Below are positions 1 to 64,000 of a DNA stretch of 64,000 nt, in pieces (within the stretch, counting starts at the first letter, position 1; each line of letters begins with the position of its first letter). The notes under the pieces were generated by a model. That model worked only from the letters and a program-made list of their open reading frames with translations. It made no database searches and was not told where the DNA came from. The stretch lies in NCBI GenBank assembly GCA_964016885.1, contig OZ024740.1:174654001-174718000 (forward strand), read 5' to 3'. A program made the position numbers and the translations under genes. The stretch comes from Eledone cirrhosa (Eukaryota).

Positions 1-113
1 ATATTATATACATACTTGCATACATGCATACATACGCACATACATATATACATACATTACATGCATTACATACATACATACATCCATCCATACATACATA
101 ATACATATATACA

Positions 114-593
114 TCAAAGATTAGTGAAAAGGAGAATATTTATGCAAAACTGATGAGAAATCTGCAGATACTCCACCCTGATTACACCTTCATATTTATG
201 CCTGTGATTATTGGGGCACTGGGGTATGTTAGTAACTGCCTCAATACAAATCTTGAGAAGCTAGGCTTCACAGGAACAGAAAGAACACAACTAGTTAGGA
301 AACTACAAGTACAATCCATTAATGGAACAGTAAAAATATGTAAAACATTCCCAAAATTTTGCATCTAATAACTGCATATACACATGTACAGATACAAAGC
401 ATATACACATGCACACATACAACTCAAAACATACACATCCACACATACAATAACATCCATATCTACACATGCATGCATACATAATCTACCTAGTTGATGC
501 TGTGTAAATTCCAATGAGACAGTCTTGTGTCTATGTTAGAAACCGACTCTCTTTCTATTGGTAAACATTTGTGAAATTATAAAACCAGAAGAA
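114..593 (+). mobile_element. 5'-truncated RLE-type non-LTR retrotransposon (R4/Dong-like), C-terminal fragment plus 3' UTR
   Basis: ORF 153-368 (..YAKLMRNLQILHPDY..PVIIGALG..KLQVQSINGTVKICKTF) is the C-terminus of a restriction-like endonuclease region. It is near-identical to 830-1064 and flanked by (CATA)n on both sides. Confidence 0.8.
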
Positions 594-608
594 CATACAT
601 ACATACAT

Positions 609-1300
609 AGCCCCGACAATAAACACATTAAAAGTTACAGCAATGGGGAAGACATACATATACATAATATGAAAGAGTACTGGTGGAATGTTCCAGTCAA
701 AACCCCAATAAAATGCAAACATAACAGACCAGATATAATGATGGGAGACAGGGAAAGGAAGACATGCACAGTAGTGGAAATTAGCTGCCCAGCAGATGCC
801 AATATAATATTAAAGATTAACGAAAATGAGAATATCTATGCAGAACTAATGAGAAATCTGCAGATACTCCACCCTGATTATACCTTCAGATTTATGCCTG
901 TGATTATTGGGGCACTGGGGTATGTTAGTAACTGCTTCAATACAACTCTTCAGAAGCTGGGGTTCACAGGAATAGAAAGAACACAACTAGTTAGGAAATT
1001 ACAAGTACAATCCATTAGTGGAACAGTAAAAATATGTAAAACATTCCAACAATTCTGCATCTAATAACTACATATATACATGTACAGATATAATGCATAT
1101 ACACATGCACACATATAACTCAAAACATCCACATCCACACATACAATAACATCCATATCTGCACACACATGCATGCAGGCATGCATAAATATCTCCCTAG
1201 TTGATGTTGTGCAAATTCCAATGAGAGAGTCTTGTAACTATGTTAGAAACCGACTCTCTCTTTATTGGTCAAAATTTATAAAATTATTAAACCAAAAGAA
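609..1300 (+). mobile_element. 5'-truncated RLE-type non-LTR retrotransposon (R4/Dong-like) with PD-(D/E)xK endonuclease and 3' UTR hairpin
   Basis: ORF 558-1064 contains EYWWN..KHNRPDI..TVVEISCP..ENIYAEL..PVIIGALG. The 3' UTR has the stem gagagagtc/gactctctc (~1223-1260) and ends AAAAGAA followed by (CATA)n. Confidence 0.85.
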
Positions 1301-2247
1301 CATACATACATACATATTCCTATTTACGTACGTACAACATACATACATACATACATACATACATACATACATACATACATACATACATACATACATACAT
1401 ACATACATACATACATACATACATACATACGTACGTACATAGATACGTACGTACGTAAGTACGTACACACTTTTAAAGAATGCACCTCCGCCAAACTAAT
1501 GAGAAATCTACAGAGGCCCCACCTACCCTATAACATTAAATGAATACCTGTGCTTATTGAAACACTTGGGTATGTGACTAACTGTTTCGCTACTAATGTT
1601 GATGAGTTAGGCTTCACAAGACCAGAAAAGACACTGCTAATTGAGAAATTATGGCTGCAAGCTATGATTAGAACTATGAAAATATATTAAAACATTGCAG
1701 AAATTTAGCCCTGTAGTACATATATATAAACAGGTACATACATATGTGTATGTACACATATAAATAAAAACATAAAGATTCACGCATGGAATGATAAACA
1801 TACAGACATACACAAACATACGTATGGACGTACATACATACATACACATACACGTACATACATCATACACGTACATACATACATACACGTACATACACAT
1901 ACATACATACATACACGCACATACACATACACGTACATACATACATACACGTACATACACATACACGTACATACATACATACACGTACAAACACATACAC
2001 GTACATACATACATCATACATGCATACATACAAAAATACATACAATAATACATACATGCATACATACAGACAAAAATACATGCATACATACACACACACG
2101 TATATACATACATACACACACACGTATATACATACATACACACACACGTATATACATACATACATACACACACACACGTATATACATGCATGCACACATA
2201 CATACATACATACATACACACGTATATACATGCATGCACACATACAT
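1301..2247. repeat. (CATA)n / (CGTA,CACA) compound microsatellite, interrupted by an RLE fragment
   Basis: Directly visible; it explains the HTYI/YVCM ORFs. Confidence 0.95.
1480..1795 (+). mobile_element. Degenerate third RLE (R4/Dong-like) 3' fragment
   Basis: gccaaactaatgagaaatctacag...gtgcttattgaaacacttgggtatgtgactaactg...ttaggcttcacaag aligns by eye with 145-365 but carries stops. Confidence 0.7.
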
Positions 2248-2645
2248 GGTGGCTGCCAACTCGTTTTCGCGTACGGCCACTACTTTATATCCATGTAGGA
2301 GAACCCCTACCGATGCGCTGAACGAGTGTGATTTTTTAGTCCAGCCAGCGACTTGAAAACTCTGGTACAAACACTACACTTGTGACAATTATTGACACAT
2401 AGTGCTAGACCCATGGTATCATGTGACGACAAGTGCAGAGAGATCTCCAGATACAAAGCAATGCCTGTGCCGTGAAACTTTTATAGTGAGCAAAGGCACT
2501 GCACAAAGCCAGTCCCACTCTCTTAACCAAGATGATATTTACCAAAAAGAAGAGCAAGTCAACATCATTGGATACCATCAGGGTTGCAGGTGTTATATCA
2601 GAGTTTTCCTTCTAGAATTCTGCCTTGACAAAGGCTAAGGGGTCA
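2248..2645 (-). mobile_element. 5'-truncated copy of the ~606 bp RTE-derived non-autonomous element
   Basis: Reverse complement of the 3' 400 bp of 28637-29242; flanked by (CATA)n. Confidence 0.9.
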
Positions 2646-2731
2646 TACATACATACGTACATACATACATACATACATACATACATACATACATACATAC
2701 ATACATACATACATACATACATACATACATA

Positions 2732-2950
2732 CCAACCCGCTTGGACCAAAGTATGACTGAATTTGGATTTGCGGACAAAGAGCGCAGCTCCCTAATTCAT
2801 AGTCTACAAATGGCTGCGATAGCTGGCACGTTCAAAATTTGCAAAACATTCTTGCGATTCAAGGGATGACAATTTCTTTTCTTTTACAACCTTGCCACCA
2901 GGAAGGTGGCCGGTCAAAACAATATACTCGAAATTAAGAGAAAGAGATAA
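2732..2950 (+). mobile_element. 3' end of a second, divergent RLE (R4/Dong-like) family inserted in (CATA)n
   Basis: Translates [45 protein letters not shown], homologous to LEKLGFTGTERTQLVRKLQVQSINGTVKICKTF; (CATA)n on both sides. Confidence 0.75.
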
Positions 2951-3117
2951 CATACATACATATGTATGCATGTATATACGTGTGTATGTGAAAAGTATTG
3001 GGAAAAGAACACTACAGACAATGAGGTTCATGGAGTCAAATTGAGTTACGTCAACATAAAGGGAATATTCATTCTTTCGTGTAATGAATACTATCTCCTA
3101 TATTTTTTGATAAAAAT

Positions 3118-3315
3118 AATTGTTTCTACTTTTGGCAAAATGTCAGCAATTACTCCAGTGCATTACTGGTGCTTTATCCAGCAATTACCCCCAGTGCATT
3201 ACTGGTGCATCCCCGTAAGGATGAAAGGCAAAACTAACCTCGGCAGGATTTGAACTCAGACCATAAGGAGCCATATCCCTATGCTGCAAAGCATGGTGTC
3301 TGACGCTCTACTGAT
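3118..3315 (-). mobile_element. tRNA-derived SINE family A
   Basis: Reverse complement of the family A consensus (B-box gagttcaaatcc, ctttgcctttcatccttacgggg, tail gtagaaacaattatt). Confidence 0.85.
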
Positions 3316-3438
3316 AAATGGTTACCTTGTTTGGATAAACGCAAAGCAACGTCTTTCAAGAGGAGATCGTAGTAGTAATTAGGCAGTGTAATTTAACTGG
3401 TATTTATTTTGAGGATTAGTACTCAGAGTAAGATTTAA

Positions 3439-3662
3439 CCCTTTAGCATTTACATTGCTCTCTCTATATACTATTATATTTTTGTGGTAAAGGCTTTATC
3501 TTACATAATTATCTCATATAATATCTGAAGCTATGAGATGTTTATATTATTTACTTTGAGAACAATACCTTAACGTCAGTATGAGCGGCTGGTTACAACC
3601 AGTTTGAACAGAAAGAGGTGAGAGAATTCTGGCCGGATATGGCCGGTTTAAATGCTAAAGGG
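3439..3662. mobile_element. piggyBac-like MITE
   Basis: TTAA target duplication (3435-3438, 3663-3666) and TIR CCCTTTAGCATTTA/TAAATGCTAAAGGG; second copy at ~36185-36381. Confidence 0.9.
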
Positions 3663-6249
3663 TTAAACCGAATTCCTCTATTTCCATCGACAAACCACTA
3701 AATAAAAGAAAATTCAATTACGAAACTAAATAAAAGAACGATTATTAGACTACTGACTTGATGTTATGTGGTCAATCAAATTGTTAAGTAATATCCAGTA
3801 CGAGTAGGAGCTTTCAGTTTTTAGACATTGACTGTAACTGAGTAACTCAACCGATATATCTAAATAGCTGGATTTGACCGAGCGCTTCCTCTTCGTGACA
3901 GTCACCGTCAAAACTTCCGATGTCTTCGGTTCCCAGACAGCCGTTTTCCTCCGTAAACTTGGGAGGAATGCATTCCGCCTGAGGAAAGGTCCTCGTGAAA
4001 TCGAGTGGCTGATGTAGCGGGTGTCACTGGCTGTTCTCCGGGACTATGCTTTTATTATCTTTTCCCACTTCCCCCTTTTCTCACAATTTAACTTTTTTTT
4101 TCTATGTTCGCTATTCTGTTAAGCATGACCAAGAAGTAATATCTATCTGATGTTTTGCAAAGAAGATGAATGCATATTTAGCCGAATATTTCTTTGTCTT
4201 CTATTTTCTCACTCTGACATTCTATATATTAAAAACAAATAACATTGTAAGTTAAGGAAACTTTCGTCCCTTATATATTTCCTAATCTCACATTGAGAGA
4301 GGGAAGTGACAGTGCTAGCACTACTGTATAAATTGTGGACCCCTCTGTCAGTAGCTGGCTAACGATTCGGCCAACTTTGGGTTTTTTCGTTATATTTTGT
4401 TTTTATTTTTTGGCTGAATATACAAGCGTCTGAAATACAAACTTACAACCATAGAAACACTCCTATTGTTTTCTTCTCAAAGTAACATCGTGTGAGCTGG
4501 CCAATCGAATATAAAACATTTTTGGTTGATTCGATTTGTGCAATTAACACATATCATTATTCTCAATTTAGCACTAATAATGAGCAACCTAATTATTAAC
4601 AAGTTTCTTTATCTAATAAAGTAGACTTTCTTTAAACACCCCCAAATAAATGAGCATATATCTAAACACTATAGCTAATGGCGGACTCGTTGGAGAAGGA
4701 AACCAGGAGTGCATTGATCGAGCTGTATAAGAGCGAATAGTAATCAATGATTCCAATCACCTGTCGAACTAACGAAGCTGATTTCGAGAAATAATGCAAA
4801 ACAATGTAATCGATTTGGTGTTAGTTTGATGGTACTAATGTATTATCGCTTGAATTGATTGGTCAATATTGATTGCAAAGGTTTCAACATGCCAACTGAT
4901 GCGAGGTAGAATTACCTAAGAAGAATAGAATCGATGAAGGATGGGGGAGTAAAAGCGAGGGTGCGGGAATGAGGCCAAAATCAAAACGAGAGGTAATTCA
5001 ATAAGGAAAATAATTGAAGGGTAATCAGTCGCTGTATTTTTAGGCTTATTTTCTAAGCAGTCATTTTACTTCTCTACATTCAGCTATTTCCATATATGAG
5101 GCTTCGCCTTCATTCTCCAATAATTATCTGCAGTGTTCTACTCTTTGCTACGTGTCCGATATATTTTTCCTTTCCTGTTTCAATTGGTCTATCTTTCCAC
5201 TTCCAATAAGAGAACCGCATACAGAAATAACACACACTACCCAGCCCATCTCTTTAGGTTGTTCCCCGTTGGCATGCGGAATTCCGCCATTTTTCTTATA
5301 TCGTGGCTTTTCCCAGATAATAAATGTAAATGCCGTTTGGTAATGACGTCAGAAATCAATATCGTCGTGAACTTTATCAGTTGCTTTGCTCATTATCGAT
5401 TCGTGTTATCCAGTGAACTAGTTGATTCCTGTTTGTCCTGAATTGCCGCTTAACTTGCTTTAATATTTTTTTTTTGTTTTCCTTCCTTTTCATTCGACTA
5501 TTTGTTTGGTATTATTTCTGGTTTAAATGAAATTAATATAAAAAAAAAATTATCCTCCCTTATTTTGTATTATTGATTTTTCAGATAGACACAGAATTTT
5601 ATATTTGTTAACCGAGTGAAAATAGGTTGTTGTGGCATTAATGCATTTTCAAATCCATTAGTAGTATGAGAGAAAGATAAATGGCTTCAACTAATGAATT
5701 GGAAGTGAGTCGTTGGGGATATGTTTCTAATCTACGGAAATTTTATTGTTATTCTGGATTATAATACGTTTGAAGGCAGTAGTTAATTGATTCGGTAACA
5801 TGCTGGATAAAATGACTTGTGGTGTTCAGTTATGTCCTTTCACGTTCCAAGTTTGAATCTCGCTAAAGTCGACTTCCTTTCGCCTTTCCGCAGTCGATAA
5901 AATAGATAGCAGTCAAACATTGAAGTTAATTTAATCACCTACACTTCTTCCATGGTGATTTGTAGCATTATGAAAATGTGAGAAATCATTTGTAGAAATA
6001 CATTTTTATTTCATTACATAACACACAAGATTTTAATTGAAAATATAGATTCGATAACTATACATAATTGACCGAATTTATAGATATATTTATGTGAAGT
6101 ACATATCGTTTGTTGCTGTTGTTGTTATGGCTGTTTTGTAATTTAAATCCCAAATTTTTCATCTTTAATCTGTTAAATGCTTTGAATCTATAATTTCTCT
6201 GAAATAGAGATGACCCTAAAGCATGACCTTCTTAAGCAATAACTTAATG

Positions 6250-7470
6250 AATTATTCTGCGAACACATCACGCTATACACCAAAATAACCAGTTTCTGGA
6301 CACTCCAACCTCGCGTTACTAAGAGATTATTGATTAACATTCATAGTGAAAGCATCATAAAACATGTCAAACAACAGGTTGATTAATTCCCGTACTAACA
6401 CAATCATGATCTTTGCTAAGCGAACGAATAGGGTGCCAGCCCATAATATATCTAACAATTTTGAAGGGGATATTGACCATGTCTGAAGACCCATTGTTTA
6501 GTGTTGTGTTCAGTTATTCTTAGTAGAGATCTTTCCCCTTTGATGTTTGATAGTTTCGTTCGGATACTTTATTTTTAATATAGATTTTTCTATTTCCTTA
6601 TTAGTCATTATAATTTGAAAGATTACTGTTCCTAAATCCATTTTTAGTTAAGAACAACTCCGTTTTCTATGTTCATTAACATTTCAAGACGTTTTCGACT
6701 ACATCATCCGAATGAAATGATAGTATTAGTTGCATGTTTTGGGCATGGTTTTGGGGGCATGGATGTTGGGCCGCGAAGGATTATAGGAATAAGTGGTTAA
6801 ATCGTCATTGTCGAATTTAAATGAGTTTACTGTTAATTTCTGGTAACGTTTAGGATTCTTGTTTCTTTTTTCATAAACATTCTGTTGATTTCTTTGCTTC
6901 CATTTTGCTATTGATGAAGCAGATATAATCTTATAGTCTTTTTGGATAGTGTTTTGGATATTGTGTGGAGTTCTATTTAGGGTGGCAGTACTATCAACTA
7001 ATAGTTTTCTATCTAATTCTGTTTTATACTGGTGCTGCAATGGCTTCATCTTGTAAATGCATTGTCAACTGATGGGAAAGTATCGTACTTGTGATTCATG
7101 ACATTTACAAAATTTCATGTTTGCATTAAGACTTTAATATCATATTGGATGACTAAAATACGTTCTGTGGATTACAGGTTTATAGATTTATGTTGAGGAG
7201 ATTTCTCGTTCTACCGTTTTCATAATATGTATATTGTTTGAGTTTATGATTAAGCGTGGTACATGTTGCGTTCTATTTCATGACCTCTTAATGAGGTAGT
7301 TATTCATTCAATAACTTTACTGCATTCAGTTAATAAAATAAGTGTGGTTTTGGTGTATCTTAATAGGCGTTGTTTCTATTGTACTCATTTCAGTGAATTT
7401 GTTATTGCATTCTTCTAAAAATTGGGTCAATTTAATACAGCTATAGTTGTCGATGAATCTACTATTTTCG
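6250..7470 (-). mobile_element. Possible degenerate retroelement ORF remnant (Penelope-like N-terminal region?)
   Basis: A-rich minus strand with a 107 aa K/N/Q-rich ORF (6726-7049), abutting a (TA)n tract; no diagnostic RT motif seen. Confidence 0.3.
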
Positions 7471-7524
7471 TTAATACAAACAATATAAGGGGTTACATGA
7501 CTGAGAGTAGTGTACGGTAATCAT

Positions 7525-7980
<456 letters not shown>

Positions 7981-8029
7981 CATGAAATGTATCTACAAGC
8001 AATTGTAATCCGAACTGCTTTTTAACGGC

Positions 8030-8835
8030 AATAAGTGCAATATAATATCCGCATTAGTGAATGCACATGGTGAAATACCAGTTACACCAAGTGCAACAGT
8101 TACAGAAATGCTACAGTAACGATTGAGGTGGTAACAGCTATGCTGGAACCAATGAATACAGTGGAACCAGCAGTTGCGAGAAAAAATATCAGAATTTCAG
8201 CTATATGACCAACAGTGGATGTAATAGCAATAGCAACATTGACTGCAATACTAATAACATTAGTGTGTGCATTAGTTGTAGCAGTAGTGTTAAAAGCAAC
8301 TGCTGCAGTAGCTGTGCCAGCAGTAATAACAGTTTTTGCTGAAAGTGTCAATGCATGCGGCATTATCCCTCTCGGAAGCCGTGACTGCAGTTGTGGTGGT
8401 GCTGATGGCAGCACGTCGTAGAAACAGTAACACGAATAGTGTTGCCTGCAACACTATTCATGTAATGTTGTTAGAAGCAGTAAGAGTACCAATAGTAATG
8501 ATGATCCGCAATGGTAACATCAGTAGTAACTGCTAAGTTTCGAAACAATGATGGTATCCGTAGTAGAATCATTATCTCAAGTCGTGACTGCTGCAGTGCT
8601 ACGAACAATGGTAGCTGCAATACTAACAGCAGAAGCAGAAGTAATGTTTAAAAGTAGTCGTATTATCAGTCCTAAAAATAATCACACCAAAATAGTGTCA
8701 GTCTTGTTAGAAGGAGAAGCCGTAGCTCAAGAGCTATGACTGCATCAATAGAATCTGTAGTAGCAGGTGCAATGATAGAGTCAGTGATATTTGTGGTAGA
8801 GGTCATATTTGTGATAATAGTGGTACAAATGTAGA
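8030..8835. repeat. Old degenerate (GTA/GCA)-type low-complexity tract
   Basis: Recurrent gtagca/gcagta/gtaata motifs produce A/V/T-rich pseudo-ORFs. Confidence 0.65.
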
Positions 8836-9815
8836 AATATATTATTGTTGTTTAGCGCCAAGTCAGCTTTGAAAGAACAGACTTATGAACAAGAGCATTC
8901 AAGCTATCATTTTACAGAGCTATGTTTTGGATTTGTGAACTCTGGACTACGGTTTCTTTTATTAAAATGATTTTATTAGCGGCGAAATAGCAGAACTGTT
9001 ACAACATTCGACAAAAAGCTTCTGATACTTGATCTGGCTTTTTTACACTCTGAGTTCAAATCCATCTGAAGTCAACGTTGTCTTTTGATTTTCCCAGAAT
9101 CAATAAAATAATGTATCAGCGTCCAAGGCATTGACAGAGTTGTTATAGTATTGTACAAAATGCTTTCCGGTACTCGCTTCGATACACTCAGGCATGTGCA
9201 CTGAACACGTCTATAGCCGGTAAGATGGTGTCTTGTGAAAATACCCCAAAAAGGTAACAGAAAACCATCTTTGTATTACCCTACGAAAACTCCATAGCAA
9301 GAATATATATAGTGTTTGTCAATTAAGTGACTAAAATTCGTTCGTTGACTTCGTGAAACAAAGAAGGAAGCTTTTGTTTGAAGGAAATACGTTTCTATTT
9401 CTAGCAAATTGAGTGAAAACATAGAGGCTCCTGCATTCATTCGAATACTGATAGGTGTGTGGTGACAATAGTAGTTGCGATTTTGGAAGCATTGTTGAAA
9501 ACAGCGACTACAGCATCAAGAAGATCAGTGGTTGTGACGGTCGTGGGTGCAGTAGTGATACAGTAGATTTTGCAGCAGTAGTATTGTTAAGTTACGGAAT
9601 GGCGGTAGTGGGAGCTATATATAACTAGTTGGCCACCGTTACCTACGCCAGTGCAGCGCATACGCTACAGCTATCAGGTGCAGTGAAGAGTAGAGACTGC
9701 AGTATTATGTAAATAATTAAAGGTAGAGGTCGTTTAAGATTTCTTCGGTAATAAATAACTACAATCCACCTTTCACACGAAATATACACACACATACATA
9801 TATACACACAAGTAT

Positions 9816-9873
<58 letters not shown>

Positions 9874-10636
9874 ATGTAAGTTATATATATATATGTGTGT
9901 GTGTGAGTGTGTGTATAAATATAGACAATATTTGTTATTAATAGTGACTGTTTATTTTCAAGTTACAGCGAAGCTACCGGCTTTACAAAATAGTGTGAAC
10001 CTTTCGCTATATACAGCACTAACCCAGCTTAGGTTAGAAGTAGTAAGTAGATGCAATAAACATCAATATTTAAAAAATGGGTAGTTGAGGAATGTTAAGG
10101 AATGAATTAAGGTAAAGAAAATATGGGACAAGTAGAGGTAAAATTAACCACCAAATAGATGAGGTATGTATGTACCACTTGCTAATTTAGTTATTTAATA
10201 AATTACCTATTGTAATTGCTCTTATCACTCCGGCTATCACCGTACTGAAGGTCACAGGAGAAAGGCAACTGATGATATGTTTTTATACATATTTCTAGTT
10301 ATGTTTTTTCAATAAAATAATTTATTGCTTTTACATAAACAATAGTAATGACCGCTAAGTTTGATCTTACTTTTCTTTAAACTTGTTTTTAAATACTGGA
10401 TGTTGTCATACTTAAAATATATCATAACTAACGTGGTTCTCGTCAGATACGGTAGGGTTTATCGTAAAAATATATTTGATAATTCCTTGATTACAATAAT
10501 TTTGGTAAATGCGCTTGAATCCTCAATTTTCCTTGACCTTCTCGATCATGGCCGTATTATATTTTACATTCACGTAAACCAATTACAATAATTTTCTTTA
10601 ATCATTATCAAATATAAATACACTAAATTACAACGA

Positions 10637-10707
<71 letters not shown>

Positions 10708-11139
10708 TTATATATATATATATATTTATTTATTTATTTATATATCTTCCGACTGCAGTTGGCATTTGTGGTTTGTTGTCATTGTTTTTCGTGTCCAAAA
10801 ATAAATACATCTCTGCGAGATAGATATTTCTAGGTAGATATTTCTTTATTTGCCACAGGAGCGTACAAAAATGGGATATAACAATACGTGACGGCGGGGG
10901 TTTTACATAAAATGTTAACAATAATAATGGATAACAATAAAATATACACAAAATAAAACAATGGAAGTCCCTATAGAGGGGGGGGGGCGTTACTGCGTGG
11001 TTGTTTTACACCCCGTGGATAGAACAACCCTCAACACCAGGAAGTGTTCCCGTTTTCCCTCTGTTTATCTTCCTTAACCTAGAGGTTTATATACAGAGAA
11101 GGCCCATTCACTCGGGCCATTTTCGCCACATTCACCCAC

Positions 11140-11185
<46 letters not shown>

Positions 11186-11388
11186 CGGATTTGATTGTAT
11201 TGTCCTAAGAGAGATCGATAGCTAAAAATAGCACCAGTTGGCTGCTTGTCAACACTGAGAGGTAGAGAGGAAGATATACAATTACCATTGCCCTATCAAA
11301 GTTAACAAAGTGGTTGTTGTGTGACCCTTCTGCTTTATATAAATAGATTACTCATACAAAGGTTTATATATACATACATATATATATA

Positions 11389-11407
11389 TTATTTTCATTG
11401 TTAATTT

Positions 11408-11501
<94 letters not shown>

Positions 11502-11520
11502 AAATTAACAATGAAAATAA
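11389..11520. repeat. Perfect palindrome centred on (TA)n
   Basis: ttattttcattgttaatttaatacctta-(TA)n-taaggtattaaattaacaatgaaaataa. Confidence 0.95.
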
Positions 11521-11574
11521 AAACAACAAAGTCAAGTTACTTTACTTATTCATATCATTGTTTTACATATATAT

Positions 11575-12181
11575 GATGGCTGCCAACTCGTTTTCGAGTA
11601 CGGCCACCACTTTATATCCATGTAGGAGAACCCCTACTGATGCGCTGAACGAGTGTGACTTTTTAGTCCAGCCAGCGACTTGAAAACTCTGGTACAAACA
11701 CTACACTTGTGACAAGTACTGACACATAGAGCTGGGCCCATTGTACCCTGTGGTGACAAGTGCAGAGAGATCTCCAGATATAAAGCAATGCCTGTGCCGT
11801 GAAGCTTTTATAGTGAGAAAAGGCACTGCACAAAGCCAGTCCCACTCTCTTAACCAAGATGATATTTACCAAAAAGAAGAACAAGTCAACATCATTGGAT
11901 ACCATCAGGGTTGCAGGTGCTATATCAGAGTTTTCCTTCTTCTAGAATTCTGCCTTGACAAAGGCTAAGGGGTCATCTCTCCCGGTGATTTTGGATGGCC
12001 ATTGACTCTTAAGAGCTCCTTTGCCCTTTGACAGGTTTTGTTTTTAGTCCTGCAGGATGTCCAAAGTCACCCTCCTCACCAAGAAACCTTGGTGGGGTTG
12101 CCAGTTTAGTCGCCAACGACCCGACCATGAGACAGGTTGTACTGGGATACATGTTACCAGTAGCACCAACTGGTGACCTGA

Positions 12182-12182
<1 letters not shown>
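11575..12182 (-). mobile_element. Full-length ~606 bp RTE-derived non-autonomous element
   Basis: Reverse complement of 28637-29242. Confidence 0.92.
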
Positions 12183-12226
<44 letters not shown>

Positions 12227-12227
12227 C

Positions 12228-12405
12228 ATACATACAAGCACATGTTACTACCTAATTTTCAAATTCGCTAGCCGTTTGTAAAACAAAGCCTGCTTTGTGC
12301 CTCCCTATCTATATATATATATATATAGGGAGGCACAAAGCAGGCTTTGTCTTACAAACGGCTAGAGAATTTGAAAATTAGGTAGTAACATGTGCTTGTA
12401 TGTAT
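12228..12405. repeat. Fold-back inverted repeat (~78 bp arms) centred on (TA)n
   Basis: catacaagcacatgttactacc...gtgcctcccta / tagggaggcac...ggtagtaacatgtgcttgtatg, about 2 mismatches. Confidence 0.95.
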
Positions 12406-13114
12406 ATATATATGTATATATATATATATATATATATACTAATTTAAGGTATCACGTATATAATATGTAAGATGCTTATGTTTCTCAGTAGTAAAGCTCA
12501 ATGGAAATTTGCCCAGAGCATCAATAATTCAAAATAAACGATATATGTATAGAGAGGGTGAGAAAAAGATACTTTAAATTAGTATATAACCGCTCCAAAT
12601 CTTAATTTGCTGAGCTGCTTATACCGTGACTAGTACTTCGCACTTTTTTCTAGCGGATATGACGTCCAGTCCTGTTTATATCTACCGCCTAGGTAATACG
12701 TTCTTACACAATGCTGTCTATGGTGTTGGCCTAACTCTCAGATCCCGATAGATATAAAAGTATTTTGTACTCTAAACACTATTTGAACTTTATTTAAAGA
12801 CGAATTACTCTGATGATTCATTCGCGTCTTCCGTAGTTTTACCTAAATCGATATTTGGTGGTCGATGATCGATTTCTTAGATCGATTTTTGTTATGGTTT
12901 ACGAATTACGAAATGGTACCACAAGGAGAGAACTTTTCCACACACATATTCACACACACATATGCACACACACACACACATGCACACATATATACATGCA
13001 AGCACATACACACACTAACGGTCGTTAAAAAAGTACCAAGCACTGGGATCGATTATCAAGCACTGGGATCGGTTCTTTTCTTCTATCCCTTTTTCATTTC
13101 CATTCTCTCACTCT

Positions 13115-13255
13115 CTATCTTTCTCTGGAAGAAATCTGCTGTGTTCAGACCTGTAGAGGAGATGGGCTCGGCCAGGTTTGAAAATGCCCTAGAAACGTCA
13201 TATGTCAATACGGTGCCCCTACGACTCCCTCGGGAATTACGAATTCATGCAATAT
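13115..13255 (+). repeat. Dispersed repeat (ggaagaaatctgctgt...), also at ~35315-35440 and ~60540-60625, each downstream of family A SINE sequence
   Basis: Shared ggaagaaatcNgctgtNNtcagNcctg...ggagttac motif in three places. Confidence 0.7.
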
Positions 13256-13306
13256 GTAGATTCCCGAGTTTAAAAAGGTTCACAATACATTGATAGGAAT
13301 GTGCAG

Positions 13307-13358
13307 GACATTCCTGATGATTTCATACGTATGAAACTGTTCTAGCCCTGTAGAAGTC
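13307..13358 (+). ncRNA. Type I hammerhead ribozyme-like motif (family also at 44018 and 51101)
   Basis: gacattc-CTGATGA-tttcatacgtat-GAAA-ctg ttctagcc ctg-TA-gaagtc: core intact; stem I gac(a)ttc/gaagtc; stems II and III imperfect. Confidence 0.55.
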
Positions 13359-13413
13359 ATTTCTATGTCTATATAATAAAGATAAAAATATATATGCATA
13401 TAAATCAAAGCAA

Positions 13414-13493
<80 letters not shown>

Positions 13494-13698
13494 CTACAGG
13501 TAAATGCAGATTAGAATTATCATCATTATTTTTCCTCTATTGTTTAGTCCGCCATTCAATCTTATATATATGTTTAAAGGAGTGCAATTAGTGATGCTCA
13601 GAACCTTAATACGATTAAATAATTTTAATGGAATTAAATTCATTGGAATACATTGTCAACGTAATTAGAGTATATATATATGTGTGTGTATGTATGCA

Positions 13699-13777
<79 letters not shown>

Positions 13778-14217
13778 AGTGACATAGTGTGTAAAAATAA
13801 TTAATTTACTATCAAAAGTTAAATTAAAAAAACAAAGACCTATGACCGAATTTCCATTCCGGGTTCTTTGTAATCACTTTATTATCTTATATTGATAATA
13901 CCCTGGTGAAATTAATGAATGTCACAACATAACCAGGTGCTCTTTCATTCTAAATGTAGGGCTTTGTGTACTTAAGAAAATAATCAATATTTTTATTGTT
14001 TGTATCTTTGTGTGGATATTGATTTTTTTATTTTGTCTATTATTAGCATCTATGTTGTATACTGAAGCACACATTTTTTATTTATATTCTATATCCCTTT
14101 TATATTATATATTTCTAATGATCTTTCTGCTTGTGGGACATATTATTAGATATATAATATTTATTATCTCACTCATCTACATTATTTCATAAAATTATCT
14201 ATCTCTTTATATCTCCT

Positions 14218-14219
<2 letters not shown>

Positions 14220-14310
<91 letters not shown>

Positions 14311-14322
14311 ACACTCTCTCTT

Positions 14323-14358
<36 letters not shown>

Positions 14359-14360
14359 TC
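14220..14360. repeat. (CT)n microsatellite
   Basis: Directly visible. Confidence 0.95.
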
Positions 14361-14403
14361 TGTTTATATATTTAAACACACAACCACATACACCCACGCA
14401 TGC

Positions 14404-14439
<36 letters not shown>

Positions 14440-14549
14440 ATATACATATATATATATTGTTATTATTATTATATAATTATGTATATGCGTTTGGGTGTAT
14501 ATGTGTATGTGTTCTGTGTGTCTTTCTTGGTAAAGCTATATACCTATAT

Positions 14550-15400
14550 AGTGGGTGTTCCATGAGTGGCGGATCGTGATGTGTCCTCTATTTATAGAGG
14601 TTAGCTGAGAATAAGCCACCTTGATGGTTCATAAGCAGTTGCAGACCAATAGCAACAACATTCACCAAGCTGAAGTGACACAACTTTCAGCAATGTTAGA
14701 TTGTTAAAAGGCAGTAGAATTCATACGGCAATTCTTTGAGACAAATAAACATTTCTCCTATCAATGTGTTAAATAGATGCAGCCTTCTCTCCTTCCAATT
14801 GTCACATCTTTGATGTTCCACTGGATAAATGGACATTTGCTTGATAGAGCATACATGTCTACTCACGACTACATGGATACCTGAAGCAGGAGTGAGGAAT
14901 GAGGACGTTGTGTATGATAAGGAAGAATACAGTGGCAATAGATAACTGATGAATGTAGAGGATTTGGGAAGCTGGAAGCTGCTAACGAGATATTTGCACA
15001 TAGACCACAGGAGAGTGATGACTGTGGGAACACTGAAGCGTGACAACTGACCAATGTCCTCCTTAAGTGATCAGACAACTCTATTTAGGGATTGTGAGGC
15101 CTGCCTCAAACAGATAAAAGGAAGGGTTAAATCGCTCACTCATCTTAATGTGACTAGAATATCATACTGTATGTTCTTCATTGGGCAAGAAATAAAACAC
15201 ACCAAATTTATTTTGGGATTTTGGAAAGTCAGAGTGATGCTGAGTGTAACCAATTCTAGAAAGCATGAGCGAAGACCTGCAATAGTAGGTAGGGAATTGA
15301 TACAGATAGTATAAATACCGTCGCACTGTCAGAAAACAGGAAGAATTCAGAGAGCAAACTGCAGCTGTTGTGTAAGGTTCTGGTCTGGAGAATCTATACT
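14550..15400 (+). mobile_element. Degenerate RTE LINE 5' region (APE start)
   Basis: FILGFWKVRVML..ERRPAIVGREL matches the APE N-terminus at 30100 (NVRTL..ERRTAIVGREL). The 5' boundary is approximate. Confidence 0.55.
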
Positions 15401-16544
15401 GGAAATTATCTCCTTCAAACCAAACGACTGGACAATATTCTGAAGAACTAAAACCTATGCAGTGTTAGAAAAATGGTGTATTCCATTTGATTGACAGGTG
15501 TTTTACAAACGATTACATTCTGTATAAGGAGACACGTGACATTCAACGAAAGAAACTTGCTCATCACCAGTATTTGATAGAACGTTTTGAGAAAGTTATT
15601 GAAGGGTACAAATAGACACAAAGGGGTTTGGGTGGGTTTCCAAGGGCATCTATGTTAAAACTTTTCGCCTACATGTTTGACTATGCATGAATGTAAAGAA
15701 TATGATTGACTGAAGAAATAAGTAACACATTTTCAATGTCGTTTTTGCTGAATTTTTAGAAGATAATTCAGCATTTTTTAAGGAATTTTTCATTCAGAAA
15801 ATTCTAAATTTAGACGGTATTTTGCATCAAAATTTCAGAAGCAAAATGATTAACAACCATCTGAGAGGCTATCCTAATTAGCATCTAATATAGTCTAGTG
15901 TCACACTGAAATTTCTGTTGTATGTATGTACATATTGCAAATATACATCCGTTTCATCCGCAGTCGTGAGAAATTCACAAATACAGTCAATTGCACAAAA
16001 GTATCTTGTTAGATCGTGAAAGTGGGAGAGGGTTTGAAGTGTGGGGAGTTTTATATGTAAAAGAAAAGAAAGGAAAATTTATTTGACAAAGAAGGTAAAA
16101 AGTCGAATATAAAACATTAAATTATTTTTTGACGAATCGTTGTCGTATCCTACTTACGAGATAAATTTGCTTCCTTAATATGCCAACTTTTACTAAAGTC
16201 GTCCTTATTTCATTGGTCAAATATATGTATTTATTTTATCGTTTATTATGAGTTATGACAGTGCCTATAACCCTCTGTTTTTTTTTTTCAGATATCCCAA
16301 GTCAGGTGGGAGTAAGGGAGGAGGGTGCCCATAAACCTGAGACTTTATCTAAATAGTTGCAAGATAGTTGAAATCGCTAAAATCACCCAAGGGCCAGGTA
16401 GATGGTGATATTAAAACCGGGTGACTGGTTAAGTATACTGCTCTAAAATTAAGTCTACCACTCAGAGAATTATATTTCTCATCCAAAGGTTTTAGTCTAC
16501 TACAAAAACAAAACTATTAATAAATTTAGTCCCAGGAATGAAAC

Positions 16545-16738
16545 ACTGGACAGATTTTACGGGCAAAACCAACCGGCAGGAGACCCAGGAGTAGACCATG
16601 AGCTTGGCTTGTCTCGCTTGGGGATACAGCCGGATCAGTTGGAGACGGTTGCTTCTGACAGGACCCGATAGAAAGAGTGTTTGAGAATTGCCTACATGAC
16701 CCTCTCAAGAAGAAGAAGAAGAAGAAGAAGAAGAAGAA
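16545..16738 (+). mobile_element. RTE-type 3' end with (AAG)n tail
   Basis: KPTGRRPRSRP motif followed by a short 3' UTR and (AAG)n. Confidence 0.55.
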
Positions 16739-16926
16739 TGTTGTAATACAAAAATTCTAGCAAAATAATAAAATACTCGAATAATATGAAATTATTTAAC
16801 AAAGTTACGATGTGGAATTATATCCTTAAAAGGGAATAGCTATCGACAATTATGAACACTGATATTTTTTAGTTTAGTTTAATAATTATAATTCAATCAA
16901 TGACTTTCTTTTACTCGCATTATTTC

Positions 16927-17340
16927 TGGCAGTATCGGTAGAGGGTCGGACGCCATGCTTTCCAGCATAGTTACGTCCCTTTACGATCTGAGTTCAAATC
17001 CCGCCGAGGTTGACTTTGCCTTTCATCCTTACGGGATCGATAAAATAAAGTACCAGTAATGCACTGGGTAATTGCTGGCCTTGTGCCTAAAGTAGAAACA
17101 ATTATTTCTGATTATACAAGGGCGGTGGATTGGCAGTATCGGTAGAGCGTCAGACACCATGCTTCATGGCATAGAGTTACAGCCCTTTACGTCCTGAGTT
17201 CAAATCCTGCCGAGGTTAACTTTGCCTTTCATTCTTACGGGGTCGATAAAATAAAGTACCAGTAACGTACTGGGGTCGATTTAATTGACTTTCTTCTCCC
17301 CCCAAACTATTGGCCTTGTGCCTAAGTAGAAACAATTATT
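16927..17340 (+). mobile_element. Two tandem family A tRNA-SINEs (short variant then long variant)
   Basis: A-box tggcagtatcggtagag, B-box gagttcaaatcc, central gcctttcatccttacggggtcgataaaataaagtaccag (resembles the Nin/Deu-type SINE domain), tail gtagaaacaattatt. Confidence 0.9.
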
Positions 17341-18051
17341 TCTACACACAGAAGTAACTACACTATCATGTTTATCCAAGTCGTTCAGTATTGATATTCC
17401 TTCATGTGTTTTATGACTTATTGGAAGTTTTATATTTTGGATTACAAATTCCAAACTATAAATTTCAAATTCCAAAAAGTAAATTTCAAATTTCGTGGAT
17501 ATATTTTAAGGTGTGGATTTACGTAATGTTATTTATGTACTTGCAGCTTTTTAATTATGTTGATATTTTCCAAACCTATTATATTGTGTTACTCGTTTGC
17601 CAATTGTGGTATAGTTAATGCAAACCTTATTGATTCATGTAGATTGTAGGAGTGCATTAGTTGTTTTATAGATTTTGTGCCGGTATGCTGAGACTCGTTA
17701 TTTCATAAATGTATTATTTGTAAATAAGTCTTATACGTTTCAGCTCTACCTAAGTTATGCTGGTTATTATTTTTTATCTCTACAATATTATTACTGATGT
17801 TTTATTTGGTGGTGTATGGAGTATGATATTTTTACAATTCCCATATGTACGGAGATAAAGAAGTATATTTATTTTTCTTCATATTGCGAAATGTATATGT
17901 GCGGGTTTTTGTACGTATATGTTTGTGTATGTATATGTTTGTGAGTATGTGAGTGAATTATACCGAGTTTATAATATATGCTATTATATAATCCATATAT
18001 TGCGTTGGATCCTTTACATGATTTGAGGGTTACTCTATTCTTTGAACAATC

Positions 18052-18132
18052 ATAAACAAATATCTATCTGTTGAAACGCCAGGAGCTCGACGGCTGAGCT
18101 CCTAGCGTTTCAACAGCTAGATATTTGTTTAT
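18052..18132. repeat. Hairpin, ~37 bp arms with a 7 nt loop
   Basis: ataaacaaatatctatctgttgaaacgccaggagctc / gagctcctagcgtttcaacagctagatatttgtttat. Confidence 0.92.
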
Positions 18133-18179
18133 ATATATAAAACTAGCAAATAGTTTATCGCTCTACATGGCTGAATACA

Positions 18180-18348
18180 ATAAATGTAATCTGTGTTTTT
18201 CGAATATTCATAATAATATTCGATTCGTTTGCAATTATGCAAACAGCTTCTTTTTAAGCCATGTCAGTAGAATAACCCAATCATTCTACTGACATGGCTT
18301 AAAAAGAGGCTGTTTTATTATTAATATTCGAAAAACTCAGATTACATT

Positions 18349-18351
<3 letters not shown>
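18180..18351. repeat. Hairpin, ~70 bp arms with a one-sided ~25 nt insertion
   Basis: taaatgtaatctg..cgaatatt and aaacagc..gccatgtcagtagaat pair with attctactgacatggc..gctgttt and aatattcg..cagattacattta. Confidence 0.9.
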
Positions 18352-18416
<65 letters not shown>

Positions 18417-18547
18417 ATAACTTGCGAGTTTCGAGAATCAAGAAACAGCATTGACCATCTCAATAAATTATGACAGGTAATACTGGAGGAAGAATTCTCT
18501 CTTCAGAGAGTTTCTTTGAAAGTATAACAAAAAGTACAAATAAATAA

Positions 18548-18752
18548 TTATTTCTACTATAGGCACAAGGCCAGCAATTGGGGGAGAATCGATTAAATCA
18601 GCGCCAGTTCATTACTGGTACTTATTTTATCGACCTCGTAAGGATGAAAGGCAAAGCTAACCTCGGCGGGATTTGAACTCAAACCATAAAGGGTCGTAAC
18701 TCTATGCTATAAAGCATGGTGTCCGACGCTCTACTGATTCTGCCAATCCACT
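18548..18752 (-). mobile_element. Family A SINE
   Basis: Reverse complement of the family A consensus. Confidence 0.9.
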
Positions 18753-19312
18753 CACCAGTTAGTAAACGGAATTTATCCTTACCGATCCTGCGTGGTGTAT
18801 TAAATTACATTCATGCGCAGACTGTAAATATTTGTATACCATGGACAATGTGACGGGTTCAAAATGACGCTAGAAATAATTCACATATCAGCTTAACAGT
18901 TAAGAAGTTGCCAATATCATTCAAAAGCTTATTTGTCACTAATATACAGAACATCGAAATGAAAATATGGCTTTACTAGTACTCTACCCGTCCGGTAACT
19001 TTGCATAAGTTATTCTAAAAGTGCTTCATTGAATTATATATATTTTAAACGGAAAAAAATGAAACGAAATTTCATTTCTCACTCTTAGTACGGCTGTTAC
19101 TTAAATATAAGTATGTATACGTACATACATATATGTATACAGACGTACAGTAGTATGTATATATATATACATACATGCACACATATATATATGTACGTAT
19201 GGATTCACCGAACATTTATTATAATGCTCGGTGTGTTTGTAAACAAACATCCCGAATTAAGCCGTAGTGTCTAGCAACCACCGTTGCTCATTTGTTAAAC
19301 GCTGACAAAGGA

Positions 19313-19355
19313 ACGCTGTACTAGTTTCAACCTTATTAGCTATCGTCAGCAACGT
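19313..19355 (-). ncRNA. Minimal type I hammerhead ribozyme motif
   Basis: Minus strand acgttg-CTGACGA-tagctaataaggtt-GAAA-ctag-TA-cagcgt: 6 bp stem I and palindromic ACTAGT stem III; one G-G mismatch in stem II. Confidence 0.75.
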
Positions 19356-19853
19356 ATACCTTCCTGCCAGATGATTGAACGTCTGAAAGTATATACTTTC
19401 CTTATGCATATTAACGGCTGAGCAACCTAATTTGCATATCGAGTGAGTTAATCGGCCAGGGCACCGAAAACGATAAACGGAAAAAATGAAACGAAATTTC
19501 ATTTCTCACTCTTAGTACGGCTGTTACTTCGGGATGTTTGTTTACAAACACACCGAGCATTATAATAAATGTTCGGTGAATCCATACGTACATATATATA
19601 TATGTGTGCATGTATGTATATATACATACTACTGTACGTCTGTATACATATATGTATGTACGTATACATACTTATATTTAAGTAACAGTTGTACTAAGAG
19701 TGAGAAATGAAATTTCGTTTCATTTTTTCCGTTTATCGTTTTCGGTGCCCCGGCCGATTAACTCACTCGATATGCAAATTAGGTTGCTCAGCCGTTAATA
19801 TGCATAAGGAAAGTATATACTTCCAGACGTTCAATCATCTGGCAGGAAGGTAT

Positions 19854-19896
19854 ACGTTGCTGATGATAGCTAATAAGCTTAAAACTAGTACAGCGT
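19854..19896 (+). ncRNA. Minimal type I hammerhead ribozyme motif (G12A variant, likely inactive)
   Basis: acgttg-CTGATGA-tagc taataa gctt-AAAA-ctag-TA-cagcgt; inverted copy of 19313-19355. Confidence 0.6.
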
Positions 19897-20139
19897 TCCT
19901 TTGTCAGTGTTGAACAAATGAGCAACGGTGGTTGCTAGACACTGTACGGCTTAATTCGGGATGTTTGCTTACAAACACACCGAGCATTATAATAAATGTT
20001 CGGTGAATCCATACGTACATATATATATATGTGTGCATGTATGTATATATTTATACATACTACTGTACGTCTGTATACATATATGTATGTACGTATACAT
20101 ACTTATATATATATTTTAGCTATATATATATTTTACAAT

Positions 20140-20338
20140 ATTTCACAGGGACAGCAATTTGGGGGAGAGGGAAAAATCAAATAAATCGACCCAGTGCGTG
20201 ACTGGTACTTTATTTTATCGACCCTGTAAGGATGAAAGGCAAAGTTAACCTCGGCGGATTTGAACTCAGAACGTAAATGGCCATAACTCTATGCTGCAAA
20301 GCATGGGATCTGACGCTCTACCGATATTGCCAAACCAC
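20140..20338 (-). mobile_element. Family A SINE (long variant)
   Basis: Reverse complement of the consensus. Confidence 0.9.
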
Positions 20339-20439
20339 CATAATAATAAGGAGCAGGAACGAAGCATCAATATAGCATCATTTATTCACGTGTATTCACT
20401 TGTGACGTGCGTTTCGCGATCGATAAACTCAAAGAATAA

Positions 20440-20895
20440 TTAGTATCAATCGGGCTTAACTCTGGAATCGATAGCTCATTAGATTTAAAGGAATCCATAA
20501 GTTTGATGAGCTATCGATTCCAGAGTCGGGTCCGAGCGATATCGATCTTACATTGATACTGATCTTAACTTTCTAACACCTTCTTTAGACACCTTGCTGA
20601 TCCTAGCAAGGCCGTTTTCTGTAATGATCCCGTCCTGATGGTAATCCCTAGCTTCTCAACCCACGCACCCAACCTTTTACTAACTGCTCCCAGTGCACCA
20701 ACCACAATCGGTACCAATTCTGTGTGTCTGATTTTCCAGTTTCCTAATTTCTTTCTTCAGTTCTTGGTATTTCTCAACTTTCTCACCTTCCTTCTCATTC
20801 ACCCTGTGGTCCCACGGTAAAGTACTATCAACAATACTTGCTTTGTTATTCTTTTCTACGACAACAATGTCAGGCATCCTAGCCACGATAAAATG
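20440..20895 (-). mobile_element. RLE-type non-LTR (R4/Dong/NeSL-like) 3' fragment with 3' UTR hairpin
   Basis: ARMPDIVVVEK..IVD..PWDHRVNEKEGEKVEKYQELKKEI, then (frameshifted) LVPIVVGALGAV..LQKTALLGSAR; hairpin ctctggaatcgatagctcat/atgagctatcgattccagag at ~20460-20525. Confidence 0.8.
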
Positions 20896-20921
20896 GGAAA
20901 GAAATATAAAACGGGAAACAG

Positions 20922-20966
<45 letters not shown>

Positions 20967-21204
20967 TAATAATGAATTTGAAGACTAAAATCCAAAGAGG
21001 GCTCGATAAGGATAAATATATATCAAATATATAAGAACCGTAGAGCAAATATTTATTAAAATAACAGATTAAAGTTTAAGCAAAGAATCGCTGCTTTCAC
21101 TCTTAACGGAATCTTCTGAAACTAAAAAAGTTAACCTGTGAACGCAGAAGTAAATATTTCAAAAAACGTTGCAACCGGAGGAAGACAGGAAGACGATACT
21201 TTGG

Positions 21205-21626
21205 TTCATGGAAACGTTCCCTGGCAAAGAATGGAAAAAAACGAAGATAATACGTCATAATTTGGACCAGTGAAAACAATTACTCGCAAAGACAAAACCA
21301 CGTTTATGGTATAAATGAAGTCGTAGACTAATATCCTATTAGGTGATTCATGGAGACGTTCTTTGGCAATGAACGGAAAAAACGAATATAATACGTCATT
21401 ATTTGGATCGGTGAAAACAATAGCACGCAAAGAGAAAACCACGTTTATGGTATAAAAGAAGTCGTAGACTAACATTCTATTAGGTAGTTCATGGAGACGT
21501 TCTCTGGCAACGAACGGAAAAAATGAAGATAATACGTCATTATGTGGAGCAGTGAGAACAAATGCACGCAAAGACAAAACCACGTAAATGGTATAACTGA
21601 AGTCGTAGACTAAAATTCTAACTAGG
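21205..21626. repeat. Tandem repeat, ~141-142 bp unit x3
   Basis: Units start ttcatgga at 21205, 21347 and 21488. Confidence 0.92.
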
Positions 21627-21882
21627 AATGATTCTCGGCTTCAGAGTTAAGAATAAAGTAAATAAAATACAGAGGTAATTGAAATTAAATAAATACATAC
21701 ACGGCTCCATATACTTACATACACAAGCATACGCGAAAACACTCGCCATAGGTACACAAATACAAGCACGTACACAAAAAAAAACCCGCACGCACATACA
21801 GAACCCACGCAACGCCTGTACCTGCATACATACGAATGTATACACCAAATACACATAAAAATATATATTTTAAAAAAAAAAA

Positions 21883-21920
<38 letters not shown>

Positions 21921-22794
21921 ATACATATAATTAAATAAACGTATATAAATAAATAAATACGTATATAACGCGCGCACACACATACTTACATGTAAATACA
22001 CATATGTTCGCAGACGTACGTCGACCATAACACAACGTACACATATACACACACCCTACATACGTACGAACCCGCATACTCGCACAGACGCAAAACTCGC
22101 GTATACACATAACCAAATGCATATGTACCAGAATATATAATATATACGCCATAACATATGCAAGCAAATATACGTACGAGAAAGTATACGTACCTTCACA
22201 AAACATACAGGTAATATATACTTACCTATACAAATAAATAATGGTATAAACATAACATATACTTAGCTACCACATCAAGACGTAAAATATCCACGTATAG
22301 ATCGTACTATCCGTTAGGGTATAATGTGGGGCTGTAATACAGGAAAGTTTTGTGCAATTTATGTTTACAAGCCGAAATTGCCTCAGATTGTTTGTTTAAG
22401 ATGTGGTCTTTGGCGTAGAGTATTTCCAGGACCTCAGCGGCGCAGAGGTTACTAAGATTTGACAGATGAAAGTACGTATGTATGTGTGTTTGCGTGTGCA
22501 TGCCTGTATATATAGGTGTGTGTGGGTGTGTGGGTTTATGTGTGTGCGCGCGCATGTGCGTGCCTGTGTGTTTATGAATATTTGATATCTAAAATATACA
22601 GCATTACAAATTACTCTGTCGAGTCTTCGGAATTATAATCTGAAGGCTTCACAGATTATAATAATGTGTATCTTGATTTTGTTTCTGTTTCAATAAATAT
22701 CAATATTACACTACTTTTAGTATTGTGTTCCATGCACTCTATAATGTCATTTGTACCTCTAGTAAAATGATGTTATTATTATTATTGATATACT

Positions 22795-23995
22795 GTCCTT
22801 GTGCCTATATAAGAAACCATTATTATTGGCCCTTGCCATTCTGAGTTCAAAGCCTGCCAAGGTTAACTTTGCCTTTCATCTTTACGGGGTCGATAAAATA
22901 AAGTACCAGTAATGCACTGGGTAATTGCTGGCCTTGTGCCAAAAGTAGAAACAATTATTATTTTTGATATATGAGGACGATGCATTGGCAGTATCGGTAG
23001 AGAGTCGGACACCATTCTTTGCAGCATAGAGTTTCGGTCCTTTACGGTCTGAGTTCAAATCCCGTGAGGTTAACTTTGCCTTTCATTACTACGGGGTCGA
23101 TAAAATAAAGTACCAGTCACACACTGGGGTCGATTTAATCGATTTTCCCATCCCCCAAAATTGTTGGCCTTGTGCCTATATAAGAAACCATTATTATTAT
23201 TCGGTGGATTGGCAGTATCGGTAGAGGGTCGGACGCCATGCTTTCCAGCATAGTTACGTCCCTTTACGATCTGAGTTCAAATCCCGTCGAGGTTCACTTT
23301 GCCTTTCATCCTTACGGGGTCGATAAAATAAAGTACCAGTAATGCACTGGGTTATTGCTGGCCTTGTGCCTAAAGTAGAAACAATTATTATTATTAATAT
23401 ATGAGAACGGTAGATTGGCAGTATCGGTAGAGCGTCGGACACCCTGCTTCGCGGTATTGAGTTAAGGCTCTTTACGTTCTGAGTTCAAATCCCTCCAAGG
23501 TTAACTTTGCCTTTCATGCTTACGGGGTCGATAAAATAACGTACCAGTCACGCACTGGGATCGATTTAATCGATTTCCCCTGCCCTCAAATTGCTGGCCT
23601 TGTGTCTGGCAGTATTGGTAGAGGGTCGGACGCCATGCTTTGCAGCAAAGAGTTACGTCCCTTTATGGTCTGAGTTAACTTTGTCTTTCATCCTTACGGA
23701 GTCGATAAAATAAAGCACCAGTAATACACTGGGATAATTGCTGGCCTTGTACCAAATGTAGAAACAATTATTATTATTATGATCAGGGCGGTAGATTGGC
23801 AAGATTGTTAAAGCGGACAAAATGCTTCATAATATTTGGTAACGGTGCTTACCTTCTGAGTTCAAAACCATCCGAACCCAACATTATCTTCCGTCTTTCC
23901 GGGACGGATAAAATATACTACCAGCCAATTACTGAAGTCGATTTAATCGACTTTGTCCTCCCGAAAATTGTGTCTATGTTAGAAACGATTACTAT
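22795..23995 (+). mobile_element. Head-to-tail array of about six family A SINEs
   Basis: Repeated tggcagtatcggtagag...gagttcaaatcc...gtagaaacaattatt units at ~22828, 22975, 23202, 23408, 23607 and 23786. Confidence 0.92.
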
Positions 23996-24049
23996 TTGTT
24001 TCATGTATATATTATCTGTATATAATGTATACGTAAAAGTACATATACA

Positions 24050-24191
<142 letters not shown>

Positions 24192-24196
24192 GAATG

Positions 24197-24610
24197 TATA
24201 GTATATACCATATGTTTAATTAGAAACATTTAGAAGACCATACGCTATCAGTTTTAAAGTAGTGACTATGTCACTTACTTCTTTTCGGTGAAAGAAGGGA
24301 GAGAAGCTGGCAGTATGTTTCACGCTGGTTGGTGTCCATCAGAGCGGTTCTGGACCAGCAATCGCTCTGTATAATCAGCTCCTGATTATTACTGGAATTC
24401 TATAAGAATCCAGCTTCTATAATTTTCGGCGAAAGCAGGGGAGTACGTGGCTCTGATGAACACCAGTCAGCGTGAAACAGACTGTCAGCTTCTCTCCCTT
24501 CTTTCGCCGAAAAGAAGTAAGTGACATAGTCACTGCTTTAAAACTGATATCGTATGGTCTTCTAAATGTTTTTAATTAAACATACGGTATATTGCCAAAT
24601 ATACTATACA
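24197..24610. repeat. Inverted repeat, ~150 bp arms and ~100 bp spacer, next to (TA)n
   Basis: 24197-24345 pairs with 24450-24610 with about 10 substitutions and one indel. Confidence 0.92.
24449..24490 (+). ncRNA. Minimal type I hammerhead ribozyme motif
   Basis: ggct-CTGATGA-ac accagtcagc gt-GAAA-cagactg-TC-agct: full core with GUC cleavage triplet and 4 bp stem I. The mirror copy (24305-24345, minus) has core mutations. Confidence 0.72.
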
Positions 24611-24934
24611 TACTTTCATGTATACATCGCTATTTCAGAGCACTGATCCTAATACCCAATATACATATATATTAGAACGAATCCTGAGTACATCCAGAAC
24701 AATAAGTTATGCTTGGGGTCTTGAAGACATTTTTGTTCATTCGTTTAGATTGTTCGTCTCAACTTTAACCGCAATATTCTGCCAGGCTCACTATTGAACT
24801 GAAGACAATCTAAATGACGTATTCATAAAAAGATCAGTTCCATGTGGCAGATTAACCATTGGGTGGGATTGATAACATTGTTTATTATATTCCTTTGTGC
24901 GAAGAAGGGAGCGATATGCCATCGTGTATATTCA

Positions 24935-25180
24935 GAGTACTCAAATTATACGGCCATATAAAAAGATCAACTCGTGGTGTGAGTAGGTTATGCCTGGAAG
25001 GAAGGTTGGCTGGTAAGGGAAGTAGAGGCCGGCAGCCAAAACGATGGCTTGACAATGTCAACATATGGACTGGACTTGATCTTTGTTCTTTGAACTCTGC
25101 TGCTGGTGATCGAACTTTGTGGAAAGAGATATCACATGTTTATGCGCAGTCTGCAACTGGCGGAGTTTAGCGTCACAAGA
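24935..25180 (+). mobile_element. RTE-type LINE 3' fragment
   Basis: LKLYGHIKR..LEGRLAGKGSRGRQPKRWLDNV..AAGDRTLWK is a typical RTE C-terminus. Confidence 0.75.
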
Positions 25181-26351
25181 AGAATATTCAGAGAGTTCTT
25201 GTAGAACTGGTGTCAAACTTTGGCATCCAAAACTATGCAAGTCTCCAAACGGAGATATTTCGTAGTTCCGAAAGTTCTGCATTCTTCCCCATGAATGAGT
25301 ACAGTGTACTGCAACAGCCTGGGATTCGAGGAAACGCAATGAGATTCCATGTTCTCCTTCAAAATATGAAGAAGTTCCGTGAAATGGATGTCAAGACATT
25401 CATGCTGGATCTAGACATGCTGTTGTGTACAATCCATTTCAACTGAATTGTAATTTCTAACTCACTCATTCATCAATTATTGAGCACCTGACTAAAACAA
25501 ACCGTTGAGGTGGAATAGTTGATGTAATGGGTATCGCTGGCTGTTCTCCGATATGCTGTTCAAAAATGTTTTCTTCTTCCTCATTCCACACTCCTTTTCT
25601 TCTCTTTCTCAGACCTGTCAACTCTCCCCGTCCGACGGGCAGATTTCCCCTGTCCCTCCGTTTTTGTGAAAATGGGTGTAGCCTACATTATGTAAAATCT
25701 CTCCATTTTGCCTCATTTCTCCCATTTTGGGGCACTGTTTTTCATGGTACTCCCCGTTTGTGTATTTAGAGGTTGGCGGATCTGCTTTCTTTAATTTTAT
25801 CTTTAGTGATAAGATGTTTATATAAAATACTAATTATGTTTATAAACTGCTACGTACTTGGATTCTGTATATACGCTGCTGCAAGAACATATGCTTCTTA
25901 AGATTATACTTACTCCAATAACCGCTATAATAGTAAATATCATAAATTGTTCCATCTAGTTGCTATTGTTTGTTGCTCGGGGAATGTTTGGGGGGAGGGG
26001 CTATCCTGGTGTATTTCCTGTTTTCTTTTTAGATTCACTTGTTTTTATGAAAATGATAATGTTCTTTTGATAATAAAAACGACTTTTCATCTTCGGTTTA
26101 TGCTCAGACGTATGACAAAGGCACTCCAGCTGTAACATTCATTCATTCTTCTAAGACAGGATGTCGAAGACCAAATTACAAAATCAGTTCTTCCTTCGTT
26201 TATACGACAAGGTGTGATTTGAAGAAGATTTGGCTTCTATTTCTAGCCAGTCGAATGAGCACGTAACTGGGTACATTTTATGTCAACTCATTTGCTTTCT
26301 TCCGTAACTGCACGAAATAAAATCCTAAAATACCGGGAACTATCAAATAAC

Positions 26352-26540
26352 TATTTTTTCCAGCGTTCGAGACGTTTGGTGGAGCTGAGCCGCTGGCAAC
26401 GAGGTTTTTGTCATCGTTAGCAGCTCGCCTTACCGAGGTGTCAGGTGATGTACATGGGGGCGCCTTGTTTCAGCACCTTAGTCTCGCCATCACCTGCGGT
26501 AATACTACGAGCGTATTGGCTTGCCTTAAACATTTTTGAT
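26352..26540 (+). mobile_element. CRE-like RLE non-LTR 3' fragment
   Basis: Translates FPAFETFGGAEPLATRFLSSLAARLTEVSGD..GALFQHLSLAITCGNTTSVL, a typical CRE-clade C-terminus. Confidence 0.7.
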
Positions 26541-27296
26541 GACTCTTATGGTGTGTAATCAATTGACGCAATTAGTGATGAATTGATTTTTTTGTGTTTT
26601 TTGTTTCTCTCGCCTTGATTATATATTTTTGTGTATATATTTATAAGGTTCCTAACAATAATTAATTGTATATATTATTAGTGTTTATATTTTCATTATG
26701 TAAGAATTATAAACTATTTGTAATGTTATTTATACAACTGTGAGTCAATTTTATTTAATTGAGATATTCTTTTTACGAAGTAGGTTTTACCAGTACAAAC
26801 ATTGAATTAATACTGTCATATATGTGTTTTAACTAATAAACATGTCAAATATTATAAAGAGTATTTCTATTAGTAAATGTTGAGATAGCTCACATTTCTT
26901 ATATCAGAAATCCAGCAGTATACATATACTTATCTTTACTTAGAGGGCAAGTGTGTGTGTATACCGTAAATACTCAAGTGTAGTGCGAGAATTTTATTAT
27001 CAAGAAATAGTATGTCCCACTATACACAGGTATTTGTTTGAGGTGGGGAATATTCATTCGTTCTTGACGACCGTAACCTACATGGTAGATAACCTGCTTG
27101 GTAGGTAACCTACTTGGTAGATACCGTTAGCTATCCTTAATAGTAGTGGCAAACTCCTTTGGCCTGCACTCTGTAGTTTAGATTCTTTCTGTCTGTTGCT
27201 ACATGAAGAATAGGTCAAAGAATTCACTATGCATGCTACATAAACTCTACAAATATATTATATGAATGACAAATTAACGATCATTATTTTCCTTTC

Positions 27297-27622
27297 ATTC
27301 TGAGTTCAAATCCCGCCGAGGTTGACTTTGCCTTTCATCCTTACGGGGTCGATAAAATAAAGTACCAGTAATGCACTGGGTAATTGCTGGCCTTGTGCCT
27401 AAAGTAGAAGCAATTATTTTCCTTTCATAGGCGGTGGATTGGCAGTATTGGTAGAGTGTCGGATGCCATGCTTTGGCGCATAGAGTTACGGCCCTTGCCA
27501 TTCTGAGTTCAAATCCCGCCGAGGTTAACTTTGCCTTTCATCCTTACAGGGTCGATAAAATAAAGTACCAGTAATACACTGGGTAATTGCTGGCCTTGTG
27601 CCTAACGTAGAAACAATTATTT
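27297..27622 (+). mobile_element. Two tandem family A SINEs
   Basis: Consensus match; the first copy is 5'-truncated. Confidence 0.9.
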
Positions 27623-27689
27623 TCCTTTCTTAAATTTGTGTCTCTTCGTTCGCACGTATTTACATTACTGAGGTAGTGCTTTGTCAAGA

Positions 27690-28060
27690 TTTTACGCAGT
27701 ACCAAAATCTTCCATTATGATAGGCTTATCAGAATTGCTCAAAGGCTGAGCTCGCATTATACACGAGCTCTGTAAAAAAAACCATATACAGGTATGTTGT
27801 TTCTGCATCAGATTGCTATTTTGATTAGAATGCTCCACTAGTATCCATTTTTTAAAAGATGTAGATACATTCTGGTGCTTGTGTGCTGGTGTTATGGCTA
27901 TAAGGACAATCCTTCCTGTAAATAACACTGTAAATAATTTTGACAACTGTCATGTCTCCTGGGAAGTTGGTACCTTGCAGACACTTCTGGGTAGCCACTG
28001 ATTATGTGGATGACGTCTTGCTCACTGGTATGACATAATCAATATTTCTATCATAATGTG
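27690..28060 (-). mobile_element. Degenerate R4/Dong-like fragment (zinc knuckle to RLE)
   Basis: Minus strand CHTSEQDVIHIISGYPEVSARYQLPRRHD..KIIYSVIYRKDCP, then Y*WSILIKIAI*CRNNIP, matching YWWNVPVKTPIKCKHNRP of ORF 558. Confidence 0.7.
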
Positions 28061-28139
28061 AATGTTTAAAGGCATCTTTATCGCTGTTATTAATCCCGTA
28101 TTTACTAGCTATGAATTGTGTATGAATATATGTATGCAT

Positions 28140-28325
28140 GTCGGGTCGCTCTTCAACGCTACTGGTAACTTGTAGCCCAGTACAACTTGTGCGTAGTCGG
28201 GTCGTCGGTGACTAAACCGGCAACCCAACCAAGCTTGCTTGGTGAGGAAGGTGACTTTGGACACCCTGCGGGATGAAAAACAAAACCCGTCGAAGGGCGG
28301 AGAAACTCATGAGAGTCAACGGCCA
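28140..28325 (+). mobile_element. Divergent stand-alone copy of the 5' module of the 606 bp element
   Basis: gctactggtaac..gtcgggtcgtcggtgactaaaccggcaacc..cttggtgagg..aaaaacaaaaccc..gagagtcaacggcc. Confidence 0.8.
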
Positions 28326-28636
28326 TAAAATATTTATTTTTTGTTTGTTTGTTTGTTTTTTTGTTTTTTTTGTGGAGCGAGATACTGTTGCATTCGATGT
28401 TCAGAAAGTGGGATTGGTCCCGTGCAAAGCCTTTCCTCGCTTAAAAAAGCTTCAAGTATAGGTATCGCTTGATATGAGACATTTTTGCAATGCATGGTAT
28501 TGCTCTCTAGCAGGACTAAAAAGCCACCTCTGTGATGCTCATGCTTAAGTATCAAGCTATGGCATTACTCAAAATCGAGTTACAGCTTTCATGTATATGT
28601 GTATGCATGTGTGTATGTATGTATGTATGTATGTAT

Positions 28637-29242
28637 GTCAGGTCACCACTTGGTGCTACTGGTAACATGTATTCCAGTACAACCTGTCCCATGGTCGGGT
28701 CGTTGGCGACTAAACTGGCAACCCCACCAAGGTTTCTTGGTGAGGAGGGTGACTTTGGACATCCTGCAGGACTAAAAACAAAACCTGTCAAAGGGCAAAG
28801 GAGCTCTAAAGAGTCAATGGCCATCCAAAATCACCGGGAGAGATGACCCCTTAGCCTTTGTCAAGGCAGAATTCTAGGAGAAGGAAAACTCTGATATAAC
28901 ACCTGCAACTCTGATGGTATCCAATGATGTTGACTTGTTTTTCTTTTTGGTAAATATCATCTTGGTTAAGAGAGTGGGACTGGCTTTGTGCAGTGCCTTT
29001 GCTCACTATAAAAGCTTCACGGCACAGGCATTGCTTTATATCTGGAGATCTCTCTGCACTTGTCATCACATGGTACCATGGGCCTAGCACTATGTGTCAA
29101 TAATTGTCACAAGTATAGTGTTTGTACCAGAGTTTTCAAGTCGCTGGCTGGACTAAAGTCACATTCGTTCAGCGCATCGGTAGGAGTTCTCCTACATGGA
29201 TATAAAGTAGTGGCCGTACTCGAAAACGAGTTGGCAGCCACC
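28637..29242 (+). mobile_element. Full-length ~606 bp RTE-derived non-autonomous element with (ATGT)n tail
   Basis: Six copies in the window. The 3' part encodes a relic SVCTRVFKSLAGLKSH (RTE C-terminal C2H2-like) and ends gtactcgaaaacgagttggcagccacc(ATGT)n. Confidence 0.92.
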
Positions 29243-29277
29243 ATGTATGTATGTATGTATGTATGCGTATGTTATTG

Positions 29278-29447
29278 TCAGTACGCTCCTGAGTGCTGCT
29301 GGTAACATGTAACCCAATGCAACCTGTACGTCGACGACTGAACCAGCAACCATATCAAGTTTGCTTGGTGAGGAGGGTGATTGTGGGACACCCTGTGAGA
29401 TGAAAACAAATCTTAAGACCAGAGGAACTCAGAGAGTCAATGGCCTT
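29278..29447 (+). mobile_element. Second divergent copy of the 5' module
   Basis: gctgctggtaacatgta..cttggtgaggagggtg..ggacaccctg..gagagtcaatggcc. Confidence 0.7.
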
Positions 29448-29649
29448 CGAAAAATATGCACGTATTGTGCGGGTGTAAAAATATGTATTTGTGTGTCTGT
29501 GTGGGATTATTTGCACGTGTGTTCGTATGCATATATAAATAAAATAGTTTTTATTTTTTATTTTTAAATAATTCTTTTTTATTTCATTTTATCATATTTA
29601 TTTATTTATCTTATATTTTTATCTGGAAAAACCTACAATTGATACAGCT

Positions 29650-31255
29650 ACTAATTGTCTTTCATCTGCTTCTCATTGGATTCTGGTTGTTGACACTTAG
29701 AGAGCAGCATGCATGATGTAGCACAATCACGTGCTACTTTGATCTCCTTGTGCAAATATCTCTCCAATGTCCCGCACCGATGAGGAAGCAGCGACGTATA
29801 CAGACCTAATGAGTTGGAGGTATACAGTTGCTAATCTATGGCTTATCCAACGTCGTTGCCAGTTTTCAGAATAGGAACTGGTTTGAAGGGAGTCTTTTGT
29901 GACTGAGTAGCCCTTTCAAGGATGAACAGTTTTCACCTAAATCTTGGGAAAGGTCTAGTAAAGGTGATCCAAACATTGCTCCCCCCCCCCTCCCATCAAG
30001 CTGGTCAGCTACCTGTGGCTGACGGCTGTACATGGCCGGCATGAAAACAAGAAGAAGAATAGTAATTTTCAGAAGAATTTTCAAAAGAATAGAATTACAT
30101 TGAATGTTAGAACACTTATTGACAGGGAATCAGCCACAAATCCAGAACGCAGAACTGCTATAGTTGGCAGAGAATTGAGCAGGTATAATATTGATATAGC
30201 TGTAATCTCTGAAACCCGTCGTAGTGGTGAACGTCATCTATCAGAGAGAGGTGTTGGCTATATGTTTGATAACCCATCCATAGTTGTTGAGGAAATTATT
30301 AATGAACTGCCGCAAAAGTAGACTGTAATAGATGATAAATGATCCAACTGTTGATGAGATAAAGACTACCATCAAATAGATAAAAACAGGGAAAGCACTA
30401 GGTTTGGATGGAATAACTGTTGAGCTTATCATCTTTGAAGGAGACAATGTTGTTATGGTCATTCAGGGATTAGTTTTATCTGTATGGAATTGTGAGCCAG
30501 TCCCGCATTACTGGATAGACAATTTTGCTGTCGATTTACAAGGGTAAGGGCTCCAAGTCTGAAAGCAGTGATTATCGTGATATACGTCTACTCGAATTGG
30601 TAGGAAAAGTCCAAGGTTCTGCTGAATCGTCTAATAATATGGATCTGCTCTGGTGCCATCCCTGAGACCCAATATGGATTCAGAGCAGGGCGATGTACTA
30701 TGGACATGATTTCTTCAGCCCGCCAGCTTATGGAGAAGTGTGTTGAGCAGCGAGTGCCACTATACCAAGTATTTGTGAACATTACTAAAGTCTTCGATAC
30801 TGTTAATTGTAGTGCATTGCGGGTCATATTGGGAAAACTTGAATGGTCTCTTGAATTTGTTGGAATATTCACAAAGCTTCATCAAAATATAAAGGCAAAA
30901 GTGAACTTCAAAGGGACACTTTCAGTGCTAATTTCATTGGAAAAAGTTGTCAATCAGAATGACAAGCCTGTACCCACTCTCTTCTTCTATTTTGCCGAGT
31001 TGCTGACATGACTTCCAAGACTTCGAAATCCGTGTATACTTGTGATTTAGAACCTCTGGCAAAGTGTTTAATCTAAGATGTTTTAACACCAAGTCCAAAA
31101 CATTTGGCATTCTTGTCAGAGTTCCTGTATACTGATGATGCAGATTTTGTGGTACACACTATAGAGGATATGCAGTTGATATTGGACACCTTCTCCAATG
31201 CATGCTGCTTTTGCGTTATAGCATAAAAAAGATGAAGACTATATACACTCCACCA
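29650..31255 (+). mobile_element. Internally deleted RTE LINE (APE and RT remnants)
   Basis: APE NVRTLIDR..ERRTAIVGRELSRYNIDIAVISETR; RT PETQYGFRAGRCTMDMISSARQLMEKCVEQ..FDTV..YTDD; many stops and frameshifts. The 5' boundary is approximate. Confidence 0.85.
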
Positions 31256-31549
31256 GTTTGTTTATTTTTACAGAGCAAATTACGAATAGAGCTTCTTAGA
31301 AACACAGATCGGCGGACCTTTCATCACCGCAGTTGAGGTGATACTTGCGCGTTTGCGACAATGAAATACTACTATTTTCGTAATCTCTATACTATATGAT
31401 GACACATGAATGGTGTAGGATAAACTGGAGCAGTCACTTATTTTTTTCGAGCACAACCGCATCTGCATCCACCATTGAAGTTTTTTTTTTTTGCAATACA
31501 GCTGTATATCTTCATTGTCTTTGAACCCATGAGAGGGGAAGCACTACAC

Positions 31550-31596
31550 CATCTTCCTTATCATCATCATCCTCATCATTATCCTCATCCTCCTCC

Positions 31597-31631
<35 letters not shown>

Positions 31632-31657
31632 TTCATCATGATCATTATCATCATCAT
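31550..31657. repeat. (CAT)n tract, probably the tail of a minus-strand RTE-tailed SINE (to ~31960)
   Basis: Followed by ttttacgccagctttccatgc, the reverse RTE/SINE tail. Confidence 0.8.
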
Positions 31658-32244
31658 TTTTACGCCAGCTTTCCATGCTGACATAGATCAAACTGGTCAT
31701 CACAGTCCAGTTTAGTTCTTATTCTGAGTTTCTGTCCTCCTCACCTTGTCCGGTGACCACGTTGAGCCCATACAGTCAAATAGTTTGGCATTAGTTCTTC
31801 CGTTGGATGCTATTCCTAACACTGTGCATTTTATCAGCTTACCAACACTGGGGGAGATATTATGTCCTTGACAATACTAGAAGTTCCTGTCTACATTCGA
31901 TTGCCAACCCCTTTACTGCGTGTACTGAATGCATTTTATAGTGACACCAATGCTATAAAGAAAGTGGTCTTACTCGATAGCAAGTCGACAACGATCGTAT
32001 GTATGTTTGTATACTTCTCTAAATATATACATATATGAATGAATGAGCAATGTTTGTATGTAAATGTAAACAGTTTGGGAGATGATGGGTGAAAGAAATG
32101 CATTGGTAGCTAGGTACATCCGCATATAGACGAACAGATAATTTTTAAAAAAGCAGGTACGATATATGATTGATGTAGTTGCATATACATATGCCTATAT
32201 GTATGTGTCTCTCTGTGTGTGCATGTACGTAATTGTATGTATAT

Positions 32245-32337
<93 letters not shown>

Positions 32338-32632
32338 GTTTACTCTCACACACATATGTGTGTAGGTGGGGGTGTGGGTGTGTGTGTACGACTTTCACCA
32401 TAATACATAACCTAAGTATATTGATTAAAACATTTCTGCTAGTAGAATAGAAGGGAGTTGGTTGCATCACGTTATTTAAACAGAATAGTTTTCTCAGAAA
32501 AATGAAACTATTGTTTCTAAAGGAAACGTCCATATTATGTCTGAATACCATTTCTGCAGCTGCAGGTATCATTGTACTCCCAGAAGACTGATGATTATTT
32601 AGAATACAATAAAACTTCTCTCTCTCTCTCTT

Positions 32633-32703
<71 letters not shown>

Positions 32704-33159
32704 ATATATATGTGTCTTTGAATGTGTGTGTTTGTGCATATATATATACAAAATAAGATTACTTTCTATATTCTTAAAATATAAAATTTAATTCATGAAA
32801 ATAACTATAATCAATTGATACTGTATTTCTTCAAATTATTCTTTCATTGCGTCTATTAAATAATATGAATAAAAAAACTTTCACAGGGTTTCAACTTATT
32901 ACAAACATTTATTTACATCAGATATCGGGAACCTATGACTACTGAACTGCCTGCAGTATTTTATCCTATCTAGAGTGGTTTTTAAGCACTCTCAACTTTT
33001 ATTTTCTCTTTGTTTCACATAAAAAAAAACGTCATGACTTGTGACCCTGACTTTGAAGCAATTTCAGATAAGATTCAAAGCAAAAAAATGTATTGTTTAA
33101 GAAAAAAACCGAGGTAAATTTGTGTTTTCTTGTATGTATTTTAAAAAAATACTGCAGAA

Positions 33160-34075
33160 ATCAAGTGTGGCTTATCCTGCTTGGTTACAATAGGTCTAGT
33201 GACTAGCAGTACATGAAAGAACCTCTCTTGCAGGGGAACCACCTGATTAACATCAAGTTGTTGCACAGTCCCTCTACACCATAGATGTGGGGGAAGAGCA
33301 AGGCACTCATGCAGCTCCCTTCACATCAAGCACGGAACTTCAGAATTGGCACTATAAATGAAAGGTAAGTATGATGGGATTGGGGAGATGCTAGATTTTG
33401 TATGTGGCAGAAGCACAAAAGAAGTAAACACTAAGAGCATATGTGAAATAGATACCCCCCCCCCCCCCGTTGTCAGAAAGACTCCTTAGAGGTTGTTGAC
33501 ATTGCTACCGAGCTGACCAAATCAGCAATGGGGGAGGATGCTCTGAAAGTGTGATGGCCTGAGTAAGAACAGGCTGGAAGAAGTTTATGGAGCTGGCACT
33601 TCTTCTGACAATAAAAGGCATCTCTCAGAGTGAAAGGTAGACTGTACCATGCCTATGTGCATACAGCAATACTACATGACAGTGAAACACGGACTTTGAC
33701 TTCTGAAAACCTGAGAAAGCTACAAGGAAATGAAGCGAGTGTACTCTGATGGATGTGTAATGTTAGTGTGCATGAAATGTAGCATAAGTGAGCTAAGAGA
33801 AAAATTTGGCATAAGAAGAATTGGATATAGTGGACAAGAAAGAAGACTACGTTGGTATTACATGTGATGTATATGGAAGATGACAGCTGTATAGAAAATA
33901 TGCAGAGAAACTTTAGTTTCTGGAACTGCAGAAGAGACAGATCCAGAATGATTTGGGAAGAGGTAGTGAAGACAGACTTTAAGAAGCTGGACATCACAAC
34001 AGGGATGATAAAAACTGTAAGAATTAGTGACATGCCCCTACCAGTATAAAATGTTATATGATCCATCCCAGTGCT
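33160..34075 (+). mobile_element. Degenerate, internally deleted RTE (PHD-type family)
   Basis: RIGTIN-like APE start near 33340 is joined to VRTGWKKF..RVKGRLY..HDSET..ERRLRWY..MEDDSC. Confidence 0.75.
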
Positions 34076-35489
34076 CACTCACACTCTTTAGTAGCTGTCA
34101 TCAAAATTCCTGTGCTCTTCCTACCCCATCCATGCCTCTCCACTATCACTCCTTAGCTATTCTCACCCTCTCTTCATCTGCTTTATCAACCACCCCATTC
34201 ATGCCCCACCATTATCACTCTTAACTATTCTCACCTCCACGACACCCCCTCTAAAAATCTCAACGCACCTGTGACTACTCCCCCTATGTTATTGGAAATC
34301 ACCCAATCCCCCATATTCATCGCCTGTCAAATCAAACCACTCTCATCCCCACTCTCAGAGCAGAGAGGGCTCTTCATTTGGGAAAATAACTAACAACCTG
34401 CCTAGTGCTGGTATCACGAAAATGCACACAGTTCATACTGTAAGATAGTTGCCAATAGGAAAGACATCCCCTGTTAAAGAAATCATGCCAAAAAGGGTTG
34501 AGAAGTCCCTTCAGTTCTGTTAATGGCACAACATTGGTGATCTACATGTAAAGTGGTTGGTGATAGGAAGGTTATCCAGCCATAGAAAGCTTGCCAAACA
34601 AAGGACACTTTAGTAATGTCAAAGACATGTCAATTTCCCTAGTGCTGGAACGAAAGCTTTGGTTGATAAAGTATTTTATTGAACTTTCAATTTCCTAATT
34701 CTTTTTTTATTTCTGGTGTCACAATAAAATGTACTCAGTAGAGCACAGGATCACATGTTAGTAAGATGAAAGCCCCCAACCCATCTGCTTGAGTACTCTC
34801 AATCTGTGAAAACCTGTCCAACATATGCTAGTAGGGAAAATGGACTTTAAATGGTGATACTGAGGGCTATGATGATGATGATGATTTCAAGCTGCTGAAA
34901 CTCACAAAAGACTGCAATGAGTAGAGGAAAGGTGTGGTGGATGAGAAATAATGATGATGATGGTGGTGGTGGTGATGATGATATGCGGCTATGATAGTTT
35001 CAATGTTTTGTTGGGGGGGAGGGGGGTTACTAAAATTGATCTCCAAATTGAAAAGTTTCTTGACCTCTAATTTACATCAATATGGTTCTTCTTTTTCAAT
35101 ATGGTACAAGGTCAAATCCTATGATAAAATATATTCTTTTAAATCTAGTATAATAGTAGTGAATTGACAGTCATTAAAATGTCAGATGGAATATTTTATG
35201 GTATTCATTCCTGCTCTCTGCTTTCTGAGTTCAAATCCCGCCACAGTCAACTTTGCCTTTCATCCTTTCGGGGTCGATAAAAAAAAGTATCAGTCTAGTA
35301 CTGGGCTCAATTCTTCTTCTCTCTGGAAGAAATCTGCTGTACTCAGGCCTGGAGAGGGATGGACTCCAGCAGGCTTAAAATGTCAATACAGCACCCCTAC
35401 GACTCTATCTGGAGTTACGGGACCATACATACAATACGTAATACTTGTATTTATCATACTGATCGTGGTTGTCAAATCGAGTTACATGT

Positions 35490-35838
35490 AGCAGATTATA
35501 CTACTTTTCAAGACTACATGCTAGTATTTATTTTTTTTAATTTGAAATTATGAATTTTAAAGGTAAAAATCCTATTCAATGTCTTATTAACACTTATATG
35601 ACCATATTTATAATGAAATACACTGTATTTTAATTAATTAATGAAGAATTTGGAGGGATTTACAAAACCTTTTTATTGTTTCATTATTAAGATGTTATTT
35701 ATAATATAACTTAACAAAAGGTTCACATATAAAATTTTGTTGAAGGGTTTTAATTTAAATAGGAGCCCATTTAAAATGAGCGTTTTTGTCTCATTGAAAT
35801 AGAAGCAGTTTTGGTTAAGTTGGTATCAAAAGGGTTAA
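35490..35838. mobile_element. Second piggyBac-like MITE remnant
   Basis: Right end ggtatcaaaagggTTAA; internal sequence resembles 35990-36180; left TIR not seen. Confidence 0.45.
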
Positions 35839-36184
35839 ATTATGAACTAAGTAAATTAGTATCAACCTGTAAACAATCAATATGTTAAAGGAATTGCTAT
35901 AATGATTTCAATTTAGTACTGTCTTAGCCATCTTAGCTACTGATTCTTATGTCTTAATTGATGGTAAACAAATTTAGTTAATTATAAGGATACCAAAATA
36001 TATTAACTTTTTTGTTGCTAATGAAAGATACCATCTATGATTTTCAAATAATTTTGAAAAAAAAGAATTTTGAGGGATTTAGTAATATAACTGACTTTCG
36101 CATTATTTATCTGGTGTTTGGAACATAACTTAACAAATGTTCTTATAAAAGAATTCTGATGAAAGGCATTTAGATAAATATAAA

Positions 36185-36381
36185 CACTTTAGCATTTATG
36201 TTATTCTATATATACTATTGTATATTTACAGTAAAGGCTTTATTTCATATGATATTGAATCTATGAGATATTGATATTATTTAGTACCTTAATATCAGTA
36301 TGAGTGGCTGGTTACAGCCAGTTTGAACAGAAAGAGGTGAGAGAATTCTGGCTGGATACAGCCGGTTTAAATGCTAAAGAG
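36185..36381. mobile_element. piggyBac-like MITE, copy 2
   Basis: ctttagcattta...taaatgctaaagagttaa; the body matches 3439-3662. Confidence 0.85.
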
Positions 36382-36844
36382 TTAAAACAAATAGCTTTGT
36401 ATTATAGAACAAGTGTTGGTTTTAGTTGGTTTCAAGCAGTTTGGTATCAATTAGTTCAAATTTTTAGTGTGGGATATCTTCTGTTACAATTTTTTTTACT
36501 TTGATTTTCTTTTTTCTTGATTTCTCATGCCTCCACTACTCAGAACATATAAAGAATTGCTGTGGCCATTTTTACTATCAAGAACAATCAAATGACATAT
36601 AATGTCTCTATATACCTTATGGAAATATAAAATCTGTATGTACTTCTAATAAGAGTCATGACAAAAAATAAAGATCATTTATTGTTATGAAATGTGAGAG
36701 AATTTGAGAGGAAAAAATCGGAATTCCTTTATGTCTATAACATTAAAATGCAAAGAGTTATTGGGAAGGGAAAATGACAAGACAGAGAGAATGTAATTGA
36801 AGGAAAGAGATGAGGATGAATGTTGTTTTTGAAATTTTGTAAAT

Positions 36845-37682
36845 TATAGTGTTCGATATGTAGGAAAGGAACGGGCATAAATTCCATAAAATGTACGCAA
36901 TGCAGATCCTGGGTACACAAGAGATGTAGTGGGATAGCAGGCAAACTAACAGGTAGGGAAAACTATGTATGCAGTAGATGTACAGGGAAAGTTGGCAGTA
37001 GTAATCGCAGTGATAGACACATTTTTTCCAATGCAGGTGGGTTCTATAGAAGTGGTTGATAGCTTCTGGTACCTAGGTGATCAGATTAGCATGGAAGGGG
37101 GGTGTTCCAAGGCCATAGTATCTAGAATAAAAACGGGTTGGAAGAAGTTTAGGGAGCTTCTTCCTCTGTTGACAAAGAAGGGTTTCTCCCTGCGTACGAA
37201 AGGACGGTTATATGATGCCTGTATGAGATGCACGATGCTGCATGGTAGTGAGACATGGGCAGCAACTGCAGAGGATATGTGATGGCTGGAGAGAAATGAA
37301 GCAAGCATGCTCCATTGGATGTGCAATGTCAATGTGCGTGAATGACCAAGCATAGACGACCAAGCATAGACGAGAAAGAAACTGGGTATAAGAGGGATAA
37401 GTTGTGGTGTACAGGAGAGAAGACTGAGATGGTATGGACATGTGATGCACATGGAGGATGACTACTGGGTAAAGAAGTGCCAAGAAATCCCAGTAGAAGG
37501 AAGACGTGGTAGAGGTAGACCATGAAAAACATGGGTAGAGGTGGTGAGAGCAGACCTCAGATCATTGAAACTCATGGAGGAGATGATGAAGGACCGTGAC
37601 AAATGGAGAGATGCTGTGCTGAATAGGACCACTCCCACCCTTGCAAGCAGGGAAAAGCGGACGTAAAATGATGATGATGATG
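36845..37682 (+). mobile_element. RTE LINE subfamily 1, 3' fragment
   Basis: Matches 42150-42955; tail cccttgcaagcagggaaaagcggacgtaaa(ATG)n. Confidence 0.9.
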
Positions 37683-37749
37683 ATATATGATATATATAGA
37701 GAGAGTAGAGAGATATGATATATGATATATATATATATCATCATCATCA

Positions 37750-38790
37750 TCGTTTAACGTCCATCTTCCACGCTTGCATGGGTTTGGACGGGAATTTTCC
37801 CACTTGAGGCAAGATTGGTTGTCTTGCTCGTATAGGACTGTCTGGTGAGTTTTCTACGGCTGGATGCCCTTCCTAACACAAACCACGTTTACAGTGTGGA
37901 CTGGGAGGTTTTTACCGTCTTACCTACACGGCCACATTATAGCGTGGACTGTGTTTTTTATGTTGTGACACCTACACAACCTCATTTATTTTGGACTGGA
38001 TGTTGTGGTACCAACATAACTTTATATCGAAAGGGGTGGTGTGGATAGGATGGGGGTAGTGGGACGGGGAGATGTATATTTGTTAAGAGGTGCCTACTGA
38101 CTGTAGGTTTCGCTTTGTACTTAGGCAAGGCGGGTCTTCTGTATTACTGTGTAGATCTCAGTCCAGTGACATTGTCTTGGAGAGTTGTAAGTGTGTGAGG
38201 TCGGAATTTATCAAGTTGTCCCAGGTTTTTCTGGGTCTGCCTACTCCGTGGCTACCATCTATTTTTATCGCCCTGCACTTTTTTATACAGCTGTCGTCTT
38301 CCATGCGCATCACGTGACCATACCAACGTAGCCTTCTCTCGAGTAAACAACATCTGATCCCTCTTATTCCTAATTTCACCCTTCGTTCATTTATGCTTTG
38401 CCGTTCACGTATATTACTATTACACATCCAGCGGAGCATGCAAGCTTCGTTCCTCTCCCGTCTGCGTATATCCTCTGCACACAATGCCCAGGTCTCACTG
38501 CCATGTAAACATTGCTGTTCGTATGCAGGCATCATACAGCCTGCCCTTCATTTTTAGAGAGAACCCTTTAGCAGCCAATAGTGGTATAAGCTCTCTGAAC
38601 TTTTTCCATCCCGTTCTGACTCTAGCTACTGTACTTTCAGAACACCCTCCACCACTGCTGATTTTGTCACCCAGGTAACGGAAGGTGTCCACTATTTCTA
38701 TAGAACCATCTGTGCAATGGAATGAGCTAGTATTCTGTGGGCACTTGCTGCTACTTATTGCACCTGAGCACCGGCCACATATAAATATAT
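37750..38790 (-). mobile_element. RTE LINE subfamily 2, 3' fragment with long 3' UTR
   Basis: ORFs 38495-38797 and 38158-38535 (RVRTGWKKFREL..HGSETW..ERRLRWYGHV); reverse complement of 47780-48830. Confidence 0.9.
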
Positions 38791-38819
38791 ACATCATTTC
38801 ATCATCATCATCATTTCAT

Positions 38820-39134
38820 TTTACGTCCGCTTTTTCCCTGCTTGCAAGGGTGGGACGGGAACTGATTCTGGCTTGGGTTCTACAGATCGATGCCCTTCCT
38901 AACACCAACCTCATTTACAGTGAGTGCTGGATCCTTTTTTGCCGTGGCACCTACACGTCCACTTTACAGTGGAATATGGACCCCAGACCCTATCATCTCA
39001 TTTCTACAGCTGAGTAAACTGGAGCAATGTGAAATAAAGTGTCTTGCTCAAGGAAACAACACATCGACTGGTCTGAGAATTGAACTCACAATCTTTCGAT
39101 TGCAAGGCCAATGCTCTAAACACTAAGCCATGTG

Positions 39135-39136
<2 letters not shown>
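38820..39136 (-). mobile_element. tRNA-derived SINE family B (CORE-like centre, RTE-derived tail)
   Basis: Reverse complement of 45767-46135. Confidence 0.88.
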
Positions 39137-39220
<84 letters not shown>

Positions 39221-39243
39221 TGTATGTATGTATGTATGTTAGT

Positions 39244-39851
39244 GTCAGGTCACTAGTTGGTGCTACTGGTAACATGTATTCCAGTACAACCTGTCCCATG
39301 GTCGGGTTGTTGGCGACTAAACTGGCAACCTCACCAAGGTTTCTTGGTGAGGAGGGTGACTTTGGACATCCTGCAAGACTAAAAACAAAACCCGTCAAAG
39401 GGCAAAGGAGCTCTTAAGAGTCAATGGCCATCCAAAATCACCGGGAGAGATGACCCCTTAGCCTTTGTCAAGGCAGAATTCTAGGAGAAGGAAAACTCTG
39501 ATATAACACCTGCAACCCTGATGGTATCCAATGATGTTGACTTGTTCTTCTTTTTGGTAAATATCATCTTGGTTAAGAGAGTGGGACTGGCTTTGTGCAG
39601 TGCCTTTGCTCACTATAAAAGCTTCACGGCACAGGCATTGCTTTATATCTGGAGATCTCTCTGCACTTGTCGTCTCATGGTACCATGGGCCGAGCACTAT
39701 GTGTCAATAATTGTCGCAAGTGTAGTGTTTGTACCAGAGTTTTCAAGTCGCTAACTGGACTAAAAAGTCACACTCGTTCAGCGCATCGGTATGGGTTCTC
39801 CTACATGGATATAAAGTAGTGGCCATACTCGAAAACGAGTTGGCAGCCACC
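39244..39851 (+). mobile_element. 606 bp RTE-derived element, first unit of a tandem dimer
   Basis: Near-identical to 28637-29242; flanked by (TATG)n. Confidence 0.93.
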
Positions 39852-39881
39852 ATGTATGTATGTATGTATGTATGTATTTAT

Positions 39882-40489
39882 GTCAGGTCACCAGTTGGTG
39901 TTACTGGTAACATGTATCCCAGTACAACCTGTCCCATGGTCGGGTCGTTGGCGACTAAACTGGCAACCCCACCAAGGTTTCTTGGTGAGGAGGGTGACTT
40001 TGGACATCCTGCAGGACTAAAAACAAAACCTGTCAAAGGGCAAAGGAGCTCTAAAGAGTCAATGGCCATCCAAAATCACCGGGAGAGATGACCCCTTAGC
40101 CTTTGTCAAGGCAGAATTCTAGGAGAAGGAAAACTCTGATATAACACCTGCAACCCTGATGGTATCCAATGATGTTGACTTGTTCTTCTTTTTGGTAAAT
40201 ATCATCTTGGTTAAGAGAGTGGGACTGTCTTTGTGCAGTGCCTTTGCTCACTATAAAAGCTTCACGGCACAGGCATTGCTTTATATCTGGAGATCTCTCT
40301 GCACTTGTCGTCACATGGTACCATGGGCCCAGCACTATGTATCAATAATTGTCACAAGTGTTGTGTTTGTACCAGAGTTTTCAAGTCGCTGGCTGGACTA
40401 AAAAGTCACACTTGTTCAACGCATCGGTAGGGGTTCTCCTACATGGATATAAAGTAGTGGCCGTACTCGAAAACGAGTTGGCAGCCACC
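39882..40489 (+). mobile_element. 606 bp RTE-derived element, second unit of the dimer
   Basis: Starts inside the (ATGT)n tail of the previous copy. Confidence 0.93.
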
Positions 40490-40512
40490 ATGTATGTATG
40501 TATGTATGTATG

Positions 40513-40548
<36 letters not shown>

Positions 40549-41122
40549 TTTATTAAAATAACAGATTAAAGTTTAAGCAAATTGATAGCTTCCGGTACCT
40601 AGGTGATTAAGCAAATTAAAGTTTAAGCAAGTTTAATTGGTGGTAGCACTTAGACAATGTTTAAGTATAATGGTGTTGTATATGAAAACATCATCATCAT
40701 CATCATCATTTAATGTCTATTTTCCATGCTAGTATGCGTTAGACAGGTTCTCCCGTTTGAGGCAAGTTGGGTCAGATGACAGTGTCGTGTTCATACAGAA
40801 CTGTTTCTGGCTTGGTTCCTACGGCTGGATGCTCTTCCTAATGACGCCAAACTCATTTACTGTGTGTGATGGGAGATTTTTGCCGTGACACCTACATGGA
40901 TGGTTTTTGTTGTGATACCAACACAAGAACTTTACAGTGTAAGGATGGTGTGATCAGATGTGGGTGGCATGTTAGGGCATGGGAGGGAAGGATAGTGGTT
41001 AAGATGCATGTTTCAGTCCGGCTGTGTGAGGAGGTTTACTGCATAATGCTAAAGATGTCAATCCTGTGCCATTATATAAACATACCTCATATGTTTATAG
41101 ACAATATACATATGGGTAGCCT

Positions 41123-41154
<32 letters not shown>

Positions 41155-41351
41155 TATATTGTTATACTTGGGGAGGGTCATATTGTTGTAATAATATTGC
41201 CAGAAATAATAACAGAACACACTCAGTTTGGTTGGTTTTCGCTTCTGTATCTTTTATATCTCCACAGTTAATTCATTTACTCCTCAATGTTTATCATTGA
41301 CTGGCCAACAGTCAAAGATACAGATATAATATAGATATAAACACATATATA

Positions 41352-42960
41352 TAGTTGCTGAGATGCTGAAGGCATCAGGGGATGTAGGCACTAAACTGGT
41401 TGCATGCATCATCAATCAGGCTATATATGCTGGTGTCATACCCAAAGACTGGTGCAGCAGTATTCTTATAAATTGCTACAAAGGTAAAGGGGATGCTCTG
41501 GAGAGGAGCAATTATAGGGGTATAAAACTGATGGATCAGGTTATGAAAGTGGCAGAAAGGATATTAGCACAACTAATTAGAGAAAGGATCAAACTAGATG
41601 AGATGCAGTTTGGTTTTGTGCCTGGGAAAAGTACAACAGATGCCCTCTTTTTGGTGAGACAATTACAAGAGAGGTTCTTAAAGAAGAATAAGCCACTATA
41701 CTTAGCCTTTGTTGACCTAGAGAAGGCCTTTGTTAGGGTACCCCGATCTGTCATCTGGTGGTCCCTAAGGAAACTAGGTGTTGAGGAATGGCTTGTGAGG
41801 ACAGTGCAAACTTTTTACAGAGGTGCTGTCAGTAAAGTCAGGGTAGGAATGGAGTTTAGTGAGGAATACCAGATACAAGTAGGAGTACATCAAGGTTCGG
41901 TCCTCAGCCCGCTCTTGTTCATTATAGTCCTCCAAGCCATAACAGGGGAGTTTAAGACTGGCTGTCCATGGGAACCTCTCTATGCTGACGATCTGATTCT
42001 TATAGCAGAATCAGTAGAGGAGCTAAAGAATAAATTCTGGCTATGGAAACAGCAGTTGGAAGCAAGAGGACTGAGAGTGAACCTAGCTAAGACAAAATGT
42101 TGATGAGTAGAAAAGAGGACAAAACTCTGATTCCGTCAGGGAAATGGCCATGTTCGATATACAGAAAAGGAACTGGCATAAATTCTATAAAATGCACACA
42201 ATGCAGATCCTGGGTACACAAGAGATGTAGTGGGATAGCAGGCAAACTAACAGGTAGGGAGAAATACGTATGCAGTAGATGTACAGGGAAATTAGACAGT
42301 AGAAGTTGCATTGATAGACACATTTTTCAAATGCAGGCTATAGAAGTGGAGGATAGCTTCCAGTGCCTAGGAGATCAGATTAGCATGGGTGAGGGGTGTT
42401 CCGAGGCCATAGTATCTAGAATAAGAATGGGTTGGAAGAAGTTTAGAGAACTGCTTCCTCTACTGACGAAGAAGGGTTTCTCCCTGCGTGCGAAAGGCCG
42501 GTTATATGATGCCTGTGTGAGGAGCACGATGCTGCATGGTAGTGAGACATGGGCAGCAACTGCAGAGGATATGCGACGGCTGGAGAGAAATGAGGCAAGC
42601 ATGCTCCGTTGGATATGCAATGTCAATGTGAGTGAACGACCCAGCATGAATGTGTTGAGAGAGAAACTGTGTCTGAGAGAGATAAAATGTAGTGTGCAAG
42701 AGAGGAGACTGCGGTGGTATGGACATGTGATGCGCATGGAGGATGACCGATGCATGAAGAAGTGCCAGGAAATGCCAGTTGAAGGAAGACGTGGTAGAGG
42801 TAGACCACGAAAAACATGGGCGGAGGTGGTGAGAACAGACCTCAGATCGCTGAAGCTCATGGTGGAGATGGCGAAGGACAGTGACATGTGGAGAGATGCT
42901 GTGCTGAATAAGACCTGTCCCACCCTTGCAAGCAGGGAAAAGCGGACGTAAAATGATGAG
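41352..42960 (+). mobile_element. 5'-truncated RTE LINE subfamily 1: RT domain, PHD-like finger and C-terminus, one frameshift near 42097
   Basis: ORF 41363-42103 has NYRGIKL, QFGF, FVDLEKAF, GVHQGSVLSPLLF, YADD. ORF 42097-42951 has a Cys/His finger, HGSETW, RLRWYGHV, RGRGRPRKTW and an (ATG)n tail. Confidence 0.95.
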
Positions 42961-43164
42961 GATGATAGTATATATAGTCTAAACATTTATCCTATACAGA
43001 AATGTAGGTCAAAATCTTTAATGTAAGTAGGTTCAGAATAGAATTCTTGATATATACATTCATGCCCGCATGTTCATGCATACAACTTATTTTCATTGGG
43101 TAACTTCATTTTATGCTCGTATATTATTTGGAAAGTAACCTACTTCATTATTTTATTAAGACTA

Positions 43165-43585
43165 TCAGTGGAGGGTTGGACAAAATACCTTGCAGCATAT
43201 AGTTACGACCCTTTATGTTCTGAGTTAAAATGGTCCATGGTTAGCTTTACCTTTCATCCGTACAGTGTCAATAAAATATAGCAGCTGTAACCCACTGGGG
43301 TCGATTTAATCAACTTTCCCCATCCCTTTTCATTGCTTGCCTTATGCAAGATGTAGAAACAATCATATTAGGACAGTGAATTAGCAAAATTATTAGAATG
43401 TCAGACAAAATGCTTTACAGTTCTTTACATTCTGTGTTTAAATTATGCTGAGATCAACATTGCCTTTTATTCTTCCAGTGTTGATAAAATATAGAACCAG
43501 TGAAGTACTGGTTCAATATAACTAATTCCTTTGCCTCTCAGCAGATAATAAATTGTGTTGGCCTTGTGCCTAAATTATAAATCAT
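43165..43585 (+). mobile_element. Two old family A SINE copies
   Basis: Degenerate ttctgagtt..ctttcatcc..gtcaataaaata..gtagaaacaat. Confidence 0.65.
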
Positions 43586-43602
43586 CATTACATTATATTA
43601 TA

Positions 43603-43654
<52 letters not shown>

Positions 43655-44017
43655 GTGTATGTGTGTGTGTAATATATATATACATACACATATATTAAAG
43701 CTGTACCTGTTCGGCAGGTAATTTGAACTGACACCATATGGTGAATCTGAAACAATTGCATCATGAGAACAAGCAAAATCTGTTACATTCACTTTTCATG
43801 CATTTCATAATAGTGTAGACTTTTATGTTAAAAAGCTTTCTTACACTACTGCTATCTGGTCTAAAATGTTTCTACACTCAAACACACTGAAAGATGATAT
43901 CTGAAGAAGATCAGCGATAAACCAGTTGAATAAGCCACTAAGTATAGAAGAGAATGAGCATATTTTATATAAGTGATTTCTACAGATCTACAAATATTTA
44001 TTCATATGAACTCATCA

Positions 44018-44062
44018 TTCCTGATTATTTCATATGAATGAAACCATTCTAGTCCAGTAGAA
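44018..44062 (+). ncRNA. Degenerate hammerhead motif (13307 family)
   Basis: ttc-CTGATTA-tttcatatgaat-GAAA-cca ttctagtc cag-TA-gaa; G8 is mutated. Confidence 0.45.
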
Positions 44063-44068
44063 ATCATT

Positions 44069-44107
<39 letters not shown>

Positions 44108-44108
<1 letters not shown>

Positions 44109-44293
44109 AATTGTTTCTACTTTTGGCACAAGGCCAGCAATTATTCCAGTGCATTACTGGTACTTTATTTTATCGACCCCGTAAGGATGAAAGGCAAAGT
44201 TAACCTCGGCGGGATTTGAACTCAGATCATAAAGGGAGGTAACTCTATGCTTCAAAGCATGGCGTCCGACCCTTACCGATACTGCCAATCCAC
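44108..44293 (-). mobile_element. Family A SINE (short variant)
   Basis: Reverse complement of the consensus. Confidence 0.9.
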
Positions 44294-44613
44294 TGATAAT
44301 ATTCCAATTACGGACTCAATACATGGTATCTCGTCGTTAGTAGTGGTGGTGATTGGGTGTAGTGGTTGATGGCGGTGATGGAGTTGGCGTCTAGTAGTTA
44401 GTGGTGTTGATGGTTGGCTGCAGTTGTTGATGGTGGTGATGGTTGGCTGTAGTTGATGGCGGTGATGGCTGGTAGTCCGTAATTGGAATATTATCATTTG
44501 ATTGTATGTGTGTAGGCATCCATATGTATGTGTGTGTATACATGTGTATGTATGTATGTAGACAGGCATCTATGTCTGTGTGTATGTATGTATATAGGTA
44601 TATATATGTCTAT

Positions 44614-45209
44614 GTTGGTGCTACTGGTAACATGCATCCCAGTACAACCTGTCCCATGGTCGGGTCGTTGGCGACTAAACTGGCAACCTCACCAAGGTTT
44701 CTTGGTGAAGAGGGTGACTTTGGACATCCTGCAGGACTAAAAACAAAACCTGTCAAAGGGCAAAGGAGCTCTTAAGAATCAATGGCCATCCAAAATCACC
44801 GGGAGAGATGACCCCTTAGCCTTTGTCAAGGCAGAATTCTAGGAGAAGGAAAACTCTGATATAACACCTGCAACCCTGATGGTATCCAATGATGTTGACT
44901 TGTTCTTCTTTTTGGTAAATATCATCTTGATTAAGAGAGTGGGACTGGCTTTGTGCAGTGCCTTTTCTCACTATAAAAGCTTCACGGCACAGGCATTGCT
45001 TTATATCTGGAGATCTCTCTGCACTTGTCGTTACATGGTACCATGGGCCCAGCACTATGTGTCAATAATTGTCACAAGTGTAGTGTTTGTTCCAGAGTTT
45101 TCATGTCGCAGGCTGAACTAAAAAGTCACACTCGTTCAGCGCATCGGTATGGGTTCTCCTACATGGATATAAAGTAGTGGCCGTACTCGAAAACGAGTTG
45201 GCAGCCACC
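44614..45209 (+). mobile_element. 606 bp RTE-derived element lacking ~12 nt at the 5' end
   Basis: Near-identical to the other copies. Confidence 0.92.
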
Positions 45210-45257
45210 ATATATATATATATATATATATAAGACAAATTAAGATGACATAATCAT

Positions 45258-45541
45258 TTACAATTGTTTCAACACAAAATTTTCATTAAACACACAACTA
45301 GGTGAAATGTAATTCATAATAATAATAGTAATAACAATAATAATAATTATAATACAATCACGAGGAATGCTATTATACCTATGCTAGTAGAGATGTAGTT
45401 GCTAAAATAGCAACATGCTCTGCTCCCTGTACTTGGGTTTGAATTATTGTAATCATCAATATTGTCATTACTATTAATATTATCGATTACAATTTGCCTA
45501 GTTGTGTGTTTAATGAAAATTTTGTGTTGAAACAATTGTAA
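45258..45541. repeat. Inverted repeat, 45 bp perfect arms extending degenerately to ~100 bp
   Basis: ttacaattgtttcaacacaaaattttcattaaacacacaactagg / cctagttgtgtgtttaatgaaaattttgtgttgaaacaattgtaa. Confidence 0.9.
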
Positions 45542-45766
45542 CAATTAAAAGATTTAAGAACTTCTATTTGTCATTTTAATTTGTTTTATATGCTCTGTGT
45601 TAAAAATGCCCCTTATCTTCTTGTCTTAAAATTCTATTCCCTATATCTATTTGTAAGTGCATAAATATATTGGGCTTAGATTTTCTCACTTGCAATTTCT
45701 TTTCACGTAACTCTAATTGTATGTTTGTTTCTTGTTTATTATAAAAGAAATATATAGGAAAAATGA

Positions 45767-46140
45767 AGGCACATGGCTTAATGGTTAGAGCATTGGGCTT
45801 GCAATCGAAAGGTTGTGAGTTCAATTCTCAGACCGGGTGATGTGTTGTTTCCTTGAGCAAGACACTTTATTTCACATTGCTCCAGTTCACTCAGCTGTAG
45901 AAATGAGATGATGGGGACTGGGGTCCCTATCATTTCACTGCAAAGTGGTTGTGGAGGTGCCATGGCAAAAAAGCACCCAGCCCACACTGTAAGGTGGACG
46001 TGTTGTCACCACGGAAAAAAGCACCCAGCACTCACTGTAAATGAGGTTGGTGTTAGGAAGGGCATCCAGCTGTATAAATCAAGCCAGAATCAGTTCCCGT
46101 CCCACCCTTGCAAGCAGGGAAAAGAGGACGTAAAATGAAA
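45767..46140 (+). mobile_element. tRNA-derived SINE family B, full length
   Basis: A-box tggcttaatggttagag, B-box gagttcaattc, ccttgagcaagacactt..ctcagctgtagaaatg, aggaagggcatccagc. The tail matches the 3' end of RTE subfamily 1. Confidence 0.9.
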
Positions 46141-46181
46141 TGATGATGAAATGATGATAGAAAAAATATATGTACAAAGGA

Positions 46182-46510
46182 TAAAGACCTCCTTCAGTCA
46201 CGAATGCCCATGAGATTTGCACCTAGAAAGTTCCCCATCGAGGATCAAGCCCGAGGATTGTTTTTGGAAGATCAGCAGTCACCCATGCATACCAGTCTGC
46301 CCTCTCCACGCCATTGATGTTGTCCAAGGGAAAGGCAAAGGCCGATACAGCTTGGCACCAATGACGTAACAACTCATTTCTACAGCTGAGTAAACTGGAG
46401 CAACATGAAATAAAGTGTCTTGCTCAAGAACACAATACAAATCCCAGTCCAAGAAATGAACTCACAACCTCATGATTGTATGACTGATGCTCTAACAACT
46501 AAGCCGTGTG
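46182..46510 (-). mobile_element. tRNA-derived SINE family C (head and core like B, different tail); also 55005-55330 (+)
   Basis: Shares ctacagctgagtaaactggagcaa..gtgtcttgctcaag with family B; the 3' body matches 55140-55325. Confidence 0.85.
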
Positions 46511-46939
46511 TGTGTGTAAATCTACATGCATGTGTGTATATTTGATACAAACATATAGTTACTTCCTACTGGAGAGAGTACCAATGTCAGCACTCAATGC
46601 AGAGCAGAGTGTATATATATATATATAAGAACAAAGTAGAGGTGTTACAAATGAGATTTATTGCCCAACCCAGTTACAAATGTTTCCCAGGCAGCCAGCT
46701 CGTGATCTGGGATTCATCCCAGACCAGACTCCAAGTTTACCTGATCCTCATACCAGTTTTAACACAACAAAAATCACATTAAATCTGTGGACAAAGCTGC
46801 CAGACACAAACAAGCATATAAAATGACCAATAACGGGCCTAGAATCCAACGGACACATGTATCCCGAGCATCACAAGAAAATAACTGTTATAAACAAAAA
46901 CAAAACTAACATATATAAATAAACACCTCCACTATGTTT

Positions 46940-47110
46940 GGTGGATTGGCAGTATCGGTAGAAGCTCGGACGCATGCTTTCCAGCATAGTTACGTCCCTT
47001 TATGGTCGGAGTTCAAATCCCACCAATGTTAACTTTGCCTTCCATCCTTCCGATAGAATAAAGTGCCAGTAATGCACTGGGATAATTGTGCCACAAGTAG
47101 AAACAATTAT
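46940..47110 (+). mobile_element. Family A SINE
   Basis: ggtggattggcagtatcggtag..gagttcaaatccc..gtagaaacaatt. Confidence 0.85.
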
Positions 47111-47129
47111 ATATATATATATATATATA

Positions 47130-48850
47130 GGGTTTGTGACAGGTAAAAGTACCACAGGCGCTCTTTTCCTTGTATGACAACTACAGGAGAAGTACCTAGC
47201 TAAAAGTAAACCCCTCTACTTAGCTTTTGTTGACTTGGAGAAAGCATTTGACAGAGTCCCCCGCTCCATTATCTGGTGGGCTCTTAGAAAACTAGGTGTT
47301 GATGAATGGCTTGTGAGAGCTATACAAGCCATGTATAAAGAAACAGTCAACAAGGTTAGAATTAACAACGAATATAGTGAAGAATTTAGCATAAAAGTTG
47401 GTGTTCATCAAGGCTCTGTCCTTAGCCCCCTCCTATTTATTATTGCCCTTCAGGCTATAACAGAGGAGTTCAAGACCGGCTGCCCATGGAAACTTCTATA
47501 CACTGATGATCTAACTCTCATAGCTGAATCTATAGCTGAACTAGAGAAGAAATTCCAAACATGGAAGCATGGCCTAGAATCAAACGGCCTTAAAGTTAAC
47601 TTGTCTAAGACTAAAGTTCTAGTATGTAGAAAGTAAAATAGGGCACAGCCCCCCCGAAATGGCGATGCTCAGTGTGTAGGAAAGGAGTGGGCAGAAATTC
47701 CATTTTATGTCCCAAATGCAAACTATGGGTACATAAAAGATGTAGTGGGATCACAGGTAAGCTATCTAAGAACGTAGATTTTATATGTGGCCGATGCTCA
47801 GGTGCAACAAGTAGCAAGTGCTCACAGGATACTAGCTCCTTCTATTGCCCAGATGGTTCTATAGAAATAGTGGACACCTTCTGTTACCTGGGTGACAAGA
47901 TCAGCAGTGGTGGAGGGTGCTCTGAAAGTACAGTAGCCAGAGTCAGAAATGGATGGAAAAAGTTCAGAGAGCTTATACCACTATTGGCCATTAAAGGGTT
48001 CTCTCTAAAAATGAAAGGCAGATTGTATGATGCATGCATACGAACAGCAATGTTACATGACAGTGAGACATGGGCATTGTGTGCAGAGGACCTGCGCAGA
48101 CTGGAGAGGAATGAAGCATGCATGCTCCGTTGGATTTGTAATAGTAATATACGCGAACGGCAAAGCATAAATGAACTAAGTGAGAAATTAGGAATAAGAG
48201 GGATCAGATGCTGTTTACTTGAGAGAAGACTACGTTGGTATGGTCACGTGATGCGCATGAAAGACGACAGCTGTATAAAAAAATGCAGGGCGATCAAAAT
48301 TGATGGAAGTTACGGAGTAGGTAGAAAAACCTAGGACGATTTGATAAATTCCGACCTTACACACTTACACCTCTCTAAGACAATGTTCTGCATAGCACCA
48401 ATCTTTGGTGCTATGCAGTAATACAGAAGACACACCTTGCCTATGTACATAACGAAACCTACAGTCAGTAGGCACCTCTTAACCAAATATACACCCCCAT
48501 CCCACTACCCCTACTCCACTCCTCTCCCACACTCCCACCAACACCACCCTCTCTCTGTAAAGTTATGTTGGTACCACAACATCCAGTCCAAAATAAATGA
48601 GGTCGTGTAGGAGTCACGACAAAAAAACACAGTCCACGCTGTAATGTGGCTGTGTAGGTAACACGCTAAAAACCTCCCAGTTCACACTGTAAACGTGGTT
48701 GGTGTTAGGAAGGGCATCAAGCCGTAGAAAACCTGCCAGACAGTCCTATACAGTCACCCAACCAATCTTGCCTCAAGTAAGACAATTCCCGTCTAAACCC
48801 ATGCTAGCGTGGAAGATAGACATTAAACAATGATGATGATGATGATGATG
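47130..48850 (+). mobile_element. 5'-truncated RTE LINE subfamily 2 (RT, PHD-like finger, long 3' UTR)
   Basis: ORFs 47235-47636 (KAFDRVPR, GVHQGSVLSPLLF, YTDD) and 47672-48334; (ATG)n tail. Confidence 0.93.
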
Positions 48851-48962
48851 ATATACACTCTTATACTGCTCTACCCCCAAACCACCTATTTTCTTCTCCC
48901 ACTATATATATGTATTCTTCAACTCAACACAACAGACCAGTTTATATATATATATATATATT

Positions 48963-49093
48963 TATATTATTATAAATCATGTCTACAGAACTATTAGATA
49001 ACCAAAATATATACTCCATTTCCTCTGCCAGAGGAAATGGAGTATATATTTTGTTTATCTAATAGTTCTGTAGGCATGATTTATAATAATATA
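48963..49093. repeat. Near-perfect hairpin, 65 bp arms with a 1 nt centre
   Basis: tatattattataaatcatg..ctccatttcctctg-c-cagaggaaatggag..catgatttataataatata. Confidence 0.95.
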
Positions 49094-49182
49094 TTGCTCT
49101 GAGTTTTTAATTTATTAATTCTTCATAGAGCTAAAAAGTGACCGGTTGTAACATATATAAATTTATGTATATGTAAACCTTT

Positions 49183-49369
<187 letters not shown>

Positions 49370-49869
49370 CTACATACAGTTTGTTCCACAGGACATTCCT
49401 TCCATCAGCTGTTGACTGAAGATCTCAATGATTTCAGCACCTCCTGTCCCTATTGTTCTCTCTAGCAATGAGTAACAGCATTGATGCTACTTGGGAATGT
49501 CCAGGTTTTATAATTCACTCTGTAGCACAATTGTTTTCATTATCCATGCTTCTATTACCAGATTCTATTATGTTTAGTCCTTGGTGGGTGCTTGCTTCCT
49601 GCTTTGACTATTAGTCTTTCACTTAAAAAGCTTTTGCCATAATATACATTGTGAATATTTTTCATCTCACTTGACAGTATTTCAATCATTGCTCTACTGT
49701 CCTTTCCAAGTCCAATGTCAGCCAGGTGAGATAATAGATCTAACCACAATTTCATGACATCCAATTTTAGCTGGAAGTAATGTACAAGGTCATCTTAAAC
49801 CCTCACCCACCTCCTTTCGTTCTTTAAATTTTATGCAATTTCTTTCATCTGAAGTTTGTCATGAACTCA

Positions 49870-50130
49870 GAGGCTCATCAGGCTGGTGCCTATCCTGGTT
49901 TCTGTGGCATGAAGTGACTGAGAGTACAAGACACCCCAATAGACATGATGCCAGTTCATCACAGGGTAAACCCCCCAGCTATTGCTGGTATACTCATTTT
50001 CAGCTAAATATGCTGGACCAACATGAAATGACGTGTTTTACTCAAGAACATAACACACAACCCAGTCCAGGAATTGAACCCACAATATTATGATCGTAAG
50101 TCCAACCCCCTTATCACTAGGCCACATGCC
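49870..50130 (-). mobile_element. Old tRNA-derived SINE
   Basis: Minus strand ggcatgtggcctagtgataagg..ggttcaattcctggactggg..gttcttgagtaaaacac. Confidence 0.7.
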
Positions 50131-50514
50131 TCTGATTTCTTTCATGAGTTCACTCTATAGTGTCTTTCCAAGGCACTGTCAACTCAACAATCAGGATATT
50201 TTTGTTATGTCAGACAAGGCCATAAGGTCAGAGAACTGTGTTGTTATAGCAGTAGGGCTTAGGAATACTAGTGCTTTTTTCAGGTCAGCCTCTTCTTTCC
50301 AATCATTGATGCATTGCAGAAGTCTGGGTACCAACTTTCTATCGTTCATCCTCCTCCTTGTCCTTTCTCACTCTCCTTGTGGAAAACAACAGGATGCAGA
50401 CTTGCATTAACTTTGTTGCATTACCTTTGTAATGCATTAGTGAAGACACTCAGGTCTTGATGGCCATAATCATATATATAAATAATGATATATGTATTTT
50501 GTGGTTATCTTCTA

Positions 50515-50990
50515 ACCACAAAAGCTTTTTTCATCAAAATGAAGGGTAGATTGCATGATGCATGTATGCGAACAGCAATGTTGCATGACAGTGAGACCTG
50601 GGCACTATGTGCAGAGGATCTATGAAGATTGAAAGAAATGAAGCTTCCATGCTTCAATGGATCAGTAATAGTAATATACATGGATGGCAAAGCTCAAATG
50701 AACTGAAAATGAAACTGGGCATAAGAGGTATCAGATGCAATGTGCAAGAGAGGATAATGTGTATATATGGACATGTGATTCATATGAAGGATGACAGCTG
50801 TATGAAAAGGTGCATGGCACTCAAAGTTAATGGAAGCTATGTTGTAGGAAGACAGAGGAAGACTTGAGATGAGGTGATAAAAGCTGACCTTGCACAATTG
50901 CACCTCTCGAAGGTGATGACACAGGATCGAGATTTCTGATGGTATGCAGTAATACAGAAACCCTGCCTTCCCATGTGCATGGATTAAAGC
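50515..50990 (+). mobile_element. RTE subfamily 2, 3' fragment
   Basis: KMKGRLHDACMRTAMLHDSETW..IERNEASML..GRQRKT. Confidence 0.85.
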
Positions 50991-51100
50991 ATACATCTTG
51001 TATGCACTACCTTCCACCTCCCCCTTCCATACACCTTCACTCCTTACACCCCTCCCTTCGTCCATGTCCTTCCCCCTTTTACACCTCCCACAACCAAAAG

Positions 51101-51147
51101 ATTTCCTGCTGATTTCTTTTGAATAAAACTGTTCTAGTTCTGTAGAA
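51101..51147 (+). ncRNA. Degenerate hammerhead motif (13307 family)
   Basis: tttc-CTGCTGA-tttcttttgaat-AAAA-ctg ttctagtt ctg-TA-gaa; the core is mutated. Confidence 0.4.
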
Positions 51148-51233
51148 GCTATTTCTATATTAAACTTGATATATATATATATAATATATATATATATATA
51201 TGATATAGATATATATATATATATATATATATA

Positions 51234-51311
<78 letters not shown>

Positions 51312-51689
51312 GTGTGTGTGTGTATGTGTATGTGAAAGCATGATGGTGTGAGTCTTCTAGGTGTTAATGTTCATTTTTTTTCTGTTAAGGGCCTTATATA
51401 ACCTATTATTTAGACTATTGTTCTCTAGTCAAAACAATGAAGCTTCTAAGTTTTTCTTTAAAAAATTATATATATATATATATATATATGTTTCATTGAG
51501 CAGTGATTTTTACGGGACTAGTTTTGTTTTATTTATTGATGAAACAAAACTAATGATGTACAAAACATCTCTTAATGAAATAAAGTACATTCTCTACTTG
51601 ATGTATTGAGTACCTTACTTTAATTGTGGTTCCCTTCCATTTTGTAATGTAATACCATTTTACTATATATATAATCATCATCATCACCG

Positions 51690-52044
51690 TTTTACGTCCG
51701 TTTTTCCACGCTAGCTGGGTTGTCCTTTTGTGGGCAGTGTCCAGTCGGCTGACCTTGTCTAGCTCATACGGGAACTGATTCTGGCTTGATTTTTACAGCT
51801 GGATGCCCTTCCTAACACCAACCTCATTTACAGAGAGTGCTGGGTGCTTTTTTGCTGTGGCACCTCCACGATCACTTTGCAGTAGAATGATAGGGACCCC
51901 AGTCCTATCATCTCATTTCTACAGCTGAGTAAACTGGAGCAATGTGAAATAAAGTGTCTTGCTCAAGGAAACAACACATAACCCGGTCCGAGAATTGAAC
52001 TCACAACCTTTCGATTGCAAGCCCAATGCTCTAACCACTAAGCC

Positions 52045-52045
<1 letters not shown>
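51690..52045 (-). mobile_element. Family B SINE
   Basis: Reverse complement of 45767-46135. Confidence 0.88.
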
Positions 52046-52090
<45 letters not shown>

Positions 52091-52409
52091 TTGCATCATC
52101 ATTTTCCCTGATAACATGGTTGGGTGGGTTTCCACAGTTCACAGACAGAGTAGTCAGTATTCAAGCAGAGCTGCTGACTTCTTCGCTGGGTCAGGAGCTT
52201 GCATCTCACTTACATAAACTCCACACTCTACCAAGAGCCTTTTATCATGGCACAAGCCTTGGGGAGGTTGACATGTCTTTGACACAGCTGAATATTCTTC
52301 CCAGCCCTTTGGTTGACAGGTCTTGTTTGGTAGGTTTGTTTAGCAAGTTTTCTATGGGTGGGGACAATTTTATAAATTATAGTATTCATTCATTTCATTC
52401 ATTCGTTTC

Positions 52410-52695
52410 ATTTTACGTCCGCTTTTTCCCTGCTTGCAAGGGTGGGACGGGAACTGATTCTGGCTTGGGTTCTACAGCTGGATGCCCTTCCTAACACCAA
52501 CCTCATTTACAGTGAGTGCTGGGTGCATTTTAGCCGTGGCACCTCAACAACCACTTTGCAGTGGAATGATATGGACCCCAGTCCCTATCATCTCATTTCT
52601 ACAGCTGAGTAAACTGGAGCAATGTGAAATAAAGTGTTTTGCTCAAGGAAACAACACATCACCCAGTCTGAGAATTGAACTTCACCCGGTCTGAG
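52410..52695 (-). mobile_element. Family B SINE, 5'-truncated
   Basis: Reverse complement of the consensus. Confidence 0.85.
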
Positions 52696-53432
52696 TGTCA
52701 TTTGTCACTTTATAAGCTTTTTATATACATAAGTATTTTAGGATTGTTTAGTGATTGTTGACTTTTGGCTGACATTGAACAGTTTAGTTTGGTTGACATT
52801 GAACAAAAATAAGGAATGTGCAATAGTATTGCTGTAGCCACTGTATTACATATATATAGGTGTGTGTATATATGTGTATGCATATGTGTGTGCCTATGTC
52901 TATGTTTCTCTATATATGCATGTGTGTGCATGTATTCATGAATACAGTCAGTTTGGCTATTACTACAACTATTAGATGTCAATTATGTAAAACAAGGAAG
53001 AGCTTGAAAGATTAGGGATTGTTGCTAATAAGAGGAACAGTGATACAGAATGTTTCCAATCCCGAGAAGTTTACATATGAGTAGTTGATAGTTTTTGCTA
53101 TCTGTGTGACCTAATTATCAACAGAAGTTTTTTTTAATGCCTAGTAGTAGCTAGAATAAGAACAAGACGGAAAAGCAAATCTTTACCAATCAATTTGGCC
53201 TTGCTGTCATAGCCCTAGAAAAAGATAATGTTATAATTATAAAATATAAAACCACAATTTGTTTGTTGGTTGTGAAAGGTGGGTAAGGGAGGTAAAGAAT
53301 ATCCACTTCTGTTTTTTAATAATGATTAAAATGATTTACAACTAGTTCATAACAACTTGTCAACAGAAGAAACAAAACACTTTTACCTAATGCTATTTGC
53401 TGTTTACTACTGCTGTCGCTACTACAACAACA

Positions 53433-53485
<53 letters not shown>

Positions 53486-53884
53486 CAACCCACTAGAAAT
53501 AGTAAATAAATCAATATTTAGTCCCATCCTGCTGGCTTAAAAAAAGAATAGCACACTAGATAATGTAGTCATAGAGAGCCCTATAGAGACAGGATGATCA
53601 TGGTTGAAAGCATTTGATCACAGATATGATCAATTAGGATTGACCAGTGGTTAAACAACAATAACATAGTAATAGTAGTTTTATTGTTGTAGTAATCATT
53701 AAAAATGCATGAAAATGAAATGGCATGATTGGTGCTAACATATGTAATGTAGTGAACCAAAGTAATTTTAACAGATTGAATTTATACTTATGGTGGAGAG
53801 AAAGATTAATTAGCATAGTGATTAATTCTGATCAAGAAAGCCAAGGAAAACAACCCTGAAAATTTAATTAACATTATTTTCATC

Positions 53885-54115
53885 ATAAAACAGTGGAAGA
53901 TGCTTGGCTATGTATGGCCACAAAGAAACCAGTGAGAGCCTCCCTCAAAGGGAAACCAGAAGGGTGTAGGAGACAAGGCAGACCTGGTTTAGGTCTGTGG
54001 AAGAAAACCTAGCAGACATGGGTGTGGCCTGAGAGCAGACCCAAGGCTTGCAGTTATGTGGGATGGATATCTTTCATTGGCCAAAGCTCCATATACAGCA
54101 AAAAGAACTGAAGAA
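53885..54115 (+). mobile_element. Old RTE-type 3' fragment
   Basis: QWKMLGYV..KGKPEGCRRQGRP motif. Confidence 0.5.
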
Positions 54116-54888
54116 AAATAACATCAATCAAAAATAGAATGTAGGGAGTAGATTTAATCAGGTTGTATGGAGAAACCTTTAGACATGTTTTGGTCTTTTT
54201 AGACCTCTTCACTTTTGTAGGACCTTTACCAGTAGAACCAGGCAAATATGACCAAATTCACTCACATGGCAAGTGATCACCCCAATGCTATTGTAGAAGA
54301 CATTTGCCCAAGGTACCATGCAGTGAAAAAGGAACCCCAAACCAAGTGTTTTTAAAGTGAATGTCTTAATCAGTGTTAGCAATAAAAAAAATTAAAATAT
54401 TTATTATCAGCAGCAATAACTTGCATGAGGTTAAAATGTTGAGCTCACAATTGTAAGGTCATATGTTCAAACCTTGGACTGAATGACATGTGGTGTATTG
54501 AGCAAAGCACTTTATTTCATGCTGCTCCAGTCCTCTCAGCTGAAAAAAAAAGTACCAGAAGCAGCAGTTATGTTTATTCCTGTGACAGATTAGTATTCCA
54601 TCCATGAAGTAGTCATATACTCTTAGTCATTTAATGCTTCATATTCCCAGGATAAACTCTGGCTTCAAGAACCTCAAAGCACAAGATTGACTTTAACTTA
54701 ATATCTTCCAATACCTGTCCTTATAACCATCAGAAACCAAGCAGCCCAACTTACTAACACCACAAATACATTTCATCCTTACAACAACACCACTACCAAC
54801 AATAGAACTTTGACATGGTCGCTTGAACTGCTAGAAAGTGCAGTCAAAATATTCCCTAAAAGGCACCAGTGCAGGAAAAGAGGAATCA

Positions 54889-54930
54889 GCTAGACCAGTT
54901 TCAATTCTGAGTTGGGATTTCATCAGCAAC
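54889..54930 (-). ncRNA. Minimal type I hammerhead ribozyme motif
   Basis: Minus strand gttg-CTGATGA-aatcc caactca gaatt-GAAA-ctgg-TC-tagc: intact core and GUC site; stem I has two G-U pairs. Confidence 0.6.
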
Positions 54931-55004
54931 TAAGTACTATTTTTTAACTGTTCATGGAAACATTGCTTATAAACTCTTTATATAGTGTTGTCCAGGGTAT
55001 AGTA

Positions 55005-55330
55005 AAGGTGCATGGCATCGGGCTTACAATCGTGAGGTTGTGAGTTCGATTCTTAGACCAGGCTCTGTGTTGTGCTCTTGAGCAAAACCCTTTATTCATG
55101 TTGCTCCAATTTACTCAGCTGTAGAAATGAGTTGCAATGTCACTGGTGCCAATCTGTATTGGCTGTTGCATTTGCCTTGGACAACATTGGTGGCGGGGAG
55201 AGGGGAAGTTGGTATACATGGGTGACTGCTGGTCTTCTACAAACAACCTTGCCTGGACTTGTGCCTCGGAGGTGAGCTCTCTGGGTGCAAATCCCATGGT
55301 CATTCCATTCTGAAAGGGGTCTTTACTCCC
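55005..55330 (+). mobile_element. Family C SINE
   Basis: B-box gagttcgattc, CORE-like centre; body matches 46182-46510. Confidence 0.85.
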
Positions 55331-56084
55331 CAGTGTATACTATTTCAGAAAGAAATACGGTATGTTAATGGCTGGAATAGCCTGATCAAAGGTCCTTAGG
55401 TTGACCTAAGGGTGGTTAAGAACAGCAATATCAACTAGAACTAGCAACCAAATCTCCATTAAATCACTCTCTACAATCTTAAACAAATGCCAGAATGAGT
55501 TAAATAATATAGCCCACAGTACATTATGCCTGAATAAAGGCAGGGTAGCCACAACTTGAATACTTTTCATCATAAATCTGCTCCATAACAGATTGGAGTG
55601 CTAAACCACAGAAATATTACCATCAGCAGCAACAACAACATACTTTGATGTAGCAAAATCTGTTTACATAATATAAGACAAAATTGTAATAAAGTCTAAG
55701 TTTGGTGATCATTAGAGAAAAATGATTTCTGTTTCTTTAAAAATACCTCTATTCAGTCTTTTATATATAGTTTGTTGTATTGTTTGTTTTTGCACTGAAT
55801 AACTGTTGTTGTTCATGTTGTTGGCTTGCATGAGGTTGTTGTTGTTGTCGTCTTTTGCTTTATATTTAGTTATTTATAATTTTATTCATTATATATACAT
55901 TTATTTATTTATTTTTCAACTCACTCCAAAATATTTTCTTGATGTGGGTGGTGATTAACTTCATCTTCAAGCTACTTGTCAGAAGTGCTTATTAATTACT
56001 ATTTTGTGTATATGCACACATACACACACACATATATAAATACACACATCTTATATACAAATACATATATCATCATCATCATCA

Positions 56085-56822
56085 TCATTTTACGTCCATT
56101 TTTCCATGCTTGCATGGATTGGATGGGTCATTCTCAGCACAACATCTCTCCACTCACTGTGTTTCTTCACCATCTCCTTGGTGAGCCTCAGCAATTTGAG
56201 GTCAGCTCTTTCAACCTCTGCCCAGGTCTTTCTTGGTTTTCCTCTACTGCGGCTTCCTTCCATAGGGATTTCTTGGCATTTCTTCACCCTGCAATCAACA
56301 TTTATGCACATCGTATGTCCATACCAACACAGTCTTCTCTCCTGCACACCACCTCAGATTCCTCTTAAACCCAGCTTCTCCCTCAGCTTGTCCAAGATCT
56401 GTCTTTCTCTCATATTTACCTTGCACATCCAACAAAGCATAGTTGCTTCATTTCTCTCTAGTCTGTGCATATCCACTACAGTCACAGCCTATGTTTCATA
56501 ACCGTGCAGCATCACACTTCATGCACAGGCATCATACAGTAGTCTTTTTGTAGGTAGGCAGAAACCTTTTGTGGTCAAAAGTGGGCACAGCTCTCTAAAT
56601 GTCTTCCACCATATCCTTATTCTAGTTATTATGCTCTTGCAGCACCCTCCACCACAGCTAATTTGGTCGCCTAGGTGGATGAGGCTATTAGCTGCTTCTA
56701 TGGATCCTTCATGTGAATGGAAAAGGTTTATATCACTGATACTCTTCCCATCGATTACCCCTATGCATCTAGTACATACAGAGACTTCCTTTCCTGTTAG
56801 TCTGCCTGCTATACCACTACAC
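56085..56822 (-). mobile_element. Older RTE (PHD-type) 3' fragment
   Basis: QERRLCWYGH..EGSRSRGKPRKTWAEV; (CAT)n tail at 56070. Confidence 0.85.
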
Positions 56823-57201
56823 CAAAATATTGCTAAACAAAGGTCTTAAAACAGCTTTATGTTCTTAATATTGACCATGCTTCTCCAGTGGTTCAGCGAC
56901 ACTATCCAGAACCCAGCAGTAGAATTCCTCAAACTTGTTCTTGATAATAACCAATTGTTTCTGGAACTTTTCAACCTCAAGAATACACCTCGGAATACCA
57001 AGCGAACTGTTTTGAAGAATCAAAAACAGAATTTCTGAGCCACTCAATATAGTTTCAAAACTACTAATAAAAATTTAAACTGAAAATCTTCTAGGATTGC
57101 AACAAATCACCTTGCCTGTAATGATTCTGAAGCATTACAATCCTCTGGATTTTCTAATATCATTGGACTGTATGCCCTGCTTTCCAAGTTACCCTTCACC
57201 A

Positions 57202-57238
<37 letters not shown>

Positions 57239-57459
57239 TCATCATCATTTAATGTCTATCTTCCATGTTAGCATGGGTTAGACGGGTTTGTCCCATTTAG
57301 AGGCAAGTTGCATCGGGTGACTGTGTCTTACTCATATAGGACTGCTTCTGGCTGGTTTTCTATGGCTGGACACCACATTTACAGTGTGTGCTGGGTGCTT
57401 TTTGCCATGTCTTTTACACAAACACTTTACAGTGTGGGTGAATGTTTTGTTGGGCCAAC

Positions 57460-57503
<44 letters not shown>

Positions 57504-57855
57504 TGAAGATGGAGAAACAATAATAGAAATAGGGAGGAAGAGCAGCAAAAAAAAAAAAGAAAGAGAAAGAAAAAAGAAAAGGATAAGGAAAAGAAAGAAT
57601 GAGAGAAAAGGAAAGATGGGGAGCGAGAGAAGTAGAGCTTCAAGACTTATAAAAAATATAAACAATGGAAACTTGAGAGTAAAAGGACTCTGACTTGGCG
57701 TAAATAAATATAATTAATCTCCACTCTGGTGTTCTGTACTCATTCTCATGATAATCAACACTTGAAGAAAATAAGAAAACAAAACAAAATGAAAATAAGG
57801 CTGGGTCACAGAGGAGCAAGAATAATCATTGAGAAGGTCACAGAACATTATAGAG

Positions 57856-58167
57856 CAGTCATGGACAACATGCGGCCTGCGAGCCGCATGTTGCCCACAA
57901 AGCTTTCTGAATGACTTGCCCAAGTCACCTAAGTGAAATCTTTCTGATTTTTTTACCCCAACTTTCCAGTCGTAATTTATCTTTCTATCATTTTTATGAT
58001 CGAGGAAAACAACAACGTGTACTAATTCTGAAGAAACAAATCAAAACTACCTGAGTTACCGCCCTTTTTTTTAATGTGGACATGAATGTAAATTAGCACT
58101 TGCAACCCGCCTGATGATGAGCCATATCTCATGCAACCCGATTCTCGAAAAAGGTTGCCCATGCCTG
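57856..58167. mobile_element. hAT-superfamily MITE (Charlie-like)
   Basis: Perfect 8 bp TSD TTATAGAG (57848-57855, 58168-58175); TIR cagtcatggacaac / gttgcccatgcctg; subterminal tgcggcctgcgagccgca palindrome. Confidence 0.92.
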
Positions 58168-61100
58168 TTATAGAGCTTTTATAATCAAATATTAAACTAA
58201 CTATAATCAGCTACTAAACTAACCAAGGAATGTATTAGTTACCTAACTATAATAATAAAACCAAGGTGAAACTGTGTAAGTTTTTCTTTTTATTGACAGC
58301 ATGACATATATGAATATACATGTATAAGCATGTGTGCATGTACCTATATGTGTATCTATATTAAATAATAAGTAGAACACTAAAATAGGTATATAAACAG
58401 ATTTTTCTTTTGTTGATAAATTTTCCTGGATATTATAGCTCAATGCTATATCTACCAAGCTGTGGCTTTAACTAGATAGTGAACTTACAATAAAGATAAT
58501 ATAGCCTTCAATGAATTTAGGCTTACCTTATACATGTGTGTGTATATATAAACATATATGACTATATATTTATTCAAAAAGAAGATTCCTTCTTTTGACT
58601 TATTTACATGGAAACATGAATCTTAGAATTGCAATGGAGAGAATCCTAAGCTTTAAATAAATGAATAAATTCTACAGCATTTACTGAGTACGTTCTCATC
58701 TGCTTTTTAAATCCAAGCACACCCATTCACAAATATCTCATCCTCATGTCACATCAGTTTTCCATGCCACACACACACACACATCATTATCATCACCGTT
58801 TAATGTCCATTTTTCCATGCTGGCATGAGTTAGACAAGTTATCCTGTTGTGAGCAATGCCAGGTCAAGGGACCATGTTATGCTTATACAGAACCAATTCT
58901 GGCTTGGTTTCTACAGTTGGATGCCCTTTCTTGTGCCAACCTCATTTACAGTGAGTACTGGGTGCTTTTGTTGTGACACACACACATATATATATATATA
59001 TATAATCAAGATTTACAAGACAAACACATTGAACAATTACTCAGTTTCCCACATGTGGGAAAAGGAAAAAATATGTCTACAGGTATCGAAGGTTTGTCCT
59101 TCATCAGGAAAGAGTAAAGTTAAGAGAGATGAAGTTAAAAAGTTTTAAAAAATGAAAACAAAGGAAAGGTGTTTTTCAAGACAGGTAAAGTGGATAGACA
59201 AGTAATCTGGCATGCAGAGAGGGGGGTGCAGAAGTGGGGGTGGAGTGTCTGGGTCTATCATTCATGTTGTTATGTGTATGGAGGTGAGGTGCATCATGTG
59301 AGTGCATGTGTTGTTGTTGTTATTATTTGTTTGTGTGCATATGTATGTATATGCGTGTTGAAGTAGAGTAATATTTTGTTCATGATGGTGTATGGGTGTC
59401 AGGGTTTATTACCAATGTGTTTGTATGTGTGTTGACCTAAGAAGAAGTGGATTGATGGATGGTATCAAGAAAACCCTGACATTACACAGCATTACACCAG
59501 GGCAGGCCTTCCAATTCATCACCGAACAATAGCTCTTCCTTCCCATAACACTTCCAATGGTAGAAATGGAAAGGTAAGACAAAACAATTTTTTTTTTAAA
59601 ACGTGATTATTTTAACAATAATCCTCAATATCAAAAATAATAAAGTGACTAGCACAAATGAAAAATGATTCACTACAAAATGAATTTGAACCTGTCGAAT
59701 ATTTTAATGATTTTGTTGCTGCCAAATCCTTTGATGTTGCATGCTGGTCTCAATTCGAAAGAAACCTTCCTCAAATCTACTGGTGATATCACTTAGTTAT
59801 TGCTACTTTTGGTGTTCATGGTGCTGCTCTTGTCGTTGATATATATCAAAGGTCTTGAAGTGACTGATGTGGCCTCTAGTGGCTGATGGGACTACCCGGG
59901 ACGGGGTATCAACTAAATATTTGTGCCAAAGCCTGATATTTAAATATAACATGAAAATGCATATAGTACAATAAAATACAACTTGCTTGTACAGATTTCT
60001 GATTTATTCTTTGTCTATTTATTTTATATTCTTTTTACTGATTTATTTATTTAATTATTTATTTTTGTCTGTGCCTGGGGTCGTTTGAAGATCGATGCTG
60101 TGATGCTTTTATTTTATACATTTCTTGTTTTTATTTTTGTTGATCTTGTTCTTGTCATTCTTGCTGTTCTTAATGACCCTATTCTCATCGTAGACGTCAT
60201 TTTGTTGTTGCGGTTACTACTGCCGTTTTCCCCCCAGGTTAATCTAGATCAACTAGGTTTGTATTCTAAAGAGTTTCGTAATATGAATGAAATATGGAAA
60301 TGTTGATGGCGTTGAGATATTGTAGAAGGGTTTCATTAAATATATTGTAGTCATTGTAGTATAGTGTAGTGTAGCGTATTGTAGGCGATGAATTGGCAGA
60401 GTCGTCAGATAGAATGCTTTGCAGTGTTCGTATCAGCTCTCAGAGTTTAAAACCCGCCGAGCTTAACTTTGTCTTGAACTCGATAAAAATGTAGCAGTCT
60501 AGTACCGTTGTCAACTCTCCTCTATATATCTCTCTCCTTCTAAGGAAGAAATCGGCTGTGGTCAGACCTGGAGTGGTCATGGGCTCAGGTTTCAAGTGTC
60601 CAGGAGTTACTGGGTCCATACTGTGCAGCAGAATCATACATACCTTGTAGTATATTGCGATGTTGTAGTGTCATTGTTCTAATCCTTAATTTCAAGGAGT
60701 CAATATCTAATTACCCTTTCAGAAGTTGTCGACTAATGAAATTGTTTCAGCCACTTTTTTTATAAGTGGTGAACACGTATATGCATGGGACTCTCGTGAT
60801 CTCACATAATTCTACTGTTAGTAATTAATATAACAATATAAAATAATTATAGAATATCCAATACTACATTCACCATACAACAAAGAAAGAACATTTCGAA
60901 GAAATGTCAAAACGTTTGCCATTCACACGTAAAACAAAACCGTGTAATTAACAACACACAAATAACAAAAAGAAACAATAGATGTTTATCATTACGACAT
61001 ATTATAATCATTCAAATATGCAGACATTTAGCTTGTTCTTTTTCGTCTTTTAGGATTTTTTTTCTTTTTCCTTTGTTACAATTGTATCATAATTTGTTTT

Positions 61101-61647
61101 CAAAATTGTTGTCCTCAATATTGTATGAGTAGTTGCATTTTCTTCAGTGAAAGAACCGTATTTCCAAAATTTGCAATTTTATTAGTTATTTTGAATTTCA
61201 ACTTCAAGGGTAGTACTTCATTAGAAACGCCCGTCTGAAAAGTTCCAATATTGTAGGCGTGGCCTTACCAAAAATGCTTTAGGTTATGTTCTTAGCAATA
61301 CAATTCCACTGTTGGATAAAATTATGAAGAAAAAAAGAACACTGTATGAAAATGTCTATTATCACACAGGCTGAATCATTAGTGTGTCAGATGAGATGCA
61401 TTGTTTCGTTACGACCCTCTATTATCTGGTTTCAAATCCTGTCGAGATTAACTTCGGCCAACAATTTCCGAGGTCAATAAATTAAATTAACTGTCAAATA
61501 CTAGGGTCGGTAGAATCGATTCCCCTTCACCAAATTGTTGGTCTTGAGTCTTAAATTAAAAACAAATAATATTATGAATATCAGCAATAGGACTGTAAAA
61601 CAGAAAGTGGCAACACAGATCAAGAGATAGAGAAATAGTAGACGACT

Positions 61648-62015
61648 AGCTCTCGGGTCCCAAATAGGGAGGGGGAATAAGAGGAAAGGGTTGGAAAGTC
61701 AGTAAAATTTCTAGGTTGTTTCCGTTGATTTGTTAAAAAAATAGAATTAGTCGTTTAGTTTACAAATTGAGACCCCAACCCATCTTATTTATTTTATAAC
61801 GCATGTGATTTCTTGTAATATACTTTTTTTGTCATGTATATACTTTTTTTGTCATGTATAGTATAATGTATAAAAAAATTAATTGTCGTAGGAATGCTAC
61901 CACTTAAAATAAAATTTTGCCGGAGATAGATTAGCAAAATTTAATAAGCAGGGTGGGGGAGGTCTGAAAAATTAGTAAGCAGTGGAGGAGGACGATTATT
62001 CGGGACCCGAGAGTA
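61648..62015. mobile_element. MITE-like DNA element with ~17 bp TIR
   Basis: ctctcgggtcccaaata / tattcgggacccgagag; superfamily not determined. Confidence 0.75.
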
Positions 62016-63603
62016 TGTAATGGTGGTGCACAGAAATAAAGATATAGGCAGCCAACAAAACCGTTTGTGTAAAGCGATGTAAGACAGATATAGAGAGAGA
62101 AATAGGACTTTCAAAATGTGGGGTATAGAAATAAAGATATAGGTAGTCAGTGCTGTTTGTGTAAAATGGAGCTATGCTAATTCACCCACAGATAGATAGA
62201 GAGAGAGAGGGAGTAGGTAGTGGACAATAACACCGCTTATGTAAGGTGGGAATTGTGTCAACTAACATCGAATACCTGTACGGCTATCTCATTGCCTTTG
62301 AAAAAGGTCGTAGTAGCTGATTGTGGTTTTTGTATTCAATGTTTGTGTCCCAAGTCAAACAGAACACTGCTGTTTGTTTCTACTGCTGCTCTGAATAAAC
62401 CTTCTTTGTCGTCGTGCATATTGTGTGTGGTAGTGAATATACGGGGTGTAGGTAGTAGGTTCTCCGTCGGTCTTGACGATAAGCATTTAGTTGTTCGACG
62501 AACTGAAGTTCATACACCTGAGATTAACGTGTAAGCGACTCAGTGCTCCACCTTTAACACGCATGCGCGCGTGATTGTGTGTGTGTTATATGTGTAAGTA
62601 TGTATATATATATATACAAACTTAATAAAATTAGCAAAGAGAGGACAAGGCAATGAACGGAAACAAGGCAAAACGAAAAACAATTTTTTAAGGGGAAACC
62701 TTAATTTTTTAAAATAAAAATACAAACGAACGACACAGAACTCCAGGGACGTTGGTCGGTGAGATGGACTTTGACAGTTTCGACCCCTACCAACGGTATT
62801 GCTGGTCCACCCGAGGTCACAGCGTCTGACGCGAACCACCAAACGTTGTCCAGTGGAGTAAAAGACGACATACAAAATATTAATCTATAGCAATTAAGCC
62901 TCAAAAAGTACACATAGAATGTTATGCGACGTCAGTGAAAAAGTATGGTGCCTCTTATAGCACGAGAGTCTCATTAATGGAACAAAGGGGGGAAAAAAGG
63001 GAACAAAGTAAGATATCGTGTTAAAAAATGTAAGTCATTGAAATAAAAGGTGGGAGAAGAGATAACACGTATGATATCATCATCATTATCTATAAAAGGC
63101 GGATTGTTGTTGTTGTGTGTGTGCATGTTCCATGTTTATAGATTTGCACAATTTCAAACCGATTCGACTCAAAGTCTGTAAGAATGTTGTAAATGGTCTA
63201 ACGTAGGTCAATGACTATTTATTTCATTCAAACTCACCCACAATTACGGAAATAATCGAGAAAACTAAATACATGACGCTTTACCCCTCTAATACAATCT
63301 GTTACCTCTCTCTACTCCCCTTAAAATTCTATAAAACTACATACATGCTGCAACTTTCTCTTATATACGCTTAAACCTACAAACTTTAAGAGAGAGAACG
63401 TTTGTTTTTGAGTGTGGAACGGTCAAACATTTATTTACTTCAATGACAAAGAGAACTTATTACATTTCATACGAAACAACAATTATTCAAAAGCAACAGA
63501 TAAATTTATTCAACAACAAAAAAAATAACGATAAATCTTTTTTAAAACATCTATCAACGAACGTGGAAGAAAGAAGTATCAGTTTATTTACTATACACAA
63601 TAA

Positions 63604-63784
63604 TATCCTTTATGAGGTCACTAAACCTGCTAGAAACAGCAGTTAACTCTCCCCTATATCACACCACTCCCTACTGTCTTAAATTTAGAAAACATATCCT
63701 CTATGAGGTCACTAAACCTGCTAGAAACAGCAGCTAACTCTTCCCCATATCACACCCCACCCTACTGTCTTAAATTTAGAAAAC
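63604..63784. repeat. Tandem duplication (~89 bp x2) of a dispersed gctagaaa-..-atcacacc repeat
   Basis: atatcct..gaggtcactaaacctgctagaaacagcag..ctactgtcttaaatttagaaaac occurs twice; related motifs at ~54815, ~55435, ~53490 and ~26215 (minus). Confidence 0.88.
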
Positions 63785-64000
63785 ACACATTAGACAACAT
63801 GCAGAACAACTCCATCGCAGCTCTGTTGGTCGGCTGGCATCGTCTACGCGCGTGTTGAGCAAGTACTGTGAAAGAATACATTTCAACACTTCTTTGCACA
63901 GAGATAATATCCATAGGCGAAACTGCTTCGGCAGTCCAGGTCTGCAATTCATTCACCCAGTGCCTGGCAGACAAAAAAGTGCTGCCATAAAATGGGTGGT

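What the first reader, a model, noticed from the sequence alone, without database searches (positions are those of the whole stretch)
19048..20108. 1.06 kb nested fold-back (A-B-C-A-B'-A'-C'-B') carrying two opposed minimal hammerhead ribozymes
Seen: three segments are duplicated in direct and inverted order at near-identity. Segment C holds acgttg-CUGAYGA-uagc uaauaa gcuu-GAAA-cuag-UA-cagcgu. Each copy has a different single defect (a stem II G-G mismatch in one, G12A in the other), so the consensus is an intact ribozyme. Known: minimal type I hammerheads with a palindromic stem III, which cleave as dimers, mark Penelope-like element pLTRs, and these elements form inverted and tandem structures. 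Inference: this is a recent, ORF-less, ribozyme-delimited retroelement insertion made by repeated template switching. The B-C-A unit (~430 bp) looks circularly permuted (A both precedes B and follows C), as expected from a tandem or circular RNA template such as a retrozyme.
Basis: partly seen in the sequence, partly recalled or inferred. Interest (0 to 1): 0.75.

Follow-up and report, generated by a model that had tools for sequence, protein, structure and literature searches.

The report
Two-armed Penelope-type retrozyme insertion
This 1.06-kb fold-back is one damaged copy of a 430-base, protein-free repeat with over ten thousand genomic copies and a predicted self-cutting RNA motif, likely pasted by a Penelope-type jumping-gene enzyme that copied one RNA, probably a circle, from two fixed start points into both sides of a DNA cut.

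Summary
Segment order, both hammerhead motifs and both defects are as described. The structure is simpler than 'nested'. It is two head-to-head arms of a 431-bp tandem unit with one inversion junction (2-nt microhomology) and a 12-bp target duplication. The genome holds 10,573 exact intact hammerhead cores. Arms end at two fixed sites about 60 nt apart in (TA)n, and 44 of 45 fully defined inverted insertions have one end of each kind. This is the published Penelope-like (PLE) 'tail' signature. Ends do not map to the ribozyme cut site (1 of 102), so 'ribozyme-delimited' fails. Both arms come from one source. A very young homologous 469-bp family has insertions up to 7.8 kb whose units carry one haplotype across both arms. 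This favours, but does not prove, rolling-circle copying. This copy's ribozymes are predicted inactive. No driver ORF or RNA data were found. Verdict: new member of a known kind (animal non-LTR retrozyme, non-autonomous PLE). The scan noted such elements before on other DNA, including a 430-base repeat in this genome.

The parts
19035..19046 (.). Left copy of a 12-bp target-site duplication (TATATATATTTT), low complexity
   Evidence: 10-13-nt duplications with non-TA letters also at L005, L019, L025
19047..19102 (-).
19103..19529 (-). Left arm: one full unit; with the tail, 1.13 units
19313..19355 (-). Minimal type I hammerhead motif, stem II damaged (C>G at 19331); predicted cut after 19319
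19528..19529 (.). Head-to-head inversion junction, 2-nt microhomology (TT); the junction 27-mer is unique in the genome
19528..20105 (+). Right arm: unit positions 276-431 then 1-about 428; ends at 3' end type 2 (no tail)
19854..19896 (+). Minimal type I hammerhead motif with G12A (19881); predicted cut after 19890
20005..20105 (+). Degenerate TA/TG/CA segment of the unit (also at about 19103-19206 and 19580-19679); folds as a long hairpin in the unit RNA
20106..20117 (.). Right copy of the target-site duplication

Best explanation
The locus is one insertion of an abundant, ORF-less 431-bp tandem repeat with a predicted hammerhead ribozyme, likely copied in trans by a Penelope-like RT-endonuclease that primed both cut target strands on the same RNA, probably a monomer circle. 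Shown: copy number, two fixed 3' ends in (TA)n, one end of each kind per inverted insertion, shared source of the two arms, target duplication, no pile-up of ends at the cut site. Inferred: (1) tandem copies are transcribed, the palindromic stem III lets two motifs cleave as a dimer, and monomers are ligated to circles. (2) A PLE enzyme makes a staggered cut about 10-13 bp apart in TA-rich DNA. (3) One strand primes at the tail site and the other about 60 nt upstream, each running a variable distance round the template. (4) The two cDNAs are joined at short microhomologies. This copy is predicted inert: both motifs are mutated, and a read-through RNA would bury them in a roughly 480-bp duplex.
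For: Copies: 10,573 exact 31-nt cores, reversed control 0. Ends: 2,567 tail ends and 2,485 no-tail ends followed by TA. Of 82 pattern-picked insertions 37 are head-to-head; 27 of 28 with both ends defined are tail/no-tail and none is tail/tail; 17 of 17 in similarity-picked loci. 15 of 15 head-to-head end pairs within 3 kb on the first 100 Mb of C1 are mixed (14 distinct). Same source: the arms share rare variants at 0.265 per 100 nt, against 0.021 for same-subfamily pairs from other loci (15 of 45 against 90 of 2,440 pairs). Structure: one stem I pair is U.G in 108, A-U in 30 and G.U in 15 copies; 156 of 162 paired against 94 in shuffles (only 2-3 events). Unit RNA z -5.86. The sister family is 72.5% identical in aligned columns, with matching hairpins. 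It has arms up to 4.85 kb, 15 of 15 defined second ends are no-tail, and 17 of 20 loci are uniform for one of six haplotypes across both arms. Literature: PLE protein cuts and extends both strands and starts at two internal sites that bound the tail (PMC11167929); optional tail at one inverted pLTR (PMC3846280, PMC8557442); circles proposed as PLE templates (PMC4209133).
Against: No driver was found. No sequence link to the unit in the 30 best GIY-YIG loci, 20 extended PLE loci or about 50 Hydra-like loci beyond incidental neighbouring insertions; only 150 of 10,597 GIY-YIG candidates were scored. Cleavage and circles are untested. The family has U.U at the base of stem II, and minimal PLE hammerheads cut poorly in vitro (PMC4209133). 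In the anole PLE, ribozyme mutants insert normally and unprocessed RNA is the template (PMC11167929). 2 of 45 inverted and 3 of 38 tandem pairs mix subfamilies, and this locus's arms differ by a 2-nt indel common in the family; a single monomer circle alone does not give that. Long genomic arrays exist that could supply linear multimers. Uniform sister arrays could also come from uniform donors, conversion or assembly polishing, and those loci were picked for near-identity.
Confidence: 0.6

Rival explanations
1. Same PLE-driven two-site priming, but the template is a linear, uncleaved multimeric transcript from tandem donors; the hammerhead is a weak, protein-assisted or vestigial passenger.
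For: Arrays of at least 45 and at least 120 unit pieces exist. Arms run through the cut site without stopping. Some arrays mix subfamilies (L120). Ribozyme cleavage is dispensable in vitro for the anole PLE (PMC11167929).
Against: Sister-family arms of 10 or more units carry one haplotype, sometimes private to that insertion (L290, 11 of 11 units). Old donor arrays of this family differ by 20-30 changes between neighbours. The stem I pair is kept through double changes.
Confidence: 0.27
2. The inverted arm arises by fold-back self-priming (first cDNA or an antisense template), or by repeated template switching.
For: Self-priming was proposed for head-to-head PLE structures (PMC3846280). The arms share variants. 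An 8-nt inverted homology lies next to this junction.
Against: The 5' ends of the two arms are spread over the unit and mostly far apart. The 'inverted' arm is often the longer one. Both outer ends sit at fixed sites in TA with a target duplication.
Confidence: 0.08
3. DNA-level palindrome (repair or recombination among abundant repeats) or assembly artefact.
For: Two-unit periodic arrays show that DNA-level amplification acts on this family (L113, L185). No listed read contig spanned the central junction (inconclusive).
Against: The arms differ by about 4%; there is a target duplication; the same end rule holds in dozens of loci; a single-copy-depth contig runs from the left flank about 30 nt into the tail in 3 of 3 runs of one sample (just under the tool's bridging threshold).
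Confidence: 0.05

Closest known systems
Animal non-LTR retrozymes (Cervera and de la Pena 2020, PMC7229834, passages read; Li et al. 2026, bioRxiv 10.64898/2026.07.22.740005, part 1 of 5 plus passages, supplements closed)
   Same: ORF-less tandem units of a few hundred bases with one type I hammerhead each, low GC, target duplications longer than 4 bp, proposed PLE origin.
   Different: Minimal, U.U-closed motif with an effectively dimer-only stem III; unit of 431 bp; frequent head-to-head two-armed insertions with a tail rule ('inverted' occurs 0 times in the main text of PMC7229834 and only in a reference of the preprint); circles not shown here.
Insertion architecture of EN+ Penelope-like elements (PMC8557442 passages and supplement part 2 of 59 plus look-ups; PMC3846280 passages; PMC11167929 parts 1-2 of 4)
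   Same: Partial tandems, inverted 5'-truncated copy, optional tail at one end, two internal RT start sites, (TA)n targets.
   Different: No ORF; tail about 60 nt rather than 30-40; the published start sites in the anole PLE were not strand-specific, whereas here one site of each kind is used per insertion.
Minimal and Hydra-clade PLE hammerheads (PMC4209133 parts 1-2 of 4; PMC8557442 File S2)
   Same: Small palindromic stem III, opposite-strand pairs 100-700 bp apart, and a U on each side of stem II, which is already tabulated for many Hydra-clade elements.
   Different: Lacks G10.1-C11.1, which PMC4209133 calls highly conserved; no sequence match to the octopus Hydra or Naiad entries by three motif look-ups.

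Membership tests
Animal non-LTR retrozyme | Tandem repeats of about 150-450 bp, each with a type I hammerhead | tested here: met
   431-bp period; dimers up to arrays of at least 120 pieces, many with intact cores
Animal non-LTR retrozyme | No protein ORF | tested here: met
   The three sense frames of the unit are broken by stops; no PLE ORF in the window
Animal non-LTR retrozyme | Dispersed insertions with target duplications longer than 4 bp | tested here: met
   12 bp here; 10-13 nt at L005, L019, L025; unreadable in most of the 28 loci because of pure TA
Animal non-LTR retrozyme | Self-cleavage of the ribozyme | not testable with these tools
   Core conserved and stem I covaries, but U.U closes stem II and the monomer's best fold is inactive
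Animal non-LTR retrozyme | Expression as linear and circular monomer RNA | tested here: inconclusive
   No RNA holder listed; indirect support from uniform sister arrays
Non-autonomous Penelope-like element | Partial tandem plus inverted 5'-truncated copy, with the tail at one end | tested here: met
   44 of 45
Non-autonomous Penelope-like element | AT-rich or (TA)n target | tested here: met
Non-autonomous Penelope-like element | Homology to the pLTR or 3' end of an autonomous RT+GIY-YIG family | tested here: inconclusive
   None found in a partial sample; similar U-flanked hammerheads and two-end layouts lie downstream of RT+GIY-YIG ORFs
Canonical or minimal hammerhead consensus | G10.1-C11.1 pair | tested here: not met
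   U.U in 170 of 172 copies; the sister family has G-C
Autonomous PLE | RT and GIY-YIG ORF between pLTRs | tested here: not met

The most novel reading that the evidence does not exclude
A PLE RT-endonuclease uses a small ribozyme-made RNA circle as template and primes both cut strands on it, one at each of two fixed sites, making two rolling-circle cDNAs that are joined head to head. That single step would explain PLE tails, inverted copies and partial tandems. The products also seed hammerhead satellites of 50 kb or more. The young 469-bp sister family gives a direct test system.
Probability: 0.5. Interest if true: 0.62.

Novelty: new member of a known kind. Interest (0 to 1): 0.32.

Why it matters
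The locus itself is an ordinary, probably dead copy. The family matters as a large natural data set on an open question: how PLEs make tails and inverted copies, and whether animal retrozyme circles are the template. The one-of-each-end rule and the single-haplotype arrays give sharp predictions for an in vitro assay. Thousands of two-armed copies are also a potential source of long double-stranded RNA in host transcripts (inferred, untested).

Tried and rejected
Rfam at gathering score: no hammerhead. RNA evidence: no RNA holder listed. Read contigs over the central junction: none among those listed, inconclusive. Driver search: apparent ORF links at L003, L061, L069, L102, L107, L117, L130, L153, L155 and L184 were insertions into or beside other PLEs, which have their own hammerheads where their 3' ends were seen. 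L140 and L144 are neighbours in the wrong orientation and were not resolved further. ORFs of 150 aa or more beside unit copies gave no PLE domain in 8 of 8 scanned. No shared sequence upstream of single arms. L1-style twin priming, in which the tail arm stops at the second priming site: 2 of 51, expected 1.9 (some ends in the microsatellite were poorly mapped). Recurrent master junction: rejected, the junction is unique. Junction microhomology is only modestly supported: 30 of 46 anchored, 11 with clean overlap, 7 of those at least 2 nt against 18% at random, and 19 with apparent inserts. snRNA-type promoter: U2 upstream regions match only the microsatellite part. Two-unit periodic arrays as proof of dimer circles: rejected, they look like later DNA amplification. 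U.U stem II as a novelty: already in PMC8557442 File S2. Literature searches for this family found no description; the library lacks most subscription papers and Repbase, and bioRxiv supplements were closed.

Full report
Observation. Read in the ribozyme's sense, the locus is two arms pointing outwards. The left arm (minus strand, 19529 to 19047) is one 431-bp unit plus a 56-nt tail. The right arm (19528-20105) is unit positions 276-431 followed by 1 to about 428. They meet at a 2-nt microhomology that is unique in the genome. A 12-bp duplication flanks the insertion. The + motif has G12A and the - motif a stem II G.G mismatch.

Family. The genome (3.0 Gb; octopus-like by my recall of its repeats and by earlier scan notes, not by a call) gave 2,164 candidates for a 231-bp probe. 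It holds 10,573 exact copies of the intact 31-nt core, control 0. Fifty pattern-picked near-full copies are 95.6% identical to the majority and 92.8% to each other, in several subfamilies. Arrays of at least 45 and at least 120 unit pieces exist; two arrays with two-unit periodicity look like later DNA amplification.

Ribozyme. The family motif has a 6-bp stem I, a 4-bp stem II flanked by U and U, and a palindromic stem III that can pair between two copies (-6.8 kcal/mol). One stem I pair outside the search pattern is U.G, A-U or G.U in 153 copies; 156 of 162 are paired against 94 in shuffles, though this reflects only two or three events. The unit RNA folds well (z -5.86), but the monomer's best fold pairs core bases and is inactive. 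U-flanked stem II motifs also lie downstream of RT+GIY-YIG ORFs with a CX4CxxC linker in this genome ('Neptune-like' is my label from PMC8557442) and are tabulated for Hydra PLEs. Cleavage is untested. At this locus each strand has one mutated motif, and 41 of 43 motif bases would pair with the opposite arm in a read-through RNA.

Ends. 3' ends fall at two sites about 60 nt apart, both followed by TA: 2,567 and 2,485 exact matches. Of 82 pattern-picked insertions, 37 are head-to-head, 43 single-armed and 2 complex. 27 of 28 head-to-head insertions with both ends defined have one end of each kind; so do 17 of 17 among 28 similarity-picked loci. An independent pairing of listed positions gave 15 of 15. 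5' ends are spread over the unit, with 1 of 102 near the predicted cut site. The element is therefore bounded by RT start sites, not by the ribozyme. This fits PMC11167929 (both strands cut and extended; two internal starts that bound the tail) and the optional tail of PMC3846280 and PMC8557442.

Template. Arms of one insertion share rare variants about 12 times more often than same-subfamily controls, but 2 of 45 inverted and 3 of 38 tandem pairs mix subfamilies. While looking for a driver I found a homologous, very young 469-bp family (72.5% identity, score 219 against at most 51 in shuffles). I examined 20 of its loci, two of them duplicates. 15 have both ends defined and all 15 are tail/no-tail; the tail end was selected by the query. 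Insertions reach 7.8 kb, and 17 of 20 carry one of six haplotypes throughout, once with two changes fixed in 11 of 11 units of both arms. Passage through a single unit is what a monomer circle predicts. Uniform donors, conversion or assembly polishing could mimic it, and a few variants are shared by only 2-3 units.

Driver. Not found. Neptune-like, Hydra-like and other PLE families with long ORFs and TA ends are abundant and young, but none sampled shares sequence with the unit. Neighbouring ORFs are explained by a shared (TA)n target.

Comparison and verdict. It works like a non-autonomous PLE and meets the genomic criteria of animal non-LTR retrozymes (PMC7229834; bioRxiv 10.64898/2026.07.22.740005); cleavage and circles remain untested. 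Four searches found no description of this family. Earlier scan notes describe the same kind of element, one a 430-base repeat in this genome; my tail-rule reading was recorded before I saw them. New member of a known kind; interest 0.32, with the two-site rolling-circle mechanism as the part worth testing.

Noticed in passing
L289-L308 (e.g. G000:C1:302135538-302143277, C12:27750864-27756035): Very young 469-bp sister retrozyme family with a G10.1-C11.1 hammerhead and two-armed insertions of up to about 17 near-identical units; variants cluster at unit positions 84-95.
   Followed up: partly
G000:C1:96983000-97034000 and C1:51772000-51791300: Satellite-like arrays of this unit (at least 120 and at least 45 pieces, both running off the fetched DNA); the larger begins at a head-to-head junction.
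   Followed up: partly
L113, L185: Arrays with strict two-unit periodicity (421/423 bp), probably amplified after insertion.
   Followed up: yes
L186:528-615: Miniature two-armed insertion of about 90 bp that keeps both end types and no ribozyme.
   Followed up: no
L127:426-1271, L148:1664-1974: Another tandem hammerhead family with a 310-bp period and U-flanked stem II.
   Followed up: no
L055:2205, L091:1452 and 6431, L110: PLE hammerheads with the U3-A8 core variant downstream of RT+GIY-YIG ORFs.
   Followed up: no
L227, L238, L245 (719-aa frames); L198:2197-6853: Young Hydra-like PLE family with many long open frames; a second Hydra-like family forms a 99%-identical 1.7-kb inverted pair around nested repeats.
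   Followed up: partly
window 18564-18751 and 20144-20338: Two copies of a SINE-like repeat flank the insertion; many more lie in the window (the SINE label is recalled).
   Followed up: no
window 20680-21075 (-) and 24856-25170 (+): Reading frames that resemble C-terminal remnants of non-LTR retrotransposons (by recall).
   Followed up: no
window 21205-21620: 141-bp tandem repeat (2.9 copies) that matches, by eye, the 3' region of the L203-L211 Hydra-like family.
   Followed up: no
window 18052-18351 and 20429-20556: Other short inverted-repeat structures with arms of 33-59 nt.
   Followed up: no
run X3, joint 19325/19759: One contig joins two unit pieces through a short telomere-like insert.
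   Followed up: no
window 45774-45831: Partial tRNA match just above the Rfam cut-off, possibly a SINE head.
   Followed up: no
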